A DNA stretch of 64,000 nt from Eledone cirrhosa (Eukaryota): assembly GCA_964016885.1 (NCBI GenBank), contig OZ024747.1, positions 50,096,001-50,160,000 on the forward strand, in the 5' to 3' direction. This document shows, piece by piece, positions 1 through 64,000 of the stretch. The notes under the pieces are model-generated. The model made no database searches. It was given only the letters and a program-made list of their open reading frames with translations, and had not been told where the DNA came from. A program made the position numbers and the translations under genes. Numbering within the stretch: the stretch's first letter is position 1; each line of letters opens with the position of its first letter.

Positions 1-390
1 TAGAAGCTATCAACTACTCCTAGATAAGACTCCACTGCTATGTAAGCCACCTATGTGTTAGAAGCTATCAACTACTACTAGATAAGACTCCACTGCTATG
101 TAAGCCACCTATGTGTTAGAAGCTATCAACTACTCCTAGATTGGACTCCACTGCTATGTAGGTCACCTTCATATTAGAAGCTATCAACTACTCCTAGATA
201 GGACTCCACTGCTATGTAAGCCACCTATGTGTTAGAAGCTATCAACTACTCCTTGATAGGACTCCACTGATATGTAGGTCACCTATGTGTTAGAATCTGC
301 CAACTACTCCTAGATAAGACTCCACTGCTATGTAGGTCACCTAGGTACCAGAAGTTATCAACTACTCCTAGATAGGACTCCACTGCTATG
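1..390. repeat. 58-bp minisatellite, ~6.7 copies, truncated by window start
   Basis: Unit tagaagctatcaactactcctagataagactccactgctatgtaagccacctatgtgt recurs at 1, 59, 117... Confidence 0.95.
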
Positions 391-2932
391 TACTACACTA
401 TAAAGTGACTGTGCTGGAGCCACAATAAAATACACTCAGTACACTCTGTAAAGTGGTTGGTATTTGGAAGGGTATACAGTTGTAGAAACCATACCAAAAT
501 ATGGAACACATGAGCAATACACAGTTAACTGCCCTTGTCTTTTCTTGAACTGTGACAACCCCCATCTAACCCATAACAGCATTGATAATTGATGTAGAAT
601 TATGATAATGATGATGATGAGATCAAAACATCAATGCTGATGATAATGTTGATAATAAAGATGATGATAATGGTGATAACAGAGATGATTATAATGGTGA
701 TAACAGAGATATACCAAGATAAAATGATATATTTTCACTGTTGAATGGGTTTTTTTAAATATTTTTTCTGTTTATCCCTCTTCTTCTTGGTACTAAAATC
801 TTGAGATATCACCGATGCCATATCCATTAGCCATTTCATTGGCATTGCTTAGAACACTCATTGGCACTTTATTACCTCTAGTTGTTGTGTTTATCAAAGA
901 TCTTTTTAAAAACAATATATCAGACATAGAGATTAGATAATTTCAAGAAATTTTTCAATTTTTGACATGGCTTTTGTAGAATTCTAGCAAAAAAATAACA
1001 ACAAAAAAACTATTCTAGTCATTATTGTTAATGTAAAAATAATTATAGGAGATGGATTTGATAATGGAATATTTTCTTCCTCTCTTCTTAAATACATTTA
1101 AGATTTATTAAAATAGCAGCAGCAGCAATAATAATAATAACAACAGCACCAACAACAGCAGCAAAGACATACCATATTTCTAATAAAAGACAATGTCTGT
1201 GATTTTCAAATAATTTGAAAAATAATCAAGAATTTGAAAGGATTTAGTAATATAACTTTCTTATTATTAAGCTGGCATTTGGAACATAACTTAACAAAGG
1301 TTCTAGCATGAAATTACGATGGAAGGTTTTTAGATAAATTAAACACTTTAAAATAAATAGCTTAGTATCATAGAACCAGGGGTAGTTTAAGGTGGTTTGG
1401 TATCAAAAGGATTAACTTATATAAAGGTAATTAAATTTATAACACTATTGGAATGGATCTCCATCAGTTTCGACGAGGAGTGTTCCAGTTGGTCAATAAA
1501 TGGAATAGACAGCTCATAAAATTACCATTCCATAAACATGTGTACCCTTGTACACATTTTGATTCAGCATGACCCTTTTAATTATAGGTACAGTCTGACA
1601 GGTTTCCAAGTAGTTTCTGTCTACCAACCTTCAATCACGAGGCATGTGTCCAATGCTATAGTAAATGATACTTGCACAAGATAGCATGCAGTGAGATTGA
1701 ACTGGAGCCCTAATGATTGTAAAGTGAACCTCTACATCCAATATGTAGTACTACTAACATAACCTATTCGGGATACTACAGGGATATATTTGATCTTAGC
1801 TTTCTGTAGTGCTAACTGGGACTAGGTGATAAAAGCTGACCTTGCACAATTGTACCTCACAAAGACAATGACACAGGATCTAGATCTTTGGTGTTATGCA
1901 GTAATACAGAAGACCTGCCTTCCATTGCACACAGAATCAAACAAACATCCAGTAGGCACTTCTTAACCCCTTAATACACTATAACCCCCTTCCAAACAGT
2001 CCCACACTCCTACACCACCCTTACACTGTAAAGTTATGTTGGTATCACAAAAAGCATCCAGCCTACACTGCAAAGTGGTTGTGTAGGTGTCACAACAAAA
2101 AGCACCTGGCACACACTGTAAAAAGTGATCATGTAGGTGTCATGACAATAAGCACCCAGTATACATTGTAAATGTGGTTGACGTTAGGAAGGGCATGCAG
2201 CCATAGAAACCTAGCCCAAAACAGTCCTATATAAGCAAGACATGATCACCTGACCCAACTTACCTCTAATGGGACAACCCATCTAACCCATGCTAGCATG
2301 GAAAATGGACCTTAAACGATGATGATGATGATATATATAATATATATATAATAGTGAGTAAAATCAAAGTTGCAACTGCAATTAGCATTTTTCGAAATCA
2401 ATCTTTGAGACTGGTACAAAGCCCTCAATGAGGTGATATCGATAAATTGATAAATTATTAGGGGTGTGATACATTGAAAATTGCGATCGGAGAGATGTTG
2501 CCACAAAAGCCACCACAACAACCAAAATACAAACAGGTTAAAGATGAACCTGGACCTGATCGATAGTTCAAATCCCGCCGAGGTTAACTTTGCCTTTCAT
2601 CCTGACAGGGTCGATAAAATAAAGTACCAGTAATATACTGGGTATTGCTGGCCTTGTGTCAAAAGTAGAAACAATTATATGATATCTTCAATTGGTTTCT
2701 GGGAATCCGAAAGCTACACTCTACGTTCAGCAATATGCAAGTCAGTAATGTATCCTAAGATGGAACGAGGATATCCCATCATTCCGTTTTCTACCAGCGC
2801 GGCTTAATAATTCCACTGCCAAGTACTGTAGCAGTGACTTTGGCAGCAGGCTCACGTGTTCTTTCTCCGGGCTTAGGCGGGCAAATTCAAAAGTGTGAAA
2901 AAGGAATTTATATATATATATATATATATATA

Positions 2933-3190
2933 TGCGTTGTTTCCTTGAGCAAGACACTTTATTTCACATTGCTCCAGTTTACTCAGCTGTAGAAATGAGA
3001 TGATAGGGACTGGGGTCCATATCATTCCACTGCAAAGTGGTCGTGGAGGTGCCACGGCAAAAAAGCACCCAGCACTCACTGTAAATGAGGTTGGTGTTAG
3101 GAAGGGCATCCAGCTGTAGAAATCAAGCCAGAATCAGTTCCTGTCCCACCCTTGCTAGCAGGGAAAAATGGACATAAAATGAAATGATGA
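2933..3190 (+). mobile_element. 5'-truncated CORE-type SINE (family A)
   Basis: Matches the body and tail of the full copy at 19741-20086; preceded by (TA)n and ends in (tga)n. Confidence 0.85.
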
Positions 3191-3611
3191 TATATAAGTA
3201 TACTTTATGAATATGCTATTTTTATAGAATTTATTTTATTTCAATTCCTAATTTCGAGACCAAATTTCTTAAGAATGAAAACATATATACATATCCACAT
3301 GTATGTACATACATGTATATACATATATGTATATACATATATACAAACACACACACACATACAAACATACCATTATTTTTTCTGATTTCTGATTTCTGAT
3401 TTTTATTTCTTTCAAATCAAAATAATTAACGCAGTAGCAATTAACAGCTTGTTGTAAATCACTGACTTCATTAGGGTTAATTACTTTTAATTAATTCCAT
3501 ACTATAAATCCTTAATGAAATAACATGGAAAATAAGTTTGGTGGAATGCTGGAACAATGGGGTCTTGGTTTTGTTGGTTTGTTGGTTTTTATTTACAAAT
3601 GATTAATGTAG

Positions 3612-6260
3612 ACACGACAACAACAACAGCAGTAGTAACAACAACAACAGCAGTAGTAACAACAGTAGTAGTAACAACAACAACAGCAGTAGTAACAACA
3701 ATAGCAGTAGTAACAACAACAACAGTAGTAACAACAGCAGTAGTAACAACAACAGTAGTAGTAACAACAACAACAGCAGTAGTAACAACAATAGCAGTAG
3801 TAACAACAGCAGTAGTAACAACAACAGTAGTAGTAACAACAACAACAGCAGTAGTAACAACAACAGCAGTAGTAACAACAGCAGTAGTAGTAACAACAAC
3901 AACAGCAGTAGTAACAACAACAACAGTAGTAACAACAGCAGTAGTAACAACAACAACAGCAGTAGTAACAACAACAGTAGTAGTAACAACAACAACAGTA
4001 GTAACAACAACAGCAGTAGTAGTAACAACAACAGCAGTAGTAACAACAGCAGTAGTAACAACAGCAGTAGTAACAACAACAACAGCAGTAGTAACAACAA
4101 CAGTAGTAACAACAACAACAGCAGTAGTAACAACAACAGCAGTAGTAACAACAATAGCAGTAGTAACAACAGCAGTAGTAACAACAACAGTAGTAACAAC
4201 AACAGTAGTAGTAACAACAACAACAACAGTAGTAACAACAATAGCAGTAGTAACAACAATAGCAGTAGTAACAACAACAGTAGTAGTAACAACAACAACA
4301 GCAGTAGTAACAACAACAGCAGTAGTAACAACAGCAGTAGTAACAACAACAGTAGTAGTAACAACAACAACAACAGTAGTAACAACAACAGTAGTAGTAA
4401 CAACAACAGTAGTAGTAACAACAACAACAACAGTAGTAACAACAATAGCAGTAGTAACAACAATAGCAGTAGTAACAACAACAGCAGTAGTAACAACAGC
4501 AGTAGTAGTAACAACAACAACAGTAGTAACAACAGCAGTAGTAACAACAGCAGTAGTAACAACAGCAGTAGTAACAACAACAGTAGTAGTAACAACAACA
4601 GTAGTAGTAACAACAACAACAACAGTAGTAACAACAACAACAGCAGTAGTAACAACAACAGCAGTAGTAACAACAACAGTAGTAGTAACAACAACAACAG
4701 CAGTAGTAACAACAACAGTAGTAGTAACAACAATAGCAGTAGTAACAACAACAGCAGTAGTAACAACAACAGTAGTAGTAACAACAACAACAACAGTAGT
4801 AACAACAACAGCAGTAGTAACAACAGCAGTAGTAACAACAACAGTAGTAGTAACAACAACAGTAGTAGTAACAACAATAGCAGTAGTAACAACAACAGTA
4901 GTAGTAACAACAGCAGTAGTAACAACAACAGTAGTAGTAACAACAACAACAACAGTAGTAACAACAGCAGTAGTAACAACAACAGTAGTAGTAACAACAA
5001 CAGTAGTAGTAACAACAATAGCAGTAGTAACAACAACAGTAGTAGTAACAACAATAGCAGTAGTAACAACAACAGTAGTAGTAACAACAACAGTAGTAGT
5101 AACAACAACAGTAGTAGTAACAACAACAACAACAGTAGTAACAACAACAGCAGTAGTAACAACAACAGTAGTAGTAACAACAACAACAACAGTAGTAACA
5201 ACAATAGCAGTAGTAACAACAGCAGTAGTAACAACAACAGTAGTAGTAACAACAACAACAGCAGTAGTAACAACAACAACAGCAGTAGTAACAACAACAG
5301 CAGTAGTAACAACAACAGTAGTAGTAACAACAACAACAACAGTAGTAACAACAATAGCAGTAGTAACAACAGCAGTAGTAACAACAACAGTAGTAGTAAC
5401 AACAACAATAGCAGTAGTAACAACAACAGCAATAGTAACAACAGCAGTAGTAGTAACAACAACAACAGTAGTAACAACAGCAGTAGTAACAACAGTAGTA
5501 GTAACAACAACAACAACAGTAGTAACAACAGCAGTAGTAGTAACAACAACAATAACAGTAGTAACAACAACAACAGCAGTAGTAACAACAGCAGTAGTAA
5601 CAACAACAACAACAACAGTAGTAACAACAACAGCAGTAGTAACAACAACAGTAGTAGTAACAACAACAACAGTAGTAACAACAATAGCAGTAGTAACAAC
5701 AACAGTAGTAGTAACAACAACAACAGTAGTAACAACAACAGCAGTAGTAACAACAGCAGTAGTAGTAACAACAACAACAACAGTAGTAACAACAACAGTA
5801 GTAGTAACAACAATAACAGTAGTAACAACAACAGCAGTAGTAACAACAACAGTAGTAACAACAACAGCAGTAGTAACAACAACAACAGTAGTAGTAACAA
5901 CAACAGTAGTAGTAACAACAACAACAGTAGTAACAACAGCAGTAGTAACAACAACAACAGTAGTAGTAACAACAACAGTAGTAGTAACAACAACAGTAGT
6001 AGTAACAACAACAACAACAGTAGTAACAACAATAGCAGTAGTAACAACAGCAGTAGTAACAACAACAGTAGTAGTAACAACAACAACAACAGTAGTAACA
6101 ACAACAACAGCAGTAGTAACAACAACAGCAGTAGTAACAACAGCAGTAGTAACAACAACAACAACAGCAGCAGTAGTAACAACAATAATGACCACAACTA
6201 CAACAACAATGCCACTAGCAACAACAACAGTAGCAATAGCAACAACAGTAGCAACAACAG
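3612..6260. repeat. Compound trinucleotide microsatellite (aca/gta/gca), ~2.6 kb
   Basis: Continuous (gta)n(aca)n(gca) blocks; open on both strands as poly-T/V and poly-L. Confidence 0.97.
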
Positions 6261-7074
6261 TATGAAAAAAAAAAATAGATATAAAATGATGATGATGATG
6301 ATGATGATGAAGACGACAACGACGACGACGACGACGACGATGATGACGATGACGATGGTGATGGTGGTGATGATAGTGATGATGATGGTGATGATGATGG
6401 TGGTGGTGATGGTGATAATGATGAACAGTTGCAACAGCAACAACAACATCAGCTGCAATAACAACAGCAATAACAACAACCTCAATAAGAATATACATTT
6501 TATCTTTAATTAGATTTATTAATTATAACTAACGAGCTGCAAAGTTTCAACATTCTAATGTATCTCGTTAGAGAAATATAATTAAATATATTAAACATTT
6601 TATTAACCTGCATTAGTTACAGAATGGCCACACAGGCTGTATTGTTGTTGTTTAGGCACAGGTCCATCATGATTGAGCACACCTAGGGTTAAAGTGAGTC
6701 CCAACCATGACCATCCCATTTTTGTTTAAGGTAATGCAAGCATGGTTTCTATAGCTTGATGCCTTTCCTAATACCAACCACTTTACAACATGTACTGAGA
6801 GCATTTTATCATGACACCAGCACTACCACATTACAGGGTGGACAGTGTGCTTTTGTTGTGGCACCAACACAATGTCTCAGAGGATGACAGCACGGAAGAC
6901 GAACATAATATAGTGATGAATGTTATGATGATGTATATATCTCAAGGCCTCATTAATGTTATAGGAATATCTGAGTGGTTAGGGAGGTATATATATAGAT
7001 TGATTTTTTTTTAGTTTCAGAAGATCCTGTTAAGGGTGAAAGCAGCGATTCTTTGCTTAAACTTTAATCTGTTA

Positions 7075-7117
<43 letters not shown>

Positions 7118-7121
<4 letters not shown>

Positions 7122-8375
7122 TTATAGCTGAATGTATGGTGGAACTAGAGAAGAAATTCCAAACATGGAAGCAGGGACTAGAAAGAAAGGGTCTCAAAAT
7201 CAACCTCACAAAGACTAAGGTCTTCATAAGTAGATGAGAAAATAGAACCCAGATCCCCTCAGAGAAATGGCCTTGCTCAGTATGTAGGAAAGGTGTAGGT
7301 AGGAACTCCATCCTCTGCTCCAAATGCAAATAATGGGTACACAAGAGATGTAGTGGGATCTCAGGGAGCTTAACTAAGAATGTAGGCTTTACATGTAGAA
7401 GCTGCGCCAGGACAGCAAGCAGCAAACGGCCACAGGAAACAAGCACCACCAAACTCTGGGAGGGCTCTGTAGAAACAGTAGGCAGCTTTTGCTACCTCAG
7501 TGACTGAATTAACAGTGGAGGTGGGTGCTCAGAAAGTACAATAACTAGGGTGAGAATGGGATGGAAGAAGTTCAGGAAGCCACTGCTAGCTGCAAAAGGC
7601 TTTTCCCTCAAAATGAAAGGCAGACTATATGATGCGTGCATACGAACAGCAATGTTATATTGTAGCGAGACCTGGGTATTGTGTGTAGAAGACTTGCATA
7701 GATTAGAAAGAAACGAAGCTTGCATGCTCCGATGGATGTGTAATAGTAATATACGCGAACAGCAAAGCATAAATGAATTGACAGAGAGACTGAGCATAAG
7801 GGGAATCAAATGCTGTGTGCAGGAGAGGAGGTTGCGTTGGTATGGACACATGATGCGTATGAAGGATGACAGCTGCATAAAAAGGTGCAGAGCACTAGAA
7901 GTCGATGGAAGCCGTGGAGTGGGGAGACCCAAGAAGACTTGGGATGAGGTGATAAAAGCCGACCGTACCCAATTGCGCCTCCCAAAGGCAATGACACAGG
8001 ACCTTGACCTCTGGCGTCACACAGTAATACAGAAGACCCGACCCCCCACGGGTACAAGCCGAAGCTGAAGCATATAGACAATATGCACCCACCCCTTCCC
8101 ACTGCAAAGTGGTCATGGAGGTGCCACTGCAAAAAATCACCCAGGCCACACTGTAAAGTGGACGTATAGGCGCCACAGAAAAAAAGCACCCAGCACTCAC
8201 TGTAAAAGAGGTTGGTGTTAGGAAGGACAACCAGCTGTTGAAATCAAGCCAAAATCAGTTCCAGTATGAGCATGACAAGGTCAGCCGACCGGACACTGCC
8301 CACAACAGACAACCCGTCTAACCCATGCTAGCATGGAAGAACAGACGTAAAACGGTGATGATAATGATGACGATG
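7118..8375 (+). mobile_element. RTE-clade LINE, 5'-truncated and degenerate (RT C-terminus, 3' UTR, (gat)n tail)
   Basis: GLKINLTKTKV, FCYL, KGRLYDACIRTAMLYCSETW, RRLRWYGHMMRM and GRPKKTW are typical RTE C-terminal motifs; internal stops; starts after (TA)n. Confidence 0.92.
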
Positions 8376-8391
8376 ATATATATATATATAT

Positions 8392-8730
8392 ATCATCATC
8401 ATCATCATCATCATTTTACGTCCGCTTTTCCCTGCTTGCAAGGGTGGGACAGGTCTTATTCAGCACAGCATCTCTCCACTTGTCACGGTCCTTCGTCATC
8501 TCCACCGTGAGTTTCAGTGATCTGAGGTCTGTTCTCACCACCTCCACCCATGTTTTTCGTGGTCTACCTCTACCATGTCTTCCTTCAACTGGCATTTCCT
8601 GGCACTTCTTCACTCATTAGTCATCCTCCATGCGCATCACATGTCCATACCACCTCAGTCTCCTCTCTCGCACACTACATTCTATCCCTCTCAGACACAG
8701 TTTCTCTCTCAACACATCCATACTGGGTCG
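8392..8730 (-). mobile_element. RTE LINE 3' fragment (second family)
   Basis: VEGRHGRGRPRKTWVEVVRTDL...DRDKWR followed by cccacccttgcaagcagggaaaagcggacgtaaaa(tga)n. Confidence 0.88.
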
Positions 8731-8833
8731 TTCACCATCATCATCATCATCATTTAATATCCACTTCCCACGCTAGCATGGGTTAGACAGGTTGTCCCAT
8801 TTGAGGCAAGTTGGGACAGGTGACTATGTGTTG

Positions 8834-9150
8834 CTCACTGTAGAAATAAGATGATAGGGACTGGGGTCCCTATCATTCCACTGCAAAGTGGTCGTGGAGG
8901 TGCCACGGCAAAAAAGCACCCAGCCCACACTGTAAAGTGGTCGTGGAGGTGCCATGGCAAAAAAGGCACCCAGCACTCACTGTAAAGTGGACGTGAAGGT
9001 GCCACGGCAAAAAAAAATACCCAGCCCACACTGTAAATGAGGTTGGTGTTAGGAAGGGCATCCAGCTGTAGAAATCAAGCCAGAATCAGTTCCCGTCCCA
9101 CTCTTGCAAGCAGGGAAAAGCGGACGTAAAATGATGATGATGATGATCAT
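8834..9150 (+). mobile_element. Family A SINE 3' part with 3 internal ~48-bp units
   Basis: Same sequence as 19870-20086, with the cactgtaaagtgg...gcacccagc unit triplicated. Confidence 0.85.
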
Positions 9151-9429
9151 GATCATGATATCCCCGTAGAATTTACCAAATCTCACCCATGAAATAAATG
9201 TATGGGGTTGATAAAATAAAGCACCAGTAATACACTGGGGTCATTTTAATCAAATTACTTCCACTCAGAAATTGTTGGTTTTGTGTCTCAATCAGAAACC
9301 ATTGTTTATGTATTGTCTCTGCTTACTAAAACAATGTAATTGTTGTTGGTGTTGTTGTTGGAGATATATTAATCAATAGATATATACAGACACTGATTTA
9401 CTGATGTCTGCTGTAAATAGGAGAGATAG

Positions 9430-10604
9430 TGTCTATGTGTGTGTATATGTATATATGTATATATAATGGTGTGTGTATGTGTGTGTGTGTGTATATGTAT
9501 GTATATATGTATATATAATGGTGTGTGTATGTGTGTGTGTGTATTTGTATGTATATATGTATATATAATGGTGTGTCTATGTGTGTGTATATGTATATAT
9601 GTATATATAATTATGTCTGTGTGTGTGTGTATATGTGTGTGTATGTATGTATATATGTATATATAATTGTATCTGTGTATGTGTGTGTCTATATGTATGT
9701 ATATATGTATATATAATTGTGTGTGTATGTGTGTATGTATATACAGTATAATTGTGTGTGTGTGTGTATGTATATATGTATTTATAATTGTGTGTGTGTG
9801 TGTATATGTATGTATATATGTATATATAATTGTCTGTGTATGTGTGTGTGTATATGTATATATATATGTATATATAATTGTGTGTGTATGTGTGTGTATA
9901 TATGCATGTATATATGTATATTTAATGGTGTGTGTATATGTGTGTGTATATGTATGAATATATGTATATATAATTGTGTGTGTATGTGTGTGTATATGTA
10001 TGTATATATGTATATATAATTGTATGTGTATGTGTGTGTGTATGTATATATGCATATATAATTGTGTGTGTATGTGTGTGTATATGTATGTATATATGTA
10101 TATATAATTGTGTGTGTATGTGTGTATATATGTATATGTAATTGTGTGTGTATGTGTGTATATATAATTGTGTGTGTATATGTATGTATATATGTATATA
10201 TAAATGTGTGTGTGTGTGTATATGTATGTATATATGTATATATAATTGTGTGTGTGTGTGTGTGTGTGTGTGTCTATGTATGTATGTATATATGTATATA
10301 TAATTGTGTCTGTGTGTGTGTATATGTGTGTGTATGTATGTATATATAATTGTGTGTATGTGTATGTATGTATATATGTATATGTAATTGTGTGTGTGTG
10401 TGTATGTATGTATATATAATTGTGTGTATGTGTATGTATGTATATATGTATATGTAATTGTGTGTGTATGTGTGTGTATATGTATGTATATATATAATTG
10501 TGTGTGTGTATATGTATGTATATATGTATATATAATTGTGTGTGTGTGTATGTGTATGTATATATGTATGTATAATTGTGTGTGCGTATATGTATGTATA
10601 TATG

Positions 10605-10635
<31 letters not shown>

Positions 10636-10692
10636 ATGTATATATGTATATATAATCGTGTGTGTTTGTGTGTGCATATGTATGTATATATG

Positions 10693-10723
<31 letters not shown>

Positions 10724-11002
10724 ATGTATATATGTATATATAATTGTGTGTATGTGTGTATATGTATGTATATATGTATATATAATTGTGTGTGTGTGTG
10801 TATGTATGTATATATAATTGTGTGTATGTGTATGTATGTATATATGTATATGTAATTGTGTGTGTATGTGTGTGTATATGTATGTATATATATAATTGTG
10901 TGTGTGTATATGTATGTATATATGTATATATAATTGTGTGTGTGTGTATGTGTATGTATATATGTATGTATAATTGTGTGTGCGTATATGTATGTATATA
11001 TG

Positions 11003-11033
<31 letters not shown>

Positions 11034-11090
11034 ATGTATATATGTATATATAATCGTGTGTGTTTGTGTGTGCATATGTATGTATATATG

Positions 11091-11121
<31 letters not shown>

Positions 11122-12060
11122 ATGTATATATGTATATATAATTGTGTGTATGTGTGTATATGTATGTATATATGTATATATAATTGTGTGTATGTGTGTA
11201 TATGTATGTATATATGTATATATAATTGTGTGTGTGTATATATGTATGTATATATGTATATATAATTGTGTGTGTGTATATATGTATGTATATATGTATA
11301 TATAATTGTGTGTGTGTGTGTGTATATATGTATGTATATATGTATATATAATTGTGTGTGTATGTGTGTGTGAGTATATGTATGTATATATGTATATATA
11401 ATTGTGTGTGTGTGTGTATATATGTATGTATATATGTATATATAATTGTGTGTGTATGTGTGTGTGAGTATATGTATGTATATATGTATATATAATTGTG
11501 TGTGTGTGATTGTTTTTTTATGTCTTATGTGTGAGTTAGTGTATATGTATGTATATATGTATATATAATTGTATGTGTGTGTGTATATGTATGTATATAT
11601 GTATATATAATTGTGTGTGTATATGTATGTATATGTATGTATATATGTATACATAATTGTGTGTGTATGTGTGTGTGTATATGTATGTATATGTATGTAT
11701 ATATGTATATATAATTGTGTGTGTATATGTATGTATATATGTGTATATAATTGTGTGTGTGTGATTGTTTTTTTTATGTCTTATGTGAGAGTTAGTGTAT
11801 ATGTATGTACATGTTTGTTTTTGTGTGTGTGTGTATGTATGTATATATGTAATTGTGTGTATGTATGTGTGTATATGTATGTATATATGTATATATAATT
11901 GTGTTTGTGTGTATATGTATGTATATATGTATATATAATTGTGTGTGTGTATATGTATGTATATATGTATATATAATTGTGTGTGTGTATATGTATGTAT
12001 ATATGTATATATAATTGAGTGTGTGTATATATGTATATATAATTGTGTGTATGTATGTGT
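9430..12060. repeat. (tg)/(ta) compound satellite with recurring tatatgtatatataattg core
   Basis: Variable 30-45 bp units separated by tataattg. Confidence 0.95.
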
Positions 12061-12135
12061 GTTAAAGAAGAAAGGGAAAAGGAAAGAAAAAGGTTATTCA
12101 CATGAAGATGGTCAATAGAATACAAAAGTGGCATT

Positions 12136-12260
<125 letters not shown>

Positions 12261-12556
12261 TATATAACTCTGACCAATCACATATTTTACTTAAAGACTG
12301 TATAAATCCAATAAACACTGTCATGGCTTTTCACCTTAAAAGTACAGTTGACCCCTCCTAACAGTGGAGTGGTGGTGATAGTGATGTTGGTGGTGGTGGT
12401 GGTGGTGGTAGTGATGTTGGTGGTGGTAGTGGTGGGGATGATGGTTCCATTTACCATATTTACACAACAGGAGAGTATGATCAACTGAAATTATTCCTAA
12501 CCCTAACCCTAACCCCTCATCACAGTCACATGTTTTATTTATTATTATTATTATTA

Positions 12557-12825
12557 TTGGCAATATCGGTAGAGAGTCGGACACCATGCTTTGAAGCATA
12601 TAGTTACGTCCCTTTATGATCTAAGTTCAAATCCCGCTGAGGTTAACTTTGCCTTTCATCCTTACGGGGTCGATAAAATAAAGTACCCGTAATGTACTGA
12701 GTAATTGCTGGCCTTGTGCCTAAAATAGAAACAGTTATTATTATTACGGGGTCGATAAAATAAAGTACCAGTAATGCACTGGGTAATTGCTGGCCTTGTG
12801 GCTAAAATAGAAACAATTATTATTA
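12557..12825 (+). mobile_element. tRNA-derived SINE family B with duplicated 3' part
   Basis: tggcaatatcgg A-box-like, gttcaaatcc B-box, body gttaactttgcctttcatccttacggggtcgataaaataaagtacc, (att)n on both sides. Confidence 0.88.
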
Positions 12826-12829
12826 TTTT

Positions 12830-13680
12830 TTTTGTTTCTTTGCTCAGCTTCTAACGCTGGAAATGTATTCGTGTTAGCTGTTCACTACCAGTGAACTGAG
12901 GTAACACCCCTTATTTTTCGAGTACACTCCAGAGTATTCGAGCTGTTCCAATCAATGCTGTTCCATCTGTATTGCAATCCCTATTTGTTTAATGTACTTT
13001 TCAGGATCTTTACTCACAGTTCCTAAGACTCCAACTATTATTGGTATTACTATCACCTTTTACAGTGACCACAACTGCTTAACCTCCCAAGCTAACCTCT
13101 CATATCTATCAATTTCCTTTTTCTTCTTTATTGTATACCTTGTTATCAGCTGGACAGGCCATATCTATGACCCAACACTATTTGCTTCCTTTGTCAATTA
13201 ATACAATATCTGGTCTCCTATATTCTATCTCATGGTCACACTGTATCAGAAAGTCCCACCAGATCTTTGCATCATCATTTTCGATAACGCCCTCAGGGTT
13301 ATGTTCATATACTTTTCTGCTATGTCAAATGCATATTTGCTACAAAGTGCCCAATGGACTATCCTTGCTATATTGTTGTGAAGTCTATTATATTCTTTCT
13401 GCGCTAGTGGTTTACATTGGCTGGTAATATGCCATACAGTTACTCCATTCATACCACAAAATTCTACACTTATCACTTTCTGCTGTGTGATCTATTCTAT
13501 GCTTGATGTAATTAGTTCTTAGTGCTTGTTCTTGAACAACACAGCTTAAGGCTTGTTTCCGGTTTTAGATCACTTTTAGCCATCCATAACCATAATTTTT
13601 TCTCTGTCTGTCCTATCTTCAACATCTCTATGGAATTGTTCATACATTCAGACTAAACTGTTTAGTTCTTCCACTGTCCA
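12830..13680 (-). mobile_element. R4/Dong-like (RLE) LINE 3' fragment
   Basis: CCHC knuckle region TVWHITSQCKPLAQKEYNRLHNNIARIVHW and terminal ALIGTARIL motif. Confidence 0.85.
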
Positions 13681-13789
13681 TGTGATCACCCCTGCCCCAT
13701 ATCTAAGGAGTGATCCCACCTATGTATTGATAGCTTCCATCTTATTCCGTCCATTCAGTAATTATTATTCAGTAATTATTATTATTATT

Positions 13790-14500
13790 TCATTTATCTT
13801 GCTTTATGTTCATATGAGTTATCACCAAGTCACAACCAGTGACCTCAAGAGACAACAAGCTCCGCCATGTTCAAGAAAGAATACATACTCACATATATGT
13901 ATCTTTAGGTGTTGTTTAGACATGTGATGTATTTATATTGACAGAATCTTCCTTGGTATGTGGGCAGTTCCCATTAGTACTATCTTTTGTATTTCTTCTA
14001 TACGCGGGTTTCCTGGGATTTGCGATAAGTAATCATTAGACCCCTTAGGTATCATTCCTAGAGCACCTACAACCACTGGTATTGTTTTAGTTTTCAACTT
14101 CCACGTTTTTTCCAATTTCTATCTCCAGGTCCTTATACTTGCTCAATTTTTCAAATGTTTTTATAGATGCATTCTTGTCTATTGGAACGGACATATCAAT
14201 TAGCAGGCACACCCTCTTTTTAAAGTCCTTCAGTATTATATCAGGTCTATTTGCATCTATTTTTCGGTCTGTTTGGATGCTAAAGCTCCACAAGATTGAG
14301 ATGTGATCTTTTTCAAGTACGGGAGGTGGTTGATGCTCCCACCAATTCTTTTGATTGGGCAGGTCAAAATGCTTACACATTACCCAATGCATGTATTGTG
14401 CAGCTCTGTCATGCCTGTTTAGGTATTCGGTTGGAGCTGCACATTGAAATTATATGATCAATGGTCTCTGGTTGTTTTTTACAATGGGTTGCATCCATTT
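13790..14500 (-). mobile_element. R4/Dong-like (RLE) LINE 3' fragment
   Basis: ILWSFSIQTDRKIDANRPDIIL...LIDMSVP...EKLSKYKDL (restriction-like endonuclease) and IQKIVLMGTAHI. Confidence 0.9.
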
Positions 14501-14969
14501 TTGACGATGATGATGATGATATATAAGCTAAATACATACATCACTGACACAACAACCTAACTAGTGTTAGTGATCTACACAATAGATGCACCCAGTACAC
14601 TCTGTAAAGTGGTTGGTGATAGGAAGTGCATCTAGCCATAGAAAGATTTCCAAAGAAAATGTCAGGAGGATTCTTCAGCTGTGTCAAAGCCATAGGTGGT
14701 GACCCACTTGAGGAGGGAACCTCGTGAGGTAAGGTGTCTGTTGCAGTCGGCCTCTGGTCATTCTCCATGGTACACTTTTGCCGTCTTGTCTATGGGCTAC
14801 AGCTGAGGTACCATTCAGACTGGGGTGAAGTGTTTGTCCCTCCTCCTCTTTTGTTACTTGATCCTTCTTTCTTTTTCTCCTTTTCCTTTTCATGTTCGTC
14901 TTCCTTTTCTCTTTCCTTTAATTGTGTGTTTTGTTGTTATTAGATATTCGTCAATTATTTTTATATAAT

Positions 14970-15232
14970 GTTACTCAGCTGTAGAAATGAGATGATAGGA
15001 CTGGGGTCCCTATCATTCCACTGCAAAGTGGACATATAGGTGCCACGGCAAAAAAGCACCCAGCCCACACTGTAAAGTGGATGTGTAGGGGCCATGGAAA
15101 AAAGCACCCAGCACTCACTGTAAATGAGGTTGGTGTTAGGAAGGGCATCCAGCTGTAGAAATCAAGCCAGAATCAGTTCGCGTCCCACCCTTGCAAGCAG
15201 GGAAAAGGCTGACGTAAAATGGTGATGATGAT
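14970..15232 (+). mobile_element. Family A SINE, 5'-truncated
   Basis: Matches 19860-20086; two internal units. Confidence 0.85.
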
Positions 15233-15303
15233 GAATGTTAATGACCTTTCATGACATAATCAGATTTTTGTGTATTCAATATGTTTGTTTTTCATACAAC
15301 AGT

Positions 15304-17480
15304 AGTATTCCCACTGGTAGTGTGTGGGGTTGTATGACACAGCCCCAGCTAAGGGGTAAGTATTCCCACTGGTAGTGTGTGGGGTTGTATGACACAGCCC
15401 CAGCTAAGGGGTAAGTATTCCCACTGGTAGTGTGTGGGGTTGTATGACACAGCCCCAGCTAAGGGGTAAGTATCCCCACTGGTAGTGTGTGGGATTGTAT
15501 GACACAGCCCCAGCTAAGGGGTAAGTATTCCCACTGGTAGTGTGGGATTGTATGACACAGCCCCAGCTAAGGGGTAAGTATTCCCACTGGTAGTGTGTGG
15601 GATTGTATGACACAGCCCCAGCTAAGGGGTAAGTATTCCCACTGGTAGTGTGGGATTGTATGACACAGCCCCAGCTAAGGGGTAAGTATTCCCACTGGTA
15701 GTGTGTGGGATTGTATGACACAGCCCCAGCTAAGGGGTAAGTATTCCCACTGGTAGTGTGGGATTGTATGACACAGCCCCAGCTAAGGGGTAAGTATTCC
15801 CACTGGTAGTGTGTGGGATTGTATGACACAGCCCCAGCTAAGGGGTAAGTATTCCCACTGGTAGAGTGGGATTATATGACACAGCCCCAGCTAAGGGGTA
15901 AGTATTCCCACTGGTAGTGTGTGGGATTGTATGACACAGCCCCAGCTAAGGGGTAAGTATTCCCACTGGTAGAGTGGGATTATATGACACAGCCCCAGCT
16001 AAGGGGTAAGTATTCCCACTGGTAGTGTGTGGGATTGTATGACACAGCCCCAGCTAAGGGGTAAGTATTCCCACTGGCAGAGTGGGATTATATGACACAG
16101 CCCCAGCTAAGGGGTAAGTATCCCCACAGGTAGAGTGGGATTATATGACACAGCCCCAGCTAAGGGGTAAGTATCCCCACAGGTAGAGTGGGATTGTATG
16201 ACACAGCCCCAGATAAGGGGTCAGTATCCCCACTGGTAGAGTGGGATTGTATGACACAGCCCCAGATAAGGGGTCAGTATCCCCACAGGTAGAGTGGGAT
16301 TGTATGACACAGCCCCAGATAAGGGGTCAGTATCCCCACTGGTAAAGTGGGATTGTATGACACAGCCCCAGATAAGGGGTCAGTATCCCCACTGGTAGAG
16401 TGGGATTGTATGACACAGCCCCAGATAAGGGGTCAGTATCCCCACAGGTAGAGTGGGATTATATGACACAGCCCCAGCTAAGGGGTAAGTATCCCCACAG
16501 GTAGAGTGGGATTGTATGACACAGCCCCAGATAAGGGGTCAGTATCCCCACTGGTAAAGTGGGATTGTATGACACAGCCCCAGATAAGGGGTCAGTATCC
16601 CCACTGGTAGAGTGGGATTGTATGACACAGCCCCAGATAAGGGGTCAGTATCCCCACAGATAGAGTGGGATTGTATGACACAGCCCCAGATAAGGGGTCT
16701 GTATCCCCACAGGTAGAGTGGGATTGTATGACACAGCCCCAGATAAGGGGTCAGTATCCCCACTGGTAGTGTGGGATTGTATGACACAGCCCCAGATAAG
16801 GGGTCAGTATCCCCACTGGTAGAGTGGGATTGTATGACACAGCCCCAGATAAGGGGTCAGTATCCCCACAGATAGAGTGGGATTGTATGACACAGCCCCA
16901 GATAAGGGGTCAGTATCCCCACAGATAGAGTGGGATTGTATGACACAGCCCCAGATAAGGGGTAAGTATTCCCACTGGTAGAGTGGGATTGTATGACACA
17001 GCCCCAGATAAGGGGTCAGTATCCCCACAGATAGAGTGGGATTGTATGACACAGCCCCAGATAAGGGGTCTGTATCCCCACAGGTAGAGTGGAATTGTAT
17101 GACACAGCCCCAGATAAGGGGTAAGTATCCCCACTGGTAGTGTGGGATTGTATGACACAGCCCCAGATAAGGGGTCAGTATCCCCACTGGTAGTGTGGGA
17201 TTGTATGACACAGCCCCAGATAAGGGGTAAGTATCCCCACTGGTAGAGTGGGATTGTATGACACAGACCATACCTCACCACAGACCCAGATAAGGGGTCA
17301 GTATCCCCATGGGTAGAGTGGGATTGTATGACACAGCCCCAGATAAGGGGTCAGTATCCCCACTGGTAGTGTGGGATTGTATGACACAGCCCCAGCTAAG
17401 GAGTAAGTATCCCCACTGGTAGTGTGGGATTGTATGACACAGCCCATACCTCACCACAGACCCAGATAAGGGGTCAGTAG
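15304..17480. repeat. 55/53-bp minisatellite, ~40 copies
   Basis: Unit agtattcccactggtagtgtg(tg)ggattgtatgacacagccccagctaaggggta. Confidence 0.97.
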
Positions 17481-17799
17481 CCCCACTTTAATACTAACTC
17501 AATCTATGAAAATCTGTTCAACTCTTGCTAGCTGCAAAAATGGCTGTTAAATGATTATGGTGATAATGACGTACAGACTCACACACACACACATATATAT
17601 ATAACAAAACACACATACAGATACACAAAAACATATATATATATATAACAAAACACACACACACACATATATACATTTACATACATTTATATATATATAT
17701 ATATATAAGTTGACGGACCTAGCATATTTATTAATGCCAGAACCGGTTGTATCTCAGCGTACTCAATAGGCAATGTAAGATACATTCCCAGAGTATACG

Positions 17800-18202
<403 letters not shown>

Positions 18203-18340
18203 AGTATACTAGGGAGAGGATCAGGGGTGTATAACACTCCACTTATCCAGCAGGCAGTATAAGGTTAGCTCAATGTCTGAGGACAGAGCCGTGATATAAT
18301 AAATAACAAAGAACGCCTATAGCATATGCATATCTTTACT

Positions 18341-18386
18341 TGCTAACATTGTTTCATCCGCACTATAAGTGGGACTCATCAGAGCA
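18341..18386 (-). ncRNA. Minimal type I hammerhead ribozyme motif (GUU site)
   Basis: Minus strand: tgct CTGATGA gtcccact tat agtgcggat GAAA c aat gtt agca; stem I is 4 bp. Confidence 0.65.
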
Positions 18387-19093
18387 TAAAGGTTAATTAC
18401 ATACCATACAAGCAATAACAAATCCAAGACATTGAAGAATGAAAAATAATAATAGACGATAAAGGATATTAAGGAAGTAAAAGTAAAAATAAAAATAGGA
18501 ATAAAAAAAAAAAAAAAAAAAAAAAAAATAAGATAATAAAATAAACAATGAAAAATAAGGGGTGCTATCAGTCACAGTTGGGCGGGGTGCTGTCAACATA
18601 TAGTTACATACAAGCATACACATGGATAAGAGAACAGACAAGAGTAGATAAGATAGATAGGATTAGGTAAGAGTAGGTAAAAAATAGGTGAAAAACAGAC
18701 TTATAATATATATAAGAAAATATAAAGAAATACATAACAAACTTACATATAAAATATAAAATATACAGATAATAGTGATACAGGGTAAGGAATGAGATAA
18801 AATAATATAAAATTAAAATTAAAATTAAAATTATATAAAATAGAACATAATATAATATAATCATAAAATAAGATAAAATAAGATAAAATAAGGTAAACTA
18901 AAATAAAATAAAATAGACTAAATTAAAATAATATAATATAAGATATAATTAAATGTAATTAAATAAAATAAATGAATAAATAAATAAATAAAGTTAAATA
19001 AATAAATAAAATTAAAATTAAAATTAAAATTAAATTTAAATAAATAAATAAATAAATATATGTGTATATGTATATATATATATACATATACAC

Positions 19094-19139
<46 letters not shown>

Positions 19140-19238
19140 GAATATATACATGTGTATATATATATATAATCAAGGTTTAGCAAATAGAGAAAAAGTTTTA
19201 AAATAAATTTTAAAAAGTTTACTGTACCTACTATATTT

Positions 19239-19322
19239 ACCCTTACCGCGTGGTTTCAAGTCTCAAAATAAATGGATAATCCATGCGGAACACCATTGAG
19301 AAGGAGACTTTCGTCAGAGGGT
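19239..19322 (-). ncRNA. Type I hammerhead ribozyme (GUA site)
   Basis: Minus strand: accct CTGACGA aagtctc...gagactt GAAA cc acgc gg TA agggt; all three stems perfectly paired. Confidence 0.88.
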
Positions 19323-19600
19323 TCTTCTCACTCGGAGAATATAAAATTCCCGAGTTCAAATCATGAACTGGCACCATACAGAACTGTTCCCGGGTGAGAG
19401 TGTATGATAAAGAAACAATCTTGTCTAGTGCCGTGTGTAAAGATAGAAGGCAAGGGTGAAAAGGTCAATGTCCTGCCACTAGAAATAGCAGCAGTTAAAA
19501 CGACCAAAATGTTATCTCTACCTTAGGAGAGATTAATAATAATAAAGTATGTTTTCCTACGTGCAAAAAATGCATATAGGGGTACATGTATTATCCAACC

Positions 19601-19689
<89 letters not shown>

Positions 19690-19694
19690 CACAC

Positions 19695-19740
<46 letters not shown>

Positions 19741-19741
<1 letters not shown>

Positions 19742-20086
19742 GAGGCACATGGCTTAGTGGTTAGAGCATTGGCCTTGCAATCGAAAGGTTGTGAGTTCAA
19801 TTCTCAGACCGGGTGATGTGTTGTTTCCTTGAGCAAGAGACTTTATTTCACATTGCTCCAGTTTACTCAGCTGTAGAAATGAGATGATAAGGACTGGGGT
19901 CCCTATCACATCCACTGTAAAGTGGTCGTGGAGGTGCCACGGCAAAAAAGCACCTAGCACTCACTGTAAATGAGGTTGGTGTTAGGAAGGGCATCCAGCT
20001 GTAGAAATCAAGCCAGAATCAGTTCCCGTCCCACCCTTGCAAGCAGGTAAAAAGCGGACGTAAAATGAAATGAATGAAATGATGAT
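19741..20086 (+). mobile_element. Full-length tRNA-head CORE-type SINE (family A)
   Basis: A box tggcttagtgg, B box gagttcaattc, CORE-like gtgttgtttccttgagcaag...cagtttactcagctgtagaaatgag, RTE-derived 3' tail, (tga)n end. Confidence 0.88.
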
Positions 20087-20298
20087 ATAATGTTTTTTGT
20101 TTTTTTTTTCAAATCCACTGTCAATAAAGACACCAGGACTTTTTCATTCTGATGAATGAAAACAATTTTGGTTACTTTCAAGAAACCACTGGTAAATGAA
20201 ATAATTATCTTATGTTGTTTATTACATAACAAATAAGTTCTGTAATTCACATAGAGCACTCTTTTTTCCTGGACTCTTTTTTCCGACGGAATTACTTC

Positions 20299-20341
<43 letters not shown>

Positions 20342-20709
20342 ATGGTGTGTGTGTGTGTGTGTGTGCATGTGTGCTTGTGAATGGCTGTGACACCTTTTTT
20401 TTATCAAACGAGTTAGATTGAAGACACAATAGTGGTCTAGTGTAAATTTTCATAGCAACTATTTTCCATATTTCCTTTTTCTTTTATAACTTTCTAACAA
20501 TCCTATTCCTAAGTCCATAACCTATCTAGACCTTGACAGTCTCATCTACTTAAAGAATTTGATATTAGTGCCACTTGTATTGCCATCTTTTTCCTGGTAG
20601 ACAGTAAGAATCATGAAAATGGTATTGTAGCTGATAAAATCTTCATTGCTGGATTATAATAACTTTTTAACCATTAACTCCAAGCTGCTTTCAGTATCAA
20701 ATCGCTATT

Positions 20710-22290
20710 CTTAGTTTATTACTGTAGGTGTTGTATCTGTGTCTTAGTTTATTACTGTAGGTGTTGTATCTGTGTCTTAGTTTATTACTGTAGGTGTTGT
20801 ACCTGTGTCTTAGTTTATTACTGTAGGTGTTGTATCTGTGTCTTAGTTTATTACTGTAGGTGTTGTACCTGTGTCTTAGTTTATTACTGTAGATGTTGTA
20901 CCTGTGTCTTAGTTTATTACTGTAGGTGTTGTACCTGTGTCTTAGTTTATTACTGTAGGTGTTGTACCTGTGTCTTAGTTTATTACTGTAGGTGTTGTAC
21001 CTGTGTCTTAGTTTATTACTGTAGGTGTTGTACCTGTGTCTTAGTTTATTACTGTAGGTGTTGTACCTGTGTCTTAGTTTATTACTGTAGATGTTGTACC
21101 TGTGTCTTAGTTTATTACTGTAGGTGTTGTATCTGTGTCTTAGTTTATTACTGTAGATGTTGTACCTGTGTCTTAGTATATTACTGTAGATGTTGTACCT
21201 GTGTCTTAGTTTATTACTGTAGGTGTTCTACCTGTGTCTTAGTTTATTACTGTAGGTGTTGTACCTGTGTCTTAGTTTATTACTGTAGATGTTGTACCTG
21301 TGTCTTAGTTTATTACTGTAGGTGTTGTATCTGTGTCTTAGTTTATTACTGTAGATGTTGTACCTGTGTCTTAGTATATTACTGTAGATGTTGTACCTGT
21401 GTCTTAGTTTATTACTGTAGGTGTTGTACCTGTGTCTTAGTTTATTACTGTAGGTGTTGTACCTGTGTCTTAGTTTATTACTGTAGGTGTTGTACCTGTG
21501 TCTTAGTTTATTACTGTAGATGTTGTACCTGTGTCTTAGTTTATTACTGTAGATGTTGTACCTGTGTCTTAGTTTATTACTGTAGGTGTTCTACCTGTGT
21601 CTTAGTTTATTACTGTAGGTGTTGTACCTGTGTCTTAGTTTATTACTGTAGATGTTGTACCTGTGTCTTAGTTTATTACTGTAGATGTTGTACCTGTGTC
21701 TTAGTTTATTACTGTAGATGTTGTACCTGTGTCTTAGTTTATTACTGTAGGTGTTCTACCTGTGTCTTAGTTTATTACTGTAGGTGTTGTACCTGTGTCT
21801 TAGTTTATTACTGTAGGTGTTGTACCTGTGTCTTAGTTTATTACTGTAGATGTTGTACCTGTGTCTTAGTTTATTACTGTAGGTGTTGTACCTGTGTCTT
21901 AGTTTATTACTGTAGGTGTTGTACCTGTGTCTTAGTTTATTACTGTAGGTGTTGTACCTGTGTCTTAGTTTATTACTGTAGGTGCTGTACCTGTGTCTTA
22001 TTTTATTACTGTATGTGTTCTACCTGTGTCTTAGTTTATTACTGTAGGTATTGTACCTGTGTCGTAGTTTATTACTGTAGGTGTTGTACCTGTGTCTTAG
22101 TTTATTACTGTAGGTGTTGTAATTGTGTCTTAGTTTATTACTTTAGGTATTGTACCTGTGTCTTAGTTTATTACTGTAGGTGTTGTACCTGTGTCTTAGT
22201 TTATTACTGTAGGTGTTGTACCTGTGTCTTAGTTTATTACTGTAGGTGTTGTACTTGTGTCTTAGTTTATTACTGTAGGTGTTGTACCTG
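20710..22290. repeat. 33-bp minisatellite, ~48 copies
   Basis: Unit cttagtttattactgtaggtgttgtacctgtgt. Confidence 0.97.
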
Positions 22291-22449
22291 TATGATTAAA
22301 AGTTTGGTTCTTATTTTGATATTACTAAATCTTCAGTGGCTAATCTTGAATTTTTGTGAAATTATAAAGAGAATGGTTGCTATCAACTTATGTTTTTGGG
22401 GGTTTTTTAAAAATCAGTTTTGTTTTGTATTCTTTATTTAATGTGCTTC

Positions 22450-22660
22450 TTCATCATTATCATCGATTTTATGTTCGCATTTCCATGCTTGCATGGGTTG
22501 GACAGGTCCATCTCAGCACAGCATCTCTCCACTCATGTTTCTTCATGATTTCTTCAGCTAGTCTTAGCGATTTGAGGTCCTCTATCACAACCTCTGCCCA
22601 GGTCTTTCTTGGTTATCCTCTACTCTTGCTTCCTTCCACTGGCATTTTTCACCTATTGGT
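22450..22660 (-). mobile_element. Degenerate RTE 3' fragment
   Basis: Resembles 8416-8600 (cagcacagcatctctccact, PRKTWAEVVIEDL). Confidence 0.7.
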
Positions 22661-23536
22661 CATCCATATACATGCTAGCATAGACAGCAACTGTAAAATG
22701 AAGATGATGATATATATATACATAATATATCTTCCCCTTCCTCCTCATCATCATCATTATTATCATCATTTAATGTCTGCTAGGGATATTTAAAGGATGG
22801 GGACATTGTATGTGACTGCAGCATCGAACCACAGACTACGCAGCACCTCCTGGACAGTTCTGAGAGAGAACTGTTTACACCACAGCTATGTATCATGATA
22901 TTTACTAGGCAGATGATAGGATGATGAGTCAGTGACAAAAATATGGAATGAATACACACACACACACCTTAGAGAAACACTAAGATACACACACTAGCAT
23001 GTATACAGATAATCAATATTTGACTCCAACATGCACCATGATACACTATATTAGCAACAGTCTTTCCCCGCTCACTTGGGAATACACTTTAATTAATAGC
23101 TGATTAACAATAACATTAGTAAGAGTTATTCTCCTTGCATTAGGAAAACAGAGTGTTAATTAAGACAGAGGGTTATCCCCCTTACATCTAACGAGATCTC
23201 ATGTTAACAGTGTCGACCATCTTTGTTTTCAGTTGCCTGAAGGATAGTGTTGAATGTATCTTAACAAACCTACAATCTAGCATACTTGCAGCACTTGAAA
23301 CCAAAGGTAGCAACATTTATGTGTTGAAGACGATCATTATAATATAATGATCATTATATTATAATGATCGTTTCATTTTTTCCGTTTATATATATATATA
23401 TATATATGCAAAAGTTTTATTTAAAATGTTGGGTTACAACGAGTAAATATTTTATAACTGATATAAAAGCACTCAACAGATTTGGAGTATTTTACGATAT
23501 TAAACAAATGGAAATTACATTTATAAAACCATATTT

Positions 23537-23599
23537 ATTTCATTATATATATTTCAGGGATATCATATTAAAATATGGTATGCCTTCTTCAGACAAAAT
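23537..23599 (-). ncRNA. Type I hammerhead motif (mirror of 23735-23797)
   Basis: Reverse complement of the + strand motif. Confidence 0.7.
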
Positions 23600-23734
23600 A
23601 CAATATATAGACAGTTTTATAAATAAATTTTGTTACTACCGTAATAAAGTTGTTACTACCGTAACAACTTTTTAAATGGAAGTTGTAAACTCTAAGGTAT
23701 GTCAAATTTATTTATAAAACTGTCTATATATTGT

Positions 23735-23797
23735 ATTTTGTCTGAAGAAGGCATACCATATTTTAATATGATATCCCTGAAATATATATAATGAAAT
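23735..23797 (+). ncRNA. Type I hammerhead motif (AUA site)
   Basis: attttgt CTGAAGA aggcataccatatt tt aatatgatatccct GAAA t atat ata atgaaat; stem I is 7 bp with 2 G-U. Confidence 0.7.
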
Positions 23798-24001
23798 AAA
23801 TATGGTTTTATAAATGTAATTTCCATTTGTTTAATATCGTATATATATATATATATTTTGAGTTTATGTTGGTTGTATACCAACACCTCAATATGCAGGC
23901 TAGAGCACTCGACGAAGTGCGCAGGTTCGTTTGGTTACTCCGGAGTAGTGTAAAATAAAGTTAAATAAAAGTCAAGTGATCAAAATTTAGCTTCATTTAT
24001 T

Positions 24002-24056
24002 ACTGCTATATATATTTCAGTGACAGCCATCTTTGGCTGTGACCTCTTCAGGCAGT
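24002..24056 (-). ncRNA. Type I hammerhead motif (mirror of 24297-24351)
   Basis: Reverse complement of the + strand motif. Confidence 0.8.
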
Positions 24057-24296
24057 TTGAATTAGTATGGTATAGACAAGTACATATGTTGTTTAGGTGT
24101 ATAATATTGTCAATACTCTGATATGCCCAGTTCCTTGTTTGGTTGTTAATTCACTGAGGAACTGGAGTCATATGAATTCATATGACTCCAGTTCCTCAGT
24201 GAATTAACAACCAAACAAGGAACTGGGCATATCAGAATATTGACAATATTATACACCTAAACAACATATGTACTTGTCTATACCATACTAATTCAA

Positions 24297-24351
24297 ACTG
24301 CCTGAAGAGGTCACAGCCAAAGATGGCTGTCACTGAAATATATATAGCAGT
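24297..24351 (+). ncRNA. Type I hammerhead ribozyme (AUA site)
   Basis: actgc CTGAAGA ggtcacagcca aaga tggctgtcact GAAA t atat ata gcagt. Confidence 0.8.
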
Positions 24352-24415
24352 AATAAACGAAGCTAAATTTTGATCACTTGACTTTTATTTAACTTTATTG
24401 TATATATATATATAT

Positions 24416-24890
24416 AAACGGAAAAAAATGAAACGAAATTTCATTTCTCACTCTTAGTATGGTTGTTACTTAAATATAAGTATGTACACGTACATACATA
24501 TATGTATACAGACGTACAGTAGTATGTATATATACATACATGCACACATATATATATGTACGTATGGATTCACCGAACATTTATTATAATGCTCGGTGTG
24601 TTTGTAAACAAACATCCCGTATTAAGCCGTAGTGTCTAGCAACCATCGTTGCTCGTTTGTTCAACACTGACAAAGGAATGCTGTACTAGTTTCAAGCTTA
24701 TTAGCTATCGTCAGCAATGTATACCTTCCTGCCAGATTGTTGAACATATATACTTACCTTGTGCATATTAACGGCTGAGTAGCCCAATTTGCATATCGAG
24801 TGGGTTAATCTGCCGAATGCACCGAAAACGATAAACGGAAAAAAATGAAACGAAATTTCCTTTCCCACTCTTAGTACGGCTGTTACTTAA

Positions 24891-24891
<1 letters not shown>
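24416..24891 (-). mobile_element. 417-bp partial-tandem unit with hammerhead (PLE pseudo-LTR or retrozyme-like)
   Basis: aaacggaaaaaaatgaaacgaaattt repeats at 24416 and 24833; flanked by (TA)n; diverged copy at ~26400-26757. Confidence 0.65.
24681..24717 (-). ncRNA. Minimal hammerhead motif with palindromic stem III (GUA site)
   Basis: ttg CTGACGA tagct aata agctt GAAA c ta gta cag; stem I is weak. Confidence 0.55.
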
Positions 24892-24954
<63 letters not shown>

Positions 24955-25194
24955 GAAAATATTAAAATTATTGTGAGCAAGAAGCCAACAGTATTTCATA
25001 ATATATAAGTGACTATAACCGTCAAAATGGAAAATAATTAACGTAAGATATGGGAAAATAATTCAAACTCAATTTAAAAAAAATCAAGACAGAGATTTTA
25101 TCCACAGATTTTGTGAAATCCAGGTAAAAACCAATAGAGTCTTAACTCAGAATCAAATAAAGCTTAAATACTCATCCTTCAATTTGGAAAAACT

Positions 25195-25237
<43 letters not shown>

Positions 25238-26089
25238 AGAACCAGAATATTTATTTAACAATGTCTAATTGAACTAACAAATGAAGATATATTCTTTTAA
25301 TGTTACAATATTAAAGAAAATGTAAAGGAAGGGGTGAGCAAAAGACAAGCAATGTCGCGAGGAGTACTGGGCAACCTCTCTAATGATTTTTGAGGCAAGC
25401 CAGCACACTCGCAGCGTTGTCTCGAGTGATAGCGAGGCAAATGCGCAGGAACAGCCAAGCGCCCTCGCGAGATTTGCTAGTTACCTCTATTAGGTGAGCC
25501 GCCAGTGAAGAGAGGAACCTCGCAGTCAGCAGCCCCATTCCCTCAAACGTCTCGAAAAGCCACAGGCTATATATATAATTATTCAGTTGATGAAAGTTGG
25601 TTGATAAAAAATCTGTTCGGTAATGACCTCTGTACTACCGATACTTTGCATATTATATATGGTAGGGTCAAAACTATTAATAAAACTATTAATAAATGCT
25701 CCGACATATCTAATGCATGCTTACATAAAATCTATGACATTCCACGGAATATATAGTTAAAACTTCCATAAGTAATATAAAATAGACCATTAACTAATAA
25801 ATAAACCATACACAATATATAGATACGTTGTAACCTCACTATCAAATTATTAATACCTACAATTGAAATCTAAGTATGTAAAATTAAGTCCATAAATAAA
25901 AAAAATTAAAAAATTAACTACTTTCATGCCATTCTAAGAAATAAATTACCACTCTGGTAACTTGATACCCCAGCCAGCTTTCAATCACCAATGCCAGCAA
26001 CAATATTGTCTCCCACTCCAAATAGAAATCTACTCATATGAGTACTGGACAGAAAAGATTAAGAAACACCAAAGAGTCAATATGCTTTA

Positions 26090-26276
26090 AAACTAACACA
26101 TGTTTCAACTGTTAGAACTTCAACCCAAGGATGTGAAGTTACAAAATCAGAAATTTTATAGTTTTATAGTTTTATAATTTTATAGTTTTTATAGAAAATT
26201 TTTTTCAAAAAAATTATTATCCAAATTTTCTTATGTTTTTAAATTGCGGCCATCGGAAACAGGCTCATCAGAGTTT
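26090..26276 (-). ncRNA. Type I hammerhead motif with ~145-nt loop II (GUU site)
   Basis: aaact CTGATGA gcctgtt...aacagtt GAAA c atgt gtt agttt. Confidence 0.55.
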
Positions 26277-26822
26277 ATTTTCATAAGTTATCAGCTTACA
26301 TATTAATCAATTATAGAGATGGTGACAACAACAATATATACAGAAATAATTTCAAATAATGAATTAAAAGAAGAAAGAAGTCCTCAACTAATATGGTATA
26401 CCTCACTGGAAGACCTGTATGTTTTACTAAAAGTTTTTATGATGTGCTTGAATAATCTAAAAAGTGTCATCAGCATTGTATACCTTCCTGTCAGTCGATT
26501 GAACGTTTGAAAGTATATACTTTCCTTATGCATATTAACGGCTGAGCAGCCTAATTTGCATATCGAGTGAGTTAGTCGGCCGGGAGTACTGAAAATGATA
26601 AATGGAAAAGAATGAAACAAAATTTCATTTCTCACTCTTAGTACGGCTGATACTTAAATATAAGTATGTATACGTACATACATATATGTATACATACGTA
26701 CAGTAGTATGTATATATATATATACATACATGTACACATATATATAAGTACATATGGGTTTAGATCAATAGATAGATAGATAGCTAAATATGTCTATCTA
26801 TTATCTATTATCTATCTATCTA

Positions 26823-27477
26823 TCTATATATATAAAGCTGTGGTTGTCTGTCTGTCTATCGATTTTTGGCACACATCTCCTCTTAGAATCTCTGACGGAA
26901 TTGCACCGAAATTGCTATACTTGTACATTGAGCCCTAGCGAAGACATCGGGAAAAAAATATTTCAAATTGACCCACCCTATGTGACGAAATCGAATCTAA
27001 TGTATCGATTTTTGAGCGTAAGTGACGAGTTATTTCCCTTTGTTCTGTTTACATTGAGCGTCTTACGTTCTGTTTACATTTTCTGCGTGCAAAAATTAAA
27101 AAAATTACGCTGGCTTTCTCAGCGTTTAAAATGACATTAACACAATACACGAACAGTTGTCGAGCCAGCAAAATTTTGACCTGCAAAATTCATCAGTTCG
27201 AACACTAAGCTTCCGTTTTGCTTCATTTCCATTTAAAAGCCTTTTAAAACAATATTTTTACTTGAAGTCTATTTAAAGACTACGTAAAACAAGCAAATAT
27301 TTCGTAAAAAAAAGCAAAAATTATATAAGTTTATTTAAAATATATGTATCTGTAAATTTCGTTAGGCGTGCAGACAGACAGTCGTGCAGACAGACTTTAA
27401 GCCAAAAAAGAAACTTAACATTGTAACTTTAACACAGCTACTGAGCGACCCCGAGCAACGCCGGGCTTTACTGCTAG
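26823..27477 (+). mobile_element. Non-autonomous Helitron
   Basis: 5' A|TCTATATATATAAAG with (gtct)n; 3' hairpin cccgagcaacgccggg then CTAG|T. Confidence 0.8.
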
Positions 27478-27649
27478 TAGATGATAAAGGAAGGCAGCAG
27501 GAGAAGATAGGCTGAGTTGGAATAGAACAGCAGCAGCCATATTTTCCTCGCCTCTTATTTATTACATTAAGTAGTTAATACTTTTATCGAAGTCTGTCTG
27601 TTTGTCCTCCTCCTCTTCTTTATGGTTAGTGTGGCATTGCTGCCTCTTT

Positions 27650-28425
27650 GTCTGGTGATGGTGGTGATGATGTTGTTTGTGGTGGTTGTGGAGGTGGTGG
27701 TTGTGGTGGTTGTGGAGGTGGTGGTGGCAGTAGTGGTGGTAGTAGTGATGGTGGTGATGATGTTGTTTGTGGTCATGGTGATGGTGGTTGTGGTGGTTGT
27801 GGAGGTGGTGCTGGCAGTAGTGGTGGTAGTAGTGATGGTGGTGATGATGTTGTTTGTGGTCATGGTGATGGTGGTTGTGGTGGCTGTGGAGGTGGTGCTG
27901 GCAGTAGTGGTGGTAGTAGTGATGGTGGTGATGATGTTGTTTGTGGTCATGGTGATGGTGGTTGTGGTGGCTGTGGAGGTGGTGCTGGCAGTAGTGGTGG
28001 TAGTAGTGATGGTGGTGATGATGTTGTTTGTGGTCATGGTGATGGTGGTTGTGGTGGCTGTGGAGGTGGTGGCAGTAGTGGTGGTAGTAGTGATGGTGGT
28101 GATGATGTTGTTTGTGTTCGTTGTGATGGTGGTTGAGGTGGCTGTGGAGGTGGTGGCAGTAGTGGTGGTAGTAGTGATGGTGGTGATGATGTTGTTTGTG
28201 GTCATGGTGATGGTGGTTGTGGTGCTTGTGGAGGTGGTGGCAGTAGTGGTGGTAGTAGTGATGGTGGTTGTGGTGGTCGTGGTAGTCTTGGTGGTAGAGG
28301 TAGTGATGGTTGTTGTGATGATGGTGGTAGTGATTGTGGTGGCGGCAGTTGTATTGTTTGGGATGGTTGTGATATTGTTCGTGGTAGAAGTGATGGTTGT
28401 GATGATGGTGGGGTTGAGGGGGTAG
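27650..28425. repeat. (gtg/gat/gta) trinucleotide array with ~90-bp super-period
   Basis: atgatgttgtttgtggtcatggtgatg recurs regularly. Confidence 0.93.
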
Positions 28426-28519
28426 TGTGTGTGTGTATGTAGCTATACATGTATGTATGTGTATCTATCTATCATATGTCTGTACATAAGCTAACATTAA
28501 ATGATGATGTGTATATATA

Positions 28520-28790
28520 TATCATTTCATTCATCATCATTTCATTTTACGTCCGCTTTTTCCCTGCTTGCAAGGGTGGGACGGGAACTGATTCTGGCTT
28601 GATTTCTACAGCTGGATGCCCTTCCTAACACCAACCTCATTTACAGTGAGTGCTGGGTGCTTTTTTGCCGTGGCACCTCCACGACCACTTTACAGTGGAA
28701 TGATATGGACCCCAGTCTCTATCATCTCATTTCTACAGCTGAGTAAACTGGAGCAATGTGAAATAAAGTTTTTTGCTCAAGGAAACAACA
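28520..28790 (-). mobile_element. Family A SINE, 5'-truncated
   Basis: Reverse complement of 2935-3190. Confidence 0.87.
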
Positions 28791-28802
28791 ATATATATAT
28801 AT

Positions 28803-28834
<32 letters not shown>

Positions 28835-29041
28835 TGTTTAACATCCATCTTCCACGTTAGCATGGGTTAAAAGGTTTTGTTCCATTTGATGTGGGAATGG
28901 TCGGGAGACCGTGTCTCGCTCGTACGGAAGTGTCTCTGGCAGGTTTTTTACAGCTGGATGCCCTTCCTAACACCAACCACATTTACAGTGTGGACTGGGA
29001 GCCTTTTTACCGTGTGTCCTACACAGTATATATATATATAT

Positions 29042-29872
29042 ATACTAGGGTAAGAACGGGATGGAAGAAGTTTAGGGAACTACTACCACTGCTAGCTGCA
29101 AAAGGCTTCTCCCTCAGAATGAAAGGCAGACTGTATGATGCGTGTATCCGAACAGCGATGTTGCATGGTAGTGAGACCTGGGCGCTGAAGGTGGAAGACT
29201 TACGTAGATTAGAGAGAAACGAAGCCTGCATGCTCCGATGGATGTGTAACAGTAATATACGTGAACGACAAAGCATAAAGGAATTGAGAGAGAGACTGAG
29301 CATAAGAGGAATCAAATGCTGCGTGCAGGAGAGGCGGTTACGCTGGTATGGACATGTGATGCGTATGAAGGATGACAGCTGCATAAAAAGGTGCAGAGCA
29401 CTAGAAGTTGATGGAAACCGCGGAGTGGGGAGACCCAAGATGACTTGGGATGAGGTGATAAAAGCCGACCTTACCCAACTACACCTCTCAAAGTCAATGA
29501 CACACGACCGTGACTTCTGGCGTCACGCAGTAATACAGGGTACCCGACCTCCCATGGGTACATCTGAAGCATATAAACAATATGCCCCCACTCCCCCCCA
29601 CCGCAAGGTGGTCGTGGAGGTGCCACGGCAAAAAAGCACCCAGCCCACACTGTAAAGTGGACGTGTAGGCGCCACGAAAAAGCACCCAGCACTCACTGTA
29701 AATGAGGTTGGTGTTAGGAAGGGCATCCAGCTGTAGATATTCAAGCCAGATCAGTTCCTGTATGAGCAAGGCATGGTCAGCCGACCAGACACTGCCCACA
29801 ACAGGACAACCCGTCTAACCCATGCTAGCATGGAAGAACGGACGTAAAACGGTGATGATGATGATGATGATG
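29042..29872 (+). mobile_element. RTE LINE 3' portion with intact frame, same family as 7118-8375
   Basis: TRVRTGWKKFRELLPLL...RLRWYGHVMRM...GRPKMTW; 3' UTR; (gat)n tail; starts in (TA)n. Confidence 0.93.
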
Positions 29873-30006
29873 ATATATATGGATGTATATATAATGTATT
29901 TTGCAATACACTTTATGCTTAATTAAAAGCATTTTGAAAACCGTATGCTATTGTTTTAGAGTAGTGACAAATTCACTTACTTTAATCTCAGCAAACAGGG
30001 GAGATA

Positions 30007-30051
30007 AGCCGACAAGACCTTGTTTCGCATTTATTGATGCTTATCAAGGCT
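30007..30051 (-). ncRNA. Hammerhead ribozyme, U3-A8 core variant (GUC site)
   Basis: agcc TTGATAA gcat caataa atgc GAAA caaggtcttg TC ggct. Confidence 0.75.
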
Positions 30052-30266
30052 AACTACTCCCTCCTGTCTGCCGAGATCACTGATGTTATATTCTTATAGA
30101 ATTCTAGTAAATAATCAGGAACTGATTATACAGAGCGGTTGTTGGTCAGGCAGAAATTAAAAATTAGAATTGGAGCTCTGAAATAGCAATATATATATGG
30201 ATGTATATATAATGTATTTTGCAATACACTTTATGCTTAATTAAAAGCAGACAGGAGGGAATAGTT

Positions 30267-30311
30267 AGCCTTGATAAGCATCAATAAATGCGAAACAAGG
30301 TCTTGTTGGCT
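30267..30311 (+). ncRNA. Hammerhead ribozyme, U3-A8 core variant (GUU site)
   Basis: Inverted copy of 30007-30051 with C17 changed to U. Confidence 0.68.
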
Positions 30312-30462
30312 TATCTCCCCTGTTTGCTGAGATTAAAGTGAATTTGTCACTACTCTAAAACAATAGCATACGGTCTTCAAAATGCTTTTAATTAAGCATA
30401 AAGTGTATTGCAAAATACATTATATATACATCCATATATATATTGCTATTTCAGAGCTCCAA

Positions 30463-30507
<45 letters not shown>

Positions 30508-30511
30508 TTAT

Positions 30512-30697
30512 AATTGTTTCTACTTTTGGCACAAGGCCAGCAATTACCCAGTATATTACTGGTACTTTATTTTATCGACCCTGTAAGGATGAAAGGCAAA
30601 GTTAACCTCGGTGGGATTTGAACTCAGACCATAAAGGGCCGTAACTCTTTGCTGCAAAGCATGGCGTCCGACCCTCTACCGATACTGCCACTCCACC
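30512..30697 (-). mobile_element. Family B SINE
   Basis: Reverse complement of 41646-41840. Confidence 0.88.
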
Positions 30698-30840
30698 ATA
30701 TATACATTTATAATATATATATACATATCACCCAACCCAACTTGCCTCTAAATGGGACAAACCCATCGAGCCCATGCTAGCATGGAAGATAGACGTAAAT
30801 CGATGATGATGATGATGTTATATATATATATGTATGTATT

Positions 30841-31270
30841 CCAACGTCACTATGAGCGCTACATCATCTGCATGATGTGGAAAATATTCCATCAGCATTG
30901 CCCAAATGATGTTGGCATCCCCTTTAAGATACACCCAAGGCTTGGGCCTTGAGCTATCCGCCCACAACAAAAATGTCATAACAACAATATGGCACAATTA
31001 TTTCACCTCAATTGGCCCCGCTCTCTTTAACATTACACCAAAACACATTAAAACGGAAACAGATCCCATAAAGTTCAAGAAGTCTTTGGACAAATTCCTT
31101 CAAGAAATCCCGAATAAACCTCCCACACCTGGGTATGTCTCAAACAATAACTCTCTACTTGAGTGGGCCATGGTGTCCAAATTCTTATTTGAAAGACTTC
31201 GCCAGGTGGTGATATTAAGTTAGACATGGCCTGGGCCAATACTGGCTAAAACGTATCAAAGTTAAGTTAT
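30841..31270 (+). mobile_element. CR1/L2-group LINE 3' fragment
   Basis: QRHYERYIICMMWKI and FTSIGPALFNITPKHIK...FKKSLDKFLQEIP resemble the ORF2 C-terminus of this group. Confidence 0.7.
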
Positions 31271-31347
31271 CAAAGCTATATATATATATATATATATATA
31301 TAATATGGAAATACAAAGTTAAGATGATAAAATCCTTTATTGATAAA

Positions 31348-31425
31348 GCCGTAATACATATTTCAAGGATGACATTGGTTATGTAATTCAACGTAGAAGC
31401 CAGTGCCATGCTCTCATCAGACAGC
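31348..31425 (-). ncRNA. Type I hammerhead motif (AUU site)
   Basis: gctgt CTGATGA gagcatggcactgg...ccaatgtcatcctt GAAA t atgt att acggc; stem II has 12 of 14 pairs. Confidence 0.7.
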
Positions 31426-31735
31426 GTCTTACATAATAAAGTTACAATCAAGGAGGAAGTCCAAAATTGAAGGGACAAGGGAATGGACAAACAGCGATGT
31501 TCATTAATCGAATGCCCGTTCCCCTGTGAGCTTCAATTCGTGCCAACAGGTCTGTGTATGTTGTACTACAATACATGTATGTATGTATATATATGTACGT
31601 ACATATGTATGTATGTAATGTATGTGTGTTTGTGTGTGTTTGATATATACTTGAATGTGTGTGAAATTTACATGGGGATTTGAGAAATAGTTTATGTCAC
31701 ATGATGTGAGATTTAACAGTAAAAATAGGTAGTTA

Positions 31736-31779
<44 letters not shown>

Positions 31780-31907
31780 CATTCATATATTCATACACAC
31801 ACACAAATATATATATATATATATACATACTCATACACATACATATATGCAAAAATACATATACATATATATATTTATTATCATCATCATGTATTATTAT
31901 TATTGAA

Positions 31908-32095
31908 TTGGCAATATCGGTAGAGCGTAGACAACATGCTTTGCAGCATAGACTTATGGCCCTTTACGTTCCGAGTTCAAATCCCGCCAAGGTTAACTTT
32001 GCCTTTCATCCTTAGAGGGTCGATAAAATAAAGTACCAGTAATGCACTGGGATAATTGCTGGCCTTGTGCCAAAAGTAGAAACAATTATTTATTA
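31908..32095 (+). mobile_element. Family B SINE
   Basis: Same body; (att)n flanks. Confidence 0.87.
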
Positions 32096-32104
32096 TTATT
32101 GTTG

Positions 32105-32600
32105 TATTATTCCGTTTAGCTCAGGTCTGTTTCTCTATTGCCGGGTCCATGCCTTGAGCCTAGGGCAATAGATGTTTTCATTGTAGATAGAGAACTCGTC
32201 TGAGAATGTGTGCTGTTCCTACTAGTCCAATCTTCTGTAGCTCATAATTGCTGATCTTGCAAGGACGCTAAGGTACGGGTCTGAGGATTTGAGTATTAAT
32301 CCTAATGTTCTTATTACCACAGGGATAGTGTTTGTGGTCATCCTCCACATGCGGTTGGTCTCTATTTCCAGGTCTTTGTATTTTGACAGTGTTTCTATTG
32401 TTTTTATAGATGTATTCTTATCAGCTGGTACGGGAATATCTATAAGACTACATGTCTGATCTGTTTTGTTTTTATGATACCTGGTCTGTTGGCAACGATT
32501 TCTCGGTCGGTTACCACAGGCAGATCCCACAAGATGGATTTGTTGCCCTTTTCCATGACTGTTTTTGGTTGATGTTCAAACCATTTGTCAGTAGTAGGGA
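32105..32600 (-). mobile_element. R4/Dong-like LINE 3' fragment
   Basis: CSLIDIPVPADKNTSIKTIETLSKYKDLEIE and LVGTAHILRRVL. Confidence 0.85.
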
Positions 32601-33480
32601 ATGGGTGAGCCTTCATGGGACCCTACACCCTGCTAATATTGGTTTCGTGCCGGACACTTCATTGGACCATGAACCCCACTGATGCATGGGCTAGACCCAT
32701 ACTAGGGTCAGCGGCTATGGGAGAGTACCCAGACAGAAAACTAATGCCATAACAAAATGATGGTCCAAACAAGAAATAAATCATACCGCATCAGTCATCA
32801 CGTGGATTACCAAGGACTGCGCGCTTCGGCAAGGAACCACACAGAGGTCGAAAAATCAGCAAATGGAACCCCCCCATCCCCCCGTAACCCTCATACTGAG
32901 GACAGATGTCACTCGGTGACAACACCAAGGTACATGATAAAAAGCCACAACAAAGATGAACCAGAGAAGAATACAAAGCAGTGATGGCTGCATACTATAC
33001 TGCCAACCCGTTTCCAAGAGAGAACTTGTCAACACAAGAAACTTATACTATCTTGAGGAATTCCAGCCCAAACTCCAGAGAATACATGGACATGAATAAG
33101 TTAGCTAATGTGAGAAGAGGACATTATGAGGAGCAAAAGACTCACTGAATTAGAACTGGAAACCATCAATGCAGAGATAGGTGAGCAACATAACAACCCC
33201 AGTCAAGAAGGAGACCTTCATACAACAGAAGCAGCAGACGGTGAGAGTATTATTGAAACTCCCACAGATGAGCACCTTCCTGAACATGAACATGTAGGTG
33301 ATGGCTCAATAGTTGATGCTGCTGTCTGGACAATGAAGGAAGATATTCTGAAAAGGCAGAACTTGATAGATCGGACAAAACTCCAGAAAGTGCTCAAAGT
33401 CATTCATCAACTGATGAAGTGGGTAAATCTCAGATCCTTTGCCTGCCAACTGATGTTACTTATCAACAGATAAGATGGTG
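32600..33480 (+). mobile_element. Probable R4/Dong-like LINE 5' fragment
   Basis: KLANVRR / RSKRLTELELETI resembles the R4-type N-terminal region; frameshifted. Confidence 0.5.
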
Positions 33481-33534
33481 TCATCAAGTCACCCATATCT
33501 CTATATAGATGTAGATGCAAGGATCTGACGTCAC

Positions 33535-33777
33535 TGTTCTCATTCAACCAGTGACATACCACTCCATGTTCTTATTCAACCAGTGACATATCACTGCATG
33601 TTCTCATTCAACCAGTGACATACCACTGCATGTTCTCATTCAACCAGTGACATACCACTGCATGTTCTCATTCAACCAGTGACATACCACTGCATGTTCT
33701 CATTCAACCAGTGACATACCACTGCATGTTCTCATTCAACCAGTAGCATACCACTGCATGTTCTCATTCAACCAGTG
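33535..33777. repeat. 32-bp tandem repeat, ~7.5 copies
   Basis: Unit tgttctcattcaaccagtgacataccactgca. Confidence 0.95.
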
Positions 33778-33950
33778 GAGGCCAGTTTCAAGTCCCTCCA
33801 GTTTTCTCTTTACTTATTTAGATTCATCAGAAAAAGCTGAAATAAGTCAAACTGTTATAAATATTCTCAACTTCCAAATTGTGTTACTTTCTCTTTTCTT
33901 TCAATTGTAGCCAAATGTTTTTTGTGTATGTGCACATGCATGTGTATTTG

Positions 33951-34009
<59 letters not shown>

Positions 34010-34012
<3 letters not shown>

Positions 34013-35040
34013 ATCATCATCCTCACCATTTAATTTCAATTTTTCCATGCTAGTATAGGTTAGTCTGGTTGTACCATTGAAGAACTGATTTTAGCTTGGT
34101 TTCTATGACTGGATGCACTTCCTAATGCGAACCACATTTACAGTTAGTACTGGGTGATTTTAGTCATGACACCAACACGACCACTTTACAGTGTGGGCTG
34201 GGTGCTTTTTGTTGTGACACCAACACAACCACTTTGTAGTGTGAGCTGGGTGCTTTTAGTCATGACACCTACACTACCACTTTACAGTGTGGGCTGGGTG
34301 CTTTTTGTTGTGACACCAACACAATCACTTTACAGTGTGGGCTGGGTGCTTTTAGTCATGACACCAACACGACCACTTTACAGTGTGGGCTGGGTGCTTT
34401 TTATTGTGACACCAACATAATCACTTTACAGTGTGGGCTGGGTGCTTTTAGTCATGACACCAACACGACCACTTTACAGTGTGGGCTGGGTGCTTTTAGT
34501 CATGACACCAACACGACCACTTTACAGTGTGGGCTGGGTGCTTTTTATTGTGACACCAACACAATCACTTTACAGTGTGCGCTGGGTGCTTTTAGTCATG
34601 ACACCAACACGACCACTTTACAGTGTGGGCTGGGTGCTTTTTGTTGTGACACCAACACAACCACTTTACAGTGTGGGCTGGGTGCTTTTAGTCATGACAC
34701 CAACACAATTACTTTACAGTGTGGACTGGGTGCTTTTTGTTGTGACACCAACACAACAACTTTGCAGTGTGGGCTGAGTGCACTTTTTGTCATGTCGCCA
34801 TCATGACCACTTTACAGTGTGGGCTGGAAGCTTCACTCGATGTATTCAACAGTCAGACCTCATGGTAGATATATGGGATGGTGCATACTATATATATATG
34901 TATGCTAGAGCCTGTTCTCACGAGAGAAGGGGTGGGGTGAGGTGGGAGAGGATGGTGCATACTATATATATGTATGCTACAGCTTCAGCCTGTGCTCATG
35001 GGAAGGCAGGTCTTCTGTATTACTGCATAACGCCAGTCCT
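34010..35040 (-). mobile_element. RTE 3' UTR copy whose internal 48-bp unit has expanded to ~14 copies
   Basis: Tail and ORF-end similarity to 8020-8375; array 34150-34830. Confidence 0.8.
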
Positions 35041-35694
35041 GTATACCAACAGACAGACACACATACATATGTATGTTTATCCAATATATATATGAAATAA
35101 AACAGAAATCTAGGAGTCACAGTAGAGTAAGCTCCCCTTCACGAACAATATAGTCTCTACTTTACGAACTTTATTGTCTCTGTTGGTGATGTATTTACTT
35201 AAACTTGAGTTTATTTCTTGCTTCGGGAATTTGGTTATTACTGTTTTATATATATATATTTTGGGTCTGTCCCGGTATCAAAGGCTATTGCTCAATATAG
35301 GCTTGTTATTTTTATTGATTTATTACTTTAAATTGAGTCAGGCAAATCATATTGTTTTAAATTAGTATTTTTTCAACCTAGCTAACTTGGTCATTTGCAA
35401 TTGGAACACATCATTTCACCACCATTTTACGTCTGCTTTTCCCTGCTTGTATACTTATGTATACTTATATCTGTGTTCACCCCTCTCATATATCCAATTA
35501 TATTACACGGCTCAGAAAGTTTCCCTTCTTTGAGCTATTTAATTGTAAAAGACTATTTTGAGTTTATAACTCAATCTATGATATATATATATATATGAAT
35601 ATATATGTGTGTGTTTATATAATATATATGTATGTGTTTATATAATATATATGTATGTGTGTGTATAGATATATATGTTTGTGTTTATATAATA

Positions 35695-35740
<46 letters not shown>

Positions 35741-35743
<3 letters not shown>

Positions 35744-36369
35744 CGTGTAGACGATATTTGTTTGCAATTTTCAACTGCTAATTTTATGCAAATTTTTTAA
35801 ACTTTCGTTGTCACTCTTGTCTTCATAAAAACAGTGACTATATTTCCATTATTTATTTTCAGAATAATTGATTGTGAATAATTTTGAACCTCCAAATTTC
35901 TGGATCGACCAGATAGCTGCAGGTAGGCCGTACTTATGGCAGCAAGACTCAGCGCCCTGCCATACCAGCCGAAAGACCCAAGCCTGGCTGTCAGAGAACT
36001 TCGTCGACCACACTTCACCTGACATCTGGCCTCCCAGCTCGCCTGACTGCAACCCCCTCGACTTCTTTGTGTGGGGCGCAGTGGAACGAGACACCAACAG
36101 ATCTAGCTGTAATACGAAAGACAATCTGAAGGCCAGGATCACAAGTGCCTTTAGGGGCCTAAGTCGGGGGACAGTGACGAAGGCCTGTAGCCGGTTCCGA
36201 GGCCGCCTTGAGGCCGTCATCAAAGCCAATGGCGGGTTTATCGAGTGAGATCGAAAGAACAAGTCATGAAGACAAACTGACCCAAGTTTGATAAATATAT
36301 CTTAAAAAATAAAACTATTGTGTTACTTTTTCCTAGACAGTAATCTTGCGAACAAATATCGTCCGCACC

Positions 36370-36372
<3 letters not shown>
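35741..36372 (+). mobile_element. Internally deleted Tc1/mariner element, DD37D (maT) type
   Basis: 27-bp TIRs (cagcgtgtagacgatatttgtttgcaa vs cagggtgcggacgatatttgttcgcaa), TA flanks; QQDSAPCH...WPPSSPDCNPLDFFVW with 37 residues between the last two Asp. Confidence 0.92.
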
Positions 36373-36449
<77 letters not shown>

Positions 36450-36699
36450 TTATATAATATATATGTTCATAATATATATATATATTTTATATTTTTCAGT
36501 GACTGTGAAGAACTGCTGTGTTAAGTGAAGAGGTTCTAGTGGCATAATATTTCTGAGACATATACACATATAAACACTGTCACACACATATATATATACA
36601 TATACCCATCTATCTATAAATATATATATAAATATATATGAATATATATATATATAAATATATATATATATAAATATATATATGAACATATAAATATAT

Positions 36700-36730
<31 letters not shown>

Positions 36731-36749
36731 AATATATATCTATCTATAA

Positions 36750-36780
<31 letters not shown>

Positions 36781-36836
36781 AATATATATATAAATATATA
36801 TATATCTATAAATATATATATATAAATATATATATA

Positions 36837-36886
<50 letters not shown>

Positions 36887-37462
36887 CATATATATATAAA
36901 TATATATATACATATATAAATATATATATAAATATATATTTCAGTTTAGTAGTCAGTTACAAATATTAAGCTCTAAGAAAATACTTCTGAGCATTACATT
37001 ATAGTTTCTATAATATAAATATATATATACATATATATATATACATATATATATATACATATACACACACACACACGTGTGTGTGTGCGCACTGAAACAC
37101 ATACATAAACATACATTTAGATACATACATACATGCATGGACACACACATGCACATATTATGGCAGGCATGAAGCATAGAAGACAAATATATATTTAGAG
37201 AGGGGGCTGAGCATACATTAGGGGGTTGCACTAGCTGTGGTGTTTAGTTCTCACTGTCAGTGTGGATTCTGTGTGGGGGTGAAATGAGTATATTTGTGCC
37301 ATGCAGTATTGTTGCACCCAGATCTAACCGAGGTACATAGCAGAAGAGTGGCTGGGTGGATGGAGCTGTTGTGTCCAGCTTGATTGTTTTGTTGGACTCC
37401 ATCTCTTATGGCCAGTCGCGGTCACCTGACTCCTCGACGACCGATTAATAGATTGAAAAATC

Positions 37463-37581
37463 ATGTTGGCCAAACTACAGAGTGTGGTCAAGGGGGGCGT
37501 TGGGGTTGGGGGTGGAGGTGGGGACGGCGTGACTGGAGGAAGAGGAAGAGAAAGAAGAGGTGGCAGAGTTGGGGGAGTTAA

Positions 37582-37616
<35 letters not shown>

Positions 37617-39200
37617 ATAACAACGGAGGTGGTGGTGGTGGTGGTGGTGTCATTGGAAAAGGTGGTGGCAGTAAGGGTGATAGTGGCAATAGTGGTTGTA
37701 GAGTTATGGACATAGAAGACCTAAGCAGAGAGGCTGGTATCAGTGGTGTTGTTGATAGTGGTGTTGATGATGACATTACAGATGCCCAGAAGAGAAACGC
37801 CCATGCTAATCATCACGCTGGCCATAATGTCCACCACAATGTTAGTATCGGTCATCTCGGTAATGTTCATGGTGACAATGAAGATGACAACGAAAACAAC
37901 AGCATTTACAACATCAACAACAACAAGAACAAGAAAGACAGCAGCATCACTACCAACAATAACAACAACAGCATCACTGACCATGATATTAGCAATGACT
38001 ACAGTATAGGAAGTAGTAGTTATGGTGAGAGCAACTATAATAGTGTCCGTAGCAGCAACACCTATAATAGTAGTAGCAATAGTAATAGTAGTAGTATTAT
38101 TAGTGGTAGTGGTAGTATCAGTATTAGTGGTAGTAGTAGTAGTAGTAGTAGTATAAAGAAGAAAAGCAATAGCAATAACAGTGATAGTTACACCAACTAT
38201 AGCATGTGCCAAGATGTCGAACATTTGGAAAATTTGTCAGATATTTCTCTAGACAGTTGTATTATGGAAGTAGTGCGCACAAAATCAGCTTCAGAAAGGT
38301 GTCCTACACCTTTGACACGGACACCAACACGGACACCAACACGGACACCAACACGAACACCAACACGGACACCAACACGAACACCAACACGGACACGAAC
38401 ACCAACACCAACACCAACACCAACAACAGGTACAACTAAACCTATTATCACTACCACCACAGAAACAACTACAACTTCTACTACTATTAATACTGCTACT
38501 ACTACTACAACTATTACAATTACTTCTAATAATAATAATGATAATAATAATGATATTAGTACTATCACAAGAGTTAGAAAGTTTACATGTCACAGCATTG
38601 ACAGCAGTACTTGCAGTAACAGCAGCTGCAGCAGCTGTAGTTGTAATATGACTAACAGCTGTTGCAACAACCAGTTGCAACCGATGGAGGCAGAAGAAGT
38701 TTCTTTCAACAGTCAAAGTAACAGCTACAACAATAACAAGTGCTACAACAACAACAGCAAGATTGTTCAGAGACAACTACCGCAAGTTAAGATCAAAGTC
38801 GAGGCTCCCAGCAAAGAACTCGACAATAAAAACAGTAGCGGTGGCGGTGAAGGAACCAGAAAGACTCTTAACCAGGCTGAAATCCTCAAAGACCTTGATC
38901 CCTCGTTAGTCACAGCCAATTCTAAAGCTTCAACATTGCCACAGAGCACAGCAACTGCAATAGTTGCAGCTGCTGCACGTAGGACTCAGTCATACAACCA
39001 GAAAACTATGCAGTCAACCATGAAACCACCTGAGAGGCGTGTGACAGCATTTGAGAGGATCTCAACAGACCTAGAGTCAAATCCTAAACTCATCCGAGAG
39101 CTTTCACTTGGAAAGAGGATTGGTTTCTATCGGATCAGAGGAGAATTGGGCAGTGGTAATTTTTCATCAGTGAAGCTTGGCATACATACATTGGTAAAAG
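37463..39200 (+). CDS. NIM1K: NIM1-like Ser/Thr kinase, coding exon 1 (start codon uncertain)
   Basis: ELSLGKRIGFYRIRGELGSGNFSSVKLGIHTLVK (Gly loop); donor AG|GTAAGT at 39200/39201, phase 1. Confidence 0.85.
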
Positions 39201-39495
39201 GTAAGTTCTGCAATATCTACCTACCTCCCTCCCTGTCTCTCTGTCTCTCTGTCTATCTGCCTGTCTCTCTGTCTCTCTGTATGACTGTCTGTTTATTTGT
39301 CTGTCTGTATGTCTTTATGGTTGTCTCCCTATCTGTCTCTTTGCCCACGTGCCTGTCAGCCATCTGTCTGCCTTCTATTTACCTATCTGTCTGCCTTCTA
39401 TTTACCTATCTGTCTGCCTTCTATTTACCTATCTGTCTACCTGTCTGTCTATTTGTCTATCTGTCTGTCTGCTACCTATTTCTCAATCATTATCA

Positions 39496-39684
39496 GGCGG
39501 TGGATTGGCAGTATCGGTAGAGGGTTGGACGCCATGCTTTCCAGCATAGTTACGTCCCTTTACGATCTGAGTTCAAATCCCGCCGAGGTTGACTTTGCCT
39601 TTCATCCGTACAGGGTCGATAAAATAAAGTACCAGTAATGCACTGGGTAATTGCTGGCCTTGTGCCTAAAGTAGAAACAATTAT
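39496..39684 (+). mobile_element. Family B SINE (intron 1)
   Basis: Full head ggcggtggattggcagtatcgg through aacaatt. Confidence 0.88.
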
Positions 39685-41209
39685 CTGGGGTCAATAAAAT
39701 AAAGTACCAGTTATGTCAAGGGTTGATGTAATCAACTTTCCCCTTCTCTCAAATTGCTGGGTTTGTGCATAAATTAGAAATCATCATTGCTATAGATCAT
39801 ATGAAGTGTTGTGAGGTTATGATAGTATAACTTACTAGAATTTTTATCAACAGGCTGATGCGTATTTATATGTGTGTGCATGTGTATATATGCATATGCA
39901 TACATCTATATGTATGAGTATATAAATATAAATGTGCAAACACAGACACATTTACAAAAATACACACTCAGACATACATTCACTCAAACACACACTTACA
40001 TTCACACAAACACACTCATACACAGCATAGCAAATGGAACACCAGCCACTGTTTTGCTATAGTTGTTTCACCATCCCCTTCCTTCTTTTTACACACACAC
40101 ACATTGAGTGAAGGAAGGATGGACGGAAGATGCTCAAATTTATATATAGATATAAATTTATATATAGATATATAGATATATAGAAAGTGTTGTAATGTAT
40201 GTGGTTATGATAGTATAGTTTATAGTGTTGTGAGGTATGTGGTTATGGTAGTTTTGGGAAAGCTGGTACCATGCAAATTAGAAAGATAATTTTCAGAAGA
40301 CAGATAATGGACTATGATGTTAGTGCCAAGTTGGCTCTATTACTTTTGGCAGTATTAGTGGAGCGTCAGTCAACATATTTTATGGCATAGAGTTGTTTAA
40401 TATACTGGGGTGGATTTAATCAGCTTTCCTCTTCCCCAAAATTGATGGCCTTGTGCCAATATTAGACCAATATTAGAGTGGACTGAGGACTGCCATTTTC
40501 CTTTTCTGTCAGACGCTCAACAGCTTTTTCAAGTTCTACTTGAAGAGAATGGTGAAAGTGAAGAGAAAAACATCCTCTTCTCCAGTGAATTATATAAAGC
40601 TGGTCAACTGTGGTGAAAACGGTGATAATGCATGGTTGACCTCACAACATAAACTGGACAACTGACGTAAATATGGTGACAGTGCATAGTTCACCTCACA
40701 ACATAAGCTGGTCAGAGAAGGAAAAATCAGAAGAGGTTATTTACTCATGGTGATGAAGGGGTCAGTGGAATTCCTTGATTGTCGGAAGTTTTCCTGTTTC
40801 AGGAGGAGTGTTTATCATCATCAGCATCATCTATACTATGTATACCTCTTTGTTCCTGATCTGTCTCATCCAATTCTTATGTAAATCCCAACACTTTATG
40901 TAACTAATCTTTGTTATGTCTTTCTAATTCAGTGCACTTGGGGGTAAATAAATCATCATCATCATCATCATCATTATTATTATTATTATTATGGATTGGC
41001 AGTATCGGAAGAGGGTCGGATGCCATGCTTTGCAGCAAAGAGTTACGGCCCTTTGTGATGCGAGTTCAAATCCTGCCGAGGTTAACTTTGCCTTTCATCC
41101 TTACGGGGGTCGTCGATAAAATAAAGTACCAGTCATGCACTGGGGTCGATTTAATTGACTTCCCCCTCCCCCAAATTGCTGGCCTTGTGCCTATATAAGA
41201 AACCATTAT

Positions 41210-41500
41210 TTGTAACACTTTTGTTCTGGCAGATATTATACAAATACTATACGAAAAGAGCAAGGCATAACCAATGGCCAAATGTCTTTTGGATGAATCC
41301 TTCTCCTTCCACTTTCCAGCACCCTCTTTAGAATTCTTGCTGTTCCTAGCAAGGCTATTTTCTGCAACAATCCCGTCCTGATGGTAATTCCTAACTTCTC
41401 AAGCCATACATCCAACCTTATATTAACTGCTCTCAGTGTAGCAACCACAATTGGTACCACTTCTACATGCTTGATTCTTCACAGTTGCCTGATTTCTCTT
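41210..41500 (-). mobile_element. R4/Dong-like LINE 3' end, abutting a family B SINE (40993-41210)
   Basis: VPIVVATL...LLQKIALLGTARILKRVLE. Confidence 0.85.
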
Positions 41501-41645
41501 TTACTTATTATTATTATTGGCAGTATCGGTAGAGGGTCGGACGCCATGCTTTGATGTATAGAGTTACGTCCCTTCAGTAAGTGACGGGGATTGATTTAAT
41601 TGACTTTCCCCTCCCCTTCAAACTCCTGGCCTTCTGCCTTTAGTA

Positions 41646-42030
41646 AGGCGGTGGATTGGCAGTATCGGTAGAGGGTCAGATGCCATGCTTTGCAGCAAAG
41701 AGTTACGGCCCTTTATGGTCTGAGTTCAAATCCCGCCGAGGTTAACTTTGCCTTTCATCCTTACGGGGTCGATAAAATAAAGTACCAGTAATGTACTGGG
41801 TAATTGCTGGCCTTGTGCCTAAGATAGAAACAATTATTATTGGCAGTATTGGTAGAGGGTCGGACGCCATCTTTGACGCATAGAGTTACGGCCCTTTCCA
41901 TTCTGAGTTCAAATCCCACCGAGGTTAACTTTGCCTTTCATCCTTATGGGGTCGATAAAATAAAGTACCAGTAATGCACTGGGTAATTGCTGGCCTTGTG
42001 CCAAACGTAGAAACAATTATTATTATTATT
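41646..42030 (+). mobile_element. Two tandem family B SINEs
   Basis: Copies at 41646-41840 and 41841-42030 joined through attattat. Confidence 0.9.
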
Positions 42031-42034
42031 ATTT

Positions 42035-42240
42035 TTTACTTGATGTTATTCAACCAGAATAATTTCCAGCCTCAGATATTCAGGATGTAATGAAGGGTCC
42101 TTGCCGTTCCAAGTAGGCATGCCTTTTGAAAAGTTCCAAAATAGTGGGGTGGGAAGATGGTCTTTAGCCAGCCTTGGTATCTCTTCAAGATAGTACCTAG
42201 TGCTCCCATGTCAATCGGGACAACCTTGATCTTATGACAG
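42035..42240 (-). mobile_element. R4/Dong-like LINE 3' end
   Basis: FQKACLLGTARTLHYILNI-stop. Confidence 0.8.
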
Positions 42241-42259
42241 TTTCAAATCCTTTTCATCT

Positions 42260-43520
42260 ACTACTGCCTGATCATTGTGCCTTGTCTTAAGCCCCATCTG
42301 ACTGCACAGGGGCATTTGCTCTTTCTCTTTTTGTGGAAGGGATGCATTCCGATGGTCAGGTGGTTCATCTTCTGTTAACACCTTCTGTGTGGAGGACTGG
42401 GCAGGCTGTGGCTGATGATGCACAGACATGCGCTGAGGTTGCAACATCTCTATCTCTTCCTTGAACAGGTGTGGTCACATCTCACTAAGCACATTTTTCC
42501 ACAGCTCATCTCTTTGACGGAGCAGCAATCCTGGGTCAAGCAGAGACTAAGAGGGAGCACTTGGAAACTGGAATGTCTTCAAGCGCTCACTGCCCTTTGC
42601 CAACCAGGCACTGCGATCAGTGGAAACTCCACCTTGGTATTCTTTAGAGGGTTAGTGGAGGGCAAAGACAACGATGTTCCTGGGGAAACTCTGGGTGTTG
42701 ATGAAACTAGCTCTTCTCTTCAGGAGGACTTTTGGTCCAGGGCCAATGGATAACTTCCAGAAATCCCAGGCCTGGCAGTGTTACCGGGGAGTATTGCCAG
42801 TTCGAGATAAACGTTACAGGCATGGTAGTGCCATTAGCCAGACCTTTCCGAGATGTGCATTGGGCAACGAGACCGTCCTGCATGCACTTGTCCAGTGTCC
42901 GAGCATTGCTGACTCATGGGTTTATGTTGAACATCTGCGGTCGCATGTAGGAGGGATCCAGCTTTCAGCTGAGTCCATCATGAAGATTGCCCTGCTGCCC
43001 TCCTTTAACCAGGGAGGGCAGGCAGCTTTTATCTGCCTGGTGGCCATGGTAAAAGAGGTTGTATGATTGACATGTCTGGAAGGGTTGAAGACGGGCACTT
43101 TCCTCTTTGGTGACACTCATTAACTTTTTCAGGTTTCACCTAAAAAGGAAAATCAGGGTGGAGAGGGAAGTGCTGCCTTGCAGCCAGTTTATTGAAAGGT
43201 GGGTGAGAGAGGCAAGAATGGCCCATGTGAATGGGCCTACCCTGAGCGTGTGCCATTAGTATTGTAAGAGGAAAACTGGGAGAGGGTGATTTCCCTAGTG
43301 GTCAGGGTGACTGTGGCTTTTGTTGGCTTTCTTCATGAATAACCCTTGGTGGTCTGCCACCTATTAGGGATTATTCCTTTGTTTCCATTTCTTTGTCACA
43401 TCTTTTGTTTTTGTTTTCCCTTTTTTCATGCAGTAACCCATATTTGTATCGTCATGTACTGTCCTGTGCTGTTCTTAATGTATTTTTTGAAAACCCTTTG
43501 AGGTTAATAAAGAAATTATT
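42260..43520 (+). mobile_element. L1/Tx1-like LINE 3' fragment (zf-RVT region and 3' UTR)
   Basis: AWQCYRGVLPVRDK...RCALGNETVLHALVQCP; T-rich UTR ending aataaa; homologous to 47400-48420. Confidence 0.8.
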
Positions 43521-43543
43521 ATTATTTGTTATGTTTTTTACAG

Positions 43544-43812
43544 AAAAAGTTGCAATAAAAATCTTGGATAAAACTCGTCTTGATTTGAAAACTCAGCGAC
43601 TGTTGTCCAGAGAGATTGAAATTATGGAACATCTGCGGCATCCTAATATTATACGGTTATACGAGGTGGTGGAAACACTAGTCAAAGTACATTTAATCAT
43701 GGAATATGCCCCAGGAGGGGAACTTTTTACCAAATTATCAAATGAGGGCCGACTGACAGAACCTGAAGCAAAATTTATCTTTGCACAGATTCTTTCTGCT
43801 GTTGAACATATG
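43544..43812 (+). CDS. NIM1K: NIM1-like kinase coding exon 2
   Basis: ttttttacag| acceptor; EKVAIKILDKTRLDLKTQRLLSREI...HPNIIRLYEVVET...MEYAPGGELF...AVEHM; |gtaagt donor; 269 nt restores phase 0. Confidence 0.96.
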
Positions 43813-44385
43813 GTAAGTTCTAGTTCTGTGAAGATGTGTAGCCTAGTGATTAAGGTATTGGGCTCATGATAATAAAGTCATGGGTTCTATTCATGGATTA
43901 GGCAGCAGGTTGTATGATGGTTGGCTGAAAAGTTCATAGGCTGACCAAGATACTCTCATAGAATGACCAAATGAAGTGTCCTTTTCAGCATAGTCCCTGG
44001 AAAGAAACAATGATAATAAGAGTTGCATCCAAGATTTCACAGCTTTAACATCACTCCTTCATAGTCAGCCTATGAGAAATTTTCTGTGAGATGCATCATA
44101 GCTCCCATCCTTTCCATCCTTTCCATCACTATTTTATTACTTTTTCTTCTCTTTTTTCTCTCTAATAGAAAAACCAATAGGAACATTATTTTCTTGGTTT
44201 GAACTCAAAATTAGCTTATTTCTCTCCCACTCGTCTTTTTTCTTCCCTAATTTATTACTCTTCTCTCTTCTCTCTCTAATGGAAAGGCCAATGAAGACAT
44301 CCTTGCTCCAATATTATGACTAGCTCCTTCTTCCCCACTTCTTCTCTTCATTAACTTATCCTCATTTTTCTTCTCTTTCTTCCAG

Positions 44386-45126
44386 CACAGCCATTATATC
44401 ATCCATCGAGATTTAAAAGCCGAGAATGTTTTTTATGCTGCTCCATTCTTTGTCAAAGTTGGTGACTTTGGTTTCAGCACAATCTGTCGCTCAGAACAGC
44501 AAGAATTAAATACCTTCTGTGGTTCACCACCTTATGCAGCACCAGAACTCTTCAGGGATGATATCTATTATGGAACATTTGTTGATATATGGGCACTGGG
44601 TATTCTACTTTATTTTATGGTCACTGGTTCTATGCCATTCCGGGCAGAGAATGTTACAAGAATGAAAAAATGCATTCTCAATGGAATGTATGCAATTCCA
44701 ATGTTTGTCTCGGATAGTTGTCATTTTTTAATCCGAGGAATATTGCGATCCCTACCACAGGATAGATTTACTATTGAAGAAATTAAGAATAGTGAGTGGT
44801 TATCGGGGGAAAATTATCCAAAAGCTTTGCCGCCATACAGACTTTGCCCCACCGTTAACCTCACAGAATTAAAAGCAGAGGAACAAGAGACAATTAAGAT
44901 ACTTTGCCAACTTGGGATTACCCAAGATCATCTGAAGGAAGCGATCCGCAAGAACACAAGGAACTCTATAATTGGTGCTTACCGTATTATATTGCATCGA
45001 ATACAGAAGAAGAACCAGGATAAAGATATTTATGCCATTGCAGAGTTTTCTTCCAGATTATTTAAACAACAGGACAATAAGAAGAAAATGAGATCTCATA
45101 TATCAAAACTTTGTACAATTCTTTAG
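44386..45126 (+). CDS. NIM1K: NIM1-like kinase coding exon 3 (terminal)
   Basis: Polypyrimidine tract and cag|; [44 protein letters not shown]; ends SKLCTIL-TAG. Confidence 0.96.
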
Positions 45127-45199
45127 CAACATACAGAATATGGTAGACAGAGACTTTATGGAAGCCATTGCTGTGTGTGTATGTGTGTGCATGTGTATG

Positions 45200-45230
<31 letters not shown>

Positions 45231-46167
45231 ATATGTATATATGTTTGTGTGTGTGTGAAAGTATATATATGTGTGTGTGTGTATATATATGTGTGTGTAT
45301 GTGTGTGTCTATGTTTATATGTTTATATGTACACTGCTTAACAACTGACATTGTGTATGTCCCATAATCTAGAAGTTTGACAAACAGAGATTGATAAAGT
45401 AAGTACTAGGGCTTAAGAAATGATCAACTAAATCATCGAATGTGGTGCCCCATGGTGGCAACGGTCTAATAGTTGAACATAGTACATGGATTGTGATACC
45501 GGGTAAAAGAATGAACACACATGTGCACACAAATACACAATTACCCACATACACACACACATGTACAGAAAATTAACATATACAAGATTTGTATATATAT
45601 ACACACATACACACCCATGTACACATTTCTAACATGTAGAATATACAAACGCACACAAACAAAATGAGTGTATATGTATGTGAGTGTATATATATAAATA
45701 TACATAATATATGTATATGTGTGTGTGTGTGTATATATACACACATATGTGTATATAAATGTATATACACACATATGTATATATATATATGTATATATAC
45801 ACACATATGTATATGTATGTATATACACATATGTATATGTATGCATATACACAAATGTATGTATATGTATATATATATATCAATATTATTGTTCTTGTTA
45901 GTTTTGCTTTTCTTATTCTTTCTATTATAATCATTATTGAAATAATATTAATTATTATATTTATTACGGCTGTGGATTAGCAGTATTGGACAATATGCTT
46001 TGTGGCATATAGCTATGGCCCTTTACGTTTTGAGTGGAAATCCCTCCAAGGTTAGCTTTTTCTTTCATTCTTACAGGATTGATAAAATAAAGCATCAGTA
46101 AGTGACAGGGATTGATTTAATTGACTTTCCCCTCCCCTTCAAACTCCTGGCCTTCTGCCTTTAGTAA

Positions 46168-46361
46168 AGCGGTGGATTGGCAGTATCGGTAGAGGGTCGG
46201 ATGCCATGCTTTGCAGCAAAGAGTTACGGCCCTTTATGGTCTGAGTTCAAATCCCGCCGAGGTTAACTTTGCCTTTCATCCTTACGGGGTCGATAAAATA
46301 AAGTACCAGTAATACACTGGGATAATTGCTGGCCTTGTGCCAAAAGTAGAAACAATTATTA
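46168..46361 (+). mobile_element. Family B SINE
   Basis: Near-identical to 41646-41840. Confidence 0.9.
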
Positions 46362-46949
46362 TATTTCCCTTTGATTTCTCTTTATATGCAATGACTACCA
46401 AGTATCAACTAGATATTTAGGCCAGGTATCTTTGGTTTTCACAATTTTTGATAACTATTTGTTTTATACCATATTCTGTCTTCACATTCACCTAATAAGT
46501 CACATCAGAAAAATTGAGGTAAATAAGTCACAAAAAAAAAAAAAAAAATTGTGAAAACGAATATAGAAAGTTAGGAATCGGAGGAGATAAAAAGAAGTAT
46601 TGACAGTCAATCGACAAGATCCCAGACCTCAGTCGCTTAACAAGTGGGGTGGACCTCGTCAAATCGGACCAAGGAAACAATGCTTTCAATTCTTTCTAAT
46701 TGTTAATATTATCTATCGGGCGCAAATCCAGGCAAAAGGAGCAACGTGAAATAGAGAGTCTTGCTCAAAAACATGGCGCATCACCTAGTCCAGGAATCAA
46801 AATCACAACCTCATGATTGCGATTCCAATTCTCTAACTACTCAGTCACACACCTTGACAAGTATTAAGGAGCATAAAAGATATGAATTAATTTTGTATTG
46901 AGGATATTTGAATGGTATTAAATATTAATTAAATTTGCTCTAAAAATTA

Positions 46950-47150
46950 AACAGAAAAGATTGTGTGTTGACATATATCACAAAGACAAATTTACACACT
47001 ATGTAGGCGTTACTTGTTAGAACTATCTTTTGGATTTCATAGATGCTAGGTTTATCAGGTATGTTTTGTAGAAACTTTTGCACACCTTTCTTTATGACAC
47101 CCAGAGCTCCTATCACTACCAGAATAGTTTGGGTTTTAAGGTGCCACAAT
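46950..47150 (-). mobile_element. R4/Dong-like LINE 3' end
   Basis: WHLKTQTILVVIGALGVIKK...EIQKIVL. Confidence 0.8.
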
Positions 47151-47349
47151 CTGTTTGTTATTGTTATATATATTTTTACATGTTATATGTCCCCGTCTAC
47201 TGTATTGTCCCCTATATGTCGGCCCTTGTGGTCAACATATAGGGGACAATACAGTATAGGGGCCCTTGTGACCAACATATAGGGGACAATACAGTATAGG
47301 GGCCCTTGTGACCAACATATAGGGGACAATACAATAGACAGGGACAGTA

Positions 47350-48420
47350 GGAGTTTACATATATATAATGTGTAAAAATATAAATAACAATAACAAAATA
47401 AAAACAAAAATACAACAATGAAAAATTCCCCAATAGAGGGAATGATCACCCAGGGTTGACTCAGGTACCCCATCAATCCTGAACCACCCGACACTTCGAG
47501 AGCACCCAGGAAGAGCGCCCCTCTCCTCTTCAAATTCACCAGCCTACAGGCGCATGATCAAAGTAGGTCCACTCACACGGGCCATTCTCGCCACATTCAC
47601 CCACCTTTCAGCAAATCTCAGCACTTCTCTCTCCACCCTCAACTTCCTTTCCAAATGAAATTTGAAAAAGTTGATGAGGGATTGGCCAAAGAGAAAAGTG
47701 TCTGTCTTCAGTCCTTTCAACCTGGCCCACCATACAACCTCTTTCGCTACTGCCACCAGACAGAGGAAAATTGCCTGCTCTTCCTGGCCAAAAGAAGGCA
47801 GCAGGTCGATCTTCACTATGGACTCGGTCGATAGCCTGATCTGTTTTACATGTGACAACAGCTGTTCGACATAACTCCACAAGTTAGTAATGCACGGACA
47901 CTGGATGAGTGCATGCAGAACAGTTTTGTCATTCTGCGCATATCTCAGGCAGGTCCATCTGACAGCAATTCCGAGCCTGTAGAGTTTATCTTGAACTGGC
48001 AGTGCCCCCCGGTAACACTGACTAGCGAGGGATTTCTGGAAGTTATCCATTGTCCCCGGCTCGAAAGTCCTCCGGAACAGACTGGTTAGTTCAACTTCGT
48101 CAACACCCAGAGCCTCGCCGAGTGCATCGTTGCACTTGCCCACTACTAATCCTCTATAGAACTCGAGAGTGGAAGTTCCACTGACCGCATCGCCCGCTTG
48201 GTAGAGGGCAGTGAGTGCCTGGCAACATTCCAGGTGCCAGTCACCCAGTCTCGGGCTCTTCTTGACCCAGGACTGCAGCTCAGTCAAAGAGACGAGCTGT
48301 GGAAAGGCCCGTCTGACAAACGGTGACCATACCTGTTCACTAATTAGGCAGAATATCTGGAGATGTGGCAGCCTCAGCACATGATGACCTTGTTGGTTTT
48401 GCAAGGTGTCACAGCATGTT
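47350..48420 (-). mobile_element. L1/Tx1-like LINE 3' fragment
   Basis: 286-aa ORF with MDNFQKSLASQCYRGALPVQDKL...TVLHALIQCP (zf-RVT-like). Confidence 0.82.
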
Positions 48421-48679
48421 TCATAGCGAGGGCTTCTGACTTAAACAGCACCAAAATGGTGCCGTATTGTCTGCCTCTTGCTGTTTTCGGTGTCATCCCT
48501 GATGCACCTCAGCGTGACTTCAACATCTGCTTGTGCAATTAAAGCAGTGCTGGATATAATGCATTATAATACTTTGTTATGCAACCCCACCCTCCCTATC
48601 TTTACATTCTGAGTTCAATTTTCACCAAGGTTCATTTTGTTTTTCAATTGAAATGCAAAATATAATAATGTAAAATGAA

Positions 48680-51600
48680 GAGCTTCATTCAGCCAACACA
48701 CCCTCCCTACCCTTTAGTGGAGGGCTTCATTCAGCCAACACACCCTCCCTACCCTTTAGTGGAGGGCTTCATTCAGCCAACACACCCTCCCTACCCTTTA
48801 GTGGAGGGTTTCATTCAGCCAACACACCCTCCCTACCCTTTAGTGGAGGGTTTCATTCAGCTAACACACCCTCCCTACCCTTTAGTGGAGGGTTTCATTC
48901 AGCTAACACACCCTCCCTACCCTTTAGTGGAGGGCTTCATTCAGCCAACACACCCTCCCTACCCTTTAGTGGAGGGTTTCATTCAGCCAACACACCCTCC
49001 CTACCCTTTAGTGGAGGGTTTCATTCAGCTAACACACCCTCCCTACCCTTTAGTGGAGGGTTTCATTCAGCCAACACACCCTCCCTACCCTTTAGTGGAG
49101 GGTTTCATTCAGCCAACACACCCTCCCTACCCTTTAGTGGAGGGTTTCATCCAGCCAACACACCCTCCCTACCCTTTAGTGGAGGGTTTCATTCAGCTAA
49201 CACACCCTCCCTACCCTTTAGTGGAGGGTTTCATTCAGCCAACACACCCTCCCTACCCTTTAGTGGAGGGTTTCATTCAGCCAACACACCCTCCCTACCC
49301 TTTAGTGGAGGGTTTCATTCAGCCAACACACCCTCCCTACCCTTTAGTGGAGGGTTTCATTCAGCTAACACACCCTCGCTACCCTTTAGTGGAGGGTTTC
49401 ATCCAGCCAACACACCCTCCCTACCCTTTAGTGGAGGGTTTCATTCAGCCAACACACCCTCCCTACCCTTTAGTGGAGGGTTTCATTCAGCCAACACACC
49501 CTCCCTACCCTTTAGTGGAGGGTTTCATTCAGCCAACACACCCTCCCTACCCTTTAGTGGAGGGTTTCATTCAGCCAACACACCCTCCCTACCCTTTAGT
49601 GGAGGGCTTCATTCAGCTAACACACCCTCCCTACCCTTTAGTGGAGGGTTTCATTCAGCCAACACACCCTCCCTACCCTTTAGTGGAGGGTTTCATTCAG
49701 CCAACACACCCTCCCTACCCTTTAGTGGAGGGTTTCATTCAGCCAACACACCCTCCCTACCCTTTAGTGGAGGGCTTCATTCAGCTAACACACCCTCCCT
49801 ACCCTTTAGTGGAGGGTTTCATCCAGCCAACACACGCTCCCTACCCTTTAGTGGAGGGTTTCATCCAGCCAACACACGCTCCCTACCCTTTAGTGGAGGG
49901 TTTCATCCAGCCAACACACGCTCCCTACCCTTTAGTGGAGGGTTTCATCCAGCCAACACACGCTCCCTACCCTTTAGTGGAGGGTTTCATTCAGCCAACA
50001 CACCCTCCCTACCCTTTAGTGGAGGGTTTCATTCAGCTAACACACCCTCCCTACCCTTTAGTGGAGGGTTTCATTCAGCTAACACACCCTCCTTACCCTT
50101 TAGTGGAGGGCTTCATTCAGCTAACACACCCTCCCTACCCTTTAGTGGAGGGCTTCATTCAGCTAACACACCCTCCCTACCCTTTAGTGGAGGGTTTCAT
50201 TCAGCTAACACACCCTCCTTACCCTTTAGTGGAGGGCTTCATTCAGCTAACACACCCTCCCTACCCTTTATTGGAGGGCTTCATCCAGCCAACACACCCT
50301 CCCTACCCTTTAGTGGAGGGTTTCATTCAGCTAACACACCCTCCTTACCCTTTAGTGGAGGGCTTCATTCAGCTAACACACCCTCCTTACCCTTTAGTGG
50401 AGGGCTTCATTCAGCTAACACACCCTCCCTACCCTTTATTGGAGGGCTTCATCCAGCCAACACACCCTCCCTACCCTTTAGTGGAGGGCTCCATTCAGCT
50501 AACACACCCTCCCTACCCTTTAGTGGAGGGTTTCATTCAGCTAACACACCCTCCCTACCCTTTAGTGGAGGGTTTCATCCAGCCAACACACCCTCGCTAC
50601 CCTTTAGTGGAGGGCTCCATTCAGCTAACACACCCTCCCTACCCTTTATTGGAGGGCTCCATTCAGCCAACACACCCTCCTTACCCTTTAGTGGAGGGCT
50701 CCATTCAGCTAACACACCCTCCCTACCCTTTAGTGGAGGGCTCCATTCAGCTAACACACCCTCCCTACCCTTTATTGGAGGGCTTCATCCAGCCAACACA
50801 CCCTCCTTACCCTTTAGTGGAGGGCTCCATTCAGCTAACACACCCTCCCTACCCTTTAGTGGAGGGTTTCATTCAGCTAACACACCCTCCCTACCCTTTA
50901 GTGGAGGGTTTCATCCAGCCAACACACCCTCGCTACCCTTTAGTGGAGGGCTCCATTCAGCCAACACACGCTCCCTACCCTTTAGTGAAGGGTTTCATTC
51001 AGCCAACACACGCTCCCTACCCTTTAGTGGAGGGTTTCATTCAGCCAACACACCCTCCCTACCCTTTAGTGGAGGGTTTCATTCAGCTAACACACCCTCC
51101 CTACCCTTTAGTGGAGGGCTTCATCCAGCCAACACACGCTCCCTACCCTTTAGTGGAGGGTTTCATCCAGCCAACACACGCTCCCTACCCTTTAGTGGAG
51201 GGTTTCATTCAGCCAACACACCCTCCCTACCCTTTAGTGGAGGGTTTCATTCAGCTAACACACCCTCCCTACCCTTTAGTGGAGGGTTTCATCCAGCCAA
51301 CACACCCTCCCTACCCTTTAGTGGAGGGTTTCATCCAGCCAACACACCCTCCCTACCCTTTAGTGGAGGGCCCCATTCAGCTAACACACCCTCCCTACCC
51401 TTTAGTGGAGGGCTCCATTCAGCCAACACACCCTCCCTACCCTTTAGTGGAGGGCCCCATTCAGCTAACACACCCTCCCTACCCTTTAGTGGAGGGCTTC
51501 ATCCAGCCAACACACCCTCCCTACCCTTTAGTGGAGGGCTCCATTCAGCCAACACACCCTCCCTACCCTTTAGTGGAGGGCTCCATTCAGCTAACACACC

Positions 51601-53840
51601 CTCCCTACCCTTTAGTGGAGGGTTTCATTCAGCCAACACACCCTCCCTACCCTTTAGTGGAGGGCCCCATTCAGCTAACACACCCTCCCTACCCTTTAGT
51701 GGAGGGCTTCATCCAGCCAACACACCCTCCCTACCCTTTAGTGGAGGGCTCCATTCAGCCAACACACCCTCCCTACCCTTTAGTGGAGGGCTCCATTCAG
51801 CTAACACACCCTCCCTACCCTTTAGTGGAGGGTTTCATTCAGCCAACACACCCTCCCTACCCTTTAGTGGAGGGCCCCATTCAGCTAACACACCCTCCCT
51901 ACCCTTTAGTGGAGGGCTTCATCCAGCCAACACACCCTCCCTACCCTTTAGTGGAGGGCTCCATTCAGCCAACACACCCTCCCTACCTTTTAGTGGAGGG
52001 CTCCATTCAGCTAACACACCCTCCCTACCCTTTAGTGGAGGGTTTCATTCAGCCAACACACCCTCCCTACCCTTTAGTGGAGGGCCCCATTCAGCTAACA
52101 CACCCTCCCTACCCTTTAGTGGAGGGCTTCATCCAGCCAACACACCCTCCCTACCCTTTAGTGGAGGGCTCCATTCAGCCAACACACCCTCCCTACCCTT
52201 TAGTGGAGGGCCCCATTCAGCTAACACACCCTCCCTACCCTTTAGTGGAGGGTTTCATCCAGCCAACACACCCTCCCTACCCTTTAGTGGAGGGTTTCAT
52301 CCAGCCAACACACCCTTCCTACCCTTTAGTGGAGGGTTTCATCCAGCCAACACACCCTCCCTACCCTTTAGTGGAGGGCTCCATTCAGCTAACACACCCT
52401 CCCTACCCTTTAGTGGAGGGTTTCATTCAGCTAACACACCCTCCCTACCCTTTAGTGGAGGGCTCCATTCAGCTAACACACCCTCCCTACCCTTTAGTGG
52501 AGGGCTTCATCCAGCCAACACACCCTCCCTACCCTTTAGTGGAGGGCCCCATTCAGCTAACACACCCTCCCTACCCTTTAGTGGAGGGCTTCATCCAGCC
52601 AACACACCCTCCCTACCCTTTAGTGGAGGGTTTCATCCAGCCAACACACCCTCCCTACCCTTTAGTGGAGGGCTTCCTCCAGCTAACACACCCTCCCTAC
52701 CCTTTAGTGGAGGGTTTCATTCAGCCAACACACCCTCCCTACCCTTTAGTGGAGGGTTTCATTCAGCCAACACACCCTCCCTACCCTTTAGTGGAGGGTT
52801 TCATCCAGCCAACACACCCTCCCTACCCTTTAGTGGAGGGCTTCCTCCAGCTAACACACCCTCCCTACCCTTTAGTGGAGGGTTTCATTCAGCCAACACA
52901 CCCTCCCTACCCTTTAGTGGACAGCCCCATTCAGCTAACACACCCTCCCTACCCTTTAGTGGAGGGCTTCATCCAGCCAACACACCCTCCCTACCCTTTA
53001 GTGGAGGGTTTCATCCAGCCAACACACCCTCCCTACCCTTTAGTGGAGGGTTTCATCCAGCCAACACACCCTCCCTACCCTTTAGTGGAGGGTTTCATCC
53101 AGCCAACACACCCTCCCTACCCTTTAGTGGAGGGTTTCATCCAGCCAACACACCCTCCCTACCCTTTAGTGGAGGGTTTCATCCAGCCAACACACCCTCC
53201 CTACCCTTTAGTGGAGGGTTTCATCCAGCCAACACACCCTCCCTACCCTTTAGTGGAGGGCTCCATTCAGCTAACACACCCTCCCTACCCTTTAGTGGAG
53301 GGTTTCATTCAGCTAACACACCCTCCCTACCCTTTATTGGAGGGCTCCATTCAGCCAACACACCCTCCCTACCCTTTAGTGGAGGGTTTCATTCAGCTAA
53401 CACACCCTCCCTACCCTTTAGTGGAGGGCTCCATTCAGCTAACACACCCTCCCTACCCTTTAGTGGAGGGTTTCATTCAGCTAACACACCCTCCCTACCC
53501 TTTATTGGAGGGCTCCATTCAGCCAACACACCCTCCCTACCCTTTAGTGGAGGGTTTCATTCAGCTAACACACCCTCCCTACCCTTTAGTGGAGGGCTCC
53601 ATTCAGCTAACACACCCTCCCTACCCTTTAGTGGAGGGCTTCATTCAGCGAACACACCCTCCCTACCCTTTAGTGGAGGGTTTCATCCAGCTAACACACC
53701 CTCCCTACCCTTTAGTGGAGGGCTTCCTCCAGCTAACACACCCTCCCTACCCTTTAGTGGAGGGCTCCATTCAGCCAACACACCATCCCTACCCTTTAGT
53801 GGAGGGCCCCATTCAGCCAACACACCCTCCCTACCCTTTA
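48680..53840. repeat. 42-bp satellite, ~123 copies
   Basis: Unit ttcattcagccaacacaccctccctaccctttagtggagggt. Confidence 0.98.
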
Positions 53841-54049
53841 TAAATCTATATAATTGTGCCACAGTTTCAATATCATTATTTAGTTTGATGAGGGTGGTGG
53901 ATTATAGAGTTATGGCCCTTTACATTCTGAGTGCAAATCTCGTCGAGGTTAACTTTGCCTTTCATCCTTACGGGGTCGATAAAATAAAGTACCAGTAATG
54001 CACTGGGTAATTGCTGGCCTTGTGCCTAAAGTAGAAACAATTATTATTG

Positions 54050-54280
54050 TTCTTTGAGTCTCAGTCATTGATGTTATTTAATGGAAAGTTTGTTGAAATG
54101 AATATCAAGCCTCTACCTGCAGCCTCAGATATTCAGGACGTATCGGAGGGTTCTTGCTGTTCCCAGCAAGCATGCCTTTTGAAGTGTTCCAAAAAAGAGG
54201 CCGGACTGATGTTTTTTAACCATCCTCGAAACTCTTCAAGACAGTACCTATTGCTTCTATGACAATCGGAACGACCTTAA
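54050..54280 (-). mobile_element. R4/Dong-like LINE 3' end, abutting a family B SINE (53895-54047)
   Basis: LQKACLLGTARTLRYVLNI-stop. Confidence 0.8.
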
Positions 54281-54570
54281 GGATCCCTTATATAATGGTA
54301 GGGTATGGACATCGCTCAACAACAAGAAAGGAACCCCTTATATAATGGTAGGGTATGAACATCCTCATAACAAGAAGGGATCCCCTTATATAATGGTAGG
54401 GTATGGACATCGCCCAACAAGAAGAAAGGAACCCCTTTTATAATGGTAAGGTATGGACATCCTCATAACAAGAAAGGAACCCCTTTTATAATGGTAAGGT
54501 ATGGACATCGCCCAACAAGAAGAAAGGAACCCCTTTTATAATGGTAAGTTATGGACATCCTCGTAACATT
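54281..54570. repeat. Six ~47-51-bp tandem units in alternating A/B form
   Basis: cccttatataatggtagggtatggacatc followed alternately by gcccaacaagaag or ctcataacaag. Confidence 0.9.
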
Positions 54571-54599
54571 ATGTAAAGGATCCTTTCTTGTATATAAGA

Positions 54600-56245
54600 T
54601 AAAGAAGTATTTACCTATTTACTCAGTGCGAAAATGGTGTAAGTGTTTGAGTGTGTGTGTGTATTCCTGAATGTTGTTTTGGTGAGTGTGGGGACAGATG
54701 GTGAAAAGCTGGGTATAATTATTGTGGATATCCAGAGAGTGTGACCAGCAGTGTAGGATCTGTGAAATTATGGAAGAGGAAGTAGAAAGTTGTGGGGCGC
54801 GCGCAACAGGAAGTGGTCAAGAAGGTCAGGGCAGGGGGCTGGAGAAGGCAGGGTGAAGTGTGCGAGAGAGAGAGGAGATAACAGTCAAGAGGGTGAGGAA
54901 CAGTCAGCCGAATGGTGGTTGGCAGGTGAGACCTGTATGTGTGTGTGGAGGTGCGGTGGACGGTAGAGGCGGTGGGTCAGTGTGAAAAGTTGAAGGAGAG
55001 GGTGGCGGTGTGTGTAGGAGGTTGTGTGTATATTAGTGGAGGTGTTAGTAGGATGTGTGTGTGTGTGAGGGGTTGTTGGTAGTACGGGGAGGGGGTGGGG
55101 GACGAGAGAGAAGGGGGGGGGGTACTGTATAAGTGTGTGAAATATACTGGTGTGTGTGTGTGCGTGTTTGGGTGTGAGTGTGCGTGTGTGTATGGTAGGG
55201 TAGGTGTTAGTATTATTAGTGGCGGTGGGGGTCGAATACGGGTTTGTGGGTGGGGGTTAGGTTGTGTATCGGTGTGTACCTAGGTGTGGGTGAGTATATA
55301 TGCTGTTGTGTGCGTTGTGAGTGAGGGGGGGAAGGTGGGTTGTGTGTGTGTGTGTGTGGGGGGGGGTAGTATTAATGGTGGGGTGGTCGAATGTGGATGT
55401 CTGGGTGGTGGTTAGTGGTGGTAGTAGGGTGTGTGAATAGTGTGAGTGAGTGTATATATATATATATATACTGGTGTGGGTGCGTGTGTGATAGGCGCAG
55501 GGCGTGGGGTTTGTCAGTATTATTAGTGGTGGGGTGGATCAAGGAGGTGGGGGTTGCTGAAAGGGGAGAGGACTGTTAATCTTGGGAGTGTTTTAGTGGT
55601 GTAGGGGAGGGGGAGGGGAACGATCGAAGGCTAAAGGAAGAGGGGGTGGGGGGTGAAGATGGTGTGTTGTTCGGCCCTAAGTCGGGTTTCAGGGATCCCA
55701 TGACATTCAATCATGGCGCAGGCGGTGAGGTTGCTGGCGGAGTGTCCAGTGGAACCAAAGTGGCGGGTGATGAGGGAACTCCCACCGAGACGAATATCTC
55801 GGAGGTGCTCCGTGAACCATCCGCCAAGCGACGTCCGGTCTGTCCGACATAGGTCGCACTGCCCTCCGTGCAGCGAAGTCCATAGACGAGGTTGGAGGAG
55901 GTGCAGCGGAAGACATGTCGGACAGAGAGAGAAAGAGAGAGAGAGGCCGTTGGGACCCTGGGAGGTAGTGGTGTTCGTAATGTGGGGGCAGGTATGGCAG
56001 CGGGGTCTGGAGCAAGGAAGGGAACCGGAGGGGGAAGTTGCAGACGAGGAGGCTGCGCGCGTTTGAAGGAGGGGAGGGTGGGTGGAAGGGTCGGACTGGA
56101 GTCGTCAGAAGAGGCGGAGGATGGTTCGCTGGAAGGGAAGGATGGTGGAGTGGTAGATGAAGGGTGGAGCGGCTGACTGCGCGGGCGCGGGTGAGGGCGG
56201 CGTGGACGAGGGGGGTAACCTCTCCGGGTGAAATGGCTGACCAAA
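54600..56245 (-). mobile_element. Penelope-like element 3' part (RT thumb end, GIY-YIG endonuclease, CA-rich 3' region)
   Basis: MVSHFTRRGYP; FRCTSSNLVYGLRCTEGSATYVGQTGRRLAD; frameshifted EHLRDI...RHFGSTGH. Confidence 0.85.
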
Positions 56246-56257
56246 AGGTGATATAAT

Positions 56258-56495
56258 ACAGCTTTATACCGCTATAGTTTCCTGTATTTAGTGCATCTCC
56301 TTTACCCTTGTAGCAGTTAACAATGATACTGCTGCGCCAATCATTTGGTTTGACACCCTCTAGTATTACTTTGTCAACAATATGTGTGGTTATGGTGTGA
56401 CCTACCGACCCAGATGCTTTCAGCATTTCGGCAGCTATACCCGATGGACCGGTTGCCTGCCCAGTCTTCATATCTTTAATTGCCGTACTTACTAG
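56258..56495 (-). mobile_element. RTE reverse transcriptase N-terminal fragment
   Basis: AIKDMKTGQATGPSGIAAEMLK...PNDWRSSIIVNCYKGKGDALNTGNYSGIKL. Confidence 0.88.
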
Positions 56496-56499
56496 GGAG

Positions 56500-56590
56500 C
56501 TAATGACTTTCAACATATTCCACAAGAGGAGTGATGTCGATAGACTCTACTTAAAGAGATCTGAAGGTGGAAGAGGTCTTATCAATAGTG
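56500..56590 (+). mobile_element. R4/Dong-like RT fragment
   Basis: HKRSDVDRLYLKRSEGGRGL motif. Confidence 0.75.
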
Positions 56591-56644
56591 CAAATAAAAC
56601 CCTGAGACATTTTGGTGACTGTGATACAGCAGCCTCTGACAAAG

Positions 56645-56780
56645 TTTCATCTCACTGTGCACCATCTTCTAACAAACCATGTTTAAGGCATGGTTCCTTG
56701 TATGTGGCACACACATACCTGTCAACAGTTCTTAGGTGCTTGAAAGAACGTGGTCCTCTGACCAGGTGTAAATCAAATAA
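56645..56780 (-). mobile_element. Helitron Rep/helicase fragment
   Basis: LHLVRGPRSFKHLRTVDRYVCATYKEPCLKHGLLEDGAQ matches the GPTSFEDLRTV...ACxxxGLLEDD linker motif. Confidence 0.8.
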
Positions 56781-57032
56781 TTTTTCTTTTCCTGTTATTG
56801 TGTTTAGTGTTAGAAAGAGGAGTAAGTTAATATTTAATTTGTACTGAGAAGCCGCTGTTTTTGAGGGCCTTATTATAATAAGGGGCAGCTTCATTAAATA
56901 TATCTATAGACGAAGATAAGGTAGAGATTCTACGACTAATGTTAGGAATAACATTTTTAAAGACTATAGGAGGGTGGCAAGACTCTTTGTGTATATATCT
57001 TAAATGTTTTTCAAATTACGTCCCTTACATCG

Positions 57033-57273
57033 AACCGATGTAAGGGACGTAATTTGAAAAAAAGTTTTTTCCGAAATCAGTGAGTGTAATGAAAGAACAC
57101 ACACACATACAGTATATATATAGTAATAATAATAAATGTAAAGACTAAAATTCGAAGAAGGCACGATAAGGATAATATAAATATATATATAAAAACCGTA
57201 GAGCAAATATTAATTAAAATAACATCAAAGTTTAAGCAGCGATTCTTTGCTTAAACGTTAATCTGTTATTTCA

Positions 57274-57354
<81 letters not shown>

Positions 57355-57509
57355 CGTGTGCGTGTCTGTGTGTGTGTGCGTGCGTGTAGGTTTTTTCATG
57401 ACACTCACTCATTTCGAAAAATCATTTCTTTTTCAAAAAGTGAGAAATATGAATATGTTCTTTCAAAGAAAACATTTTTTTTTTTCAAATTACGTCCCTT
57501 ACATCGGTT
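57033..57509. mobile_element. MITE-like element with long TIRs, interrupted by (TA)n/(TG)n
   Basis: aaccgatgtaagggacgtaatttgaaaa ... ttttcaaattacgtcccttacatcggtt, plus inner gtgagtgtaatgaaa / ttcatgacactcac. Confidence 0.7.
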
Positions 57510-57540
57510 AGTTATTCTATACGTCTACCCACACATATAC

Positions 57541-57595
<55 letters not shown>

Positions 57596-57745
57596 AAAAA
57601 CATGGGGAGAAGAATACTGCATGGTTGCACATGGATTACATATGATAAAATTAGTCCCTCATCAGTGATTTGCCAACGATCATTGGTATTTCATCGCATT
57701 AAAAATCATATACCTCAGGTTGGTGCGAGCAATAACTAAAATAAG

Positions 57746-57779
<34 letters not shown>

Positions 57780-58647
57780 CGAAGGAGTTGTAGTAAGGAA
57801 CCAGATGGTCCATCTGGATCCAGATGGACCATAACGCACCAGAGTACTCAATACTTAGGGTAGTAGAGTGGGTAATAGGAGAAGGTATGACCCCGACGGC
57901 AGAGCTCAAGCCTTTTCGACGGTTTTTTTGTGGACTATTTAGTCCAGAAATAGCCGTCGAAACGGCTTGAGTTCTGCCGTCGGGGTCATACTTTCTCCTA
58001 TATATATATATATATATGCATACATAAATACATACATACACTTCCACTCATATATGCATTTATGCCCTCCGATTAGATTAAAGTTACCTCGAAGTAGAGT
58101 CTATGTAAATAATAGATAATACTAAAAATAATGATTCCGATCATAAAGTAACCTAGACAGACATATGTACATACATTCACACATACACAGATAACTTAAA
58201 TTCAGCCAAGTAACTAAAGAAGAAGGTAGTGGGGAGAGGTTCGCTTTATGTATTTACCTTTTTGTATATTCCCATAATATTTTTCACGGTATAAGAGGTG
58301 TATTATATATACGACTAATATTTCATATAGAAGAACGAGTGCAAATTTTTATACGGGGAAAGTAGACAAGATCTCGGATTTTCTATTGAGTACTACGTTT
58401 TTAGATTTCAATATACAGAGACATTCAGTAAGACACAAATTACAACACTTGTTCGTAGGCCGATAAGGTTGGGCGATTTGTTCACTTTGGCTTGTTTGTA
58501 TTTGAATGATTACAACACCATCTATGCTCCCGAGGACATGTAGAACAGCGGACCGGCTCCCAGTACATCTATTGAGGCACGGCCCACCTTCATAAATCGA
58601 AACATTCGTAGAATAAAATCATGTTGTAGATCTTAACTGGTTATTCA

Positions 58648-58815
58648 TTGGCAGTATCGGTAGAGGAGTCGGACGCCATGCTTTCCAACATAGTTACGTC
58701 CCTTTACGGTCTGAGTTCAAATCCCGCCGAGGTTCACTTTGCCTTTCAAATAAAATAAAGTACCAGTAATGTACTGGGTAATTGCTGGCCTTGTGCCAAA
58801 AGTAGAAATAATTAT
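58648..58815 (+). mobile_element. Family B SINE with internal deletion
   Basis: Same head and tail. Confidence 0.85.
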
Positions 58816-58821
58816 TTTACT

Positions 58822-58884
<63 letters not shown>

Positions 58885-58887
<3 letters not shown>

Positions 58888-59210
58888 CTATTGGTGCTCT
58901 GAAATAGCGATGTATATAAGAATGTACGTATAGTATGTTTAATAATATACTGTATGTTTTTCATTCGCTATGAATTTTAAGGTAGTGACTCACGTCACAT
59001 ATCTAGTCTCGGCAAAAGCAAAGGGGAGTAATCGACAGTGACCGTTTCTCACTTGTAAGTGGTTGTCAAGACTACATACCTCTTCGCTTATGCCGAAAGC
59101 TATAGAAGTTGGATTCTTATAGGATTCTAGTTATGTTTATGAGCTATTGAAGCTCATTTGCATACAGAGTGGTTTCCGGCCCAGCATAAATTAGAAATTA
59201 GTATTGGTGC
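58885..59210 (-). mobile_element. ~313-bp hammerhead-bearing element related to 29873-30469
   Basis: tattggtgc repeats 313 bp apart; shares ttggNgctctgaaatagc, gtagtgac, ttcttatagRattctag and tacagag with the 30-kb element; abuts (TA)n. Confidence 0.7.
59028..59075 (-). ncRNA. Hammerhead ribozyme, U3-A8 core variant (GUC site)
   Basis: gtagtc TTGACAA ccact taca agtga GAAA cgg tca ctg TC gattac; first pair of stem II mismatched. Confidence 0.68.
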
Positions 59211-59350
59211 CAACGCGTAATGTCATCATTACCGTCAGACGTCCATTTTTCCACGCTAACATGGGTTGTCCCGTTTGAGGCAAGTTGGCTCAGGTGACCG
59301 TGTCTTGCTCATACAGAACTGTTTCTGGTTAGGTTTCTACGGATGCCCTT

Positions 59351-59391
<41 letters not shown>

Positions 59392-60069
59392 AGTAATGCA
59401 TGCACAGTGGTAAGAAACTCACAAGAGAGCTGTACAACAGGAGGTGTTCAGAGAAAAAACCTAGCCAGTGTTTCTGCCAACACTTCAATTTATTATTATA
59501 ATTTCCTACTGGTTAGTTTAATAACAAGATGGTATAGAACAACCGAATAATGAAGAGATACAAAATTACAAAAATAGTCCCTGAGGAAATTGCATGGGGG
59601 ACGAAAGAACTTTGACTATTAACAACTAAACAACCACCTGGGACATCTTCTTGACTATTATAGAGTGTGAGTGGTCATCTTGTTCACGAAGTTTTCCCAC
59701 CCATTGTTCACATAGAGGTGCGGTCCAAACCAGTCCCAGAGCGTCCTAATCGGACCCTGTGGCCAACGTTGTTCCTTTATAAATTTTCCTTAATAACTTT
59801 CCAGGTAAGTTAAATAGATAAATAAAAATTATTTACAAAAACATAAAATTTTTAAGGGTAAAGCTGCGCCCCCATCGAGGCATATGGTGTTTTCAGTCCC
59901 TCGATTGCTTTTTCCTCCTCCAATTCTGGACATTGGAATCACACCTAAGGAGGAAGCCTAACGAGGTGGAATGGCTGATGCAGTGCTTGTCCCTTGCTGT
60001 TCTCATCTTACACGTGAGTGCAGCTAAAATATACTGTCTAGCCATGTATCAGCCCCTTCTCCATTCCCC

Positions 60070-60133
<64 letters not shown>

Positions 60134-60329
60134 CTCTCTCTCTAAATAGAATGTGGATACGAAATGCAATATTTAAAAATCTATATAATTGTCAAGTCCA
60201 TTAACTCTTCCCAATATTTTACATAGTTTTCTTCCTTAGATACAAAATTATTTTTTATTAGTTAAAACAAGTATTACCAATAAGTGTTTCTACTTTTGGC
60301 ACAAGGCCAGCAATTATCCTAAGCAAAAA

Positions 60330-60514
60330 TTGTTTCTACTTTTGACACAAGGCCAGCAATTATCCCAGTGTATTACTGGTGCTTTATTTTGTCGACCCCG
60401 TAAGGATGAAAGGCAAAGTTAACCTCGGCGGGATTTGAACTCAGACTATAAAGGGCCGTAACTCTATGCGTCAAAGCATGGCGTCCGACCCTCTACCGAT
60501 ACTGCCAATCCACC
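60330..60514 (-). mobile_element. Family B SINE (extra tail copy at 60285-60318)
   Basis: Reverse complement of the consensus. Confidence 0.88.
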
Positions 60515-61014
60515 AATAATGATAGTTTGGTAGAAGTGGTAGAGCATAAGCCCTAGTAAGTTGCAGTATTTGTTCTTGATATTTAAGTTACCTTCTGAGT
60601 TCAAATTCTACCGATTTTTTTTTTTTTTTAGTTCTTTTTCTTACGGGGTTCAATATTGATTTCTCTTCTTACGGGATCGATATGATGTTTGACAAGGGTA
60701 CCAGTTTTCAGAGGTAGGAGAAAGTTCAATATATCGAAGATAGAAAGCAAAGCTGAGCACAGGGCGTCGGGATCGATATAATAAAATACAGTACTAATCG
60801 AATGACGTAATTAAATAAATTGACTCAGTCTAGTTCACAGACTTTTCACAACCAAACACCCCTTTTTGTAAGAAGGTTTCTTCCTACGAACCACCCTCTA
60901 CACCTTCATCCATTATAGTGAGAATGACTATAAAAAAATAGTGATGTTTATAGATGGAGAAAATCGATATTATAGACTAGGAGTAGTGTAGGGTATGAGT
61001 GTGTGTGTGTTGAT

Positions 61015-61285
61015 GTGATCAACCGAATATCCATCTTGTGAACTTAATGTATCTGGAACAAACATTCGAGACACATGCTCCACTATTGTAGTTCTCAGGG
61101 AGATTCAGCGTGAGACTGTGTGAAACTTCTTGCCCTTTGAATTGTAGGTATGACATATTTATGCCAGTAGAATGGACTGGAGCTGCATGAAATAGTGTCT
61201 TGCTCAAGGACACAACACACCACAAGGAATCGAACTTACGACCTTGCGATCTTGGGCCGACAAATTAAAGCCCTAAGCCACGCTA
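61015..61285 (-). mobile_element. Second CORE-type tRNA SINE (family C)
   Basis: tggcttag head, gttcgattcc B box, gtgttgtgtccttgagcaagacact CORE-like segment; different tail from family A. Confidence 0.7.
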
Positions 61286-61854
61286 TCTATAAACATACAC
61301 ACATGGTCAGCATTAGCATTAAGATCCTCTTGGTAGAGGGCAGCGATCTCAGAGAGAGAGAGACACATTACTGAACCTTATACAAATTTGTATAAATTAT
61401 ATAAATAATTATTTCTTACGATAAATAAATACATTTGAAACATTTCTGCTTTGTAACAACGTTGTGTAAATATCCACAACGGTGGAGAGAGCCGTATAGT
61501 GTTATGACTTGTCACATGACGTGGTGTGGGTATATGTGCACTGTGTATTGGAAAATGCTGGCTTAGTAGGTTTCTTAGGCAGATGAGAAGAAGACGTGTG
61601 GAAAAGTAGGTTCAACACCTTACCAGGCTGTGAGTTAAAATGATTCTATAAAGGAGAAAAGGCAGTATAAGAGAAAGAAGGGGCCATATATTGTAGAGCT
61701 AGTCGAGAGTGGTAAATATCGGCGGCTCTGCTTCAATACATTAATAGAACCAATCGACTATACAGCGCAAAAGGTGTAGGATTTAACATTTCATATTAAT
61801 TGAAGTAAAGTTAAACATGAAATATATACTTCATTACTATACCTTTCATCTGTA

Positions 61855-62395
61855 ATTGTTGTTGTTGTTATTGTTATTGTTGTTGGTGATAGTGGTGGTG
61901 GTGGTAGTGGTGGTGGTGGTGATGGTGGTGGTAGTGGTGGTGGTGGTGGTGGTGGTGGTGGTTATAGTGGTAGTGGTGGTGGTGATAGTGGTGGTGGTGG
62001 TTATAGTGGTGGTGGTGGTGGTTATAGTGGTAGTGGTGGTGTTAGTGGTTGTGGCGGTGGTGGTGGAGGCGGTGGTAGTGGTGGTGTTAGTGGTGGATAT
62101 GGTGGTTATAGTAGTGGTGGTGGTGGTGGTTGTAGTGGTGGTGGTGGTTGTAGTGGTGGTGGTGGTGGTTACAGTGGTGGTGGTTATAGTGGTAGTGGTT
62201 ATAGTGGTAGTGGTGGTAGTGATGGTTATAGTGGTGGTGGTTATAGTGGTAGTGGTTATAGTGGTAGTGGTGGTAGTGATGGTTATACTGGTGGTGGTTA
62301 TAGTGGTGGTGGTGGTAGTGGTGGCGATGGCGGCGGTGGTGGTGGTTATAGTGGTGGTGGTGGCGGTGGTGGTTATATTGGTGGTGGTAATAGTG
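61855..62395. repeat. (gtg/ata/ttg) trinucleotide array
   Basis: Direct reading. Confidence 0.95.
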
Positions 62396-63244
62396 TGTGT
62401 GCATTGATGTCCTCTCTCTTTCACTCTCTGCTCTCGTCTCTCTCGCTCTCCCCATCCTTCTATGATAAGCAAATAAGGGCCCAGGCGCTGGCCGCCCGGT
62501 GGAGAACAGCTAAGTCAGCCTGCCTAGACTATGTCGCTCCCTTTCGCTATTTACATTTTTTCTTCTGTTTCGTTGTTTTTTTTTTTAATATTCAAAAGTA
62601 GATGAATTATAAATTTTGTCCTTATTTTTAAAGAGTTTTAATGGACTTCACATCCTGTCAAATAATAAGAAAGTAGTTGTAAAAAATAAACATGAAATAT
62701 TGTAATAGAATCTAGACACAGAATCTAGAATCAAAATTTTGAAGAAAAATATAAAGTAATAATAATTATTTCCCTTGGTTTTCAAGGGTCGTAACTTTTA
62801 TCATATTATAAAGGGTAATTTCCCTTGAATATTGTTTTACTTTTTTCCCTTACCTTTTAGCATTCACATTATTCTATATATACTATTAAATCCCGCCGAG
62901 GTTAACTTTGCCTTTCATCCTTACGGGGTCGATAAAATAAAGTACCAGTAATGTACTGGGTAATTGCTGGCCTTGTGCCAAAAATAGAAGCAATTATGTT
63001 TTCATGGTAAAGGCTTTACCGCACATAATTATCTCACATAATGTCGAATCTATGAGATTTTAAAAGTATTTATTTTGAGAACAATACCTTAACGTCAGTT
63101 TGAGCGACCAGTTACAGCCAGTTTCAACAGAAAGAGTTAGAGAATTATGGCCGGTTTTGGCCGGTTTGAACATTAAAGGGTTAAGTGCTTTTGTGTTAGA
63201 AAGGAATCTTTTTAAACATTTAAGTTAAGTCTTACTTGAAGACA

Positions 63245-63525
63245 GGTGGCTTAGTGGTTTGGATGTTGAACTAACGATATTAAAGTTATGAGTTCGATTC
63301 TCGGGGCATGAGGTACGTCGTGTCATTGATGAAAATACTTTACTTTACAGATGGAAATAAATTAGTTATACCTGTAACTTAAAGGGCCAGTCAGTCTTGT
63401 GACACATCGTGTCACGCTGGCTCTTCCTTAGGGTATATGTATTTGTAGAATACTCAGTCACTTTGACGTTAATTTGACGAGCAGGTTGTTTCATTCATCG
63501 AACAACTGAAATGTTCATCTTCGAA
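63245..63525 (+). mobile_element. Family C SINE, diverged
   Basis: tggcttagtgg A box, gagttcgattc B box; tail (aaagggc..cacacat..tcacgctg) resembles 61015-61285. Confidence 0.65.
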
Positions 63526-63654
63526 ACTGACGGAGTACCAACACTCTTCACTGATCAATATATGAAAGTTGTTCATTCTGGTTTATCTTATTCTGGTACC
63601 TGGAATATTCCAATAAACCGGTATTCTGAAATTCTCGCCTTAGAAATAAGAGCA

Positions 63655-63835
63655 ATGGTAGTATCGGCAGAGCGTCAGAGACCATGCTTTACAACATAGA
63701 GTTATGACCCTTTACGTTCTGAGTTCAAATCACGCCGAGGTTAACTATGCCTTTCATCCTTACGGGATCGATAAAATAAAGTACCAGTAATGCACTGTGG
63801 TAATTGCTGGCCTTGTGCTAAAAGTAGAAACAATT
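63655..63835 (+). mobile_element. Family B SINE
   Basis: Same body and tail. Confidence 0.85.
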
Positions 63836-64000
63836 AATTACTTTGATACAATATAACACACATACGTTGATTGCGACTTCTTGTCAGAAGAGTGTTATCC
63901 CTTCATTGAACACTGCAGAATCATGCGCACGCAAGTGACTTTTCAGACCCGCTTTTGTTTTGCAGATACGTTCACAGATGTGACACTTGAACTGCTTGTC

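Follow-up and report, generated by a model that had tools for sequence, protein, structure and literature searches.

A U3-A8 hammerhead repeat with host-type snRNA promoter boxes and Penelope-type ends in Eledone cirrhosa: a probable non-LTR retrozyme

Animal genomes harbour non-coding repeats known as metazoan non-LTR retrozymes, in which monomers of ~170–400 nt and low GC content are arranged in tandem, with one type I hammerhead in each unit (Cervera & de la Pena 2020, PMC7229834). The text of that study proposes mobilisation by Penelope elements, reports for animal retrozymes that unit RNAs occur as circles, that RtcB ligates them and that dimers cleave, describes salamander hammerheads that act as dimers, and mentions neither octopus nor other cephalopods. 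A Penelope origin of retrozymes has since been argued in a preprint (bioRxiv 10.64898/2026.07.22.740005) whose available part is silent on both promoter and octopus. Two further systems combine a hammerhead with a promoter. The newt satellite 2 is a tandem hammerhead repeat with an internal snRNA-type promoter that is transcribed by RNA polymerase II (Coats et al. 1994, as cited in PMC2220036 and PMC6765202), and schistosome SINE-like repeats carry a promoter and a hammerhead in every unit, are transcribed by polymerase III from an internal promoter and need tandem copies to propagate (PMC6765202). Finally, the hammerheads of Penelope pseudo-LTRs, which include ~1,300 matches with a U3-A8 core in Schistosoma, are minimal (helix I 4–5 bp, helix II 7–8 bp), mostly single and tied to ORF-bearing elements (PMC4209133). 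The family described below bears on the transcription of animal retrozymes, through promoter boxes and a predicted start site, and on the enzyme behind their mobility, through Penelope-type ends; both give predictions that can be tested.

The window, a 64,000-nt stretch of the E. cirrhosa genome (assembly size 3.0 Gb, 1,796 contigs), contains two copies of a repeat, A and C, whose hammerheads the original prediction had picked out together with their stems, a TATA-like box and a 3' hairpin. All of these are present and all lie on the minus strand; next to copy A is an inverted partner on the plus strand.

29873–30249, minus strand: copy A, 1.2 monomers with a 318-bp period; its short 3' end lies beside a (CAT)n run
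30247–30469, plus strand: inverted, 5'-truncated partner of A with its own U3-A8 core, N17 = U, and a long 3' end (tail) in (TA)n
30442–30469, plus strand: tail of the inverted partner, ~26–28 bp, at one insertion end only (Penelope signature)
30121–30127, minus strand: AATCAGT box of A, matching the motif at -56 to -60 of host U1, U2, U4, U5 and U12 genes; 59 nt before the predicted start
30091–30098, minus strand: TATA-like box of A, starting at 30098, 29 nt after the start of AATCAG (25–31 nt in host snRNA genes) and 21 nt 5' of the stem arm
30068, minus strand: predicted transcription start of A, from host spacing
30048–30078, minus strand: 5' arm of extended stem I of A (long-stem arm 30077–30063)
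29983–30010, minus strand: 3' arm of extended stem I of A (long-stem arm 29999–29985)
30011–30047, minus strand: type I hammerhead core of A, with U3 at 30047, A8 at 30042, GAAA at 30026–30023, stem II with G10.1-C11.1, near-palindromic stem III and GUC; predicted cut after C17 at 30011
29964–29976, minus strand: small hairpin of A, 3' of the stem
58884–59210, minus strand: copy C, older subfamily, 313-bp period, ending with a tail in (TA)n
59153–59164, minus strand: TATGCAAATGAG box of C, shared without mismatch with RNase MRP and one host U6 gene, where it lies at -77/-78
59114–59121, minus strand: TATA-like box of C, starting at 59121, 43 nt after the start of the TATGCAAATGAG box
59009–59096, minus strand: hammerhead of C with extended stem I, U3 at 59069 and predicted cut after C17 at 59034; stem arms 59096–59079 and 59026–59009; C.A mismatch at 10.1:11.1

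Copies A and C are 68% identical over 241 aligned columns (E 5e-10). Their monomer lengths had been described as near-equal; the 318-bp period of A stands, but the 313 bp of C reflects a private 19-bp deletion, its relatives being ~332 bp long. DNA searches of the genome yielded 1,734 first-look candidates with copy A as query and 1,931 with copy C, 40 of each being scored. A genome-wide pattern for the predicted U3-A8 core in its stem context found 2,522 matches, with a single match in the reversed control. A looser U3-A8 pattern that leaves out lineage A gave 1,190 matches (41 in the control) and exposed many divergent subfamilies; grouped at 80% identity, its 129 unique matches in the collected loci give 44 clusters, with L188 as at least one probable chance match.

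The repeat is non-coding and present in thousands of copies, tandem and inverted, with a unit of ~316–332 bp in a superfamily reaching ~470 bp. As anticipated for a retrozyme-like family, short monomers run head to tail (periods of 316–318 bp, arrays of up to six units), each unit has one type I hammerhead, as in the metazoan retrozymes (PMC7229834), LTRs and protein-coding sequence are absent, and the copies are dispersed. Related subfamilies have longer monomers (~428 and ~469 bp), slightly over the ~170–400 nt retrozyme range, and an identical whole-monomer layout is retained across subfamilies with a median identity of 55%. The repeat has no ORF with reverse transcriptase (RT) and GIY-YIG endonuclease such as defines an autonomous Penelope-like element. 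It had been proposed that the selected unit is a structured RNA of ~100 nt. This is not supported: what replicates is the whole monomer of 316–332 nt, which is found in arrays, both tandem and inverted, whose ends are of Penelope type. Long arrays of ~428 bp (L415–L418) and 469 bp (L433–L439; G000:C1:95.66–95.68 Mb and elsewhere) are canonical-core members of the superfamily; an apparent 2.8-kb repeat (L433–438) proved to be a higher-order, six-unit period of the 469-bp array, with no ORF.

Standard searches miss the family, as the original prediction had expected, because Rfam scores copy A at 20.4 bits (HH9), under the gathering score of 52, and returns no hammerhead match for copy C; thousands of copies escape Rfam and canonical-core descriptors. 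No prior description was found in the literature searched, which comprised main texts, so that the repeat might be listed in supplements, Dfam, Repbase or subscription journals. Ribozymes go unmentioned in the main text of a repeat annotation for octopus (PMC13282606), and what was available of PMC7151607 and PMC10886601 holds nothing specific to the family. The idea of an undescribed family survives to this extent, but its U3-A8 core is already published in Schistosoma Penelope hammerheads (PMC4209133). U3-A8 hammerhead, Penelope geometry and snRNA-type promoter each have a precedent; their combination in a mollusc-type genome appears to be new.

The hammerhead itself has a 3:8 Watson–Crick pair, GAAA, A15.1-U16.1 and a NUH site, these core letters being part of the search pattern, and three covarying helices, as expected of type I. 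In a structure alignment of 36 sequences (35 of the 44 cluster representatives plus the window copy, nine that were truncated, duplicate or not the element being left out), two-sided changes occur at 30 of the 32 pairs, so the predicted stem covariation is borne out. Stem I proper is 91% paired, and 78% of all cells are paired against 36–50% in slid registers, relatedness inflating the shuffle control. The native arms of the long stem pair at -22.0 kcal/mol against -16.4 ± 0.6 for permuted arms; when arms were swapped, however, just 10 of 44 cases paired best with their own partner. Fold z-scores are -6.8 (A) and -5.0 (C) for 131-nt regions; the complete monomer of A scores -5.4. In the inner part of stem III, 138 of 203 positions are self-complementary, compared with 49.1 ± 8.5 after shuffling (0 of 10,000 shuffles; 32 distinct inner sequences, two pattern-fixed pairs left out). 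A palindromic stem III is the dimer-type design known from Penelope hammerheads, and the repeat shares this design and the U3-A8 covariation with the Schistosoma Cercyon/Penelope hammerheads (PMC4209133); in lineage A, closure of a 4-bp monomer hairpin is also possible from the sequence. Unlike those minimal, ORF-associated ribozymes, the ones described here have a stem I of 6 bp with a long extension, a stem II of 3–4 bp, no ORF and, often, no G10.1-C11.1 pair (PMC4209133). They differ from the described metazoan retrozymes in the U3-A8 core of the active lineage and in a stem I extended to ~25 bp (PMC7229834). N17 is C in 30 of the 44 representatives and U in 14.

Pair 10.1:11.1, on which the original prediction was silent, is mismatched in copy C and most older subfamilies and unpaired in 26 of the 36 aligned sequences; G10.1-C11.1 is present in lineage A. 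Moreover, when the monomer of A is folded by prediction, its core pairs with stem III, an arrangement that is not catalytic. The lost pair and this modelled fold would both count against ribozyme activity.

It was a conserved 12-nt box 5' of the ribozyme that prompted comparison with the snRNA genes of the host. The sequence TATG(C/G)(A/T)AAT(G/T)AG is found at -77 to -79, with TATA at about -30, in three independent U6 loci, in U6atac (the best match, one of eight examined) and in RNase MRP (a single gene); 14 other U6 matches lack the box at that position and are retrocopy-like. An ATCAG-like motif occupies -56 to -60 in 14 of 14 U1, U2, U4, U5 and U12 promoters, being weaker in two, and in most of them a TATA-like motif follows 25–31 nt later. 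By locus, the upstream 110 bp thus fall into two promoter classes, one with the octamer-containing box (L232–L234, L291, L311) and one with ATCAG and a TATA-like motif (L252–L254, L299–L304, L313–L314, L323–L329, L333); the RNase P RNA gene (L312) has the ATCAG box, yet ends in a T run. The two classes could be useful for small-RNA expression vectors in this animal group.

Both kinds of element recur in the repeat at set positions. The 44 U3-A8 representatives were chosen without reference to promoter motifs and many are 5'-truncated; over 340 positions, the best U6-type score falls at -93 to -97 from U3 in 12 of them and the best ATCAG-plus-TATA score at -77 to -82 in 11, with fewer than one expected in either case. 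Genome-wide, the box stands 80–86 nt 5' of a U3-A8 core at 416 places (control 8) against 49 at 60–66 nt, and at the equal distance before a canonical C3-G8 core at 543 (control 2). In 30 of 40 rows TATA starts 42–47 nt after the box, where shuffles give 2.4 rows on average and 9 at most, and CAG lies at offset 18–20 in 24 of 40. In lineage A a 12-bp deletion removes the U6-type box, and AATCAGT is retained 29 nt before TATA; the composite promoter score of 10.2 bits is modest, 47 of ~128,000 window sites scoring as high. In copy C it is the ATCAG box that is degenerate. Spacing in lineage A matches that of host U1/U5-type promoters, and box-to-TATA spacing elsewhere is about 3–5 nt shorter than the 47–49 nt of host polymerase III genes. 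The two boxes together were found in no host gene examined. Either box register would place the start of transcription ~21–22 nt upstream of U3, which for copy C gives a predicted start at or near 59091. The promoter-like sequence of the original prediction therefore has support beyond what could then be shown, in its match to host snRNA promoter boxes.

The 2020 and 2026 retrozyme papers, in the parts searched, contain no promoter map, and conserved snRNA-type boxes set the present family apart from the described metazoan retrozymes (PMC7229834). A hammerhead tandem repeat with an snRNA-type promoter is shared with newt satellite 2, a vertebrate repeat; here the host promoter system is a different one, with U6-type and U1/U2-type boxes, the distinction being drawn from description rather than from sequence comparison, and dispersed Penelope-type insertions occur besides arrays (PMC2220036, PMC6765202). 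Like the schistosome SINE-like repeats, each unit has promoter and hammerhead, but the boxes match upstream snRNA-type promoters rather than an internal one (PMC6765202). An upstream region that matches the host's own snRNA promoters appears to be new. A U6-type box also precedes a degenerate hammerhead-like region in another repeat family (L447, L448, L458, L404, L424).

Might the boxes have some other purpose, as protein-binding or RNA-structure signals in a mobilised retrozyme whose RNA is made by host read-through? The octamer is a common motif (the generic octamer inside the box is enriched genome-wide, 49 versus 9), the spacing departs from that of U6 by the 3–5 nt mentioned, and the most recently active lineage lacks the U6-type box. 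Against this, the identity of the 12-nt box to host U6 and MRP extends beyond the octamer core and is in the sense orientation, TATA keeps its fixed distance, and lineage A, having lost one box, retains the other with TATA at U1/U5 spacing. We consider this explanation decidedly unlikely. A second idea, close to the original prediction, is that the product is a discrete small RNA of ~100–230 nt, transcribed by polymerase III up to a T run inside the unit, with amplification incidental. A U6-type box with TATA is the polymerase III signature in this genome, and insertions have a T5 run at their long 3' end. The promoter would be missing from such an RNA, however, yet insertions contain full monomers and multimers, their 5' ends do not cluster at the predicted start or cut site, and after the hairpin there is no clear snRNA 3' box of host type (a weak likeness only). 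This would be a very improbable account of the family.

A U-A swap at positions 3 and 8 of the hammerhead can preserve its activity. The canonical C3-G8 is a tertiary Watson–Crick pair (PMC3884650). In the lineage-A/C stem context, the genome-wide counts are 2,522 for U3-A8, none for C3-G8, 11 for C3-A8 and eight for U3-G8, and the two positions are linked as predicted. U3-A8 had also been put forward as the core of the family; it is fixed in this context, but sister subfamilies are canonical, and promoter-anchored copies number 543 with C3-G8 and 416 with U3-A8, besides 60 with C3-A8 and 82 with U3-G8 (reversed controls 2, 8, 11 and 11, respectively). Independence would lead one to expect 261 and 283 of the mismatched cores; the raw counts are not themselves independent because the copies are related. 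Of 60 mismatched loci read, 38 continue as a hammerhead, and they come from many subfamilies, bar the repeated units of two arrays. Among canonical C3-G8 loci with the box, 28 of the 30 read were kept as hammerheads, sharing the long stem, palindromic stem III and a related 3' region.

Positions 3 and 8 were masked for a maximum-likelihood tree of 53 rows chosen through matched-core patterns (the window copy, 28 C-G sequences and those 24 of the 44 U-A clusters whose 5' parts are intact). Four changes of core type are needed, at least three of them forced by strong branches, and a single U-A clade is rejected (0 of 200 bootstraps, p-AU 1.6e-10). The 3:8 pair has therefore switched between C-G and U-A in concert at least three times, which provides evolutionary evidence of selection for catalysis on genomic hammerheads, and U3-A8 is probably a selected compensatory form of the tertiary pair. 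These repeated coupled switches, and the identical promoter that also heads canonical-core copies, appear to be without precedent. More tentatively, and with rather more doubt than confidence, an ancient retrozyme superfamily may have captured a complete upstream snRNA promoter and kept it by way of ribozyme-cut circular unit RNAs (ordinary SINEs lose such a promoter on copying), its youngest and most amplified lineage then moving from a U6-type (polymerase III-like) to a U1/U5-type (polymerase II-like) promoter through a single 12-bp deletion, with the repeated concerted flips of the 3:8 pair as a natural experiment.

The ends of the insertions point to the means of mobilisation. Penelope-like elements insert as partial tandems next to which lies a truncated copy in inverted orientation, and they have a tail of 30–40 bp on one side (Craig et al., PMC8557442); the tail has been tied in vitro to two reverse-transcription start sites, and for an Anolis Penelope element ribozyme cleavage is reported to be dispensable for insertion in vitro (PMC11167929). 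The insertions mapped here are 75 loci of lineage A, 39 of them taken from the preceding searches and 36 from the U3-A8 pattern list, with two near-duplicates. A simple divergent inverted pair is present at 48 of them, and where the outer ends are divergent (51 loci), 40 loci combine a short end with a long one, 26–33 bp apart. TA-rich DNA adjoins 111 of 138 3' ends, with (TA)n as target. Partial tandems, adjacent inverted 5'-truncated copies, one-sided tails and microsatellite targets are thus all in evidence, as in Penelope pseudo-LTR hammerheads (PMC4209133), the inverted partners and one-sided tails being documented here in distinction to the described metazoan retrozymes (PMC7229834). Such ends would name the class of mobilising enzyme. 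In the same 75 loci, 5' truncation points show no peak at the predicted start or cut site (a pile at -200 is a ruler artefact); 5' ends are spread over the whole unit, a pattern that a multimeric or circular template would give, and random truncation likewise. Loci L008 and L357, on different contigs, have common inverted-junction points (-124, -150), suggestive of junction hotspots or of a copied composite.

Given this identical geometry, the copies could instead be solo or truncated pseudo-LTRs of an unsampled autonomous Penelope-like element, with RNA arising only from the parent or by read-through and with boxes that are the parent's pseudo-LTR promoter. U3-A8 is known from Schistosoma Cercyon pseudo-LTRs (PMC4209133), and the preprint derives vertebrate retrozymes from pseudo-LTRs (bioRxiv 10.64898/2026.07.22.740005). 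The arrays, however, consist of complete short monomers without coding DNA (up to six units of 316 bp, and the long 469-bp arrays), the whole-monomer layout is kept across divergent subfamilies, and no matching ORF lies upstream of 205 U3-A8 matches; neither there nor in three inspected Penelope families did an autonomous element carrying the ribozyme or the promoter come to light. We regard a pseudo-LTR origin as unlikely.

Several Penelope-like elements came to light along the way. At L092:2774–6496 (plus strand; G000:C4) there is an intact frame of 1,241 codons with RT and C-terminal GIY-YIG by eye, for which no Pfam domain was named; the family, which we take to be Neptune-like, has its own canonical hammerhead in the 3' repeat, and a related ORF-start motif has 716 matches. 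An apparent link between the tail and a Penelope ORF start (L071, L093) was traced to nested insertions into a different, canonical-core family. Two further families were considered as partners and set aside, the 3' regions of 46 of 60 loci scanned being unlike this element. A very young family (L155–L170; 95–100% protein identity among 150 matches) has, by eye, a hammerhead-like motif in its 3' repeat, 300–400 bp beyond the GIY-YIG ORF, in which position 4 is C (CCGAAGA), and a second abundant family (L125–L154) showed no hammerhead within 420 bp after the ORF in a scan.

The Penelope geometry of the insertions therefore favours a non-LTR retrozyme, and because its hammerhead motif sits behind boxes of host snRNA type the repeat is likely to be a self-transcribing, self-cutting mobile element. 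We think it probable that an snRNA-type promoter of its own drives transcription through tandem units, that the RNA is cut once in each unit and circularised, and that a Penelope RT-endonuclease reinserts it at (TA)n. This reading draws on the observed anatomy, covariation, 3:8 coupling, promoter match and insertion geometry; transcription, polymerase, cleavage, circularisation and enzyme would be as follows. Transcription would start ~21–22 nt upstream of U3 and run into the next tandem unit. In lineage A the polymerase would most likely be RNA polymerase II, because T4–T5 runs inside the unit would stop polymerase III. The ribozyme would cut after GUC, often, to judge from its structure, as a dimer through the palindromic stem III, and two cuts would release RNA of unit length with the promoter sequence inside it, so that the promoter would not be lost in copying. 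By analogy with other retrozymes, an RtcB-type ligase may circularise the unit. A Penelope RT/GIY-YIG protein would then prime at (TA)n and copy more than one unit from two start sites 26–33 nt apart, which would produce the partial tandems, the inverted partner and the one-sided tail.

In a look for RNA evidence, contigs from four of six runs showed one unit-to-unit junction, compatible with tandem DNA and with a circle alike, and no splice joint. An intron reading was dropped: A and C have a donor of GT type 3' of the stem and, in the tail, an AG acceptor, but these sites are not kept in distant subfamilies.

In a whole-window Rfam scan, the 150 of 156 matches listed are weak and microsatellite-driven, of miRNA type and similar. 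A long near-perfect inverted repeat at 24089–24262 scores 86 bits against a plant miRNA model, under its cut-off. Exons of a protein kinase, NIM1/MARK-like by eye and with a long low-complexity first exon, lie at 37457–45123 on the plus strand. Two canonical-core hammerhead-like motifs belong to other repeat families, one at 18290–18460 (minus strand) and one at 20080–20260 (plus strand), the second of which recurs in another collected locus (L017).
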